Made by a program: the position numbers and the translations under genes
The notes under the pieces: model-generated
Database searches by the model: none
What the model saw: only the letters and a program-made list of their open reading frames with translations
What the model was told of the DNA's origin: nothing
NCBI RefSeq assembly: GCF_000315625.1
Contig: NW_005434642.1
Coordinates: forward strand, 345,131-409,130
DNA length: 64,000 nt
Direction: 5' to 3'
Source of the DNA: Guillardia theta CCMP2712
Lineage: Eukaryota > Protista > Cryptophyta
Shown here: piece by piece, positions 1-64,000 of the stretch
Position numbering within the stretch: position 1 is the stretch's first letter
Layout of the letters: every line of letters starts with the position of its first letter

Positions 1-1306
1 GATGGCTGCGTCATATGGGTGTCGGGTCCTTGCCATCGAACCACAGCCGCATGCTCACGTGTTCTTGAATGCTTCCCTGCTGCTGAATGGATGGAAGGTA
101 TGTGCCATGCCACGTCACCACTAGTTGGTTGTCTTACACGTTGCTTGTGAAGGGCAGGATTGATGTGGTACATGCTGCCGTCGGCGACAAGGGGGGTAGC
201 GTGAAGATGGTCAACAGGCATGGTTGGGACAACTGGGATGTCACTGAGATGACAGACGTGGACGATGATGCGCCTGGTGATGTTGTGCGACAAGTTCGAC
301 TGGATGATCTTGTTGACGACGACATCCTACTGCTCAAAATCGATGCGGAGGGGGCGGAAGACCTGGTCATGAGATCGGCTTTGCGGATCCTGGAGGGTCG
401 AAAGATAGATTCGATTCTTCTTGAGGCGAAGGGCAGCAGTGACGAAGCAAGAAATGAATTCAAGAAGGGGGTGTTCAAAGGGCTGGTGGAAAAAGGATAC
501 ACCGCATATGAGTTTTACGAAGAGGTAGCACCTTGCTCCCCGACTGTAGCTTGTGACGTTTGGTGCAGGTTGGCCGATCTGTGTTTTCGTGGAACCTGCA
601 TGACCATTTGTTTCCTCTCCAAGTAAGAAGAGGGGGAGTGAGTTAGACTTGAATCGTTCACGATATGATTTGATGTTCAGAAAACTCTCTCTTTCGAGAA
701 TTGGCCTTCTGAGCAAGTTTTCGAGGACCACCTTTTCGTGAGGCAGGATCTTGACCTTCCCAAGGTGAGAAGGTGAACCATTTGACACATGTACTTTCTG
801 AAGCGATGTCTACAGCCAGGAACTGTTTCTATACTCTTCCCCCCGATGGACCACGTGTTCCGGGACCCTTCAAAGATAGCTCTGGTCTTCGCTCTGTACA
901 ACTACACCAGCACGGTGAGACCTGCGTCCGCCCTGATCACTTGTCACGAAAGATCTTGATCATCAGGACGGTTCTTTGAACATCAGCATCAACAAGAGAA
1001 GCTTGGTAGAGAAAATCGTTCCAGGGTCAGGAAATCATGTTGGACGCGACGTCGAATATTTCACGCTGCTGCTGCCAGAATTGCCGGAGGCCCATCACTT
1101 CATCACAGTGAGAGCATTGGACATGGTATTCCGATGCGCCTTGTGGTTTCGACCTGACCGTCTTGTTGCAGCAGGGCGAGGAGCTCCTGGAGAACGTGGG
1201 CTCGGAGGATACAGTTCACTTCACTGTGAACCCGCGGGGAGCGAGCATGTCTTCGGCGATCGCCTGGCACTGCTCGAGGTTCTTAGACGAGTCTCATTGC
1301 AGATGA
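1..1306 (+). CDS. FkbM-family (Methyltransf_21) SAM-dependent methyltransferase, multi-exon, 5' end outside window
   Basis: Spliced reading gives AASYGCRVLAIEPQP...RIDVVHAAVGD...VRLDDLVDDDILLLKIDAEGAEDLVMRSA, which are typical FkbM motifs; several short GT-AG introns; probable stop at ~1304-1306. Confidence 0.8.
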
Positions 1307-1790
1307 AATTACGGAGAAAGAATGCACATCACAGCAGCGAGCCTTTCATCCCCTGCCCTCCTCTCCTCATCCTGATCCTTCCCGCCTTCTCCTGCTTCTC
1401 CTCTGATGATCCTCTCCTACGCTTCCACCCATCTTCTCCTTCTCCCTTCTCCGCTTCGCTTCTTGGCGATACATCTACATCAGAATCTTTCCTTGTCAAG
1501 ACAAAACTGTCCTTTTGACAAGTACTGGTCCTGCCCTCTTACCAACGGTCTCTTGGGAGGCGAGGGGTTAGGGGTTAGGGGGTACTTATGCACCCACCCA
1601 CCCTCGTGTATTCCATCAATTCACAGTTGAAAATCTTGGAATTCGATAGGTAGAGGGTCACTACCCCTACCCACAGAATCAACGGCTCACTGATTTTTCG
1701 GTATCCGACAATGGAGGCGGGCCAAGAAGAGCGCAAGGGAGCTCGAGAGGAGGGAGGGAGGGAGGGAGGGAGGGAGGGAGGGAGGGAGGG

Positions 1791-1890
1791 NNNNNNNNNN
1801 NNNNNNNNNNNNNNNNNNNNNNNNNNNNNNNNNNNNNNNNNNNNNNNNNNNNNNNNNNNNNNNNNNNNNNNNNNNNNNNNNNNNNNNNNN
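1791..1890. other. Assembly gap (100 N) next to a (GGAG)n tract
   Basis: N run directly after ggagggagggag repeats at ~1749-1790. Confidence 0.99.
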
Positions 1891-2337
1891 AGGTATCCCA
1901 AGACTTGGTGTCTTCGCATGGGGCGGAGCTCCAGGAAACATCGGGGGTAATTTGCCTTTACACATACCGGGCAACTCTCCTATTGCACTGCCGACGCTCT
2001 CGATACCACACCCCCCCCTCCATATACTTTTATTGTAGGTAGATAATGAGGGAGGGAGGGAGGGCACAGCCTGCAATGTTTGCTGAGGTAGTTTGGAGAT
2101 TGGGAGAGGCGAGGCTTGGGGAGGAGAGGAGAGGAGGGGAGAAGTATCGGGACAAAGTAATAGGACATCGACGATAGAGGAGGATGTATGGTTGGGGTTG
2201 TATCAAAGGATCCATGAAAGTCTCTTGCTTGATGCACGAGATGAAATCCTTGAGATAGAAGGATGAAATCGATTCCTTCCTGATTATCGATCGTGCCCTC
2301 TCATGCAGGCACCGCCAGGAAATCGTGCAGAAACGCC

Positions 2338-3447
2338 ATGTCGTACATTTTCAAGAGTCAGGGGAGAGACCGGCCCACCGTGACTGAGTTCACTTCACGA
2401 CGTTCGCAGACAGCAGGTGAAGTAATATGATCCTCCTGAAGTTCGAGTGACCTCTCCTCTCCTCCCTTCCCCTTCCTCCTCCAGCTTCGATATGGGCAAC
2501 TCAAATGACCACAAAACAGCCCATTTACCAGCAAGGCGTCTACTGCGAATCTGCCTTGCGCAGAACTGTGAGCAGGTCCAAGAGCAGAGCGTCCATGATG
2601 GAGGAGCAGGCAGTGCTCACGAGACCACCCACTCAAGACGATCTCTTCAGCGCTTCTCAGAGCAAATCTTTCAAGGTCGGCTCTTCCCGTCCCAATAGCC
2701 AACTGTCGTGGACGAGGCCTGCGTCTAGCATGTCTTGGCACTCAGCTCCTGACCTCCTTCCTCTCCAACGAGACTCTCGTCCCACCAGCGCGCTGAGCAT
2801 CAGCCGTCAAAGATACGAGACGCGTCCCGCCGGTGCTGCTTCGCAGTGGGGGAGGGGCGGGAGGACTGAACTCTGCTCGCAGGGCTGAGCCGGTCAAGAG
2901 TTGGGCACGAGCTCGGGTTCAACATGGCATCGAGACAGGCGCTGGTGGAGGAGGGCGGGGAGGGGCAACAGGCGCTACTTGGCCCCCAGCCGATGACATT
3001 GAGATTCGTTCCAACACGTCCCACGTACCTTCTCAACCTGGTAAGTTCGATCTTTGTGGAGGACGACTTGCAGGCAGAGTAATCCCTTGCGCTTGCATCA
3101 GCAAAAGTACTCCATGGTCACTGGATGCACCAAGGTGAGTCGCCCTGAGTCGGAGAGCAGCGCGCTGACATCACGAGCAGCACGTCCCAGGCAGAAGATT
3201 CGTCGACTTCATGTCGAGGAATGATAGCGGCCTGATGGCCCGGAGGCAGATGTTGGAGGACGTGGGAGCCCCGCAGACTCACTTTGCCAACACGACCAAG
3301 TGCATCTATCCGGCTTCTATCCCCTTCAAGATGCAGGTTGCGCTCGCTCGCTCCCCTGACCCTCTGTTGTGGTCTCAACGGCTGCTGCAGGTTCGGTACA
3401 AGGGAGGAGGAACCGCTTATAACGAGTTCAACCTGATGCCCTCTTGA
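2338..3447 (+). CDS. Hypothetical multi-exon Ser/Arg-rich protein
   Basis: ORF segments 2505-2888, 2833-3138 and 3211-3447 can be joined through GT...AG introns from an ATG at 2338 (MSYIFKSQGRDRP); no recognisable domain. Confidence 0.5.
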
Positions 3448-3557
3448 TGAGGCGGAGAGGAAAGGGGGAGGAGGAGAAGGTCCTGACTTAGATGAAAACA
3501 ATAAATTTCAAGAAGAACGGTCGATGCCCTGACTTTCTATGTACACGGTGATGGCAG

Positions 3558-8556
<4,999 letters not shown>

Positions 8557-8639
8557 CCCTGCACCCGGCGGCCTAGCTTGCACTCACACACAGGTTTTGC
8601 ACTTACAAGTGCTGTGACCGCAGCCCCGCTCAACTCTCT

Positions 8640-9290
8640 CGAACTCAAGTTAAAAAAACATTCAAACTGTCCGCGGCTTGAAACTCCGAGATCCGATCAT
8701 CAGTACGGCCCGAGCCGGCGGCCACCGTAACGGTACTATGATGCGGAGACTCTCCGAGTACTACAGTAGTACTAGTCTCCGAGGCTCAGTCTAGTAAGCC
8801 TCGGATTATTCCGAGTGTCGGAGCCTGCGGCCGCTGATGATCTGCCATGATCGGATGATCATCTGAGTCGGGCGGCCACGGTTGGCATCGGCGCACTAGC
8901 CGCGCAGTACGGGCCGGGCTGCCCTGAGGCGGCGGCGGCGGGCCGCGCCCGGGCCGGCCGCCCGGTGCCAGGCTGAAGTCGCCCGGGGCCGGGTGCCGCG
9001 CGGCGAGGCGACTCGGCGAGCCCGGGGGTGCAGCCTAGCCTAGCCCTCTCAGTGGTAGGCTAGTACGAGTCCGAGCGACCGTCCGATCGGCCCTGATCAT
9101 CGGAAGCTGATGTCTGGATCTGCGGCTAGGATTTCAAGTCACATCCTGGCCTCCGCCGTCCGATCGGAGCCTGATCCGACGAGCCGCAGGCGGGCTCCGG
9201 GCCTGCCAGGCCCCGGCGGTGAGCCTGCTGAGTCACGCCGCACGCCGGGGGCGCGCGTTCCGCTCTCTGAGGCGGGGTGCCAGTTTTCAC
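8640..9290. promoter_or_regulatory. GC-rich, palindrome-dense divergent intergenic region (class A)
   Basis: Lies between 5' ends at 8556(-) and 9334(+); dense CCGG, GGCC, CTAG, GTAC, GATC, TCGGA and GAGTC words; regulatory role is inferred. Confidence 0.45.
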
Positions 9291-9333
9291 TCTAGAAGCA
9301 AACTGACACGTTGCGTGTGTATCGGCGAGATCC

Positions 9334-10166
9334 ATGCCAAGCAGCGAGAGGTCGCGCAAGAGAAGGAAGGTGGAGGGCTCAAACCCCGGGGGAGACGAGC
9401 GTAGAGAACAAGAGCTAGGTGCTGACAAGATAGACCAAAAGAGGAAAACAAGGAGTCTCTGCGAGCACAGGCGGGTCCGATCACGATGCAAGGCGTGCGC
9501 GGGGGGGAGCATATGCGAGCACGGGCGGCAGCGATCATCATGCAAGGCGTGCGGGGGGGGGAGCATATGCGAGCACGGGCGGCGGCGATCGCAATGCAAG
9601 GCGTGCGGAGGCAGCAGCATATGCGAGCACGGGCGGCAGCGATCGCAATGCAAGGCGTGTGGGGGGGGGAGCATATGCGAGCACGGGCGGGTCCGATCAC
9701 GATTCAAGGCGTGGGGAGCGTAAAGACATCGTACTCTGGCGGCGGCGATCGCTATGCAAGGCGTGCGGGGGGGGGAGCATATGCGAGCACGGGCGGCGGC
9801 GATCACGATGCAAGGCGTGCGGAGGCAGCAGCATATGCGAGCACGGGCGGCAGCGATCGCAATGCAAGGCGTGTGGGGGGGGGGAGCATATGCGAGCACG
9901 GGCGGGAGCGATCACGATGCAAGGCGTGCGGAGGCAGCAGCATATGCGAGCACGGGCGGCAGCGATCGCAATGCAAGGCGTGCGGAGGCAGCAGCATATG
10001 CGAGCACGGGCGGGTCCGATCATCATGCAAGGCGTGCGGGGGGGGGAGCATATGCGAGCACAGGCGGCAGCGATCACGATGCAAGGCGTGCGGGGGGGGG
10101 AGCATATGCGAGCACGGGCGGCAGCGATCGCAATGCAAGGTATGTGGGAGTAGAGGCAAAAGTTAG
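9334..10166 (+). pseudogene. Cys/His repeat protein (13 x 18-aa CEHGRxRSxCKACGGxSI) with a basic NLS-like N-terminus, interrupted by a stop and two frameshifts
   Basis: The repeat reading passes from ORF 9334-9723 to 9659-10153 to 9486-10166; degenerate unit with TAA at ~9721; G10 instead of G9 at 9875-9884; RSRKRRK near the N-terminus. May be a real pseudogene or assembly errors. Confidence 0.7.
9460..10146 (+). repeat. 54-bp coding minisatellite, ~13 units
   Basis: Unit tgcgagcacgggcgg-NNN-cgatc-NNNN-tgcaaggcgtgc-(G9 or ggaggcagc)-agcata repeated in tandem. Confidence 0.95.
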
Positions 10167-11185
10167 GAAGGAAAGATCGGATCATGGCCTCTGCTGAAGG
10201 CGTCAATGTTCAAGCATCATTTCGTTGTCATGGTGCATCAGTAGGCTCAGTGCAGAGACGCTGATGAAATATTGCCAAGCTCGATCATAGTTGACTGGAT
10301 TCACTGAAACTGTCCTGCTGAGTGAGTCGGGGGCCGGCAGTGGTGTCATGAATCAGTTCAGACCTGCCAGGTATCATGACTCTGATCAGTTGGGCCTGGC
10401 TCTGGCATGGCGGGGCGGCGGCCTTGCCATGCTGCTGCTCAACGTTGGCAGTAGATGGACTCAGAGCCGCGCTCGGCAGGACTGCCGCACTGAATGCCGT
10501 TGGGACGGAGAGTCGGTCACGGCTGGGTCGCCGGCTGTGCGGCAGCCTCAACCGTCGGCCCGGCGGTAACTTCAGTTTTGTTGCTGTCTTTCCAGTAACT
10601 TATTTATTGAACTTCGGAAGTCTTGGAATGGAGTGCTTGGAATGAGTCTCTGCAAACTCCGAGTCTATTTCTGATTCAGAAGCACCTATGCGGGTTCTGC
10701 CGCGGTCGCACGTACTCGCGGCACTGGCCCATGAGTTGGTACGACACACGGTCAGCTTAACTTTGAGTAAAGTAGTCAGCCGGTCCCGGCTGCCGCCGGC
10801 CTGGGCGCCTCACCGTCACTGCACCCGACCGTCCGTACGGTGACTGACTCGCCGGGAACTCCGGAACCGGGCGTCACTAGCGGCCTCCGCCTGAGTCCGC
10901 CTCACTGCCAGGCTGCAGTGCGGCTGAAGTTTCATCCGATGAAACGGAAATGTAACGGCACCCTCTAAATGTGGCGGTCGGGCGAAGCCTTATGTCGGGG
11001 CAGAAGGCCAGATGCGGGAGGCCTAGAGCCTCGCTGAGTGGCTCGGACGAGCCTCTCCCTTCTCCCCTCCTCCTGGGCTGCTACCTCCTCACCCGAGAAT
11101 GACGTGTCCCACCCATGGCAACAGCAAGTAGTGTCAGGCCTGACCGCGTCTGAGGGGTGTACAGCCAGGATTCGCAGCTGCAAGG

Positions 11186-14100
11186 ATGAACCCTACGGAG
11201 TTGCTCGGGTCCATGGCGCTCGTCCGTCCTGACCCATACGATGAAGCGACTGCATTGCGTTTTGGAGATTTTATATTGTTATCATGCAGCTTCATCGAGG
11301 ACAACGCTGGGTTCCTGTGCGAGCAAGGGTGCGTGCGAAAGCGCTGGGATACGCATCTAAAGCTTTCCTCTCGTGAGTTGGTGTTTGAAGTTTGCACCGC
11401 AAGGGAAGAACGGTTCTTGGTAGAGTGGGAATCCCTGAACAAGAACCGAGCACGAGTTGAGGACTTCTCAAGGTTAGAGCATGTCAAGATGCAGAATCAG
11501 ATGGAAAAGAAGGCCAACGACTCGCAAGCCGAGCACATGACAGGGAAGCCTGTGCATTACGGAGATGTGATACAGCTACGCCAGTTGAAGTCGCAAGCGT
11601 TTCTAGGAGTAGATATAAGTCAGGCCCCACGAGATGAGCCCACGGCTAAGAAGATTGTTCTCCATGACAGGCCAGGAAAGCCAGTAGGTTTCAAGATCCT
11701 ACCTCGTTTCAGATACCTGGTGGAGGGTCATACAGTATGCTATGGAGACCAAATCACTTTGGAAAGCATGTCCTTTCCCCGGGAGTTCCTGCATGCATCA
11801 AACAACTCGTGCTACCCGTCTGAAATCGGAATGATACACGAGGTGACCCTCAGTATACGCCAGGAGGCTGCATGGAAAGTAGAGCCATTCCTTTCCTTCT
11901 CGTTGCAGTCCAAGGCTTTGGTGAAAGTCGGAGATGTTGTTCGGCTGTATCATCCATTCCATCAAGCATACATCGCAGCAACGGGAATGGATAACACAGT
12001 CTACCTACAGTCAGGTCAAACCTCGCTCTCTTCAACTATGTGGGTTGTGGCAGACAAGAATCCCCTCATCGGAGGTCTAGTGAAGCTGCACCATAGCTAC
12101 AGTCTGATGCATCTCGTGACGAAACGTTATCTCTGCGTGACTGCTGAGAAGCTGCAACCAGCTCTGAGAATCAACACTGTCCACGAAAGCTATGACGATG
12201 GCCAGGAGGACAGCTCTCGAAGCCTGTTTTCTGCTGTGAAGTTGAGTGCCAATCACTCTCACGGTGTGTTCTTCAGCTTCGAGCCCTACGATGACGATCA
12301 CCAGAACTTGCATCTGCAGTGGTCAGGCAGGATCAGGCTGATGCACACAAACACAAGAGACTATCTTCACTGTATGAACTCACATCAACTGAGCGACCCG
12401 TTGCGTCCGTTAGAAGATGCAGATTCTTCGCAGATCGCTAGACTGAATGTGATAGAGGAGGATCATCAGATCTCTTACGAGGAGAGATTAGCGGAAGACT
12501 TGTCCAAGTTGCCCGAACGAGTGGTTGTCTCGTCTCCCGCCTTGTTCCGAGAGGACAGCTTCGATGTGGAGCAGGTCCCTGAAGAGCAGATAAGGTCTGT
12601 CGATGTGGTTCTTGGTATCCTGCCAACCCTGGAGAGCTACTTGATGCAGATGAACAAATTCGAGAGCATCGAGTTCTCTGAAGATGTAGTGCTGGAGATT
12701 CTTGACCGGCTGTCGGATTTGAGGTTGTACATCTATGACATCCAAGTGAGGGACAGGACGAAGATAGCCGTGCTGAATGACAAAGAGTTGCTGCAGATGA
12801 ACCCGCTGGAGTATTGTCAAAACTTCATGCATGACCTGGGAGTTCCCCAGCTGCTCTTTGCGATCATACGGCAGACTTGCAAGATTTGGTTGAAGCAGGT
12901 ACCGACGACTGCTGAGCCCGCAAACAACCTGAAGAGTGACAAGACACAAAAGAAAGTCAATCAAACGAAGAGTTCTGGGCTGTACAAACTGATCAGCCCC
13001 ACAAACTTGTTGAACCTACCAAGGAACAGAAGCGCCAAATTGGTTCTTCAAATGTGCTACTCAGTCCTCTGGCACATTGTGCACAAACACAAGAAGAACT
13101 CTATAGAGGTCGCGAGCTTTTTGAATGAGATGCAGGACCACCTCATCCTGGACATCGGAGCTGAACGAGTTCTGCTGGAGGTGCTCGAAGGCAACGAGAA
13201 GCTCCTTCTGTCCTTGGCTGGCGACGCTACCCGGGATGATCACATCCGATTTCACCTCCGGGCCCTGGCGACTGAGGGAAAGGATCCGATGCACGTGCGA
13301 TTTCTGTCTGCCTTCACCGCTGTAGCAGACAGAGGCATCTCCCGCCACCAAGACATCGTCCTGGAGAGCATCCTTGACGAAGTCGATGACATCCTCCTCC
13401 GGGTGCGGGTGGAGTGCCAGGCCGTGCAGCTCTTCGATGCTCGACACGCGATCTCTGAGAACCCTTCGACATGGAGGGACCTCGGGGATCTCGTGGCCGA
13501 CATGTCACGTGCGGGGAAGCGAGGTCATCAGAGTCGAAGGATGCTGGAGTACTGGATTGAAACCTTCGCGCTGCTAGCCAACCTTTGCAAGCCCGACTCC
13601 CTGGGAAGGAGGCAGTTCATCATCGGGAGGGTGAAGAAGTTTGTGCCTTTGGAGGTCTGCATATCCTGTCTGCAGGACGACAGGCTGTCTGAACACCTTC
13701 GGAGGCACGTGTGCGAGTTCATCAGGTTCTGTTACGTGGAGGGCGATGAGTTCAACAGCATCACCAGGCTAACCGGAATCTCAATCTGGAAGGATCTTGA
13801 CTCATACCAAAACTTTCACTTCTTGAACAGAGTCACTGAGGAGAAGCAGGCAGGCAGTCAACAGCCAGACTCTGCAAGGAATCCCGACCCTCCCAAGGAC
13901 CTGTATGACCTGAGAACCATCGTCAGGGAGTACTTTGCTCAGTCATCTTGCCAGATGTACCCGGGGGAGCGGCCGTTCGCCAACGAGCTGAAGCTCTCGA
14001 TGCTGAAGCTCTGCAAGCAGTTGCTGGTATTTGGGTTTGTGTGCGAGGAAGACCTCAAGTCAGTGATCAAGGAGACCATGGACCTGCTGGACTTTTCTTC

Positions 14101-17100
14101 TCTTCGCTTCAATCGGACTGAGAACAACTTTCACTTCGACAAGGACCGTGCAAGGAGCTCGTCGCTGACCAAGTCCGACAAGAAGGTGGAGGCGGACAAG
14201 AATGCGCTGCTGCTGTCTGATCAAACCATTTCGGCCGCACTCAAGCACCTCCGCCCCATCTGCAAGTTCGTCACTCCCCTCGAGATCCCCCGCATCTGTT
14301 CCGCCTTCCAAGTGCGCGTGTTCGAACCAGGGACCACGTTGGTGGAAGTGAATGACGCGGCAGGAGCCATGTACGTCATCCAGACAGGTTCAGTGTTCGT
14401 GATCGAGACCCGAGAGGGAGTGGAGATTGTCGTGGAGACTCTGTTGCCTGGCCAGCAGTTTGGCAGAGAGTCTCTCATAGGAGAGATCAAGACTTGGCCC
14501 TGGAAGGTCCGCTGCTCTCAGAGGGTGATCGCTCTGATCCTGACTGCCAACGACTTCACGGAGTTCGTCGAGTACTGTGATAAGTCCGGCAGACTGCAGC
14601 TCACCGACGAGCTTCAGATCATCCTGGAGACGAAGAGGGAGGCTTGCTCGCTGCTAGACGCGATCTACGACCTCAGCCTGTCGGTTCGAACCACCAAGAT
14701 GCTGCAGGAATATCGGTTTGACTTGAACGTGTCAAAGAAAGAGTACGTGCTGGGTATGCTGGCAGACAACTCGGGGCAACTGCTGCACAGGTTCCCATCC
14801 AAGGTCCTAGCTAACCAGAAGACGGTGCCTGACGTGATCAGCATCTCCTTCCCTTACCTCCCTCAGCTTTCTGTGCGCCTGAAGCCGCTGTTCAGAATCT
14901 ACAGCGATGCGCTGCGAATTGACAGGATAGTCGTCCTTTCATCGTTCGTGCAGTATGTTCTGGCCACCGTTGTGATCATCTTGCTCTCTGTTCGGATCCA
15001 GGAAGTCAGAGCTGCAGGCTGGGCACTGGGAAGCTCTGCTCGTTACTCCAGTCACCCAGGGCTGTCTAACGGGTATGCCGCGCTTGTCGTCAACCTGATC
15101 CTTACCGTCATTTGGGCTCTCTCCCTCATAGTGAATTGCTTTGCAGTCTACACCTTCCACAGGGTGGCGATCTTGAACTCGCCGTCTGAAAGGCATCTCA
15201 ACCTCTTGAAGGCGGGACTTGTCGTTCAGTGCTGCTACTTGGTCTATTTCTTTCTCAACACCCTTGTTTGCTTCTCGTTTGCGCTTGCCGACAGCAATGC
15301 AAATGACAGCGTTTACGGCATCTGGACCCAGCTGCTGTGGTGTTGCCTTCTCACCCCCCTCCTGTGCTTGAACCTCTACTTCCTCAGCTCCTTGCGGTCA
15401 TTCATGGAGTTTCCCAGTCTGTTCAGCGAGCAGGGGTCGTCGGAGGAGACGAGCCTGCGCAAGAAACCAGGAGCTCCAAGGAGGGAGTTCATCAAGATCA
15501 TAGAGTTCATGAACCTCGACGAGGACGGGTGGCTGTCGAGTTGCCTTGCTGACCTCATCATCTTCCCCTATGAGCCCCTGGTGGTCGACGCCTTCAGCCT
15601 GCTCGTTAGGACCCACCAAAACCAGTTCTTCCTCCACAAGTCCCTGTCCAACACTCTGATCCTTATTGAGGACGACAGCGACGTGCTGAATCGCTTCGCC
15701 GATCGGCTCACCCTGAACTTCCTGCGGGTGGCTAACGACATTCAGTCCTTCACTGTGGAGCGCATGCACTACATCTCGAGTAAGGCGAGCAAGGACAACG
15801 ACCTGCGCATCAGGGCCATCTCGTCTGTCGAGCCGAAGCTGAACAAGCTGCTTGAGATGATCGGCGATGACAAGCCGGTGGTCCAGAGGAGGCTGTTCCA
15901 AAGGAAGAGCGTCCACAAAGTTCTGCTGAGGCTCCTCCGATGTCTCCCAGCTGACTTCCAGGAGACCACGGGCCCTCTCTGCTTCCAGTGCCTGGCGGCC
16001 CTCTGCAATGACAGCCTCCCGATCCAGCACGAGCTCAGTCAGCACCTGAGCATCTTCAGGACGTTCCAGGACTCCATCCCGCGAAGTGTCGTCATGCTGC
16101 TCTCCGCCATCTACTCCGACAACGTGGACCTGTGCTACAACGTAGAAGAGAGCCTGATCTCGCACGTGACCGACTTGATGCAGGATGAGGTGGACGTCTG
16201 CTACCTCAACTTCCTGCAGGTGCTCATCCACCCCAAGCAGCAGATCCTGCGGAGGAATCAGAACCTCGTGACCAAGTACCTCGAGCTGAACAGCATCCAG
16301 CTCCCTCTCTTCCAGGGAGCCGCGGGCAGGAGCACAAGAGCTACGATGCTGGATGATCCCAACACCTCCCAGGGAGTCCTGCGCTGCTACCTCGCGTCCA
16401 TCCGCCTCCTTACTATGTGCATGAAGGAGTCCAACTTCGAGAACAAGGCCCGGTTCCGGCGGGCCGGCAGCCCCCTGGCCATGTCACTGGACGACATCGT
16501 GGAGGATCTGAGGGATGAGAAGCTGCCGGCCAAGATCAAGGAAGCTCTCCTCGCCTTCCTCACAGAGGCCTACGTCAGGGTCGACATGGTCAATGCCCAC
16601 CTGCGCCTCCAGCTGGAGCTGTGCGACATCTTCGAGCACTTTGCGCGCTCTATCGAGCTCTTGCCCTGCAGCCCGCAAGGGCACAAGACCCAGCTCCTGT
16701 CCAGCAGCGAGAGGTCCCTCCTCATCGTCGGGTACCTGGACTCGGCCCAGGCTCTCTTCAGCTCTCTCCCACCTGCCGACCTGATGCAGAGAGACAACAT
16801 CCGGGTGAAGGTCGGTGGGCACCTGCTGGAGGTTCTGCTGGACTTGCTGGACAGTGACAGGAGGGTACTGCAAGCACACGAGGAGCTGAGAATCCTTGAC
16901 CTGGTCTCGTTGCTGACCTCCAACCTGCGCTCCTCCTTTTCTCGCTTCAAGTTCCTCCACCCCAAGTTCCAAGACGTGTTTGGCTTCTCTTCGTTGAAGA
17001 TCAGCCTGAAGGACTCCAGCAGCTCGCACGCCGCTGGTTCGGCCTCGGAGCAGGAGGAGGACAAGCTGTTCGAGGAGAGCTGTGTGGCTGAGAGGAGAAA

Positions 17101-20100
17101 GGAGATCGAGAGGAGCCTTGAGGAGCAAGAGGAGAGGCGGCAGGGTCAGAAGCTGGACATTCCCAGCGGCGTCGTCGTGTTTGCCAACGAGTTCTTGAGA
17201 TCGATGGAGTCGTGCGAGCATGATGAGGGGCAGCGGCTGAAGAATGCGTTCCTGGAGGGCAGCGCGAGAGGAGACGGGGGGGAGGGTAGCATCAGCTTCC
17301 AGCACATGCAGAGCTTGATCAGCATGCTGTCAAACTCGTCGAAGCTCTCCCACCAGCTGACGGAGAGGGCTCTCAAGATCGTCAAGGACCTTGTTATGAT
17401 CCAGCAGAAGCAGAGCAGGGCTAACTGCACGGCGGAGGGGGAGGAGAAGAGGAGGTGGCTGAAGCACGGGATCGCGAAGATGGTGATTGAGATCATGTCG
17501 ACGTCGCACAAGCAGGACAAGGTCGTGCTCGAGTGCCTCAACATCTCAAACTTCATGCTCGACAACGGGAAGGCGCCTTGCCAGGGGGCCTTCATGGAGC
17601 TGCTCAGGAGGGACGAGAAGAACTCGCTCTTTCAGAACCTGCGCGACCGCCTGGTGCGGGCTGAGAGGTCCCTCCCGATGCTCCAGAGCTCGTTCAACAA
17701 GTACTGCTCCGAGCTCTCGGCGCAGAGCAGCAACAAGGGGTTCGATTTGACGCTGGGAGGGATAGAAGAGATCATGAAGGAGGACAGGGCGAACGACGTC
17801 TTCTACGGCAGCCAGGTCCTCCTCATCCTCCGCTTCCTGCAGCTCCTGTGCGAGGGGCACAACAAGGACATGCAGGAGTACGTCCGGTTCCAGGGCAAGA
17901 AGTCGATCGATCTCGTCTCCTCCTGCGCTGAGTTCCTTGCCGCCTGCTCAAGGCACATGCACCCCTGCTCCATCGCCTTCGCCCTCCAGGGCGTTGACAC
18001 GCTCATCGAGTTCGTCCAGAACCCTTGCTACAAGAACCAGCGGGCGCTGGTGGACACTCAGCTCCCGCACGTCCTCAACCAGTTCCTCCAGCTTATTCCC
18101 ACCTGCAGCGTCCAGCTGGTGGACATCAGCAGGTACGAGGCGGACGTGGACGCGCTGAAGAACAAGTCGGTGACTCTCCTCCTCTCCCTCCTCGAGCGCG
18201 TCGACGACCCCTTCATCCCCGCCAGGATCCTCAAGGCCCTGGAGATCGACAAGCTCATCATGCAGATGAACTCGCTGCAGGAGCAGTACCTTGCGGGGGA
18301 CAACGCCAAGTTCCGCCACTACGAGGAGGGGAAGGTGGCTGTGGAGGAGATCAGTCAGCACGGGGCCTTCCAGGTCGCCTGCTCGCTGTTCATGCTGGTG
18401 GTGATGCTGCAGTACTTTGACAAGGAGGACGAGCACGACCTGGCCTCGAAGCTCAATGAGGAAGTCATCCAAGACTTCGTCCGCCTGCAGGCCAACTGCG
18501 GCTTCATCGAGATCTCCCGCGACGGGAAGCTGGAGAGGGTCTTCTTCCAGATCCCCGCCATCTGCCGTCACCTCAGCAGGGAAGCGAAGAACGACGTCCT
18601 GCGGGACCTGAACAGAGGCAACCACCAGGACCGCATGCTCGGGCTGGTGGAGAGCTCCCTCCTCCGGTACGACGAGATGGTGTACATGTACGAGCTGCAC
18701 AAATCTGTCGTCTACGAGGCCTTCCACCGAGTCAGCAAGCACCTCGACGTCTCGTTCTTCCTCAACGCTCTCCTCCTCAACTTCCTCATCCTCTTCGGAT
18801 TCAGGTACAAGGACACCCAGTACGTCACCCTTGAGAACATGAGCAACATCGTCCTGCCCGCCTCCTTCGTCAGCCCGATCCTGACCTTCGCTGCCTTTCA
18901 GTTGGTCCTGTGCCTGCTCAGGCTGAGCAGGTACATGATCGAATCAGGTTTCTTCCGAGTCAAAAAGATCTTCCTCTCTCGCCCGGACTACTACCAAGTC
19001 TACACGGAGCTCTACGGTGGCCCGAAGTACTTCTATCTCTTCGGCACAATCCTCCTCACCGACAAGTTCCTCCTCCTCCTCCTCTTCTACTTGGTCATGA
19101 ACCTGTTGGCCCTCTACCTCGGTTCCCAGGACCCCCGCTTTCTCTTCTTTCTCATCTCCCACCTTATCGACATGTTCCACCTCAGCCGCGCCCTTGGCAA
19201 CGTCGTCAGGGCAGTGTCTAGCAGGGCCAACACCCTCCTGCAGACCGCGGCCCTCGCCTTTGTCATGATGTTCATCTACAGCGCCATCGGCTTCGTCCTC
19301 TTCCCAGAGTACTTCGCGTTCGAGGCGGCGGAGGTGCGCAACGGAGACGAGATGAGCTACAACGTCAACTCGGCTCGCTGCGACTCAGTGTGGAAGTGCT
19401 TCCTGGTCGTGGTTGACATGGGGCTGCGCAAGGGAGACGTCGGAGGAGCGCTGGAGGACATCCAGTGGCGGAGCGTGATGCCGGGGACCACTGTGGAGCC
19501 CTGCTCCTCCCCTCCTGGTCTAGAGTACATGGGATGCCTCGGGATAGGTGGGATCGACGTGGGCCCGTACATCATCCTCCGCATCGCGTACACGACGACG
19601 TTCTTCATCTTGGTCAACACCATCCTCCTCAACATCATCTTCGGCATCATCATCGATACGTTCGGGGAGCTGCGCAAGCAGAACCAGGACATGGAGGAGG
19701 ACCTGAACCTCCGCTGCTTTATCTGCGGGCTGGAGAGGTACAGGTTCGAGATCAACTCGAGGGACGGGCTGGGGTTCGAGCAGCACGTGAAGAAGGACCA
19801 CAACATCTGGGACTTCCTCTACTTCATCGTCTACCTCTCGCAGAAGAGCATCGACGAGCACACAGGCTTCGAGTCCTATGTCTTCAAGAAGCTCAACGAC
19901 TTGGACGAGGCAGGAGGAGTGGTCAGGAAGCACATCCCCGACGTCTCCTGGATCCCTTGCAAGGAGGCCATGGTGCTCAAGGGCCGAGGGGGGGAGGAGG
20001 ACGAGCAGTCGCTCGCTGCCAGGCTGGTGAAGCTGGGAAAGGAGATCAAAAGTCTTGCAAGCAGCACGCAGGCACACCTGCAGGCGCTGCTGTTCACGGC

Positions 20101-20377
20101 CGAGAGCGGTGCTCAGTTTGAGGAGGAGGAGGAGGAGGAGGAGGAGGAGGATTATGATGAGGATGATGATCATGGTGGATATGATGATGAGTATGGAGAA
20201 GGGAAGGAGGAGGAGGAGGAGGAGGAGGAGGAGGAGGAGGAGAGTGAGAGGCGGGACCTTCATGACAGCAGGGCGTCTTCTCCGCTATCGGACATCGTCA
20301 GGGAGGATGGAGAACAAGACAGCGAAGAAGGTGCGAGAAGAGACAGTGGGGATTTTCTCATTCCCGGGGTATTCTAG
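11186..20377 (+). CDS. ITPR: IP3-receptor/ryanodine-receptor superfamily Ca2+-release channel (IP3R-like), 3063 aa, intronless
   Basis: N-terminal beta-trefoil motifs (GKPVHYGDVIQLRQLKS, FKILPRFRY..EG..VCYGDQITL); MIR (VGDVVRLYH, YSLMHLVTKRYL); RIH-associated (LRFLQLLCEGHN, TLIEFVQNPC..NQ); IEI.RDGKLERVFFQIP; C-terminal TM region with CDSVWKCF..GLR, LLNIIFGIIIDTFGELR, CFICGLER..HVKKDHNIWDFLYF. Confidence 0.95.
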   Translation: MNPTELLGSMALVRPDPYDEATALRFGDFILLSCSFIEDNAGFLCEQGCVRKRWDTHLKLSSRELVFEVCTAREERFLVEWESLNKNRARVEDFSRLEHVKMQNQMEKKANDSQAEHMTGKPVHYGDVIQLRQLKSQAFLGVDISQAPRDEPTAKKIVLHDRPGKPVGFKILPRFRYLVEGHTVCYGDQITLESMSFPREFLHASNNSCYPSEIGMIHEVTLSIRQEAAWKVEPFLSFSLQSKALVKVGDVVRLYHPFHQAYIAATGMDNTVYLQSGQTSLSSTMWVVADKNPLIGGLVKLHHSYSLMHLVTKRYLCVTAEKLQPALRINTVHESYDDGQEDSSRSLFSAVKLSANHSHGVFFSFEPYDDDHQNLHLQWSGRIRLMHTNTRDYLHCMNSHQLSDPLRPLEDADSSQIARLNVIEEDHQISYEERLAEDLSKLPERVVVSSPALFREDSFDVEQVPEEQIRSVDVVLGILPTLESYLMQMNKFESIEFSEDVVLEILDRLSDLRLYIYDIQVRDRTKIAVLNDKELLQMNPLEYCQNFMHDLGVPQLLFAIIRQTCKIWLKQVPTTAEPANNLKSDKTQKKVNQTKSSGLYKLISPTNLLNLPRNRSAKLVLQMCYSVLWHIVHKHKKNSIEVASFLNEMQDHLILDIGAERVLLEVLEGNEKLLLSLAGDATRDDHIRFHLRALATEGKDPMHVRFLSAFTAVADRGISRHQDIVLESILDEVDDILLRVRVECQAVQLFDARHAISENPSTWRDLGDLVADMSRAGKRGHQSRRMLEYWIETFALLANLCKPDSLGRRQFIIGRVKKFVPLEVCISCLQDDRLSEHLRRHVCEFIRFCYVEGDEFNSITRLTGISIWKDLDSYQNFHFLNRVTEEKQAGSQQPDSARNPDPPKDLYDLRTIVREYFAQSSCQMYPGERPFANELKLSMLKLCKQLLVFGFVCEEDLKSVIKETMDLLDFSSLRFNRTENNFHFDKDRARSSSLTKSDKKVEADKNALLLSDQTISAALKHLRPICKFVTPLEIPRICSAFQVRVFEPGTTLVEVNDAAGAMYVIQTGSVFVIETREGVEIVVETLLPGQQFGRESLIGEIKTWPWKVRCSQRVIALILTANDFTEFVEYCDKSGRLQLTDELQIILETKREACSLLDAIYDLSLSVRTTKMLQEYRFDLNVSKKEYVLGMLADNSGQLLHRFPSKVLANQKTVPDVISISFPYLPQLSVRLKPLFRIYSDALRIDRIVVLSSFVQYVLATVVIILLSVRIQEVRAAGWALGSSARYSSHPGLSNGYAALVVNLILTVIWALSLIVNCFAVYTFHRVAILNSPSERHLNLLKAGLVVQCCYLVYFFLNTLVCFSFALADSNANDSVYGIWTQLLWCCLLTPLLCLNLYFLSSLRSFMEFPSLFSEQGSSEETSLRKKPGAPRREFIKIIEFMNLDEDGWLSSCLADLIIFPYEPLVVDAFSLLVRTHQNQFFLHKSLSNTLILIEDDSDVLNRFADRLTLNFLRVANDIQSFTVERMHYISSKASKDNDLRIRAISSVEPKLNKLLEMIGDDKPVVQRRLFQRKSVHKVLLRLLRCLPADFQETTGPLCFQCLAALCNDSLPIQHELSQHLSIFRTFQDSIPRSVVMLLSAIYSDNVDLCYNVEESLISHVTDLMQDEVDVCYLNFLQVLIHPKQQILRRNQNLVTKYLELNSIQLPLFQGAAGRSTRATMLDDPNTSQGVLRCYLASIRLLTMCMKESNFENKARFRRAGSPLAMSLDDIVEDLRDEKLPAKIKEALLAFLTEAYVRVDMVNAHLRLQLELCDIFEHFARSIELLPCSPQGHKTQLLSSSERSLLIVGYLDSAQALFSSLPPADLMQRDNIRVKVGGHLLEVLLDLLDSDRRVLQAHEELRILDLVSLLTSNLRSSFSRFKFLHPKFQDVFGFSSLKISLKDSSSSHAAGSASEQEEDKLFEESCVAERRKEIERSLEEQEERRQGQKLDIPSGVVVFANEFLRSMESCEHDEGQRLKNAFLEGSARGDGGEGSISFQHMQSLISMLSNSSKLSHQLTERALKIVKDLVMIQQKQSRANCTAEGEEKRRWLKHGIAKMVIEIMSTSHKQDKVVLECLNISNFMLDNGKAPCQGAFMELLRRDEKNSLFQNLRDRLVRAERSLPMLQSSFNKYCSELSAQSSNKGFDLTLGGIEEIMKEDRANDVFYGSQVLLILRFLQLLCEGHNKDMQEYVRFQGKKSIDLVSSCAEFLAACSRHMHPCSIAFALQGVDTLIEFVQNPCYKNQRALVDTQLPHVLNQFLQLIPTCSVQLVDISRYEADVDALKNKSVTLLLSLLERVDDPFIPARILKALEIDKLIMQMNSLQEQYLAGDNAKFRHYEEGKVAVEEISQHGAFQVACSLFMLVVMLQYFDKEDEHDLASKLNEEVIQDFVRLQANCGFIEISRDGKLERVFFQIPAICRHLSREAKNDVLRDLNRGNHQDRMLGLVESSLLRYDEMVYMYELHKSVVYEAFHRVSKHLDVSFFLNALLLNFLILFGFRYKDTQYVTLENMSNIVLPASFVSPILTFAAFQLVLCLLRLSRYMIESGFFRVKKIFLSRPDYYQVYTELYGGPKYFYLFGTILLTDKFLLLLLFYLVMNLLALYLGSQDPRFLFFLISHLIDMFHLSRALGNVVRAVSSRANTLLQTAALAFVMMFIYSAIGFVLFPEYFAFEAAEVRNGDEMSYNVNSARCDSVWKCFLVVVDMGLRKGDVGGALEDIQWRSVMPGTTVEPCSSPPGLEYMGCLGIGGIDVGPYIILRIAYTTTFFILVNTILLNIIFGIIIDTFGELRKQNQDMEEDLNLRCFICGLERYRFEINSRDGLGFEQHVKKDHNIWDFLYFIVYLSQKSIDEHTGFESYVFKKLNDLDEAGGVVRKHIPDVSWIPCKEAMVLKGRGGEEDEQSLAARLVKLGKEIKSLASSTQAHLQALLFTAESGAQFEEEEEEEEEEDYDEDDDHGGYDDEYGEGKEEEEEEEEEEEESERRDLHDSRASSPLSDIVREDGEQDSEEGARRDSGDFLIPGVF

Positions 20378-20636
20378 AGCCTCAAGTTAACGAAGAGAGT
20401 TCGGAAGTTGTTGGGTGGATGAGGAGGAGGGAGAGATTATGAGGGTAAGGAGGAAGGAGGGAGGGAGGAAGCACATCGTTTGAAAGCGCGTAATGATGGC
20501 GATTGGAGGTTGAAACATCTCGATTATATCGTACTATCCCCTTCCTTCACCTTGTCTTGATCCTCCCTCCCTCCAGATTTTTTCTCCTCCATCTCACCCA
20601 CCGCGACTGCCCGGGTCTCCTTCGATCCCTCTCGCC

Positions 20637-22454
20637 TCAATCATCGCCCGCTGATCCCTGCTTGCCCATCCCTTCTCCCAGGATCTGCATCGTCTTCCTT
20701 ACCAGCTGCCGCTGCCGCAAATTCTCCAAGTCAGGATCTGATCTGCTTGTGAGCATGCTGGCTGTACTGGAACTCTCCTCCCTCTCCCCAAGCCTGTCCA
20801 CCAGGGCCTTGATCGTCTTCCCCGAGCTGTACAGCGTCGTTGCCCGCCCTCCCTCTCTGCTCCCCTCCATCCCCGCCCTTGAGCCGCCATGGTTGGAGCG
20901 CCTTGCGACTTCCTGCAGACTCTGGGCGTCAGAGGGGAAGAGAACAAGAGGACTTTGTACCGAGGTCCCTTGCGAGAAAGTGGAGCCTGCGGTCAGCCTC
21001 TTGTCTGTGTTTCCGAAGACGTACCGGGGGGCTCCGTACCTGGGGGGAGTCTTGGTACTGTCCTGGAGGACCGAGCTCCTCAGCCAGGAGGCGTCAAGCC
21101 TCCGAGGAGAGTCGCTGCTGCCGTTGATGGGGAGGACGGGGGCCGAGCTCAAGAACTCCTCTTCGCTTTCCTTCTCCAAGTTCTCCATGGACGGCGCGGT
21201 CCCAAGGGGCGACCGGGCCTGTGACAGGTCAGTAGACGACTCGTAGGACGAGCTCTTGTGTGTAGGGACGAAGTGCCTTCGCCGCTCAAGGAAGCAGCGG
21301 CTGTCGTCTTCCACCTGCGTCTCATCGATCAGGTAGCTCTCCCTTGTCTTCTCCGCAAGGAGGGGGCTAGGAGCTGAGAAGATGTCGGCGGAGATGCTGC
21401 TGCACGTGAAGGTTTTCTCGTTCAGATCCCCTTCCAGGTGGTGCAGCAGGACGATCTCGTCCCTCTGCAGCATCTCCAGCCTCTTGGCTGATCCCTCCCA
21501 TGCTGCCTTCATCTCCGGGTTCCAGTCAGCCGCCCACCTCCTGTAGTTGCTCTTCATGAAGTCTTTCACGCTGGTGATCCTCTCCCTGGCAACCCGTGGA
21601 GTGCTCGCCATGCTGCTGCCAGACGAGCTGCTGGAGTTTTCTTCCTGAAGGGACGACACGCGCGGAGCCTCATCGCCCACTCTCGGATCAGGCGACAGCA
21701 CATCGCAGCTAAGAAGCTTGTGCTCTATGATCAGCTTGTACTCCTCGTTCTCCTTGAGCTCGATGTCGTCTGGTTTCTTCTTGTCGACTGCGTCCACCTT
21801 CCATCCCTGCGATTCGCTAGCCGTGGGCAGCTTGCTCGTGCCGAGTCTTGTGGGAGCCTCATCGTGTTTGCTGCGCCAGAAGGGTGAGACGGTCTTGGAG
21901 GACACTTCGAGGGGTAGGCACAACATGGGCTGAAGGCGAAGTTTCCTTGGGGTGAGAGAAACATACTGGCAGGGGAGCTGGTCGTCTACCGGCGGAGTCG
22001 CAAAGCTCTGTCGGCTGGAGCTCAACCCTTGGGCGGTCGGGCCGATGAACGACTCGTTGGCACTGATGACAGCTTGTTTGATGAAGCTTGTGGATGGCCT
22101 CTCAACCTTCTCTTTCCGATTGCCCTCGTACTTTTCCTGTTTCCTGTTCGACTTTAGCTCGATCTCCTTCTTGACAAGCTCCTCATACTCGTCGAACTCT
22201 GAGATGGTTTCGCCTAGCCTCTGGTTCCAACTCTTCATCTGCTGACTTCCCAGCCCAGACAGTGAGATGTCTTTGAGTTCCGAGTCGTAAACTAGCTTCC
22301 TGTTCGAACTCCTCTCAGTCAAGCTCGAGCGAGCCAGCACAGAATCTTCAGGAGCAGACTGATGCGCAAGCCTTGCGCTGAATGAAGACGTCTTCGACTC
22401 GTTCAAGCTCGGGCTCTTGCCAGCTTGCCAGAGCGATGGAACTTTCACAACCAT
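20637..22454 (-). CDS. Hypothetical Ser-rich, probably disordered protein (605 aa)
   Basis: Long uninterrupted ORF with coding-like composition; convergent with the IP3R gene; no recognised domain. Confidence 0.7.
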   Translation of the reverse strand: MVVKVPSLWQAGKSPSLNESKTSSFSARLAHQSAPEDSVLARSSLTERSSNRKLVYDSELKDISLSGLGSQQMKSWNQRLGETISEFDEYEELVKKEIELKSNRKQEKYEGNRKEKVERPSTSFIKQAVISANESFIGPTAQGLSSSRQSFATPPVDDQLPCQYVSLTPRKLRLQPMLCLPLEVSSKTVSPFWRSKHDEAPTRLGTSKLPTASESQGWKVDAVDKKKPDDIELKENEEYKLIIEHKLLSCDVLSPDPRVGDEAPRVSSLQEENSSSSSGSSMASTPRVARERITSVKDFMKSNYRRWAADWNPEMKAAWEGSAKRLEMLQRDEIVLLHHLEGDLNEKTFTCSSISADIFSAPSPLLAEKTRESYLIDETQVEDDSRCFLERRRHFVPTHKSSSYESSTDLSQARSPLGTAPSMENLEKESEEEFLSSAPVLPINGSSDSPRRLDASWLRSSVLQDSTKTPPRYGAPRYVFGNTDKRLTAGSTFSQGTSVQSPLVLFPSDAQSLQEVARRSNHGGSRAGMEGSREGGRATTLYSSGKTIKALVDRLGEREESSSTASMLTSRSDPDLENLRQRQLVRKTMQILGEGMGKQGSAGDD

Positions 22455-23199
22455 AACTTTTGTGCTGCCTACGTCGGGGACAGAGCAGCGAACTATTAAA
22501 ACTTGTGATCGACACGCGCAAGTTTGCTGTTCAAGATCCAGTAAACGGTCATACTACCTCATTGAAGGAATGCTTCTTCGCGTTCAACCATTGTCTTGTT
22601 TCCCTCTCTTCTTCTCCTCGCTCGTCTCTTCTGTCTTGCTTTCCTGTCCCTCCCTTCACTGGTACCGCTTCATCGGAATTTGAATGCGGTCAAAAATTCT
22701 TGCCGCTACCAGTTTGTAACGGTCAATAACGGTAATTTCTCGTAACGTCTGTAACGGTGATTCCTTGGACCCTGCAGCCATGCACAAGCATCCGCTACCC
22801 TCGCCGCCGCACCCCCAACCCTTTCTCCTCCCCCTCTCACTTCCCCTTCCTGCTTCCATGCCCTTCCTCCCCCCCCCCCGTCCCCGTCCCTTCCTTCCCC
22901 ACACACTCCTCCCCCTCCCCTCCCCTCGCCCTCCTATCCCCTCCCCCCCCCCCCCCTTCTCCTTCCTGCTTCCATGCCCTTCCTGCCGTTTTTCCATGCC
23001 CTTCCATGCCCTTCCATTAATTTCCGCTCCGTTCCGCTCCGTTCCGCTCCGTTCCACTCCCTTCCTTCTCCCTCCTTACCCCTTTCTCCATCCACCCCTC
23101 AACCTCTCCCCTTGTTACAGCTATGTTATGTTCTATTTTATTCTGACGAACATTCCTTTCCTAACTGATCTGATTGGGAGCAGGTAGCTTTCTTGTCCG

Positions 23200-24714
23200 A
23201 TGTCTTCAAACGAGAACAAGCGGAAGGTGGAGAGTCCCACCGAAGAAGACGAGGCCAGTGCAGCTAAGAAGCCAAAAGCAAGTGGTGAGCTGTTCTGAAT
23301 ATCTCAGCTTGTTGTGATGAAGGTTTTTCAGAAGAAGAAGGGGAAAAACCGGATTCCACTCAAGAGAAAGATGTCAATGAACAGAAATCTGATGAAACCA
23401 AATCAGATCAGAATGGGCATACCAGTATCGAGACCGACTCAAAGCAAGAAGAGGCCAAGGGCGAGATTACCCCCGCGCAGGAGAAGCCAGTTGAGTCCTC
23501 ATCGAAACTTCCGGAAGTTTTGGACTCGAAGCCGGCTACCAAGGCAAAGCTAGAATGGTTGTTCTCTACTGGCAAATGCAGGCGGGATGAGCTAGACTCT
23601 AAGATTGTTGCATCCTTGTGCGATTTCTCCGATTCCGTGGGCGTGCAGATCATCGAACATTTTTGTGATGCCGACATGTCCACCATGCGGAGCAAGTCAG
23701 CGTTTCTTGCTGGAGTCATCAAGAGGTTCAGAACTGAAGGTGCGGCAGTCAGAGTCATGCATCCGATGGGCATGAACGTCCCTGCTGTACCTCCCCCTGC
23801 CTACACGGGCATGGTCTTCCAGCCTTCTCCCATGATCCCGCCAGCAGGATTGATTCCCTCTGTCCAGCAGAAGCTGGATGCCTTGTTTGCCAGTGGAAAA
23901 TGTGCCCGCAGTGACATCGATTCTCGGTGCATGGAGCAGGTACGCAGTGAGCTACTCACAAATTTCTGTTGATTTCTTTCTTGACAGTTGAGGGCACTGC
24001 CCGAACAATACGCCCTGGAAGTTGTGCAGAAATTCAATGAAGCAGACCTGTCGAGTATTCACAGTCGATCTGGTTTCTTCATGGGCATCATCAAGCGCTT
24101 CAGGGAGCAGGTCAGTTCTCTATGCTTATTGGTTTTGTCGCTGACTGGGGTTGTGTCAGGTTCAAGCATCGGATCCTAGTCTCACATCTCAGACCTTTCT
24201 CAGTCTGCCTTATTCTGTCCAAGCTAAGGTTGAAACAATGTTCCAATCGAACTTGGTATACAGAACGGACTTGGACGCAAAATGCTTCATGGAACTTTTG
24301 GCACTTCCCGAAGCGGTATGAATTCCTTGACATGACGTTGGGTGTAACGGTCTGCTGCAGTCCGCACTTGAAGTCATCGAGAAGTTTTGTGAAGCCAATC
24401 TTCGGGACATCAGAAACAAGACTGCTTTCTTCCTTGGCATCGTCAAACGTGTGAAGCAGTCAAACCCCTCGTTCTCGTACGGCATGGGAATGGCTCAAGG
24501 AAACATGGGCATGAGCGGTGGTCAACCCCAGGGGTATGGTGGAATGGCCGGAGGCTTTCAGAGCGGGATGATGGGGATGGGGATGGTGGGGTATCCGCAG
24601 ATGCAGTCGAACTTTGGAATGCCTAACATGCAATATGGAGGGCAAGGTTCTGTTTATGATCCGAGTCAGGAGCAATCTCAATATCCGTATGGTGGACAGA
24701 CTGGATATCCCTGA
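23200..24714 (+). CDS. Protein with three tandem hnRNP Q/R acidic-domain (NURR/AcD)-like repeats and a Gly/Met/Gln/Tyr-rich tail
   Basis: Repeats LDSKIVASLCDF..VQIIEHFCDADMSTMRSKSAFLAGVIKR / IDSRCMEQLRALP..ALEVVQKFNEADLSSIHSRSGFFMGIIKR / LDAKCFMELLALP..ALEVIEKFCEANLRDIRNKTAFFLGIVKR; four short introns. Confidence 0.8.
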
Positions 24715-25353
24715 CCTCCTCATTCAAGCTTGCAACGCTCTCGATATTCGGTTTCGGGGAATTAAGCAGCTTGTTTTGACCCTTTGCAGATTTCTTGGTT
24801 TCTCTGTAGCGTCGCCTGGAAAGGATGGTCATGCCTCGCCAATCGAGTATGCTTCTTGTATTTGCTCGCGGCATGCAGTCTCCACTCCTTGGTGATCCAG
24901 CCTGGCTTGCGCTTGCAGCTTGTGTTGACGCGTTGCCTGCCTCCTCTGCGTGCATCCTACCGCTTGCATGCAGCGCGACTGACAGATCTCATGCCCGCCA
25001 ATCTTTTCGATTTGCTTGCCAGCTCTGAGAGGAGAGAGTGCTTGTCGCGCATGCTTGCTGCTCCTGCTGGCTCTGCTCGGCCCCATTGCGTGTGGATGCG
25101 ATGATGGTTTGTGCGCTGCTCATGTTGCAAGCGGTCCTGGAGAAGGTTGACTGGAGCATGGCTCTTCATTGCGAGTGATTTCAATGATTCCTGAGTACTT
25201 AATATACACGTTTAATCTCAAACTTCTGTTATCAGTGTATGTTCCCATACGCACAACTTCAGTGAGTTGCCATGCCCTCCCCTTTCAAATCGTTCTGGGT
25301 ACAGGCTGTACCATGTGGGGCATCAACACATGCTTCCAAGGCAGTGATCAACC

Positions 25354-26980
25354 TCACTTGGCAGCCACCTGCTTGTCATCACTTTCATTACTGCACTCCT
25401 TGGCTTTCTTGCGCGAGCACGTCTCATGACCAGGTTTTGGCAGTCGCCTCTTGGACTTGGTGGAGATTGACTTGATGCTCCTCGAGCTCCTGGCTTTCGG
25501 CCAACAGCTGCTTGAATCGTCGAGCAGCTTCACGATATAACGGAGATCCTCCGAGACAAAGCGATCTGTAACCGTCGCAAGGTAAGAAACAATCATCTTG
25601 GGCTGAGGATGCTGCGGCAGAATGCTCTGCAATCGGAAGGGCAACGTGACGAGGGGGGTAACGTGCCGATGCCCGTCACCCTGATCTTCAACGTACTTGC
25701 GCACGAATATTCCTGCCTTGGGGTTGAAGTGAAGGTAATGCTCTCGATCTCCAACCGTCGGGCTCTTGTCAGTATGATTCGCCTTGATATGAACATTCCA
25801 TGGGCGGTCGGAAGCCAGCAAATTCATCCCCTCCTCCACCGTCCGCAGGTTCTCCAGCGCACAACTGTGCTCAGTCAATTTGTCTGCAAAGGTTGAGATT
25901 CTCTTGAGACAGGGCTCGATGACATTCCAGAGCTCGAGCTCAACTTTGAGTAGCTCCCGTCTCCGGTCGTGTGCATGCACTTTGTAGACGATCATGTCCA
26001 GACATCGAAGCAGAGCCCCTTGACGCCTCCAGCAATCATCCGGCAGGTCCCGCCCCTGCCCCTCCCAAACGATCGTATCGAACAGCTCGTGCTCTTGTCG
26101 CGGCTTCAACAGGAAGACCTTCTCACAATCTACTATCACCTCCTTGCACTTCTCAAGCATACAGTGGATCACGTCAGGGTACAGGTCCGAGAAGTGAATC
26201 AGCGCAGGAACGATGCTCGAACGCGGTGGCAACGTGAGGCAACGCTTATCCCGCCTCTTGAAAACGAACCTCTCGCAGGCCCGCATGTTGAAGAACTTCA
26301 AGGGCGCAGCCTCTGCCGGACTGTTGTCCAGATGACGAGCATCAATGTGCGCCTTCACCATTTCTGTCTTTGTCCGAGATGGAGCTCTGCAACCAACACA
26401 CGTGTCAGAAAATGAATCGTCCGATCTCTCCGCACCCCTGACACACTCACAATCGAATCTGAAAAATACACTACACCTCAAACGACATGACATAACTGAG
26501 AGTGCATTTCAAACACTTAGCTCTTCTCGATTGTTTCCCGCCTTCACATCCTATCAGGCTGACTAGCAAACAAGGACTAGCAAGTGCATGTGTAAACTGC
26601 TTCAAATTCAAGGTGGCCCTAACTAAGCTCTATCCACTTTCCTCACAGCAGATTAGGTATTATGAAAGGTTACAACAGTCATTGCATGATGGGCGTACAG
26701 CACCAGAATGAAGATCTTCTTCATGTCGTAGATGGACAGAAAATCAAGATCGCCTTGCTGTTATTCTACCTGACCTCGTACATTTTCACTGCCTCTCCAA
26801 AGTCCTTTCGAATCTCGACACCATTACGTTGAGTACATCGTTGCTCCATGTGCGGCCTTCTTGATTCCAAAAAGATCAACAACCCATTCTGCTATTCACT
26901 CGTTTGTGACGAAAGAGAATAAGTCCACCTTCCTCCTCATGGCCAACAGGGTGAACGGCGACTGCGTTTGCCCAGCACAA
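25354..26980 (-). CDS. Hypothetical multi-exon protein
   Basis: 379-codon ORF at 25354-26493 plus probable upstream exons at ~26500-26980; no domain recognised; ends uncertain. Confidence 0.55.
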
Positions 26981-28050
26981 ACTTCACCCCGGAACAAGCT
27001 TTCTACTCCCACCCCATCATGGTGGATCGCAATCCATCTCTTGCTAGTTCGCACGATTATCCACCTTCATGCCAGACAACATATCTCCTCATCCTCCATC
27101 CTCCATCCTCCATCCCCTGTGCCCTGCGCCTCCTTGCTAACTCGAAAGCAGTTTGCTCTCCGCGCCATGACCCCTTCCCTTCCCCACCCTGCTGATGCAT
27201 CATCACCACCCCCGTTTACAGACCGGTGGTGTCAACCACCCCCTCCTATCCAAACAGCAAATAGATTTGAGCGACACACCACAAATTAGAAAATGTGTTT
27301 GTTAATTTACAGCAATAAACCAAGATTTGGGGTCATCGTTTTGGAAAATTTCAAACATTTACTACCCACCCGATGGGAATTTCGAGCTGGGGACCCTGTT
27401 TTCCCGTAGAGCATAGCGGCACTACAGCAACAACTCATGAGTACTGGATTCTACTTTAATTGATTATACATGTATATAGTTTTTAGTGAAATATTTTAAA
27501 ATAGTACCAATACACAAGAATGGTTCAATGTTACAAAACTTTTAACCTTGTAAACAATAGTTTTATACTACACCTCATCACCCCTTGGGATTGGTCACAT
27601 CCCACCCGATAGGATCGACCCACCCCCACAATTCATTACCCTCTAAAACTTGACCCCTACCTATAGCCTTTTTCTGTACTGAAAACATAGGTACCCGTAC
27701 TGAATTTTCGATGTACCCTCCCCCTGACAGTCTGTACCCTGCCACATCCACCCGGATTCTTGCTACACCCCTACCCATTACCCACCAGTACCCTCCTGCT
27801 CCTATTTCCACCACCCTCACGTTTTTTTTTGTTTTCCTGATTGTTTTTTAAGTTTTTCTTTATTTGTTTTTAGCACCTTTTAAAGGGATTTTGGTGGGGA
27901 AAGTTGCTGGAGACGGTGCGGGCGGGGATAGCTCACAGCACTTGTTTCTGAGCATGTGGACCTAGTCTTGGCTCGCTTCCTTACCTCTCTAGCCTTGCTC
28001 TTCTGAATCTCTCCTCTTCTTCGAGGTACAGGATCTCCTCTTTCACCAGC

Positions 28051-29157
28051 ATGACAAACTCGTCGATGGCCGAAAACCCACCGGCTGCCTACAACTGGTG
28101 CCTGAGCTCGAGAGACGTGTGCTCTTTCTACGAGAGGAAGCTCCTTCGGAGCGTGAAAGTTCCCTACCTCATCAGAGACGTGAAACTGGGTGAGACGTGC
28201 ACTTTGTCGCCGAAAGAGAAGAGATTTCAAGGACATTGGATTCATACATTGGCTACAAGGGACCAGGGGGCGGAGGCTGGCCAGAACAAGCAAACTTTAG
28301 TTCTCCTTCATGGCATGGGCTGCGGGTTGAGTGTATACCATCAGTGCATAGACGAGCTCTCCTCACGATATCATGTCGTAGCGATAGACATGCCGGGGTT
28401 CGGCTTGTCCTCGCGACCCAAGTTCCCTGAGGGTGCGGAGGAAGTCGAGGAGATGTTTGTGCAGGCGCTGGAGATCTGGAGGAGGGAGATGAAACTCTCT
28501 TCTTTCGTGCTCGGTGGTCACTCCTTCGGCGGCTACATCGCAAGCTGCTTCGCGTTGAAGTACCCCAGCCTGTGCTCGAGCCTCGTCCTCATCGACGCAT
28601 GGGGCTTCCCGGAGCTCGACCCGGAGAGGATACGGAAAATCTCTCCCTTCCTCAGGACCGTGAACCACATTTTCATGCACGTGACAGACCCGGTCTCTAT
28701 GCTCCGGATGTTCGGCCCGCTCGGCTTCTCTGTGTTCCGGAGGTTCAGGAAGAGGATGGTACGGCGGCTGGACCAGGAGACGGCAGACGCCCTCGTATCC
28801 TACCTCTACCACTGCAACGTCTGCGACGTCCCCACCGGGCCCCGCGGTTTCCGCCACCTGTGCGGCCCTCTCGCTTTCGCCAAGCGGCCGCTGCTGCCGA
28901 GGGTGGAGGAGCTGAACGAGCTGCTTCCTGTCACGTTCATATACGGCCAGGAGAGCTGGATCAACTCGGACAGCGGGTACGAGGTGCGGAACAGGAGGAG
29001 GAAGATGCACACAGGAGTGCATGTGATAGCAGAGGCCGGGCACAACATTCACTTCGACCAGCCCCACCTGCTGTGCCATGCCATTCTCAGCTGCCACCCG
29101 CCTCCTGCCCACCTGAAGCAGTTGGAGATCCCTCGTGACTTCAAATTTTCGGTGTGA
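28051..29157 (+). CDS. Alpha/beta hydrolase, ABHD4/ABHD5 (CGI-58/Ict1/Cld1)-like lipase/acyltransferase
   Basis: LVLLHGMG, AIDMPGFGLSSRP, nucleophile elbow GHSFGG, AFAKRPL, TFIYG..SW, C-terminal HxxxxD (HNIHFD); intronless. Confidence 0.92.
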   Translation: MTNSSMAENPPAAYNWCLSSRDVCSFYERKLLRSVKVPYLIRDVKLGETCTLSPKEKRFQGHWIHTLATRDQGAEAGQNKQTLVLLHGMGCGLSVYHQCIDELSSRYHVVAIDMPGFGLSSRPKFPEGAEEVEEMFVQALEIWRREMKLSSFVLGGHSFGGYIASCFALKYPSLCSSLVLIDAWGFPELDPERIRKISPFLRTVNHIFMHVTDPVSMLRMFGPLGFSVFRRFRKRMVRRLDQETADALVSYLYHCNVCDVPTGPRGFRHLCGPLAFAKRPLLPRVEELNELLPVTFIYGQESWINSDSGYEVRNRRRKMHTGVHVIAEAGHNIHFDQPHLLCHAILSCHPPPAHLKQLEIPRDFKFSV

Positions 29158-29337
29158 GAGTGAGGGTTGGACCATTCAACCAACTTCCCCTCCTCACGCT
29201 ATCCTCCACCACCACCGCTACCTCCTCCTCCTCCTCCTCCTCCTCCTCCTCCTCCTCCTCCTCCTCTTCCTCGTTTCCTTGCCATCCTCCTCCTCCTCAC
29301 TTGGCGTCTCAGCAAACGTCTAGAGTTAACGAGTTCG

Positions 29338-32300
29338 TCACAGACCAGTAGGTTCATCTCGTTGTTTGACATGCTGGTGCATTGTTGGTTCCACTGCTTA
29401 CCCTACTGTTATCTTTACCTCTGTTCTAAGACGAATTGGTGTAAACGAGCTTTGTCTTGGTCCTTCGCTCACGTCAGCATCGCCCCTATGCCCTTCTCCT
29501 GACCTTGAACTTGACGTGCCGAGCAGCTTCGTTAGATTCCATGCTCGCTTCCGCTCCACCTCTTGCCGTCTCTGACGACCAGTCGTCATGGAGAGGCTTG
29601 CGTCATGCTGGGGACATACCTGCTCATTCTCCTCCTCCTCCATCTGCTCCATCGCCTCTTTCGACCTCTGCACCGTCCACAGTCAGCGTCGAAGTACTGA
29701 GAGGATCCACAGGGACCAAGATGACTTCTCGCTTCTCAACTAATTGCGCCACCCTCGTCCTCTCCTGCTCATGGTCAGCGCAGCGACAGTCAAGGCAGCA
29801 GTACCAACCTCATCCATTTTCAGCGCGATCTGCTTCCTCTGCAGCTCGAGCTCCTCCAGCTTCTCCTGCCTCCTCCTCTCCACCCTCTCCGCCTCCTTCT
29901 GCTTCTCGATCTTCTCCCTCACTGCCTGCACCTGGAGGGAGTCAAGGAAGTCAGCGCATGACTGCTCGGGCTCAGCAAGGCCTTCATCCTACCTCCTTCT
30001 GGAACTCATCTTGTTCAACAAAGTCGGGGCTGACACGAGAGTTGGCCTGAGAGACTTTGAGGGTCGGAGGGAGAGATGATGGGTCAGTCCTCCTCTCACC
30101 TTCCTTTTGCTCATCAGCGACTGCATCATCCTCCGCTTCGCCTCCACAGAAGAGGACTTCCCCAGCATCGTTGTGAGCAGGGAGCTGGGAACTTGTCAGC
30201 TTCAACCTCCGCAAGAGCAGGGCAGACCGTCTCTGTCCTCCCTTCTCACTCGTCGACTCCTTCGTCGTCGTGCTCGATGCAGAAGTTGCTTCACGATCTC
30301 TCCATCCCACCTCCACCACCTCCTTTCTCGCTGCTGCCACGGGCTCTGCTTCCTCCTGCTGTGCTCCTGCCTCGTCCTCGTCTCCTCGCTCCTGCAAGAA
30401 AGCTTGTCCTTCCAGCTCAGCTATCGCTCGGACTTTCTTGTTGATCGCTGCCTCAAGCTGCTTGCGCTTCTGCTGCTGCTTCCTTGCTGCCAGCAGGTCG
30501 GCCTCCCTCTCGCTCAGCAGCTTCAGCTCTCGCTCCTGCCACATCAAGATCGTCATCCAGCCCGGCATCAACAGAAGAAGCACAGCAAACCTTGGCCTCG
30601 ATCTCCTCCTCCTCCAGCTGCTGCCTCCTCAGTCGTTCTATCTCGGCCAGGTTCTCCTGCCTCCTCGACTCAATCTTCGCCCTGCTCGCCCCTGCCCCTC
30701 CGAGCGCCAGCCCCCGCTCCAACGGGCTGTGACCCTGATGAGTTGCATGCCCCTCCGCGTGCGCAAGGGAGGCCTGCTGCCTGACCTCGGCATCCTCTTC
30801 TCCTGACCGCGAGAAGCTGGAGAGTACCGCCTCCTTCTCCTGCGCACTGAGCGACTTCATGGCGAGCAGGACGGAGGCCTTGAGATCCGTCAGCCCGCTC
30901 TCAATATTCTCAAACTGCATGCGCAGATGCAGCGAGCCTTTCAGGAGCTCCCCCGTCCTCTTCCTCAGCGAGAAGTACTCGTCCACGTCCCCCTCCAGCA
31001 GCGACCCCATCTCCACCTCCACACAGCCCATGAAGTCGTGCGAGTCCGCAAAGTCCCAGTCAAAGCACTCCACCAGGATCTGGGAGTCGAAGCTGCGGAT
31101 GTAGAAGTCGAACGTCTCCTCCCACACGGGGTCCAGGGTCTTCTTCAGGATCCTAGTCTTGGCCTTCTGCCCGTCCACGTTGAGCACGACGTACGGGTCC
31201 GCCTTCCCGAACCTGTCCATCTTGGGCAGACCCTTTCCTCCCACCACCGTGATCCTCAGCTTCGCTCCCTTGGCTACGATTGGGGATATAAGGGACGTGC
31301 GCTGCAGCTGATAGACCAGCTGCCGCTCGGGCGCTACCCGCGCCAGCATCCTGTCGATCTTCTGGTTGATAACAAACAAGCTTGCCGAGACCATTGGGTC
31401 CAGCTTGACCGCCTCCTCCTCCTCCTCCTCCTCCTCGGCCTCGGCCGCTACCTCGTACTCCCCGTACACGTCCTCGAGGGCCTGTGTGTATGCTTCTCGA
31501 GAGGCTCCTTCGAAGGTGTGCATGCTCTCCAGCAGCCTGTTGGCCGCATGGTTGTCTAGCCCCTGGATCTTGGAGAGGAGCCTCGTGGCCTGCTCCCTCT
31601 CTCGCTCGATCAGCAACTTGGGCACAGCATGCCGCCAGCTCGTGACGTTCAGCACGGAAACGTCGTTCAGCCCTCGAAGTTCTCCTCCTAGCCCAGCTCC
31701 CCCCGGGCAGGCACCTCCAAACACGACCAGGTTGTTCCCGACTGTGACCATGGAGTGCCCTGCTCGCGCGCAAGGGCGTTTGCTTCCTATCATGCCCTGC
31801 TCGTCCTCCTGCTGCAGTAGGTGCCAGGCGTTAGAGGCCGTGTCGAACACCCAGATCGAGTCGTAGAACCCTTCTTCCCCGTCCTCCATCCCTCCTCCCC
31901 CGAACACAAAGATGCCCTGGTTGTACATAGTCATCCCATGCCCTGCCCTGGCCGTGGGTCCCATCTCAGCCTCCACTCTGATCTGCTTCCAGTGGGACTT
32001 TGCAAGGTCGAAGGTCCACAGGTCCGACAAGTAGTTCCGGTTCCCTTCCGCCTTGTTGTTCCCCCCGAACACGTAGATCTTCCCTCCGTACTGCAGCATC
32101 GAGTGCTGGGACCGGCCGACGGGAAGGCCGACTTCTGCCGTGGGAACGATCTTGGTCCAGATGCCCAGCAGGATGTCAAGACTCCACAGATCGTTCTTGT
32201 AGTTGGTAGCAAACGTCCCGGTGCAGCCGCCAAACATGAAGATCTTCGACCTGCGAGCGCGTCATGAGGCGATCAGAACAAGCCTCTCGCACCACCTGTA

Positions 32301-34127
32301 GAGCAGCGTGGCGGCGTACGACCGCCCTTGCGGTCCCTCCCCCTTCGTCTCGAACCTCTTGCTGTCCCCGCTCAGTGGATCTAGAGTGAACACGTCGTCC
32401 AGGAACTTAGCCCTCCCCTCCTCCACGTTCCAGCCGAACAGCACTAGCAGCTGATTCCTCCCCTGCTCGATCGTGTGCATCGTGTGCCCGGCCCGGCCCG
32501 GAGGCACGTACGGCGAGCTTGGGGACAGCCTGACTTCAGTCCACTTCATGGTGGAGACGTCCAGGAGAAACAAGTCGGAAGAGTATGCCTTCTCTCCGCT
32601 CCTCTCCACCAAGCCTCCGAACACGTACATCCGGTTCCCCACACAAGCCACCGCATGCCCTGACCTGGGGCTGGGCTGGCTGCCCTCGGGCTTCCCGAGG
32701 TGCCACACCATGACGCTCTCCTCCTGCTTCACCGCCATGCTCGCAACGCTTAGGGAGCTCTCAACTGTGATGGTCGACATGTTGGACCTCCGCCGCGTCA
32801 TCCACATCGAGCGCATCGGCGCGTTCAGCGCTCTGTCCATGAAGTCTCTGTCTTTGATGCTGTGAGGTTTGCTGTGCTCAGCAAAGTAGCGCTTCCATGC
32901 TCTCAAGTCGACCACATGGTTCTCCTCCACTATCTTGAACCTTGACGTTGGCGACGACCTTGTCCCATCGCCGGGCATCCTGTCAAAGTCTTGCTGGGCA
33001 GAGCCCGAGGAGGCTCGCGAGCTTGTAACCCCTCCGATGTAAACAAGGTGCAGGTTCTCGAAAGCGCAGACTGCAGATGCTCCAACAGCAGGGAGCTCGA
33101 GGTATTTCTTATTGTCACCTTCCTCCTTCTCCTTCAACCTTTTCCAAACCTGGCAACGAATCTTTCAGCATGACACATCCTCCTCCATGCAGCCGCAGCA
33201 GTCAGCAGCAGCAACAACATACCTTAGAGACAGGATCGAAGAACCAAGCGTCGTCAAAGAACCGCCCCTCTATGTCACAACCTCCTACAAGAGCGATCCT
33301 ATCCTTCATCAGCACCATGCTGCCCGAGTATCTAGCTGCAGACACACTTTCATCTCTCCGCTCCCCCAATCACCTCAGTTCTTACCTTGTGGCATCGCCT
33401 TCGGGTGGCATTCAACTTCCTCCCACTCTGCCCTCGTCAGGTCCAAACTCACAAAGTCTCCCAGGCAGTTCTTCTTCCCCGCCCTCAGGTTCACCCCGCC
33501 GAACACGAAGCACTTCCCTCCATACAGCACCATGGAGTGCTGAGACCTTCCGGGAGGAGGAGCGTTCACCGTCTCCAGATTGGTCCAAGTACTTGTTTCA
33601 AGGTCCAGGATCACCATGTCATTCCGGTAGTTGGCCGCCAGTGCTCCGTTACATCCCCCGAAGAGGAAGATCTTTCTCCTCGCGTACGCTGCCGTCGCAT
33701 GAGCCCGAGGGACCGGAGGAACGCCCGAGGCCTTGACTGCGCTCCATTGCATGTCGCTGATGGAGCATCGGAAGCAGTCCCCGAGGTAAACAACTTCCTT
33801 CTTCCCCCATTTCCACCCGCACAAGACGTAGAAACAGCTTCCGTCGGTCACCATGCAGTGACCCGCCCGGGCGCAAGGCTGATCTATGGACACAGAGAAT
33901 TTGGACCAGAACCCATCGTCGATATCGTATCGATACGTATCCTGGGACAATGTGCGGTCTTCTTCTCCTAGCGTCAGGTTCCCTCCAAAGATGTACATGC
34001 CCGTTCCCACTGCCACCGCAGCCGACGAATGGAGAGGCGGCGGGCATGCGCCGTGCTTCGGGATCTTGCTCAAGCATCCTTCCCCTTCCTCCATCTCCTC
34101 GATGTCTCCTGCTGGTGACTTGACCAT
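29338..34127 (-). CDS. Kelch-repeat (two propeller sets) + C2 domain + coiled-coil protein, multi-exon
   Basis: Many R..H...(I/V)(Y/F)VFGG Kelch units in ORFs 33375-34133, 32262-33137 and 30453-32237; C2 domain LPKMDRFGKADPYV..KKTLDPVWEETF..FDWDFADSHDFMG; Glu/Arg/Lys-rich tail. Confidence 0.88.
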
Positions 34128-34153
34128 CTCCAATCGAGAAAGAGAGCTGCTTG

Positions 34154-34247
34154 TGCTGCTTTTGCTTGTTTCAATCCAACCTTCTCATTCTTTCCACCTG
34201 TGCTGCTTTTGCTTGTTTCAATCCAACCTTCTCATTCTTTCCACCTG
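34154..34247. repeat. Perfect 47-bp tandem duplication just upstream of the Kelch-C2 ATG
   Basis: tgctgcttttgcttgtttcaatccaaccttctcattctttccacctg at 34154-34200 and 34201-34247. Confidence 0.95.
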
Positions 34248-34399
34248 TTCCTGCAAACGTTATAAGTATCCGGCTGACAATTCATTCGTTTCCTCCACCC
34301 TCAATACCCCTTCCTTCCATCTTCTACTCCCCACTTCACCTGCCTTCCCCCCCGGCTCCGTCTCATCTCCTCTCCTCCTGAGTCACTTCCTCCTCCCCC

Positions 34400-34665
34400 G
34401 TCCTCCATTCCTCTCTCCTCTCTCCTCTCGTCTCCTCTCCTCTCGTCTCTTCTCCTCCCGTCTCCCCTCCTCTCCTCTCCTGTCCTGTCCTCTCGCTTCC
34501 CAATCACCTCTCGTCTCCTCTCGTCTCCTCTCGTCTCGTCTCCTCTCGCTCCCCTTATCTCCTCTTGTCTCGTCTCCTCTCGTCTCCTCTCGTCTCCTCT
34601 CGTATCCTCTCGTCTCGTCTCGTCTCGTCTCGTCTCGTCTCCTCTCCTCTCCTCTCTTCCCCTTC
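34400..34665. repeat. Degenerate (CTCGT/CTCCT)n pyrimidine-rich pentamer satellite
   Basis: Seen directly between the divergent Kelch-C2 and Ca-channel genes. Confidence 0.9.
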
Positions 34666-35084
34666 CCTCCCATTGCCAACCGCTTGTTGTCAATCGTTTT
34701 GACCTGGGGGATGGAGTGGGGACGAGGGGTCACTGAGGCGGACCCGATCTTGAAATTGAGTGGGGACGAGGGCTGTGTGTGAATGGACTGTCAGTACGGG
34801 ATGGGGGTAAGGTGGTATACCCTAAGATTGTCCATGAGTTACATTATATAATGGGGTAGAGGGTGGCACACGGAGGGGGTGGGGGTACGCCAACAGTGCT
34901 TGTAAGTTTGACCATTTTATTTTTGTCGGTTGAGCGCAGGCTGGCGGCTGGACATGCGGAGAGCGGCAGGGAGCAGAGGGAAGCGGGAGCAGGAGGAGCA
35001 GGAGAGGAGGGCCGGAAGATCAGGGGCATGCGACTGAGAGGAGAAGCTGGAGGAAGAAGACAGGATGGGCTCGGAGCATCTGGC

Positions 35085-38000
35085 ATGAAGGACAACGTTT
35101 CAGGAGCAAGCACAAGTGACTTGGGTGGTACCGTCAGACGCATTGCTGGTCGTCCGGCTCCACAGATCGGGTAGCGGATCTCCTGCGTTGTGGCTGTAAC
35201 ATCGTGCAAGGGGGCGGGGGCGAACAAGTCGTTCCAATGTCCGTGACCAGCCCAGTGCAGAGCAGGCGATCGACAGATGGCGATCACGGCTCGCAGTTTG
35301 ATGGGAAGTCAATGGACTTCGAGCGGGAGAGGCAAGTTAGCATTGTAACTGGATACGCGTTTGAAGGTGACACGGATTGGAAACTGATATTGGGGCATCT
35401 GAGGAGGGAGAAGAAGCGAATTCAGGCTAGGTCAGAGGAGCACTACGTGAACAGGTATTCAACCTTGCAACCTCTTGGGTTTGCTTCCTTCGTTGATCTT
35501 GCCGTTCAGGTCTCTGTTCTGTTTAACCAGCAGCAGCCGAGTGCGTGAGTCGCTGATCAAGTTCTCTGAGTGGCCATGGTTCAACAGGGCGATCCTTCTC
35601 CTCATCTTGCTCAACTGCTGCTTCCTGGTGCTGGAGGACCCAGTCTGCAGGTGTGAAACCCCCGTCTGCTCGGAGAGCGACAAGTACATCCGACTTCTCT
35701 ACTATCGGCGCGACTGCGAGGACTGGCCGACGACGGAGAGGATGCTGCTGGTGACAGAGATCTTCTTCACGTCCTGCTTCACGGCCGAGATGGTCATCAA
35801 GATCATCGCAAGGGGGTTCATCCTGCATAAGCACTCGTACCTGAGCGATCCGTGGAATTGGCTCGATTTTGTTGTGGTGGTCACCGGCCTGATCACTCTG
35901 ATCGTCCCAAGCTCGGGGAAATTTTCATTCTTGCGGACAGTCAGGGTGTTGAGGCCTCTGCGAACGATGACCAGGATATCGGGGATGCGGCCGCTGATCA
36001 ACACTTTCATCCGCTCTTTTGTCGCGCTCACCAACGTCGTCATGCTCCTGCTCTTCTTTGCTGTTGTCTTTGGGATACTGGGCATTGAGTTCTTCCAGAA
36101 GAGTCTTCGCGGGCGATGTTACATAGATCCGAACAACAATGATTTCTCCCAGCACCCTGCGGTGTGTGTACCATGTTTGGTCTGTTGGGTTGATGTAAAC
36201 TTGGCAGGTGCTGGCAAGGCTGCTGAGTCAGCAAGTGCCTTTTCTCGCCGATTCCATGGTCATGGTTGGGTGAGTGTCGCTCCTCCTGCTAGCGAAAACC
36301 TCCTGATTTGTCTCTGCCCAGTTCCAGAAACGCAAACATGTTCATATGCTCCTATGGGTCGAAGGGGGGCCATGGTTTAGGACAGGTTCGGAAAGACACA
36401 GAGGAGGAGAAAGAGGCAGAGCGAGAGAGACTGGCACAGAGCGGGAGGGAGGGGAGGGAGGGGAGTGAGCGAGAAGAGCGGGAGCGAGGAAGGTTGTACG
36501 AGAGAGAAAGAGCGAGAGAGGGGGCGGGTTGGGGTGCGGGGAGGGAGGGGTGCAACTTAACATCTACCCTTCAGGCTTGCCCGTCTGTTGCGATGGACGG
36601 AGTCTTCTGGAACACAACTTGCAGCCACTTTCGATACTGCATGACGGGGGACCCGACGAGCCCGTACCAACAATGCGCGGTTAGCTACTCATCTCCTCCA
36701 TGTCGTCCTGTTCCCTGACATTGTAGACCTCCCTTTAGAGAGACTTCAACTCGAACCCCTACGACCTGGGAGCGGGATACTTCAGCTACGACAATATCCT
36801 CTCTGCGTTCCTCACCATCTTCCAAGTCCTCACGGTGGAAGGCTGGACTGACATCTACTATCGGCATGGGGATGGGAGCAGCATGTAACGACCTCCCTCC
36901 CTCCCTCCCTCTTACCTCTCCCCCTCTTACCTCCCTCCCTCTTACCTTCCCTCATCCTATTTTCCCTCCCTCTCTCCCTCATCATAATTTCCCTCCATCA
37001 TCCTATTTTCCCTCCTTCACTCCCTTTCTCCCTCCTCCCTCTCATCTCCCACCCTCCCTCCCTCGATACTCTGATCCTCTTCCTCATCCATCGCTCGCTC
37101 TCTCTCTCCTCCCTCTCATCTCCCTGCCTTATCCTTGGCCCTCAACCTCTCTTTCCCGATTGCTCTCTTCCTCTTTTCCCTTCTCACATGCTCTCAAGGT
37201 GGCTGTCTCGAATCTTCCACTCTGCCTGGGTGTTCCTTGGATGCTTCGTGATTGTCCAGCTCGCTCTGGCCTCCCTGTCTGACGCGTTTCTGCTGGCAAA
37301 GGTGAAAGTGCTCGACATGAGAGAAATTTCTCTCCTCTTCTACTCCCCTCCTCCCCTCGTCTCCTCCTTCCTCCTTCTCAGGAACCAGAGCCCTTGACGC
37401 AACTGTTGAGACAGGAGGAGGAAAAAACACAGAAGGAGAAGGAGGCGCTGCACGACCAGGCCATCCTCAAGGAGGACGTCAGGTTACAAGTTAGCAAGAG
37501 TAAGTCGAGCATGCCGCTGCAGCTTGAGACTGAGACGATCTCCCTCTAGGGCTGTCTGCTTTCTCGGCACTGAGGAGGAGGATGAGTGTGGATACCTCGT
37601 CCCTGCGAGGGATTCCAATCAGACGCCTTTCACTCCTGAGCTCTGTCAATGAAAACTTCAAGAAGATCAGCGAGACGTTGAGGATCGACAAGGCCCGAGA
37701 GGTCTTTGCATGCCAGCCCGCCTAACGTGTCGCGTGATGTGTGTGGCAGTTGGCCCGATCGCTGGTGTACTCCGTTTACTTCCAGCGTTTTATCATCGTT
37801 TGCATCATCTCCAACACCGTCCTTATGATGATCAACTGGCACGACCAGGTAAGGTGGTGGGCAGGAGCGTCGGAAGCCCCTGAGACGAGCGGCAGAGTCT
37901 GTTCGAAGACAACATCTGCAAGCGCCGCTGCGACCTGGACGTCAGCCTCCCAGCCAACGCTTCTGACAAGTAACACAAGTGGTACCTTGCGATCGAGCCC

Positions 38001-41000
38001 TTCCTCACACTCCTCTTGTCGTGCAGCTGCGTCGGTCCCCTGTTCAACAGGTCCTTCTACAGCGACGGGCAAGGAGGAGGAGAGCGCCCGCTACAGACCG
38101 CCTACTGCTTCATGGAAAACGACGGGTTCTGCTCAAAGCACTCGACCAGGGGAAGCTGCATCAATTCCTTAGGATTCAACGGGATGCCTTGTCACTTCTT
38201 TCCCACGACAAGGAACTTCACGGAGACGCCAGACATGAACGAGCAAGGGCAATGCAAAACTGCCCTCTACACCCCCCAGACCTTCACACAGGTCATGGGC
38301 AAGGTTGTGCAAGGCTGCCCGATGCCTGTGAATCTGACAGCAAGTGCAGGTAATATCGCTGCGACACCTTTGCGGTGACGACAACAGCTGCGAAAGTTTC
38401 CCCTCCCAGCTGTTCTCCCAGCTCAACAACATCAACCTCGTCCTCACCGCCATCTTCATCGCCGAGATGGTGCTGAAGCTCTTCGGCCTCGGGGTCCAGA
38501 GGTACTTCCAGGACAACTTCAACTGCTTCGACTTCTTCGTCGTTGTGAGCTCCATCGTTGAGCTTGCTATCATCCCTTCCAACGGCAGCAACCGCGGGAG
38601 CTTGTCCGCCTTGCGGTTAGTGTCCCCTCTCCCCAAACCCTCCTCCTCCTCCTCCTCCTCCTCCTTCCCTCCCTCATCCCCTCCTTGAACTTCCTAGTAC
38701 TCTCATCTCAGCGCCCCTTCTGTCCCTCCCTTCCTTCTGTCGCTTTCCGCCTCCTGCACCCGCTCCCCGCTTTCTCCCTCTCCTTCTCGCTCTCCCTCCC
38801 TCTCTCTCTTCCTGCCGCCTCTGACGAGTTTGGCAGAGCCGTCAGGTTGTTCCGCCTCTTCAAGCTCGCCAGGTCTTGGAAGGACATGAGGAGGATTCTC
38901 AACACTCTCGCCGTCGCTCTTGGCTCCATGGGCCCCCTCTGCGTCATCTGGGTCATGTTCATGTATATCTTCGCTCTCCTAGGCATGCAGCTCTTCGGCG
39001 GGAAGTTCCGCTACTTCAAGACAGACTTCCCCCGCAGCAACTTCGACAACTTCTTCCCTCAAGTCGACGGCATCGGAGGATTCGTGACGACCTTCCAGAT
39101 TATCAGCACGGAGAACTGGAACGTCGTCATGTACAACGCCATCATGTCCGACAGCAATCCCACGGGGCTGAGAGCCGTGCAGGCGCTGATCCCCATCGCC
39201 ATCGTCGTCTTTGGGAACTACATCATCATGAACCTGTTCATCTCCATCCTCCTCCAAGGCTTCGGGGAGGACGACGAGGAGGAGGCGCAAGAGGCCACCG
39301 AGGGCATGGACTCGATGAAGTCCAGCAAGCTATCCCCCATCACTCTAGCTATCAAGAAGCTGGTGGGGGGGGAGAAGGTCAAGAGAACGTCCACGCTCGG
39401 CTCCCCCAACCGCATTTTCGCTGCCGGCAACCTCCCCCGGACTGCCTCCCTCCCCAAGAACTTCGAGCCAGTCAAGGAGCTTGTCAAAGTTTTCGGGTTC
39501 GACCTGCTGGTGCGGGTCAACCCCCACACCTCCCTGAGGGTCTTGAGGCCCAAGAACCCCTTCCGCCTCCTCGTCAGCTGGCTGGTCTACCACCCAACCT
39601 TCGAGTTCTTCATCATGACCAGCATCCTAATCACAAGTATCACTCTCCTCCTCGAACGACCCGACGACTCCTGGGTGGGTACTGAGAGCAACTGCCCTGC
39701 TCTAGGACTCAACTGCAGCGCCGTTAGCTATCCCGGACAGTCTGTCATGCTCAACTGCCCCAGGGATGCGACAGACCCTGAGTTCAACAACAATATTTGG
39801 GGACCGTGCGGGACGCCCACGGAGGCGCCGTGCTGCGTGATCAAGGAGAGGTTGAAGGTGTTCGAGAAGCTGGACCAGGTGTTCACCATCGTCTTCACCG
39901 TAGAGATGGTCCTCAAGATCATTTCCGACGGCTTCATCAGCCACAGGTTCTCATACCTGCGCAGCCCGTGGAACTGGCTTGACCTGGCCATCGTCATAAT
40001 TTCCCTCGTCGGCTCCTTCGGGCCCAGCAGCAACATCAAAACTTTCAAGTCCCTCCGCACGCTCCGTGCCATACGCCCGCTCAGAGTCATAAAGAGGCAC
40101 ATCGGGCTCAAGGTCGTTGTTGTCTGTATGATCTCCAGCATCCCAGCCATGTATCCTGTGCTCTCCGTCATGGTCCTCTGGTTCTTGACTTACGCCATCC
40201 TTGGCGTCAACTTCTACGCTGGCAACACGTACAGCTGCTACGACCCCCAGAACCAGAGGTACTACGGCACTTCCTACTTCCAGTCCTCCAGTGTTTACGC
40301 CTCCACCCTTCCCCTGGCCGGGCCGGATGCCGTCCCCACCATCGTCGAGTGCGTGACGGCAGGAGGAGGAGGGCTGGGGGTGTGGCAGCCCAAGTACTTC
40401 GGCTTCGATTCCATCGGCATGGCTGCGATGACGCTGTTCGAAGTTTCGACGACCGAAGGATGGATGGAAGTCATGGCGGCAACGACTGATATCCCCAACG
40501 GCCTGGGGGTATCACCACTGCCCAACCAGAGCGTGTTCCACTGCATCTACGCCTGCGTGCAGATCATCATCGGCAATTTCGTGCTCCTGAACCTGATCAT
40601 CGGTGTCGTCATTGCCAACTACACCAAGATCAAGAACAACGAGGAGGGCATCACTCCTTTCCTCACTCCGGAGCAGCACGAGTGGAAGGAGATGCAGCGA
40701 ATCATCAACCACCTGAAGCCGAGGACGAGGGTCAAGGGGCCTGAGCATCCCTTCCGCAACTGGTGCTTCCATCTCGCCACCAACCCGTGGTTCGAGTACT
40801 TCATGACAGTCTCCATCGTCCTCAACGTCCTTGTCATGACCTTCAAGACCCACGACGAGTCAGACTGCATGGTGGCGGCCGTTTTCTGGATCAACTTCAC
40901 CTTCGCCATCATCTTCATCTTCGAGGCCTTCGTCAAGCTGGTCGGGCTGGGAGTCAACTGGTACTTCGTGGACCCGTGGAACGTGTTCGACTTCGTCGTA

Positions 41001-42107
41001 GTCACTTTCTCCATCTTCCTCCTCGTCCTCGACATCGTCAACGGGGAGTGGAGCTGCCTCGTGGAGACCAACAGGAAGCTCAAGGTCCCTGCGCTGTCTG
41101 CCCTGAGGACCTTCCGCATCCTCCGCGTCTTCCGTCTCATCCGACGGGCCGTTGGGTTGCGCCAGATGATTCAGACCCTCCTGATCTCCGTGCCCTCAAT
41201 GACTAACATCTTCGCCCTCCTGCTTCTCATCATGACCATCTTCTCCGTCCTCGCTCTCTCCTTCTTCTACAACGTCAACACCTCGCAGGACATGTACGGC
41301 AGGATGAACGACGACGAGGCGAACTACCAGTACTTCGACAAGGCTATGTGGATGCTGCATCGGCACACGACGGGCGAGGCCTGGAACGGCATCATGACCT
41401 ACTGCTCGCAAGACGACCAGTTCCTCGCATGCCAGAAGGCCTACGGCGACTACCTCGGGGACGGCTGCGGGGGCTACTACTACGGGACCATCTTTCACGT
41501 GCTCTGGGAGGTCATCGGGACGTATGTCATGATGCAGCTGTTCACTGCCGTTATCCTCGAGAACTTTCACGAGCTCGCTCACGCAGACTCCGCCACCCTC
41601 CCGCTGGACAAGCTCAACGAGTTTGTGGACGCCTGGACTGAGCTGGATCCTGACGCCACCCAGAAGATCTCCATAGCCTCGCTCAGCACCCTCATCACCC
41701 GCCTCTCTCCTCCCCTGGGGACCAAGAACGATCAGAACGACCGCTCGACAGTCATGCAGATTATCAAGGACCTCAACATTCCCATCCACCAGGGCGGCTT
41801 CATCCGATACCACGAGACGTTCTTTGCTTGTGTCAAGCGCGTCCTCACTACCGACTTGGAGGAGGACGACCCTCAGTCCGCCAGGTCAGTCAGGTTCGGG
41901 GAGGAAGGGGACGAGCGCAAGGGCAGCGACGCCGCACAGAGCATGCTGGACGGGAGGCTACCAACGGCAGCGGAGGACTTTGCGGCGAGGTCAGTGCAGT
42001 CAGCCTTCAGAGAATACAGAGAGAAGCGACTGCAGGTTCTCAAGGGTTTCTCTAGGACGACGGAGCTCCCGATCGACGCCCCTCCTTCTGCCATCAAGAT
42101 ATTTTGA
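35085..42107 (+). CDS. Four-domain voltage-gated cation channel alpha1 subunit, EEEE filter (Cav-type), multi-exon
   Basis: S4 segments RTVRVLRPLR, RLFRLFKLAR, KSLRTLRAIRPLR, RTFRILRVFRLIRR; pore loops LTVEGW (~36838), ISTENW (~39111), STTEGW (~40456), TTGEAW (~41376); C-terminal EF-like LNEFVDAWTELDP..SPPLG and IQ-like AARSVQSAFREYR. Start codon uncertain. Confidence 0.95.
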
Positions 42108-42949
42108 ATTTTTTTTCTAGAAGTACTGAGGTGCGGCGACACTGAGCATAATTCAGCCCCCACCAGGCACTGACCGGTCAGTTATCAATCATAGTAGCCA
42201 TGATTCCTATCCGATAAATGTTTTGAAGAGATCAGTGCCGCGATCACTAGTCCGACATCAGTCACTACTGAGATGACCGATCGGCCGCAGTGAGGCCCCC
42301 CCCCAGCGCGGCCGGGCCGCCAAGCCGCTTCGACAACTTGAAGGCAAAGCCGCTTCGGGACTGCCAAGCCACCGCGTGACTCAGCCGCTGAGGGCCACTC
42401 AGTAACACTGGCAAACATTACGGGCCGTCAGACTGGGCCGGCCCGGCCCGGCGGGCAGGGCAGGCCGCTTCAGGCTCACGGTACCCGCTCGCCGTTTTTT
42501 TTAGAAGTTCGAACCCGTCGGCCTCTCTCCGCCGCCCGGCCGCGGGGACAGGCACCGGGCGGCGCCGGTGACGGTACTACCGGGTCCCCGCGGCCCGTGA
42601 CCGTACGGACTCGGATCAGTCGGACCGGGCCGCGGGCCCGCGGCCGCCCGGCCCGAGTCCATACTAGTAGCGGCGCCCGCTACTCGGAGGTACACGGGCT
42701 GCCGGGCGTTCCGACGACAGCGGCCGCTGGGCCCGGGCAGACCGAGTCACTGAGCCTCCCATTGCCAAGTTGCCACAGCCACGGTCGGAGTGGGCCGGCC
42801 GGGCCCCGGACCCGGCCAAGCCTAGTTCAACGGTTACCCGGGAGTCACTGATGAGTTTATGAAAGTTTGAATGAGACTATAAAAGTTTTTATGGGCGCTT
42901 GGCCCCTGCGCCACCAGCCGAAAAAGAGTGTTTTCGAACATGCTTCCAC

Positions 42950-45330
42950 TTCCTCTCCATAGCGGGGCTCGTTCAGTACTAGGACTCAGCTAGGACCAGA
43001 AACCGGTAAGAGATCCGACCGCTCCTACCCTCCGGCTCAAAGTTTGACTGATTTCTTTGTCAATGGAGTCTTGAGATAACTAAAGTCAGTCCGGTACTGA
43101 TTACTTTAAGTAAAACAATTGTCCTATGATCAAAATTTTGACTGATAGTTTCTGGTAGGAAAGTTTACTTAGGCATCTGTCAGACACTTTATCTTGATTC
43201 GGTTTGTACAAAGGAGTTATAAAAAGGGGCTTTGCCTGCGTCTACCCCTTATCTTCCTACGATATACCCACCCCTCTGTGTCTGCCGTGATGACCCCACC
43301 CGTTCTTTACGACTACCGCAACTAGCCACTATATCAGGAGACCACCCCACCTGCTTGTCTTCCAACTACCCCCCATGGTATCACCCATCAAACATCCTGT
43401 TACCCCCCACCCTCCACTCCAGTCCCTGAAATGAGCCGGGGGGGCGCATCCGTCTACACACTCGACAATACACCGGTCCTTTGTAGCCTGAAACTACCCC
43501 AGAATCAGTGCACAACAGTCTGGTACTATACGGTTCCTGAAAGAGACCCACCCCGTTGTCTCCTATGCTGACCTACCCTCTGTCACCAGTACTTCAACCC
43601 ACCCCACCCTCAGACATTTCAGCATCTCCCAAATCTCCTTTGCTCTTTATATCTAAACTCCTGAACCGGTGTCCGCAAAATCAAACTACCCCACCCTTAG
43701 ATCAAACTCCTCACTACCCCCTCGTGATTCATTCGCACCCCCTTTTTACTTCATTTTTCTGTGTAGTCTTCTACATTAGCATTATTCTAAATGCGAACAT
43801 ATGAAATTCAAGGTATGTACAGACCCTAGCGCCAGTGCCCCATCTTGTTCCTCTAGGGATCGAGACGATCACGGGTAGTAGCGATGTAGTTGGTGAATCT
43901 TCATGGGTGGGTTGAAAATTTGTGGGGGTAGGTTTATTCGGTGGGGTACACTTTTTCAGGGGTGTGAGTCGGGTACTTTTAGTAAAGATGAGGGTAGGGT
44001 CTCTTCTAATGGTGGTGGGTACCTGAAAACTCGACAAGGGGTGGTACATCAAAGGTGTGGTGGGTTGCAGGGACGATGGACCCCTGCAGCAGGGGTAAGA
44101 GATTTGTGACTACCCACCCAGGAAGTGCATGATCGCCCCCTTTCAGTCACCCACCCCCACTAGGTCAATTACCCCACCCACAAAAAACAATTTCATAATC
44201 TATTTTATTGGTCAACCCCCTCTAAGAGGAGGGGCTGTCGGGTGCGTACCATTATTATCAATCCGTCTGCTGGTGGGAGTTGCAAATGGGGGTAGGGTAT
44301 GAGTTTTGTGTGGGTCTTTTGGTACACCGGTGCCTTCAGCCAGGGTGCATTGAACTTTATTTAGATCAAGACCCCGTAATTTATCAGTAACATGGTGGGA
44401 AGGACTCCGGTGGGTACTGACCCTTTGCAACACTGTGAAGGTCTCCTTGAAAAGGGGGGGTCATAAGGAAAAGCTGCATCCCTGGGTAGTTAAACATTGG
44501 GGCTCTTGGTGTCGGGGTAGGGTCACGGAGCAAATACACGGGTATATTTGACCAATTCATTTGGGGTAGGGGTGTATTTGACGACAGTGCATGTGGGTAG
44601 AGTAAAAACAGAGATCAAGGTAGTGGGTGGTGTCTATGTGGGGTGATCCGAGCAAGGGTGGGGTGTAATGTCAGATGGTAGGGTCATAGAATCAAAAGAG
44701 TTCTGTGAGTAAATTTGTGGGTGGGGGTAGAGTTTGTGGGGGTAGCTCCCAATGGAGACGAGAATGGGTGGGTAGGGAAAAGCAAACAATCTTGAGTGAC
44801 AGTTCGCAGAGCCATACGAGCACTGAAACAGAGGGGTAGTAATGTTCATTAGTAAATAGTGGGTGGGGTACGCAGAATTTCAGGGAAGGTGGGTACAATT
44901 ACGAATTGAATTCGAGTATGGTGGGCCTCAAAGATTCGAGGGTGGAGGGGGTGGTACCTTCTGGCTTCATGAGGGGTGTTTTCTCAAGGACATACATGGT
45001 GGGTGGTTTTTTAGCTGAGGGTACGGGTGGGTATTTCATGGGAAAAACTGGGGTAGGGTAGCTTGTCTTTGAACCTCGGCCTCCACGCGCGGCCGCTGCT
45101 TCCTTCAGGCAGCCACCCTACCCCTACCCCCTTTTTGAATAACCCACCAGTGAAAGCAAGGATATAACAGGCTAGAAAACAAGGGGTAGTAGAATATGTT
45201 TCATCTCACCCTACCCGAGAAACCCCCCCAAAGCCCTCCTTCGATATACCCCCCACCCCTCCTGTTTTAACCGGAGGGGTCACCACTACCCCTACATTTG
45301 CCCTCAGATAGACACCACCCCTTGTATCCC
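42950..45330. repeat. Non-coding GGGGTAG/CTACCCC/CACCCACCC motif-dense region (class B)
   Basis: No credible ORF; recurring short G-/C-tract motifs with strand switches. Confidence 0.6.
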
Positions 45331-45564
45331 TGCCTATACCCCTGCTTGCTCTCTCCTCCCGCCCCCGTTCCTCCCTCTCGCACGTCCCGCCTCCTCCACA
45401 GTACCTGTCTCGTCTCAGCTTCTCCTTCCTGCCTCGCTGTCCTTCCCGGTAGCGTCCTCCTACCCAGCTCTCTGACCACGGCAACTGCCCTCACTGTGGG
45501 CTGAGGCCTCTTTGGTTCTGTTGAGCTCGCCACCGTCAGCGACTCCTTAGCACTTTCATCGGAA

Positions 45565-47867
45565 ATGCGGCAGCTAGTTCTCGCCCTTGCCATCATGGTA
45601 GGAGCACAGGCTTTCAACCTGGCTCCTTCCCTGCTCTCCTCCTCGAGAGTAACTCGCAGCTCTCTTTCGCAACATCGCTTCGCCGCACCCCGCAATGCCA
45701 GGGGCCGGGTTTCGACGATCAGCATGGCGACCAAGATCCCAAAGATCATTCAGGGAGGAATGGGCGTGCAGGTGATACTGACAATGAGCGCTCTGAGCCG
45801 TTTTCTGACATGTGTCTGCTCAGGTGTCTTCTTGGGAGCTTGCCCGTGAGGTCGCAAGAGCCGGCGAGTTGGGAGTCATTTCCGGAACTGCCATGGACAT
45901 GGTTCTTCTTCGCTGGATGCAGGACGGAGACCCCGGCGGCTTGTACAGGAGAGCGCTCTCGCACTTTCCTGATCAGGGAATGGTCAAGCGCTTCATGGAC
46001 AAGGTGACAAGCTTCCGCTGCCTTGTGTGTGGACCTGACGGTTGCCTAGTACTACGTGGAAGGAGGAAAGGACAAGAACAAGCCATACAAGCCTCTCCAG
46101 ATGTGGCAGCTCAACCCCGGACAAGAGCTTCAAGAAGCATGCGTGCTCGGAAACTTTGCCGAGGTCAGGATAAATATAGGAGGTTGCTTGGCTGACTCCA
46201 TATCAGGTTTGGTTGGCCAAGCACGGCGATGACAACTCGCTTGTTGACGGTGTGGTTGGCATCAACTGCTTGACGAAGATCCAGGTAGGACGATGTTGCA
46301 CTGATTGTTTTCACATGTACTTATCATCATCTCAGTTGCCGACCATCGAGTCCCTGTATGGTGCCATGCTCGCCGACGTTGACTATGTGCTCATGGGTGC
46401 CGGCATTCCCATGGTATGTTTGGTATTCTTCCTGCCTGTCTATAAGTAACGCTCCTCCTCGACAGGAAGTCCCGGGAATTCTCGACAGACTGGCTGCGAA
46501 CGAGGACGCGAAGCTTTCTATCGACATCGATGGCGGAGACCCAATCAAGCACGTCTTCTCTCCCAAGGCGTTCTGGTATGTTGAGCATGCAATCGCTCTG
46601 GCATGTGTAACGAGGCGGTGCAGGGCTGCTTCTGGACACCCCGAGCTTGCCGAGAAGAAGCTCAAGAGGCCCAACTTCCTCCCCATCGTCTCCTCCGTCA
46701 CTCTCGCCCAGGCCATGTTGAAGCGGGCAACCGGCGCAGGACCCACTAAGGGTATCCAGGGCTTCATCATCGAGCTTCCCAGTGCTGGTGGTCACAACGC
46801 TCCTCCCCGTGGCTTCCGATACGATGCCGTCCAGAAGTCGCACAAGCTCTCCCTCAACGAGCGCGGAGAGCCTGTCTACGGCCCCAAGGACGATATCGAC
46901 CTGCCCAAGTTCAAGCAGGCGGTCGGTGACCTTCCCTTCTGGCTCGCTGGCTACTATGCCAGGCCCGAGAAGCTCAATGATGTCCTCGCCCTCGGAGGTG
47001 CTGGCATCCAGGTTGGAACTAGCTTCGCCTTCACCAAGGAGAGTGGCCTTGCCCCCGAGCCCAAGCAGGTCGTCTTGCAGCGAGTCAGCCAGGGAGACCT
47101 CCGCGTGTTCACCGACCCCGTCGCTTCCCCCACCGGCTTCCCCTTCAAGGTTTTGGAGCTCGAGGGCTCGCTCTCCGACAAGGACAAGTACCTCGCCCGT
47201 CCTCGCGTCTGCAACTTGGGATACCTCCGCACCCCCTACATGGTGGGCCTCCTCCTCCTTCCATCCCTCCACCCTTTCTCTCTTTCTTTTTCCGTCCTCC
47301 TCTCTTCTCTCCTGATCTCCTGATCCCCTTCTCTGCTGCTGCTGACAGTTGGAGCAGAGAGATGACGGCAAGGTGGGATACCGATGCGCGTCGGAGCCTG
47401 TGGACGAGTGGGTGAAGAAGGGAGGAGATCTCGCTGCGACCGAGGGGAGGAAATGCCTCTGCAACAGTCTTATGGCCAACGCTGGGCTGCCGCAGGTCAG
47501 CCCCTTCAAGAAGGAAGGAGAGAGCGAGAGGTACATTGAGGAGATTCTCATCACTGCCGGGGACGACATCAACCAGATCCGCCGCTACATGAAGCAGAAC
47601 AAGGACGGGGAGTACGAGTACAGTGCAAAGGATGTCATTGATTACCTTTTGGGAAGATTCAAGGAGGAGGTAAGAAGGAGGAGGAAAGTTGACGATGAAA
47701 TTGGTGCTGACTTTGTCTTGCAGTACAACGACGAGCTCAAGTTGTACCAGGATGCGCACATGGCGGAGGATGGCAACGTGAGGGACGAATTGATGTCAAA
47801 GAAGAAGGATTTGCAGAATAAGATTGCGGATGTTGATGAGCAAAGAGCCGGTCTGGCGGGCAAGTAG
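45565..47867 (+). CDS. Nitronate monooxygenase / FabK-like FMN enzyme with bipartite plastid-targeting presequence, multi-exon
   Basis: Signal [21 protein letters not shown] followed by an S/R-rich transit peptide; [53 protein letters not shown] motifs. Confidence 0.88.
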
Positions 47868-48169
47868 AGGTGAAATGAGTTCTGATCACGTATCATGTAT
47901 TTTTCGCAAACAATTCGCAACTGGTGGACACTTCTAGCAGGAATATATTCGAGACCATCCATTAAACCAACAAATGTATTCCATACTTCCTCCTCTTGTG
48001 CAGCCACCTCCCATCCTGTGCTCCATTTCTCTCTTGCTCCGTCCTCTGTCCCCTTCTCCGTCCTCCATTCCTCCTTCTCCAGCCCCACTCGTTGCCAACC
48101 TTCCTTCTTCAGTTGGCACTTTCACTTCGCACCCTCCTCTTTGCTTTCTCCTCTTCTCCCTCGCTCCCT

Positions 48170-50516
48170 TCAGTGCGCGTCTGCCGTCCTGCTCGTGATC
48201 GTCGACGTCACCTGCGCGAGTTTGTCATCCTCCACCTCAACAACCTCCTCGACTCGACCTCGTCCAGCATCGGCGACATTATCCTACTGTGCTCCGTCAG
48301 CGTCGCCTCCACGCCTTCCCGCAGCCTTCGTTGCTCCTCGTAGAGCTGCTGGCAAGTCAAGGGGGAGCAAGGGCGGGAGCGGAGCTCTTCACCTCCGACG
48401 AGACGGCATGAGAGAACGTGAGGACGCGCAGAGTCTCGACGAGCGTCCGCAGACCATGCGCGATGACGGGGAGGAGGAGGGAGACCTTGTGGATCCTCAA
48501 GTGCTTGAAGCTCAGGTCGAGCACCTCCAGCGAGCTGGTCGCCTTGCTGGACCTGTAGACCTTGGCTTCCTCCGCGCTCATCTTGATCCCTTCCTCCTCC
48601 TCAACGATGATGACGAGCTCTCGCTCCATCTTCTCCACCTCCTGCAGGAAGGCGTCGGTCAGTGCCCTCCTCCCCTGTCCGTTGTCCTCCTCCTCCAGTG
48701 TGCTGGAGCATCGCACGATCGCCTGGGTCAGAGCATGCGATCGCAGCTGCACGTAGCGGCGGAGGAGAGCATCAAGGCACTTGCTCAGCGTACGCCTGAT
48801 GGAGGCGAGAGAGTTGGAGAGGACCTGAGCCTCGTGCCCGTGGCCCCCTGCTCCCCGGAGGTCGAGGTGTGAGGAGAGGGCAGGAAAGCCGTCCTCCAGT
48901 ATCCGCCGCCAGAAGCAGGCGAGCCGCAGGCTGAGCTCGGAGGAGGAGGAGGCGTGCGGGTCACCCTCGAGGAAGGAGCTGACGCAGATGGTGTCGAAAA
49001 GCCTCACCAGCTCCTCGTACGTCTCGTCGAAGATCAGCGGGCGGAGCTTCAGCATGACCTGCGTGTCGCTGGCCATGAACGCTCGGACCTTGTCCATGGC
49101 GCTGTCGCTCTGCTCAAGGAAGGAGGAGGAGGAAGAGGAGATCACATCCTTCACACTCTTGGACGAGACCTCAACCTCCCTGCGCGAGTCACTCACGCTC
49201 CTGGCGATGGCTCGCACCTGCTGCTGCACGAAGGAAGCAAGGTGCTCGAGGGTCAGCTGGACTCTCTTCTTCACGCAAATGTGCACCACTCGCTCTGCCT
49301 GTGGGAGCACGTTCCCCTCCGGCAGCACAGCCTCTACCCCTCTGACCGCGTCGTACCAGAGCTCGAGTTGGGAGAGGACGGCAGCAGCGTCCTCCGCAAG
49401 GTCCGGGTTTGCAACAGCAGCCTCCACAGCTGCGAAGTAAGACTGCAAGACCTGATGGCAGAGCTCTAGCAGATCCCTATTCATCTCCTCCTGTTCTTGC
49501 TCCTCGATCGTCCTCCCTTCCTCGCTAGCTCCATCCGCTGCCTCCTTGTCTCCTGGCTCCTGCTTCCCATCCTCCCTCTCCTTCTTGTCCTCCTTCCCTG
49601 CTGCCGGGGAGTGCAGATCCTGCTCGCCGTCGCGGGGAGCCAGGAAGAGCATCTGGTAGCTCAGCAGCATGTCCTTGACAAGATCGAGGAAGGTTCTCGA
49701 CAGAACTCCCTTGAGCTCTCCTACCTGCACTTTCTCCCCGGCATGCCGCACGTTATGCTTCAGCCGCACCCTCATTACCTCCAAGAAGTCGCTCTGGACG
49801 CTCCTCTTCGTCTCCCCCAGCTGGAGCAGCAGCAGAGCGCACTCCTGCAGCTCTGGCACGAGGGCCTCGTTGGACGACAACCTGGATCGCAGGCGCTCTT
49901 GCAGCAGAACGAGGATCTCGGTCGACTCTGCTTCCACTGCCTTGAAGGAGGGCACATGCCCGTACGCCCTCAGCACGGGGAGGGCGGTCCTCCAGTACTT
50001 GACCGCCTCTGCTCCTGCATCGAGCTCCACCGCCCTCTTGAGCCTCGTGGGGAGCTCGAAGATGAAGGAGAGCTTCTTGAGGAGGCGGCGGATGCCGTTG
50101 AGCCTCTGGATCCTCACCCGCCTCTCCGCGAGGTTTGAGTTGATCTTGAAGGAGGACTCCGTGATTTCCGACACCTTGGACGCCAGCCTCTCCATTTCCC
50201 CGTCCATCCCGTCCACCTTCTCCTTCATGGCGCGAATCGTCTCGGTAGCGCTGATGAACTTGTTGTAGTTCTCGTACACAAGCATCTGCATGTCACTGTC
50301 GAGCTCCTTGATCTCGGAGGACAGCTCGTTGCTCCTCCCCACGAGGTCAGGCAGGGGCTTGCTCTTGAGCAACGAGGACACGTAGGCGTCTGCATCGAAG
50401 TTGCTCGAGTCGATGTCGCTAGCACTCGCGTCATGCCGCACTGGGAGGTCGTAGAAGCCGCTGAAGCGCTGCCTCACGCGCAGAGCCGCAGCTGACGACT
50501 TATGATGGCTCTCCAT
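48170..50516 (-). CDS. VPS51: Vps51/Ang2 (GARP/EARP tethering complex subunit)
   Basis: DIDSSNFDADAYVSSLLKSKPL..LSSEIKELDSDMQMLVYENYNKFISATETIRAMK and LLKKLSFIFELPTRL; ATG at 50516; short terminal exons to a TGA at ~48170. Confidence 0.9.
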
Positions 50517-50553
50517 GGCGCGAGTATCACGAGGAGGAGGAGCAAGGACTAGG

Positions 50554-50595
<42 letters not shown>

Positions 50596-50752
50596 CCTCT
50601 CACTCTCTCCCCTGGTTCCCAGCGAGTTTCTCCTGTTTTTCCTATTTGCCCTCCTCCCCACTTTTCCCATCTGCTGCGAACCGCCTGCCACTGCCTGCGC
50701 CATGCCCCTCCCCCCCTCCCCGCCTTCCCCTCCCTCGTGTGTTGGACAGAAG

Positions 50753-51754
50753 ATGGCAGGAGGATTGTCGAGCTTCAGAGGAGGAGGATCAGGAGGAGGA
50801 GGAGGAGGAGGAGGAGGAAGAGGAACAGGAGGAACAGGAGGGACAGGAGGAGGAGGGCGAAGATCAGTAACTTACAGTCTCGTCCTCCTCCTTCTGTCGC
50901 TGGCAGCACTTGCCTCTGTGGATATCGCTCAGGCAGCCATGAGGCACGAGGAGAGCGACTCTCCGCTCGATCGCCTGAGCGAGCTCCTGCAGGAGGCCAG
51001 GGAAGACATCCACCAGCACATGGCGGACGAGACGCCGCAAGGGGAGGAGGAAGGAGAGGAGGGGAGGAGGAGGTATGAGCGCGTGAGTTTCAACAGGTTC
51101 GATCAGAACGCTGACGGGTTCTTCAACTTCCAAGAGTACCAGAAGGCCATGATCGAGGATCTAGAGGCCAGCGGGACAGGAGGGAGCTTGAAGGAGGCCA
51201 GCGGGACAGGAGGGAGCTTGAAGGAGGCCAGCGGGACAGGAGGGAGCTTGAAGGAGGCCAGCGGGAAGTCTGCCATGGACCTGGTGGCCAAGCGCTACTT
51301 GGAGGAGCTGGCGCAACAGTTCGACCGGGAAGACGAGGACAAGGACGGCAGGATCTCCTTCGAGGAGTGGTGGAGTGCAGTCAGGAGCAGCAGGGAGGGA
51401 GAAGAAACCGAGGAGTCTCCTCCTCTTGCCCAGGGTTACGACCAGGAGGAAGAGCTCAAGTTCATCTTCCACATGATGGACGAGAATGCAGACGGGCAGC
51501 TGTCACATCCCGAGCTCGCCAAGGGGCTAGACTTGGGGGTTGGGAGGAGTGGAAGCAGCACCGAGGAGGTGATAGCGAGGATGGATGCAAACAAAGATGG
51601 GTTTGTTAACATCACTGAGTACCTCGATTCCTACGGCAGCCAATCCTCGCAGGCAGTATACGAGTTCCTGCTCAGATCCTTTCAAGCGCTGGACGAGGAC
51701 TACATGATGCAAAATTTTGAACAGAGTCGACAGGAAGGGAACAAGACGGGATAG
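50753..51754 (+). CDS. Secreted/luminal EF-hand Ca2+-binding protein (4 EF-hands, CREC-like)
   Basis: Hydrophobic signal YSLVLLLLSLAALASVDIAQA; EF loops DQNADGFFNFQE, DEDKDGRISFEE, DENADGQLSHPE, DANKDGFVNITE. Confidence 0.85.
   Translation: MAGGLSSFRGGGSGGGGGGGGGRGTGGTGGTGGGGRRSVTYSLVLLLLSLAALASVDIAQAAMRHEESDSPLDRLSELLQEAREDIHQHMADETPQGEEEGEEGRRRYERVSFNRFDQNADGFFNFQEYQKAMIEDLEASGTGGSLKEASGTGGSLKEASGTGGSLKEASGKSAMDLVAKRYLEELAQQFDREDEDKDGRISFEEWWSAVRSSREGEETEESPPLAQGYDQEEELKFIFHMMDENADGQLSHPELAKGLDLGVGRSGSSTEEVIARMDANKDGFVNITEYLDSYGSQSSQAVYEFLLRSFQALDEDYMMQNFEQSRQEGNKTG
51164..51265 (+). repeat. 30-bp in-frame tandem repeat (EASGTGGSLK x3+)
   Basis: gaggccagcgggacaggagggagcttgaag repeated three times plus a partial unit. 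Confidence 0.95.
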
Positions 51755-51930
51755 ATAGCATCGTGGGATCGATGCCATGGACGAGGCTCCAGCCCATCAT
51801 GCCAGGATCCTGGTTGACAACGACAGCAGCATGTAGTTCATGACATCTCCTGTCTGCTCAGATGAGCTATCAGCCATGTTAGCAGACATGTGTTTGTATG
51901 CTACCATCATGATGAAGCTGGTGAACAGAC

Positions 51931-53175
51931 TTAAAGCTGCGCCTGCACTATCATGTCAGGCTGGGCAGCAAGGAGGACGAGGGTCACTGGAGGAGAGCTG
52001 AAAGACCGCGATGCTCCTCGGATACCTCGACCTGAGCTCGGCAAAGGTGGCGACGACCAGGACCTGAAGCATGCTTCAGTCACATGCGAGCACGTGGAGA
52101 AGCATGGAGCAAGCAGGGGGAACGACGAGGACGAGAGCGAGAGATGAAGGGCAGGAGGTGGTTCAACATCCAAGGAGACATCACCCCGAAGACAATCCTC
52201 AGCGTGACCTCGAAGACTTGAGCATGGAAATCATTTCAGCATCTCATCCGCACCCTCGGCCTGATCAGCATACCGATAGAACGAGGTCGAAGGTCCTGGG
52301 TCCCGTCGGAACTCGCCTATACAGCATATCAGCACGCCGGTTGTCCGTTAGTGCAGCTGACCCCTCTGAAGAGCCCGATGGACGAGACGGATATGGCAAA
52401 CCAACTCTCTGCGTGCTCAAGTCAAGCTCGCAGGTCAGCAAGGGACTCGTGACCGAGCAGCGATATGCAGCCAGCCATCAACGCCTGCGTCCGATTGCTC
52501 ACTTTCTGCACAAGACGGTTCAGCTCTGGGCTGCTGGGCGTTTTGAATCTGTTTACATAGGCGGTGATAAAAGATGTAAACGTAGGAAACAGCACTCGCG
52601 GCAGTCGGAGGAAGCTTGACTGTTTCCCAGCGTGTCATTTCCAAGAGGGTAGAAAGAAGTTCCTTGTACAATTACTGCGATGACCGAGAAGATGAGGTAG
52701 TCTTGGAGCTGAACACCTCCATGTTCCTGGTCTCCATCAGTGCACAGAAATCGATCATCACGACTCACCCTCCTAACCACGTCACGAGGCCTCTGCATGA
52801 TATCCTAGTAGAACACCAGTGCGTGCAGATGTGCGACACGGACAGCGCAACGTTGCCTTGCTATGTTGATGCTTTGATTGTACTCACGTTTTCTAGTTGT
52901 ACTTCTCCTTTTTCACAGCCAGCTGCCCTGCTACTTGCTGCGGCTGCGTTATTATTGCTAGCTTGCCTTGCCTTCTTCTATCCTTGAATCAACATGAGAG
53001 AGGCAAATCTTCCTTTCTCATCCATAGTCTCCTCCTCCCTCAACCACGTCCTCTTCCTCTCTCCTTCTCTTCCTCTCTCCTTCTCTTCCTCTCTCCTTCT
53101 CTTCCGCTCATGCCTGGCCTCCTCGTCGGCACCTCGTCGGCTGTGCCCATACGTCAACAAGCGGATCTTGCATTA
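51931..53175 (-). CDS. Possible small multi-exon membrane protein
   Basis: Hydrophobic minus-strand segments (YLIFSVIAVIVQG, SWFAISVSSIGLF, VFEVTLRIVFGVM, VLVVATFAEL) between GT/AG sites; gene model unresolved. Confidence 0.4.
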
Positions 53176-54849
53176 TTATTAGTTGGATGCACTCCTTCTC
53201 TATCTCTGCCGGGCCCGAGGCCACATACACTTTCTGCCAGTGATGCCGGCCCCGCTGAGGCCCTTGGGCCCGGCCGGGCCTAGCTTGACAAGTCGCCGGC
53301 TCAGTGCGAGTCACTACCTCAGCCGCCTGTAAAGGGAGGAGTCTCTGAGGCGGGTCTGGGTTTGTGCAGTTAATTTCGTCAGCTCACCGCAGCAGTTGCT
53401 TTACTCAAAGTTAAGTTAAAAGTCAGTACGAGGCAGAGGGCTTGACCCCGACACTATGTCGCCTATGGGTGACTCCTAAAAATAAAATTTCACGACAGTT
53501 TTAAATATTACTAATCTAATATTCAATTTACAGAACAACATTTGTGTAAATTTGGAATAAAGTTGACAAAGGCAACTCCGAAGCACCGCCATCGAAAATT
53601 TCCCCGAAGTCGCGGTATTACCGGGGTGGCACCTGGTATGTACGCAGATAACGCGGAAGACTGCAACCTTCATTACCACCGTACCCCTGCTTTCCCTATG
53701 AAGTACCCCTCTTTCCGTGGGCAAGTTGTCAACTTCTGTAGGGTGACGCCGTGTGACATTTGGCACCACCCTAGGTACCCTTCATGCTCAAGGTGACTTC
53801 TCAGTACCTCTCAGTACCCCCTGTACCTCCTGATTGTACCCCCTTTACCCCCTCGTTGTACTGCAACAGTACCCCATGGTTGACCACCGCAATTTCCGGT
53901 CCCGGCATTTTCCGTGGAGCGAGTCCAAGAGGACCCCTACCTCCAATACCCCAGTAATTTACTACACCCCCAGAAAAGTTTTCGACCACCCCTCCATATG
54001 ATCGTAGTAAGTACTGCCATCCACCCCTCCTACCTCGATTCAAACTCTGCCACCCACCTCAGCCATAATGTAACTGATCGAAATTAACCATAATGACTAC
54101 GCTAAAGCTCAAAGTACCCTACCACCAATCGACTTCTAGACACCCACCCCTATTTTTGAGCTCGGAGCCACCCACCCACCCAGCCTTGACATCTTTATAA
54201 TGCACCGCCCTTCCCCGAATATGCTGACCCTGGTTCCTTACTCCCTACCCCCTTATTACAGATGAAAATGGTTTGCAAACGGGGGTACTTGGAAACATAT
54301 TGAATGTTTTTTTTTTGGGGGGGGGGTACCCCTACCCTCAATGTAATAAAGCTCGACATACCTACCACAGACTTTGTCCACTTTTATGCTTCTCAAGACT
54401 CTTTAGAAGGGGTAGGGTAGTACTACCCACCCTCTAATCAGGTTCACTTCGGACCATGTATCCCAGAGCTCGGGAAATCAGCCAGATGCCTGAAGACAAC
54501 ATGATGAGCGCAGCGACAAGCTTGCGATGCAGGGACAGAAGTGAGGAGCCCACAGCATGTAGAGCGAGAGAAGATGTGAGAAAAAAGAAAGAGATAAATG
54601 GAAGGACAAGTTGCGCTGAAACAAACTTGGAGGATGGAAAAAACAGCAGTAAATGTTCGTTGAGATCAAAAAATTGTTGGAAGTAGGGAGAGGAGGTCGG
54701 AGGCACGATATAGTTCAACCATGCAGTAGAATATGAGAAGTTAAGATATTGCATATCCAAGTTAGGAACAACACACCTTCATGTGGGAAATGCACGAGTT
54801 GACCTGAAAAATGTATCAAGATAGTGTTGCTTTCATGCTTTGACAGAAA

Positions 54850-55374
54850 ATGCAGATCCCAAGGCTTCGAGAACGACCTGGTTTTCTCGAGATCATGCAA
54901 GCCGATCAAATTTTGCCTCTCCCTTCGTTCCAAGAAGTGATGAGCATGCTCAAGACGTCTGAATTGATACCAGATACAATCTCCACCTTCATCAAGCCGA
55001 CTGAGATTCGACTGAGTACCATTGCGCATGTGTGCCAACACCGAGACAAGCAGGAGCACGCCAGCTCCCATCGTCTCCTGAACCAATCGAACCCCGTCCT
55101 CTCCAGGCCCTCTGCCATCTACCCTGCAGCGAGCGGCGCGATCAGAGTAGTGGACTCGTTGGACTCGTCGAAGCCGTCGTACTATCGGGAGCAGAATATG
55201 AAGGTGTCTGTGGTGGGCATCGGGAGCTATCAGAGTATCATGAAAGCGAATGCGATCAAATCGAAATCCAAGAATAAGAGGGGACCGTATAGCTGCGCTG
55301 TCTCCTGTCCAGACTGTAGGAGAAAGAAGAGAGTTTGTGGGCAAGGAAAGCTGGTGAGAATGCTTGTTATGATA

Positions 55375-55408
<34 letters not shown>

Positions 55409-55621
55409 TAGTCTTCGTTTCCTGACACCTTTGCTTTCAGGGGTGTACGGGCAAGCAAGTTTTCAACCAGGTGACTGATCTAACGTCGCTCATTGAGTCA
55501 GATGTAACCTTGTGACCAGGCGTGCTTGTCATGCAAGCGGTTGAAAATCAAGTGCAACGGCCAGCACCCTCACTGCGCCAAGTTACACCAATTGCAAGAG
55601 GTTAAGATTGAAACAAAGTGA
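54850..55621 (+). CDS. Putative transcription factor with two GAL4/Zn2Cys6-like half motifs
   Basis: Spliced C-terminus KRGPYSCAVSCPDCRRKKRVCGQGKL/GCTGKQVFNQ/ACLSCKRLKIKCNGQHPHCAKLHQ..., stop at 55619-55621; 5' end uncertain. Confidence 0.65.
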
Positions 55622-55765
55622 CAAAACCTCGCCTCTGTGAAATATTTGTTACAAAATCATTAGGATACTAGAGTATACGCAAAGAAAACCACCTAACATC
55701 CTAATCATCATCACACTTATATACATCCAAATCTCTTAATCTTGCTTCACTGTCTGCTCTCCGCC

Positions 55766-58700
55766 CTAGTTGGGCTCAGTCCCTTCTTTCCCTTCCAGCG
55801 CTTTCTCCTCCTGATTGATCTTCTCTTTCCCTTCCTCCTCTTTCCCTTCCTCCCTCCCTTCCTTGACCTCCTCCTGAGAAGCTTTTCCCTGCTCGCCAGC
55901 CGCTTCCTCCTGTACAGCTGCTAGTACCTCTTCTGCCTGCCCTTCTTTCGCTTCATCATCCATTGCTTGCTCTTCCTCCTCCATAACCGGCTCGAGTTGT
56001 GACACGGAAGGGTCCACGAGCTCGTCCCCCTCGCTGGCAGCATCGAGATCCTTCTCGCTCGACGTTTCCTCCGCCCCCTGAAGGATCAGGTCATGATTTC
56101 TTCACAGCCGAAGTGAAGGCATGTACGAGAAGGGGAAGAGGAGGAAGAGGAAGAAGGAACGATTCCTAAACAGGGAGGAGGTCGAGGGAGGAGCAAGCAG
56201 ATCAGAGGACAGTTACCTTCTTCCCTCCTTCGTCCATGACAATCTCGCTCAACGACTCCACGATCTTGTCCACTTCTTCGATCCTTGTCTTGATGCTTCT
56301 GACCTCCTCCGTGCTGCTCTGCATGCTCCTCCTCAGCTCCTCGAATGGCTCCACTGCCTTGGTCAAGACGTCCACCGACGCCTGCAGGGCCTGAACACGG
56401 AGCGACAGCTCTTGCCGCATGCCCTCCTGCCCGTGGAGCATTTCAACTGCCATCAGCAAGTCGTCCACCTTCCCCCTCACGGCCTCGTCCTCGCTCCTCT
56501 GCCCTGCTCTCTTCACCTCCTCCGCCATCTGCGCCAACTTCCCCCCAAGCTCCCCCATCTTCTCCTGGGCCGTGACCGTAGCGCTGCTTGTAGTCTGCAA
56601 GTTTGCAAGCGCGAGCTCGATGCGGTCTGAAAGGACATCCACCCTCCTGTCCACGTCCTCCCGGAGGTTCTGAGCTTGCACCTCATGATCCGACAGGTTC
56701 ACCTCCACCTCTCGCAAGTCCTGCGACAGAGGAAGCAGCTTCAGCGTCACCGTCTCCTGCATCTCCTCCTTGATCAGCGGGGGAATTCTCCTCTCCAGCA
56801 ACTCCCTCCCCAGCTCTTCCACGGAGGCGGCGGCAACGGCCTTAGCGTCCTCGATGGCAAAGCGGAGCAAGGCTTCCTGCTCCTTGACGACGAGCGAGGA
56901 CACCATACCCTCCATCACGTGCCTGCACTCCTCCTCCCGAGCCAGCGCTTCTAGCTCCGTCCTAGTCACCTCCAGCACCTTACGGATCTGCTTCATGTCC
57001 TCCTCCACCTCTCGGAGCCCTTCCTCCTGCGAGGTTCTCAAGCTCCCTTCCACTTCCCCGATCATCTCCTTCACCTTCGCCACCTCCTCCTCCACCTGCC
57101 CCACCTGCTCGCCCACCTTCTTCACGCTCTCCTCTATCTCCACCCGTTGTGCTGCCATATCCTCCCTGGCCTGCTCAAACACCGCTGCCGCAGCCTCCTT
57201 CCCCTCCTCCATCCTTCTCTGCTGCTTCTCTAGCTCGACCTTGATGTCGTTCACCAGCTCCAGATGCAGAGCATGCTGCCGCTGAAACTCAGACACCAGC
57301 TCGACGTTCTGCTCATCCAGTCTGATCGCAAGCATGTCGATCCTGTACTTGACTCCCTCCTCTCCATTCACCTCCTCCTCCAGGCTCTGCACCCTGCTGG
57401 CGATCGCCTGGAGCCTCCTCCGCTCCTCCTCCTCGCTCCTGTCCACCTCCGCTCGCAAGTTTGAGTTCATCTCCTCCTGCAACGCCTGGATCGTCTGCAG
57501 GAAAGGAAGAGCGTCAGCGGCTCGTTGGCAGAGGAAGCTTCCTGTACCTTGCGAACATCCGACAGCTGCTGCTGGTTCAGATTCCTCTCCTCCTCCATCT
57601 GCCTGTGCAGCACTGTCGTGTCGCCGCGCAGCTCCGTCAGAGCATGATCCACCCTGCTCCCCACCCTGCTCGCCGCGTCCTCGATCTCCATCCTGTACTT
57701 CTGCAGGCTCTCGTCCTGGCGACTCTGATGCACTTGAAGCTCCTGGAGGAAGGAGTCAGAAAGAGGAGGAGACAAAGGAAAGTATAGAGAACGAATCATC
57801 GTGAGCAGTAAAGGAAGTAGGAAGGAAAATGTAGAGGACTGGGGGAGACAGGGGAGGAGGAGGAGAAGAGAAAAGGAGGGTTTCCTCCTTTGCCTACCTC
57901 CAACTTCTTGAGGAGGAAGTCACGAGTTTTGCTCAACTTGGCGTTCAGATCTCCAACGACTCCTCCTGATTCCGATCCTCCTCCTCCTCCTCCTCCTCCT
58001 CCTCCCCCCGCCTCGAATCTTTCGCGCTCTCCATATCCTCGGCTCTCCTTCTCGACCTGCTCGAGCCCTCGGGACCCGCTCGACGATGCGAACACTGCAG
58101 GGGCAGCATGAGCAGCAGAAGGAGAACAGCAGGTGAAGAGAAAGGGAAGGAGGGAGAACAAGAGGGAGAAGGAAAGGAAGGCGAGGAGGAGGCGGGAGAA
58201 GAATGAGGACAGGAGGGGAGAAGAGGAAAGGTTGAAGAGAGAGGGAAAGCAGAGAAGTCAAGGATAGGGGGAGGAAGGGAAGCTGCGGAGGAAGGAGCAA
58301 AGAAGACGGGAGGGAGGAAGGGACTGACAGTCTCGCTCAAGCTTCGCCATCTTCCTCTCCACCTCCTGGCATCGCTGCGACACGGTGCTGCTCCACACGT
58401 CTGCCGCCGCCCTCCCCTCGTGAACGCTCTCCTCAAGCTGATCGATTCTCCTCCCGCTCCTCTCCGACGCCCTCGCCAGCTCCTCCTTCACACGCTCCAG
58501 GCTCATGTTGACCCTCCGCTCCCCTTCCTCCGCCGCCTCCTCCACGCTCTTGATCCTGCTCTCCACCTGCCTGCTGCTGCCTCTGCTCTCCGTCCTCGCC
58601 GCCTTGAGGTCATGGTCCAGCTGGGAGATCCTGTCGCTCTGCAGCTCGAGCTCCCTCCTCAAGCTACTCGCCAGCGACCCCACGGCCTCTTGCATGCTCG

Positions 58701-60395
58701 CCTGCCGAGAGTCAGAGCGAGGAGAGGGAGGGGAGGAAGAGGTGAAGGCGGAGAACAAGGAAGGAAGAGACGAAGGGAATGAGCAACGGGTGGCAGGTAG
58801 GAAGAAGGAGACGAGAGGAGGGAAAGGTCAGTAGCGTACACCGTGCTGTAAAGCCNNNNNNNNNNNNNNNNNNNNNNNNNNNNNNNNNNNNNNNNNNNNN
58901 NNNNNNNNNNNNNNNNNNNNNNNNNNNNNNNNNNNNNNNNNNNNNNNNNNNNNNNTGATCATATCCCTTGTCGTCCTCTCTATGATCCCCTCCAGCTCGC
59001 TCGTCTCTTTCTCAATCCTCTGCTCCATCCTCCCCATCTCCTCGTGCAGCTCCCGCGTGTCGCTCTCGCAAAGGTCCACGCAAGCGTCAAGCGCTCGCTG
59101 CAGCCGTGTCGATCCTCCCCCCAACCTCCCTCCACCTCTCTTGCTCCGCTCCTCTCCTACCCTCCAGCTCCGACTGCACTCTCCTCACCAGCTCGTCCCT
59201 CCCGTTCTCCAGCGCCTTCACCCTGTTGTCCATCACCTCCAGCAAGTCCCTCCCTTCCTGCATGCCGGACATAGCTCCCCTCCTCACCATCATCCTCAGT
59301 TCGTCCACCTCCTCCTCCACAGCCACCATCCTCCTCGACGCCTCCTGCTCCGCCTCCTCCCGCTGCTTCACCTCCTGCGTGAGGTCAGCGAGGATGCTCT
59401 TGATGCTCTTCGAGTGCGAGTTGCTCTTAGCCTGCAGCAGCTTCAAGCTCGCTGCTGTCGCCGTCTCCTCCCCGCCCTCCTCCCTCCTCCCCTCCTTCCC
59501 TGCCTCTGCCTCCAGAAACGCGAGCCTCTGCCCCAGCTCCTCCTGCCCCTTCATCCTCCCTCGAATTTCCGCGCGGACCACCTCCTCCAGGTAGGAGCTG
59601 GACTTTGCCCAGCCCTCTGTCGCCTCCTCCGACAGCCGCCGCAGCTCTAGCCTCACCTGCTTCATCGTCCTACTATTGTGCTCCTCCTGCTCCCCGGCTG
59701 TAACCTCCAGCCTCCTGACCGCTTCCTCCGTCCTCGCGCTCATCTCCTCCAGTCGCTGCATCGTCGTTCGCTCGCTCTGCTCCACCGTTCGGATCAGCTC
59801 GTTCATCCTCGAGTGCAAGTCTGTCAGCCTGGCCTCTGTCTCTTTCCTCACTAGCTGCTGCTGCTGCTCCCGTGCGTTCCCTTCCGCCTGATCAACGCAA
59901 ATCAGCCTCAGGAGAGTGTGACAAGGAGAGGAGGGAAGGTGAGGAGAGGAGAGAGGCGAGGGCGTTAGGACAGGGTTGAAGGGAGAAGGACGAAGTGGAA
60001 GGCGAGGAGGAGGACCTGGTTCTTGACAAGCAGCGATGAGTCCCTCTCCTCCATCTCCTGCTGGACGCTGTTGAGGTCGAGCTGGAGGGCATGCAGCGTC
60101 TGCCTCATCCTCTCCTGCAGGGTGTGATGGTTGCTCGCAAGCATCTCCCTGACCGCCTCCTCCGTCCCCTTGTTCGCCTCCTCCCCCGCGCTCCTCATCA
60201 CACGGATGGCCTGCTCTAGCTCCAGCAGCTTCACCTCCATCTCCCTCCTGTGCGTCACGTGGTACTGGACCTGAGACGCTCCCTGCCCAGACATCATGAG
60301 GGGAACCACCTACGTCATGCCCCCCTCCACATCTTGATCATCGTCTCCATCAGTGTATCATGACTCAAATTCTCCTCCTCCAAACCCCTCTCACC

Positions 60396-60464
<69 letters not shown>

Positions 60465-61281
60465 TTTTTCCCTCGACCTCCTCCTCCGGCTTCATCTTCA
60501 TCGAAACCACCTCCTTCACCATCATTCGCACAGTCTCAAATATTATCCCACCACCTCCGACACCATCACCATCACACAACTCAGTCTCCATCTTACATGC
60601 TGGAGAATCGATGCCTCTGCTGTCTCCACCGCATGCAGTCGCTTCTCCATCGCGTTCATCAGCAAATTCTGCTGCTCCAACGTGTCTCTCATCATCTCCG
60701 CCTGTCGCCTCTCCTGCTCTGCCGCCAGCTGAAGCTCGTTCATCTGCCGTCCTGCAGTCATGCTCCCACCCCTCCACCCCTCCTCCAGTACCGCTCCACC
60801 CCTCATATCCTTCCAACCCCCACCTCCCTCCTCTTGGCACTTCCCTCTTCTTCCCCTGATCCTTATCCTTTTGCACGCTCTCTCCCCGCGCTCCTCCTCC
60901 CTCCCCTCCCTCCCTCTCCTCCCTCCTCCCCTCCCTCCCCCTCCCTCCCTCCCCTCCCTCCCTCCCCTCCCTCTCCTCACCTTCCGCAGGGCCGACGCTG
61001 CTCTCTCCGAATCGATCGATGCCACTTGCTCCAGGTGAGAATGAAGCTTGTGCGCGATGTCCCGCTCAAGCTGCAGAAGCTTCTCATGAGGAGCAAGCAT
61101 CTTGCTGTCCGCCCTCAACGACGCATTCTCGATCTCCAGAGCCTATTGAATCATCACCGTCATCTAGATTATCATCGCCGCCGCATACAACAACACAGCT
61201 ACACTCCTCCTCCTCCTCCTCCTCCTCCTCCTCCTCCTCCTCCTCCTCAACTAATGATTATCCCTGTAGTTATATAGCGAA

Positions 61282-61332
<51 letters not shown>

Positions 61333-62122
61333 TTACCATCATCCTCTCCCTCAGTTGTGAGTTATCCCTAGCTGCTGAGCTGTAACAGTACCATGTGAGC
61401 ACAGAGGGAAAGGAGGCAGGAGGGGGAAACAAGGAGCAGGGATAGACGAAGGAGGAGGGGGAAGAGCAAGATAACCTGAGATCGTTTTCCATCGCTGAAA
61501 CTTTTCCATAGAGTCCGAGCAGGAGCTCTTGCGCCTGACAGAATTTTATTCGTCCTTCCGCTAGGAAACGCAACAAGGCATGAAGGAAAACATCCTACAT
61601 TCTAACCAACGACAACAAACATCCACCACCGTCATTCCCTTACAAGATCACCATCACCATCACCATCACCATCACCATCATCATGTTTGACCATGACTCT
61701 GTACATCACAACAAGTTCATCTTTCCATTCATCTTCATCTTGTTCACCTCCATCTCCAGAATGTTTTGCACTTGTGCCCTCTGCCCGTGCTGCTCCTCTC
61801 CGCGCATGGGGGGGGTTGGAATTTCTCGCCTTTCCTTGCTCTCGCGCTGCCGTGATCGCGGCCTTGCTTCCGCTCTCTTGTTCCTTTCTTGGGGGGGAGC
61901 AGCAGGAGCTGACTTCTGGATCTCGGGTAGAACGAATTCTTCAGCGGCATTTCTTTTCCTTGCATTTGGTTCAGAGGGGTTGCTAATGAACGCTGCTTCG
62001 TTCGATCGCCTCTGTCGGTCAGCTTCCATCTGCATCAGGAGCTCTCTGCCATACTCTCTCTTCGATCGCCGAGCATGCATGGCCTGATCAGGGTTCTCCC
62101 CAGCCAAGACGTTACTAGCCAT
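55766..62122 (-). CDS. Long Glu-rich coiled-coil protein, multi-exon, spans an assembly gap
   Basis: Consecutive minus-strand heptad-rich ORFs (61706-62122, 59965-60309, 59087-59851, 58258-58758, 56202-57482, 55766-56017) separated by low-complexity introns. Confidence 0.75.
58856..58955. other. Assembly gap (100 N)
   Basis: N run. Confidence 0.99.
60396..60462. repeat. (CCTGCT)n microsatellite, intronic; shorter copy at ~55376-55408
   Basis: Seen directly. Confidence 0.9.
61204..61332. repeat. (CCT)n and (CAT)n microsatellites, intronic
   Basis: Seen directly; (CACCAT)n also at ~61649-61683. Confidence 0.9.
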
Positions 62123-62749
62123 GACTGCAACGAACTCCCTGCAACTTGCTTGCTAACGAGCCCGAGGGAAGGAGCGTCAAGGAACAGCAGTGGGAGGTCT
62201 GATCAGAAAGACAGGTATGATACTGCAAGGTCAGTCTGCTTCCCTTCTCCTCGTCTCCTCTCGCCCTCACTACCCCGCACCTTCGCCATCAACCCAAGAG
62301 CGAATAAGCAGCCGTTGAATCTCATCACCCTCATACCGCTCAAATGAACTTCGGACCCTGCTTCGGACCCAGTTCGGACTCCCCGGACCCGGCTTCCGAA
62401 GTTCGGACCGGGAAGGCCGCCGGCCCCCGGCGCCGGGCGGCCGCCGGGCGGCCCGGGTTGCAGTTGCCACTGAGTGACTTACCGTGGTTGATCCAGTCAC
62501 CCGGCTTTACTCCGATCACACGAGTCAGGATCGGACTCATCAGCGCGCCGGGGCACCCGTGACGGCGCCGGGGGTGACTCTGAGACGGACGGTGGGCCTG
62601 CCAGTGACTCGCGGCCCGTGACCATCGGACAGTGAGGCCGCACCCGGCGGGCGGCCGGGCAGCTGAGGTACTGTGGGCCCGGTCAGGAATTGAGGTGCTG
62701 AGAGTTTACTTAGGCTACAACTTAAGTCACAGTTACACAGGTCGCTAAC

Positions 62750-64000
62750 TTAACAGTGCTCGCGATAATTTACATCGATCTTATTGGTTGCCTTGCGAAA
62801 GGTTTTCAACCCATCGGGTTTGGCCACTGGCCCGAGCCCACCGTCAGTGTTCACGGTTGATTCACCAACTTGCGGCCACCGCTGGTCCGACGGTCCCGAG
62901 TTATTGTCCTCTTGAAGAGTTCTTGATCTGCGGCATGTAACCCGAGGAGGCATACCTGACCAAGCTGCAGGCCGGGAGTCACAATATGATCGTAACATCA
63001 AAGTGGCATGAGCTCACCTGCCCTGCTTCGTATGGCTTCGTGGGAACAGCGCAGATTGTCGGATCTTTTTCTGGCCCGACATTTCTGATTCCGTCTCTTC
63101 TAGTTGGAAGTTGTGGGCAGGTGCCGAACTCCTGCGCAGCAGAACCCTGTACTTCATCAGTGGGTTCTCCTGTATTTGACGCGCTGATCGCTCAGCCGAG
63201 CCGTTGAATAGGGGCTGTAACGCGACCTTCTTGGCAGGCAGGTGTATCCGCTTTCCTTTCGATGGCATGCGAGCAAATCCGGCATTATGGTCCTGATCCG
63301 CAAGAGCTTTTCTGTTCGCACTATCCACACTGTGAGTATCGAAGCCTTCTAATTCACTTTCGTCGAAAGACATCAAGGGAGCATTCAGACACTCCGCTGC
63401 ACTCCAACGATTCTTGGGATCCGCTGATAACAGACCATTGAGGAACTTCGTCCACTGATCAGCAGAGGCAGAAATTTCTTTCCAAGAATGGTTCGACATG
63501 TCCTTTAACCTTTCGGACTGGAACTTGTTTGTGACGCAGCAACCCTTGACCTGGAGAAATCTGGTCAGGACACGGGGAAGGGGAGAGCAGTGCGATTTCA
63601 CCATTGAATCAAGTCGGTAAGGATAGCTCGGCCACTGCTCAAAGTGGGTGCAACAGTTCATCTTCGAAAGGAAGTCCTTGTCTTGAGGAGTTCCAATCAG
63701 CTGGAAGATTCGCAGCAGCTGATCCCCGTTGTAGTTGAAATGAGAACTCTTTGGGCATTTGCAAACATCTTCTATCTTGCCAGGAAAAGCACATCTGCCC
63801 AACAGCATTTCCAATACGACACACCCAATCGACCACAAATCAATCTTGGAACAGTACATGGAGGTACCCATGATTAGCTCAGGTGCGCGATACCACCTGT
63901 CCAATTCTCAGAACCAAACCATGAAATTGTGTACAACTAACAGGGTGGAAATTTCACGACGGACAGGAAGTTTGGGCTCTGTCAAGTATCGTGAAAGACC
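62750..64000 (-). CDS. CMGC-group Ser/Thr kinase, CDK-like; 5' part outside window
   Basis: GLSRYLTEPKLPVRREISTL/WYRAPELIMG...KIDLWSIGCVVLEML...QLLRIFQLIGTP...LLSADPKNRWSAAECL. Confidence 0.9.

What the first reader, a model, noticed from the sequence alone, without database searches (positions are those of the whole stretch)
14240..15410. IP3R-like channel with an inserted cyclic-nucleotide-binding-like domain and an extra four-helix membrane bundle in the cytosolic solenoid
Seen: within the 3063-aa ORF, ~14240-14575 reads LEIPRICSAFQVRVFEPGTTLVEVNDAAGAMYVIQTGSVFV...TLLPGQQFGRESL...VRCSQRVIALILTANDF, a cNMP-binding-fold pattern. About 14925-15405 then encodes four hydrophobic stretches (VVLSSFVQYVLATVVIILLSV; YAALVVNLILTVIWALSLIVNCFAVYTF; AGLVVQCCYLVYFFLNTLVCFSFAL; GIWTQLLWCCLLTPLLCLNLYFL), far upstream of the true pore. 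Established: animal IP3R/RyR have neither feature in the ARM solenoid. The phosphate-binding cassette looks degenerate (FGRES instead of FGE; W where the conserved Arg is expected), like a CNBH domain. Inference: a new channel subclass with an alternative ligand or regulatory module and a second membrane anchor. An even helix count keeps both flanks cytosolic and could tether the channel to a second membrane or sense the lumen.
Basis: partly seen in the sequence, partly recalled or inferred. Interest (0 to 1): 0.85.

Follow-up and report, generated by a model that had tools for sequence, protein, structure and literature searches.

The report
IP3R-like channel with CNB-like and 4-TM insert
A cryptophyte calcium-release channel of the IP3-receptor/ryanodine-receptor family carries, in the middle of its cytosolic scaffold, a conserved module made of a cyclic-nucleotide-binding-like domain and four extra membrane-spanning helices, which I could not find described in any IP3R/RyR paper I searched and which suggests a new way of regulating or anchoring such channels.

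Summary
One uninterrupted 3063-aa ORF (window 11186-20377, +) encodes a complete IP3R/RyR-superfamily channel.

**The insert.** It replaces about 150 residues of the helical/central linker domain (IP3R1 900-1050) and adds about 310 residues net. It contains:
- a Pfam-significant, well-folded cNMP-binding-fold domain (aa 1012-1134);
- a very conserved 44-residue helix;
- a variable, roughly 55-residue linker;
- four helices as hydrophobic as the pore helices (aa 1245-1408), with invariant polar residues on one face of each.

**Conservation.** The whole module is colinear in a Hanusia phi transcript (76% identity) and in marine metagenome proteins (35-40% identity). It is single-copy in this genome, and absent from the 7-10 other RIH_assoc (IP3R/RyR-like) loci. 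Only about a dozen of 1.84 billion cluster representatives carry it.

**Binding pocket.** The phosphate-binding cassette lacks both canonical cNMP contacts: the Glu is V/L/R, and the Arg aligns with Trp. Yet it is among the most conserved stretches of the module, so it is a CNB-homology domain under selection, not a decaying one.

**Best reading.** This is a lineage-specific (probably cryptist) channel subclass. The module is a regulatory sensor plus a membrane anchor in the same ER membrane as the pore. A tether to a second membrane is unlikely. Ligand and mechanism are untested.

The scan had not noted this feature before on other DNA.

The parts
11186..20377 (+). Single-exon ORF of 3063 aa: an IP3R/RyR-superfamily channel.
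   Evidence: A 9055-nt contig of run X1 covers the stretch that was laid (window 12800-17000) without a gap or joint. Extrapolating from its length, it would span window 11092-20146.
11246..12202 (+). N-terminal Ins145_P3_rec and MIR (beta-trefoil) region, aa 21-339. It lacks the basic R-T-T-G-R IP3-contact cluster.
   Evidence: Pfam. Alignments to IP3R3 and IP3R1.
14219..14587 (+). CNB-homology domain, aa 1012-1134: N-terminal helices, beta-roll and B-helix.
   Evidence: Pfam PF00027 at 41.2/46.1 bits. pLDDT about 90. Foldseek to PKG, PKA and MloK1 CNBs.
14459..14527 (+). Cassette-equivalent motif, aa 1092-1114: F-G-x-[DE]-[ST]-L ... K-T-W-P-W-x-V-R-C-S-Q. It lacks the canonical Glu and Arg.
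   Evidence: 50% of its columns are invariant.
14603..14734 (+). Long conserved helix after the CNB domain, aa 1140-1183. This is the most conserved element of the module.
   Evidence: Helix 141-183 in the model. 67% of columns are invariant among six sequences.
14747..14911 (+). Variable, low-confidence linker, aa 1188-1242.
   Evidence: pLDDT below 50. 9% of columns are invariant.
14918..15013 (+). Extra TM helix 1, aa 1245-1276, with hydrophobic core 1247-1268.
   Evidence: Q1256 is nearly invariant.
15014..15073 (+). Loop between TM1 and TM2, predicted luminal, variable in length, ending in the invariant H-P-G (aa 1290-1292).
15074..15169 (+). Extra TM helix 2, aa 1297-1328. N1303 and W1310 are invariant and T1307 is nearly invariant; all three lie on one face.
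   Evidence: Helical resultant 0.91.
15188..15289 (+). Extra TM helix 3, aa 1335-1368, with invariant Q1348, Y1351, N1358 and T1359.
15299..15409 (+). Extra TM helix 4, aa 1372-1408, with invariant Q1382 and W1385.
15410..15529 (+). Short return linker of conserved length, followed by the invariant P-R-R-E-F...L-D-E-x-G motif where homology to IP3R1 residue 1050 resumes.
18743..19801 (+). Six-TM pore domain with conserved S6, a family-specific pore loop, and the C2H2 zinc finger.

Best explanation
The gene encodes a lineage-specific (probably cryptist) subclass of IP3R/RyR-superfamily intracellular Ca2+-release channel.

**Architecture.** Its helical/central linker domain, between ARM1 and ARM2, carries a conserved module of about 430 residues. 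In order, the module has:
- a CNB-homology domain whose pocket has lost the canonical cNMP contacts but is itself strongly conserved;
- a rigid, nearly invariant 44-residue helix;
- a flexible linker of about 55 residues;
- a four-helix TM bundle with a polar core;
- a short return linker of about 30 residues.

**Proposed working (inferred).** The four helices insert at the ER translocon into the same membrane as the pore. That gives 10 TM helices per subunit and pins the peripheral solenoid to the bilayer. The CNB-homology domain and its long C-helix act as a switch. It is driven either by a non-cNMP small ligand or by an intramolecular contact, as in KCNH and CNNM CNB-homology domains. The switch changes the geometry between the anchored bundle and the HD/ARM2 hinge and so biases gating.

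**Core gating (inferred from alignment).** The core machinery looks retained, so Ca2+ is probably still the co-agonist. The two Ca2+-sensor Glu, S6 and the zinc finger are all present. The basic IP3-contact cluster of beta-trefoil 2 is absent, so IP3 may not be the ligand.

The confidence figure is for the whole statement: about 0.9 for the architecture, about 0.35-0.4 for the mechanism.
For: **The architecture is real**
- Pfam; AF2 model and Foldseek.
- Hydropathy and insertion energies equal to the pore helices.
- The language-model atlas and VIA-align both list small 4-TM membrane proteins near the top: DUF4728 and TMEM217-like clusters, MS4A/FcepsilonRI-beta, tetraspanins, sarcospan and synaptophysin.

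**Position of the insertion**
- Flank profiles map query aa about 808-980 to IP3R1 747-899, and about 1442-1513 to IP3R1 1050-1123.
- This lies inside ARM1-HD, defined as residues 638-1102 in IP3R2 numbering (PMC13503717).

**Conserved as one unit**
- Hanusia phi transcript, 76% identity, with the same Pfam set.
- Four metagenomic clusters at 35-40% identity.
- The invariant polar residues lie on one face of each TM helix.

**Rare and specific**
- Single copy in the 87-Mb genome.
- Apart from this gene, the genome has 7 to 10 other RIH_assoc matches, some of which may be exons of one gene. None gave a match to the module.
- Only about 12 of 1.84e9 cluster representatives extend beyond the CNB part.

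**Probably in the mRNA**
- The sister-species protein comes from a source that I take to be a transcriptome set.
- No gap or joint across window 12800-17000 in a 9055-nt contig. Extrapolated from its length, the contig would start 94 nt upstream of the ATG and end in the poly-Glu codons.

**Pocket non-canonical but constrained:**

**Channel core intact:**
Against: - No experimental or dedicated topology prediction was available.
- The relative placement of the CNB domain and the bundle is uncertain (pTM 0.44).
- The test of the bundle docking on the pore domain gave no answer.
- Whether a 30-residue return linker can span from the linker domain to the membrane was judged from memory of IP3R structures, not computed.
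- No ligand was tested.
- An acidic residue one position after the canonical Glu is invariant. A shifted but functional ribose contact, and hence cNMP binding, is therefore not excluded.
Confidence: 0.5

Rival explanations
1. It is a genuine cAMP- or cGMP-gated Ca2+-release channel. The CNB domain binds a cyclic nucleotide in a slightly shifted pocket and transmits this through its C-helix, as the C-linker/CNBD does in HCN and CNG channels.
For: The Pfam score is above the gathering cut-off. The beta-roll is well folded. F-G and an invariant acidic residue are retained in the cassette, one position later than usual. The pocket is under strong constraint.
Against: The canonical Glu position is V/L/R in the family. 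The Arg position aligns with an invariant Trp-Pro-Trp. From my own knowledge, loss of these two contacts marks non-binding CNB-homology domains (KCNH, CNNM) and the nucleoside-binding trypanosome PKA regulatory subunits. Entries 6h4g and 6hyi of that last group appear among the fold matches.
Confidence: 0.15
2. The four helices span a second membrane (plasma membrane, periplastid or vesicle membrane), making the channel a built-in membrane-contact tether.
For: An even helix count returns the chain to the cytosol. The insertion point is at the periphery of the cytosolic assembly. A flexible linker of about 55 residues precedes TM1.
Against: By inference from established biogenesis, multi-pass segments of one chain are integrated at the same ER translocon. 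The return linker is only about 30 residues long and conserved in length. No data point to a second membrane.
Confidence: 0.07
3. The hydrophobic helices are not membrane-spanning. They form a buried hydrophobic core or a lipid-binding helical bundle within the solenoid.
For: The modelled helices are 32-37 residues long, longer than a minimal TM span. Structure searches also hit soluble four-helix bundles, with Z values below the level that is specific for helical bundles.
Against: There are four consecutive stretches of 22-28 residues without a single charged residue. Their insertion energies equal those of the pore helices, and nothing comparable occurs elsewhere in about 2400 residues of solenoid. 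Low hydrophobic moments and polar invariants on one face are typical of TM bundles.
Confidence: 0.07
4. It is an artefact: a retained intron, an assembly chimera or a gene fusion that does not exist in the mature protein.
For: The true RNA-seq run gave only 3 reads over the stretch, so direct RNA support in this species is thin. I recall genes of this genome as usually having introns, which was not checked here.
Against: The reading frame stays open for 9.2 kb. The module is colinear and conserved at the protein level in a sister-species transcript and in independent metagenome contigs. No joints were seen.
Confidence: 0.02

Closest known systems
Animal inositol 1,4,5-trisphosphate receptors (ITPR1-3)
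   Same: The overall order is the same: beta-trefoils/MIR, RIH solenoid, RIH_assoc, six-TM pore, C2H2 zinc finger. It is the best PDB match at E 6e-88. The two Ca2+-sensor Glu motifs are conserved.
   Different: About 310 extra residues (CNB-homology domain plus 4 TM helices) replace IP3R1 900-1050. The basic R-T-T-G-R IP3-contact cluster is absent. The filter reads G-D-V-G-G-A-L-E-D instead of G-G-V-G-D and is followed by a conserved Cys-containing loop of about 35 residues.
Ryanodine receptors, and the protist Ca2+-release channels of Paramecium (PMC3213138 is listed but was not read)
   Same: Same superfamily. S6 and the C-terminal region are as similar to RyR as to IP3R (E about 1e-30). 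Both are examples of lineage-specific domain insertions in the solenoid; the SPRY, RY and EF-hand insertions of RyR are from my own knowledge.
   Different: No SPRY or RY repeats are present. To my knowledge, none of these channels has a CNB fold or mid-protein TM helices, and no paper found here describes such a case.
CNB-homology domains of KCNH (EAG/hERG) channels and CNNM transporters, and the nucleoside-binding PKA regulatory subunits of trypanosomatids
   Same: They share a CNB fold with the canonical phosphate and ribose contacts replaced, used as a regulatory module of a membrane protein (fold matches; cassette analysis).
   Different: Here the domain is inserted inside a solenoid, upstream of its TM helices. 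Its own cassette motif (K-T-W-P-W...R-C-S-Q) resembles none of them. No intrinsic-ligand strand was identified.
HCN/CNG/MloK1 cyclic-nucleotide-regulated tetrameric cation channels
   Same: Both are tetrameric cation channels with one CNB-fold domain per subunit, whose C-helix is the likely output element (fold matches).
   Different: In HCN and CNG channels the domain follows S6 through a C-linker and binds cNMP with canonical Glu and Arg. Here it sits 1400 residues upstream of the pore and lacks both contacts.
Small four-TM proteins (MS4A/CD20/FcepsilonRI-beta, tetraspanins, sarcospan, MARVEL)
   Same: They share the up-down four-helix TM bundle shape. The best VIA-align Z is 12.1, and these families are among the top rows.
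   Different: Z is below the level that is specific for helical bundles, Foldseek E is above 0.29, and there is no sequence or Pfam match. No membership is claimed.

Membership tests
IP3R/RyR superfamily of Ca2+-release channels | N-terminal Ins145_P3_rec/MIR beta-trefoils, RIH and RIH_assoc solenoid domains | tested here: met
   All score above the Pfam cut-offs. Colinear alignment to IP3R3 (6dqj) in four blocks.
IP3R/RyR superfamily of Ca2+-release channels | C-terminal six-TM pore with conserved S6 and a C2H2 zinc finger | tested here: met
   Ion_trans hit. S6 and the C-F-I-C-G...H-x4-H motif align to IP3R2 and RyR1 at E about 1e-30.
IP3R/RyR superfamily of Ca2+-release channels | Two Glu of the cytosolic Ca2+ activation site (RyR1 E3893 and E3967; residue identities recalled from the literature) | tested here: met
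   The L-L-C-E-G-H-N and L-I-E-F-V-Q-N-P-C motifs align to the corresponding IP3R1 motifs.
IP3-gated receptor in the strict sense | Basic IP3-coordinating residues of beta-trefoil 2 (IP3R1 R265 and R269) and of ARM1 (R504, K508, R511, Y567-K569) | tested here: not met
   The R-T-T-G-R cluster is deleted or replaced by Q-S-G-Q in the whole family. The ARM1 cluster could not be aligned reliably, so that part is inconclusive.
IP3-gated receptor / RyR | Selectivity filter G-G-[VI]-G-D | tested here: not met
   It reads G-D-V-G-G-A-L-E-D, invariant in P0001 and P0002.
cNMP_binding domain (PF00027) | Profile score above the gathering threshold, and the beta-roll fold | tested here: met
   41.2 and 46.1 bits against 27.5. 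Target TM-score 0.72-0.80 to PKG, PKA and MloK1 CNB domains.
Functional cyclic-nucleotide-binding domain | Cassette Glu (ribose 2'-OH contact) and Arg (phosphate contact) | tested here: not met
   The Glu position (86% Glu in 279 other CNB domains) is V/L/R. The Arg position aligns to an invariant Trp, within about one residue.
Functional cyclic-nucleotide-binding domain | Measured binding of cAMP or cGMP | not testable with these tools
   This needs ITC or a fluorescence assay on the purified domain.
Integral membrane four-helix bundle | Four uncharged hydrophobic spans of at least 20 residues, with insertion energy like known TM helices and a loop charge pattern consistent with N-in/C-in topology | tested here: met
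   Helices have pLDDT 80-92.
Integral membrane four-helix bundle | Experimental membrane integration or a dedicated topology predictor | not testable with these tools
   No DeepTMHMM or TOPCONS was available, and there are no biochemical data.
Voltage-sensor domain (considered and rejected) | Regularly spaced Arg/Lys in the fourth helix | tested here: not met
   TM4 (aa 1378-1400) has no basic residue.

The most novel reading that the evidence does not exclude
In this lineage the CNB-homology plus four-TM module has taken over from the lost IP3 site as the primary sensor.

The conserved Trp-rich pocket would bind a messenger other than cAMP, cGMP or IP3. Alternatively, the bundle with its invariant polar core and the luminal H-P-G loop would report the state of the ER lumen or bilayer. 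In cryptophytes the ER lumen also encloses the plastid complex. The near-invariant long helix would transmit the signal to the HD/ARM2 hinge.

That would be a new gating principle for the IP3R/RyR superfamily: a ligand or luminal sensor that is itself membrane-embedded, giving 40 TM helices per tetramer.
Probability: 0.2. Interest if true: 0.85.

Novelty: new variant of a known kind. Interest (0 to 1): 0.62.

Why it matters
IP3R and RyR channels are the central Ca2+-release machines of eukaryotes. All well-studied members keep their roughly 2000-residue regulatory solenoid entirely cytosolic, and none that I know senses ligands through a CNB fold.

A conserved natural variant that pins the solenoid to the membrane with four extra helices and adds a CNB-type switch would do three things:
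- It would show that this scaffold tolerates large insertions at the HD/ARM2 hinge, and can perhaps be regulated through it. A recent IP3R2 structure paper treats ARM2 motion as a determinant of ligand sensitivity (PMC13503717).
- It would offer a testable link between cyclic-nucleotide-type sensing and store Ca2+ release in algae.
- It would provide a new four-TM fold with a polar core whose function is open.

It also bears on how protists that lack the canonical IP3 contacts gate these channels.

Tried and rejected
- **Fragment search.** A word-based search with the 425-aa module alone found nothing at E <= 1e-10. Candidates were probably swamped by ordinary CNB proteins, so this is uninformative.
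- **Pfam on the TM part alone.** No family was found.
- **Fold searches on the bundle.** Foldseek against the PDB gave best E 0.29. The ESM-atlas shape search gave only unnamed clusters and unrelated families. VIA-align wide gave best Z 12.1, below the level that is specific for helical bundles. No fold family was assigned.
- **Complex prediction.** Docking the bundle against the channel's own six-TM pore domain gave 'no answer' with score 0.00. This is evidence neither for nor against.
- **Taxon of the metagenomic relatives.** Cluster look-ups gave no organism names. The one exception is a single 333-aa fragment filed under an archaeal MAG, which is almost certainly a binning contaminant. A flanking carboxypeptidase gene on the 23-kb Tara contig has Guillardia theta as its best named match, at 65% against about 57% for animals and Palpitomonas. 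That is only a hint that the relatives are cryptists.
- **Direct RNA support.** The true RNA-seq run gave only 3 reads. Support for transcription rests on a contig of a run whose RNA nature is a guess, and on the sister-species transcript.
- **Literature.** Four searches and three papers read in part found no description of this architecture. A fifth search failed on term syntax. The library is incomplete, so absence is not proven.
- **Voltage-sensor reading of the bundle.** Rejected, because TM4 has no basic residues.
- **CNNM- or Popeye-type origin.** Rejected on domain order and the lack of any profile match.
Full report
**1. What is in the sequence**

Window 11186-20377 (+) is one open frame of 3063 codons. 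Pfam finds the full set of IP3R/RyR-superfamily domains in the usual order: Ins145_P3_rec 21-238, MIR 246-339, RIH 537-740, RIH_assoc 2213-2300 and Ion_trans 2630-2833. One extra hit, cNMP_binding, lies at aa 1044-1129. It scores 41.2 bits against a cut-off of 27.5, and 46.1 bits when the segment is scanned alone.

A Kyte-Doolittle scan shows four strong hydrophobic peaks between aa 1247 and 1401. The only other peaks are the six of the C-terminal pore and one weaker one. An insertion-energy scan (scale values recalled from Hessa 2005) gives -1.75 to +0.96 kcal/mol for the four segments, against -2.29 to +2.56 for the pore helices. Only 2.8% of all 19-mers fall below 4 kcal/mol.

**2. Fold**

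An AlphaFold2 model of aa 1001-1425, built on a 16-row family alignment, has these parts:
- a CNB domain at pLDDT of about 90;
- a 43-residue helix (model 141-183);
- a disordered stretch (model 188-242);
- four helices of 32-37 residues at pLDDT 80-92.

Foldseek places the first part among PKG, PKA, MloK1, HCN and CAP CNB domains, with target TM-score 0.72-0.80 and rmsd about 3 A for single-domain entries.

The bundle modelled alone (pLDDT 73.9, pTM 0.63) has no specific structural relative. Foldseek E is at best 0.29. The atlas shape search gives nothing named. VIA-align's best Z is 12.1, below the level that is specific for helical bundles, though many top rows are four-TM membrane proteins such as MS4A, tetraspanins, sarcospan and synaptophysin. 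A language-model search likewise returns small multi-pass membrane protein clusters. That is weak evidence.

**3. Where the module sits**

Family profiles of the flanks were searched against the PDB. Query aa about 808-980 map to IP3R1 747-899. Query aa about 1442-1513 map to IP3R1 1050-1123, and about 1535-1655 map to 1166-1289 (consistent).

So about 460 residues stand where IP3R1 has about 150. Using the boundaries in PMC13503717 (ARM1-HD 638-1102, ARM2 1103-1582 in IP3R2 numbering), this is inside the helical/central linker domain just before ARM2. That paper describes ARM2 as a mobile hinge that tunes ligand sensitivity.

**4. Conservation and distribution**

A region-restricted search returns five full-length or near full-length relatives with the same Pfam set including PF00027. 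They are Hanusia phi (EukProt, 76% identity) and four metagenomic clusters (35-40% identity).

The module aligns colinearly in all of them. The fraction of invariant columns in the six-sequence alignment differs sharply between parts:

| Part | Invariant columns |
|---|---|
| Long helix | 67% |
| Cassette-equivalent stretch | 50% |
| Rest of the CNB domain | 13-38% |
| Linker | 9% |
| TM helices | 9-19% |

In the TM helices the conserved positions are polar. H-P-G before TM2, N1303 and W1310 in TM2, Q1348, Y1351, N1358 and T1359 in TM3, and Q1382 and W1385 in TM4 are invariant across ten sequences. T1307 (TM2) and Q1256 (TM1) are nearly invariant. These residues cluster on one helical face of each helix (resultants 0.75-0.98), as expected for a packed bundle with a polar core.

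A profile search of 1.84 billion cluster representatives finds 1278 CNB-type hits. Only about a dozen of them extend into the helix or TM part, and all are fragments of this same family.

In the window's own 87-Mb genome the module is single-copy. RIH_assoc gives 11 matches there, the first 8 of them with E of 5e-10 or better. One is this gene, which leaves 7 to 10 others, some of which may be exons of one gene. None of the others matched the module.

The metagenomic relatives carry no taxon names. A neighbouring carboxypeptidase gene on a 23-kb Tara Oceans contig has Guillardia theta as its best named match, at 65% against about 57% for the rest. This hints that the family is confined to cryptists. 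The window itself is most likely Guillardia theta.

**5. Is it in the mRNA?**

I take the Hanusia phi sequence to come from a transcriptome, judging by its EukProt-style name, and it contains the module. A 9055-nt contig of run X1 covers window 12800-17000 without gap, joint or mismatch. By arithmetic it spans window 11092-20146, from 94 nt upstream of the ATG to the poly-Glu codons. That looks like a transcript contig, but the run's RNA nature is only a guess. A true RNA-seq run gave just 3 reads, with no joints. Splicing-out of the segment is therefore very unlikely, though not formally excluded in this species.

**6. The binding pocket**

Residue-level alignments to PKA and to a Toxoplasma multi-CNB protein put the family's F-G-R opposite the canonical F-G-E. 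Against 279 other CNB domains, the Glu column (86% Glu) is V/L/R in the family. The next column is an invariant Asp/Glu. The column of the phosphate-binding Arg falls, within about one residue, on the invariant W of K-T-W-P-W.

Both hallmark contacts are thus missing, yet the stretch is highly constrained. From my own knowledge, the closest analogies are CNB-homology domains (KCNH, CNNM) and the nucleoside-binding PKA regulatory subunits of trypanosomatids, which appear among the fold matches. Canonical cNMP binding is unlikely but not excluded.

**7. The rest of the channel**

- S6 and the C2H2 zinc finger align to IP3R2 and RyR1 at E of about 1e-30.
- The two Glu-bearing motifs of the Ca2+ activation site are conserved (residue identities from memory).
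- The filter reads G-D-V-G-G-A-L-E-D instead of G-G-V-G-D. It is followed by a loop of about 35 residues with conserved Cys, and both features are invariant in P0001 and P0002.
- The basic R-T-T-G-R IP3-contact cluster of beta-trefoil 2 is deleted or replaced by Q-S-G-Q in the family.

The protein is therefore a member of the superfamily, but it should not be filed as an IP3-gated receptor.

**8. How it most likely works**

*Shown:* the architecture, its conservation, the non-canonical pocket and the TM-like character of the four helices.

*Inferred:*
- All TM segments of one chain are integrated at the ER translocon. The bundle therefore lies in the same membrane as the pore (10 TM helices per subunit), with N-in/C-in topology. 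Basic residues lie before TM1 and in the TM2-TM3 loop, and the TM3-TM4 loop is acidic.
- The linker of about 55 residues before TM1, and the return linker of about 30 residues with conserved length, allow the peripheral linker domain to be tied to the bilayer.
- The CNB-homology domain and its near-invariant C-helix form a switch that acts on the HD/ARM2 hinge against this fixed anchor.

A trans-membrane tether, canonical cNMP gating and a non-TM buried bundle are kept as rivals with low odds. A docking test of the bundle on the pore domain returned no answer.

**9. Novelty**

Four literature searches and partial reading of three papers found no description of an IP3R/RyR-type channel with a CNB fold or with mid-protein TM helices. 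These included a comparative-genomic survey of the ER Ca2+ system and a survey of algal Ca2+ channels. A fifth search failed on term syntax. The library is incomplete, and I expect the gene to be already in public databases as an unnamed model. I rate it a new variant of a known kind. It is well supported as an architecture and open as to ligand and mechanism.

Noticed in passing
window 19421-19564 (aa 2746-2793): The pore loop is rewritten. The filter reads G-D-V-G-G-A-L-E-D instead of G-G-V-G-D, and is followed by a luminal loop of about 35 residues with conserved Cys and a P-P-G-L-E-Y-M-G-C motif. This is invariant between the cryptophyte proteins and metagenomic P0002. Ion selectivity may differ from that of animal IP3R and RyR.
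   Followed up: partly
window 12002-12034 (aa 273-283): The basic R-T-T-G-R IP3-contact cluster of beta-trefoil 2 is absent (Q-S-G-Q or a 5-residue gap) in the whole family. The channel may not be gated by IP3.
   Followed up: partly
window 20114-20300 (aa 2977-3040): The C-terminal tail is extremely acidic, with two poly-Glu runs and D/Y/G-rich spacers. The transcript-like contig of run X1 breaks exactly there.
   Followed up: no
G000 contigs C81, C128, C5, C50, C7, C306, C187, C14 (loci L003-L009): Besides this gene, the genome holds 7 to 10 further RIH_assoc (IP3R/RyR-like) matches, several in long open frames of up to 2546 aa. This is a large, diversified family of release channels for a unicellular alga.
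   Followed up: partly
L010:4477-14371: On the Tara Oceans contig the relative P0005 stops at 13488, and a separate 277-aa Ion_trans ORF starts at 13538. The pore part is therefore separated by a short intron, a frameshift or an assembly error.
   Followed up: no
cluster of P0005: A 333-aa fragment of this eukaryotic channel is filed in NCBI under a 'Promethearchaeia archaeon' MAG. This is most likely a binning contaminant.
   Followed up: no
window 11186-20377: This is a 9.2-kb gene without any intron, in a genome whose genes I recall as usually intron-containing. The ORF is continuous and no joints were seen.
   Followed up: partly
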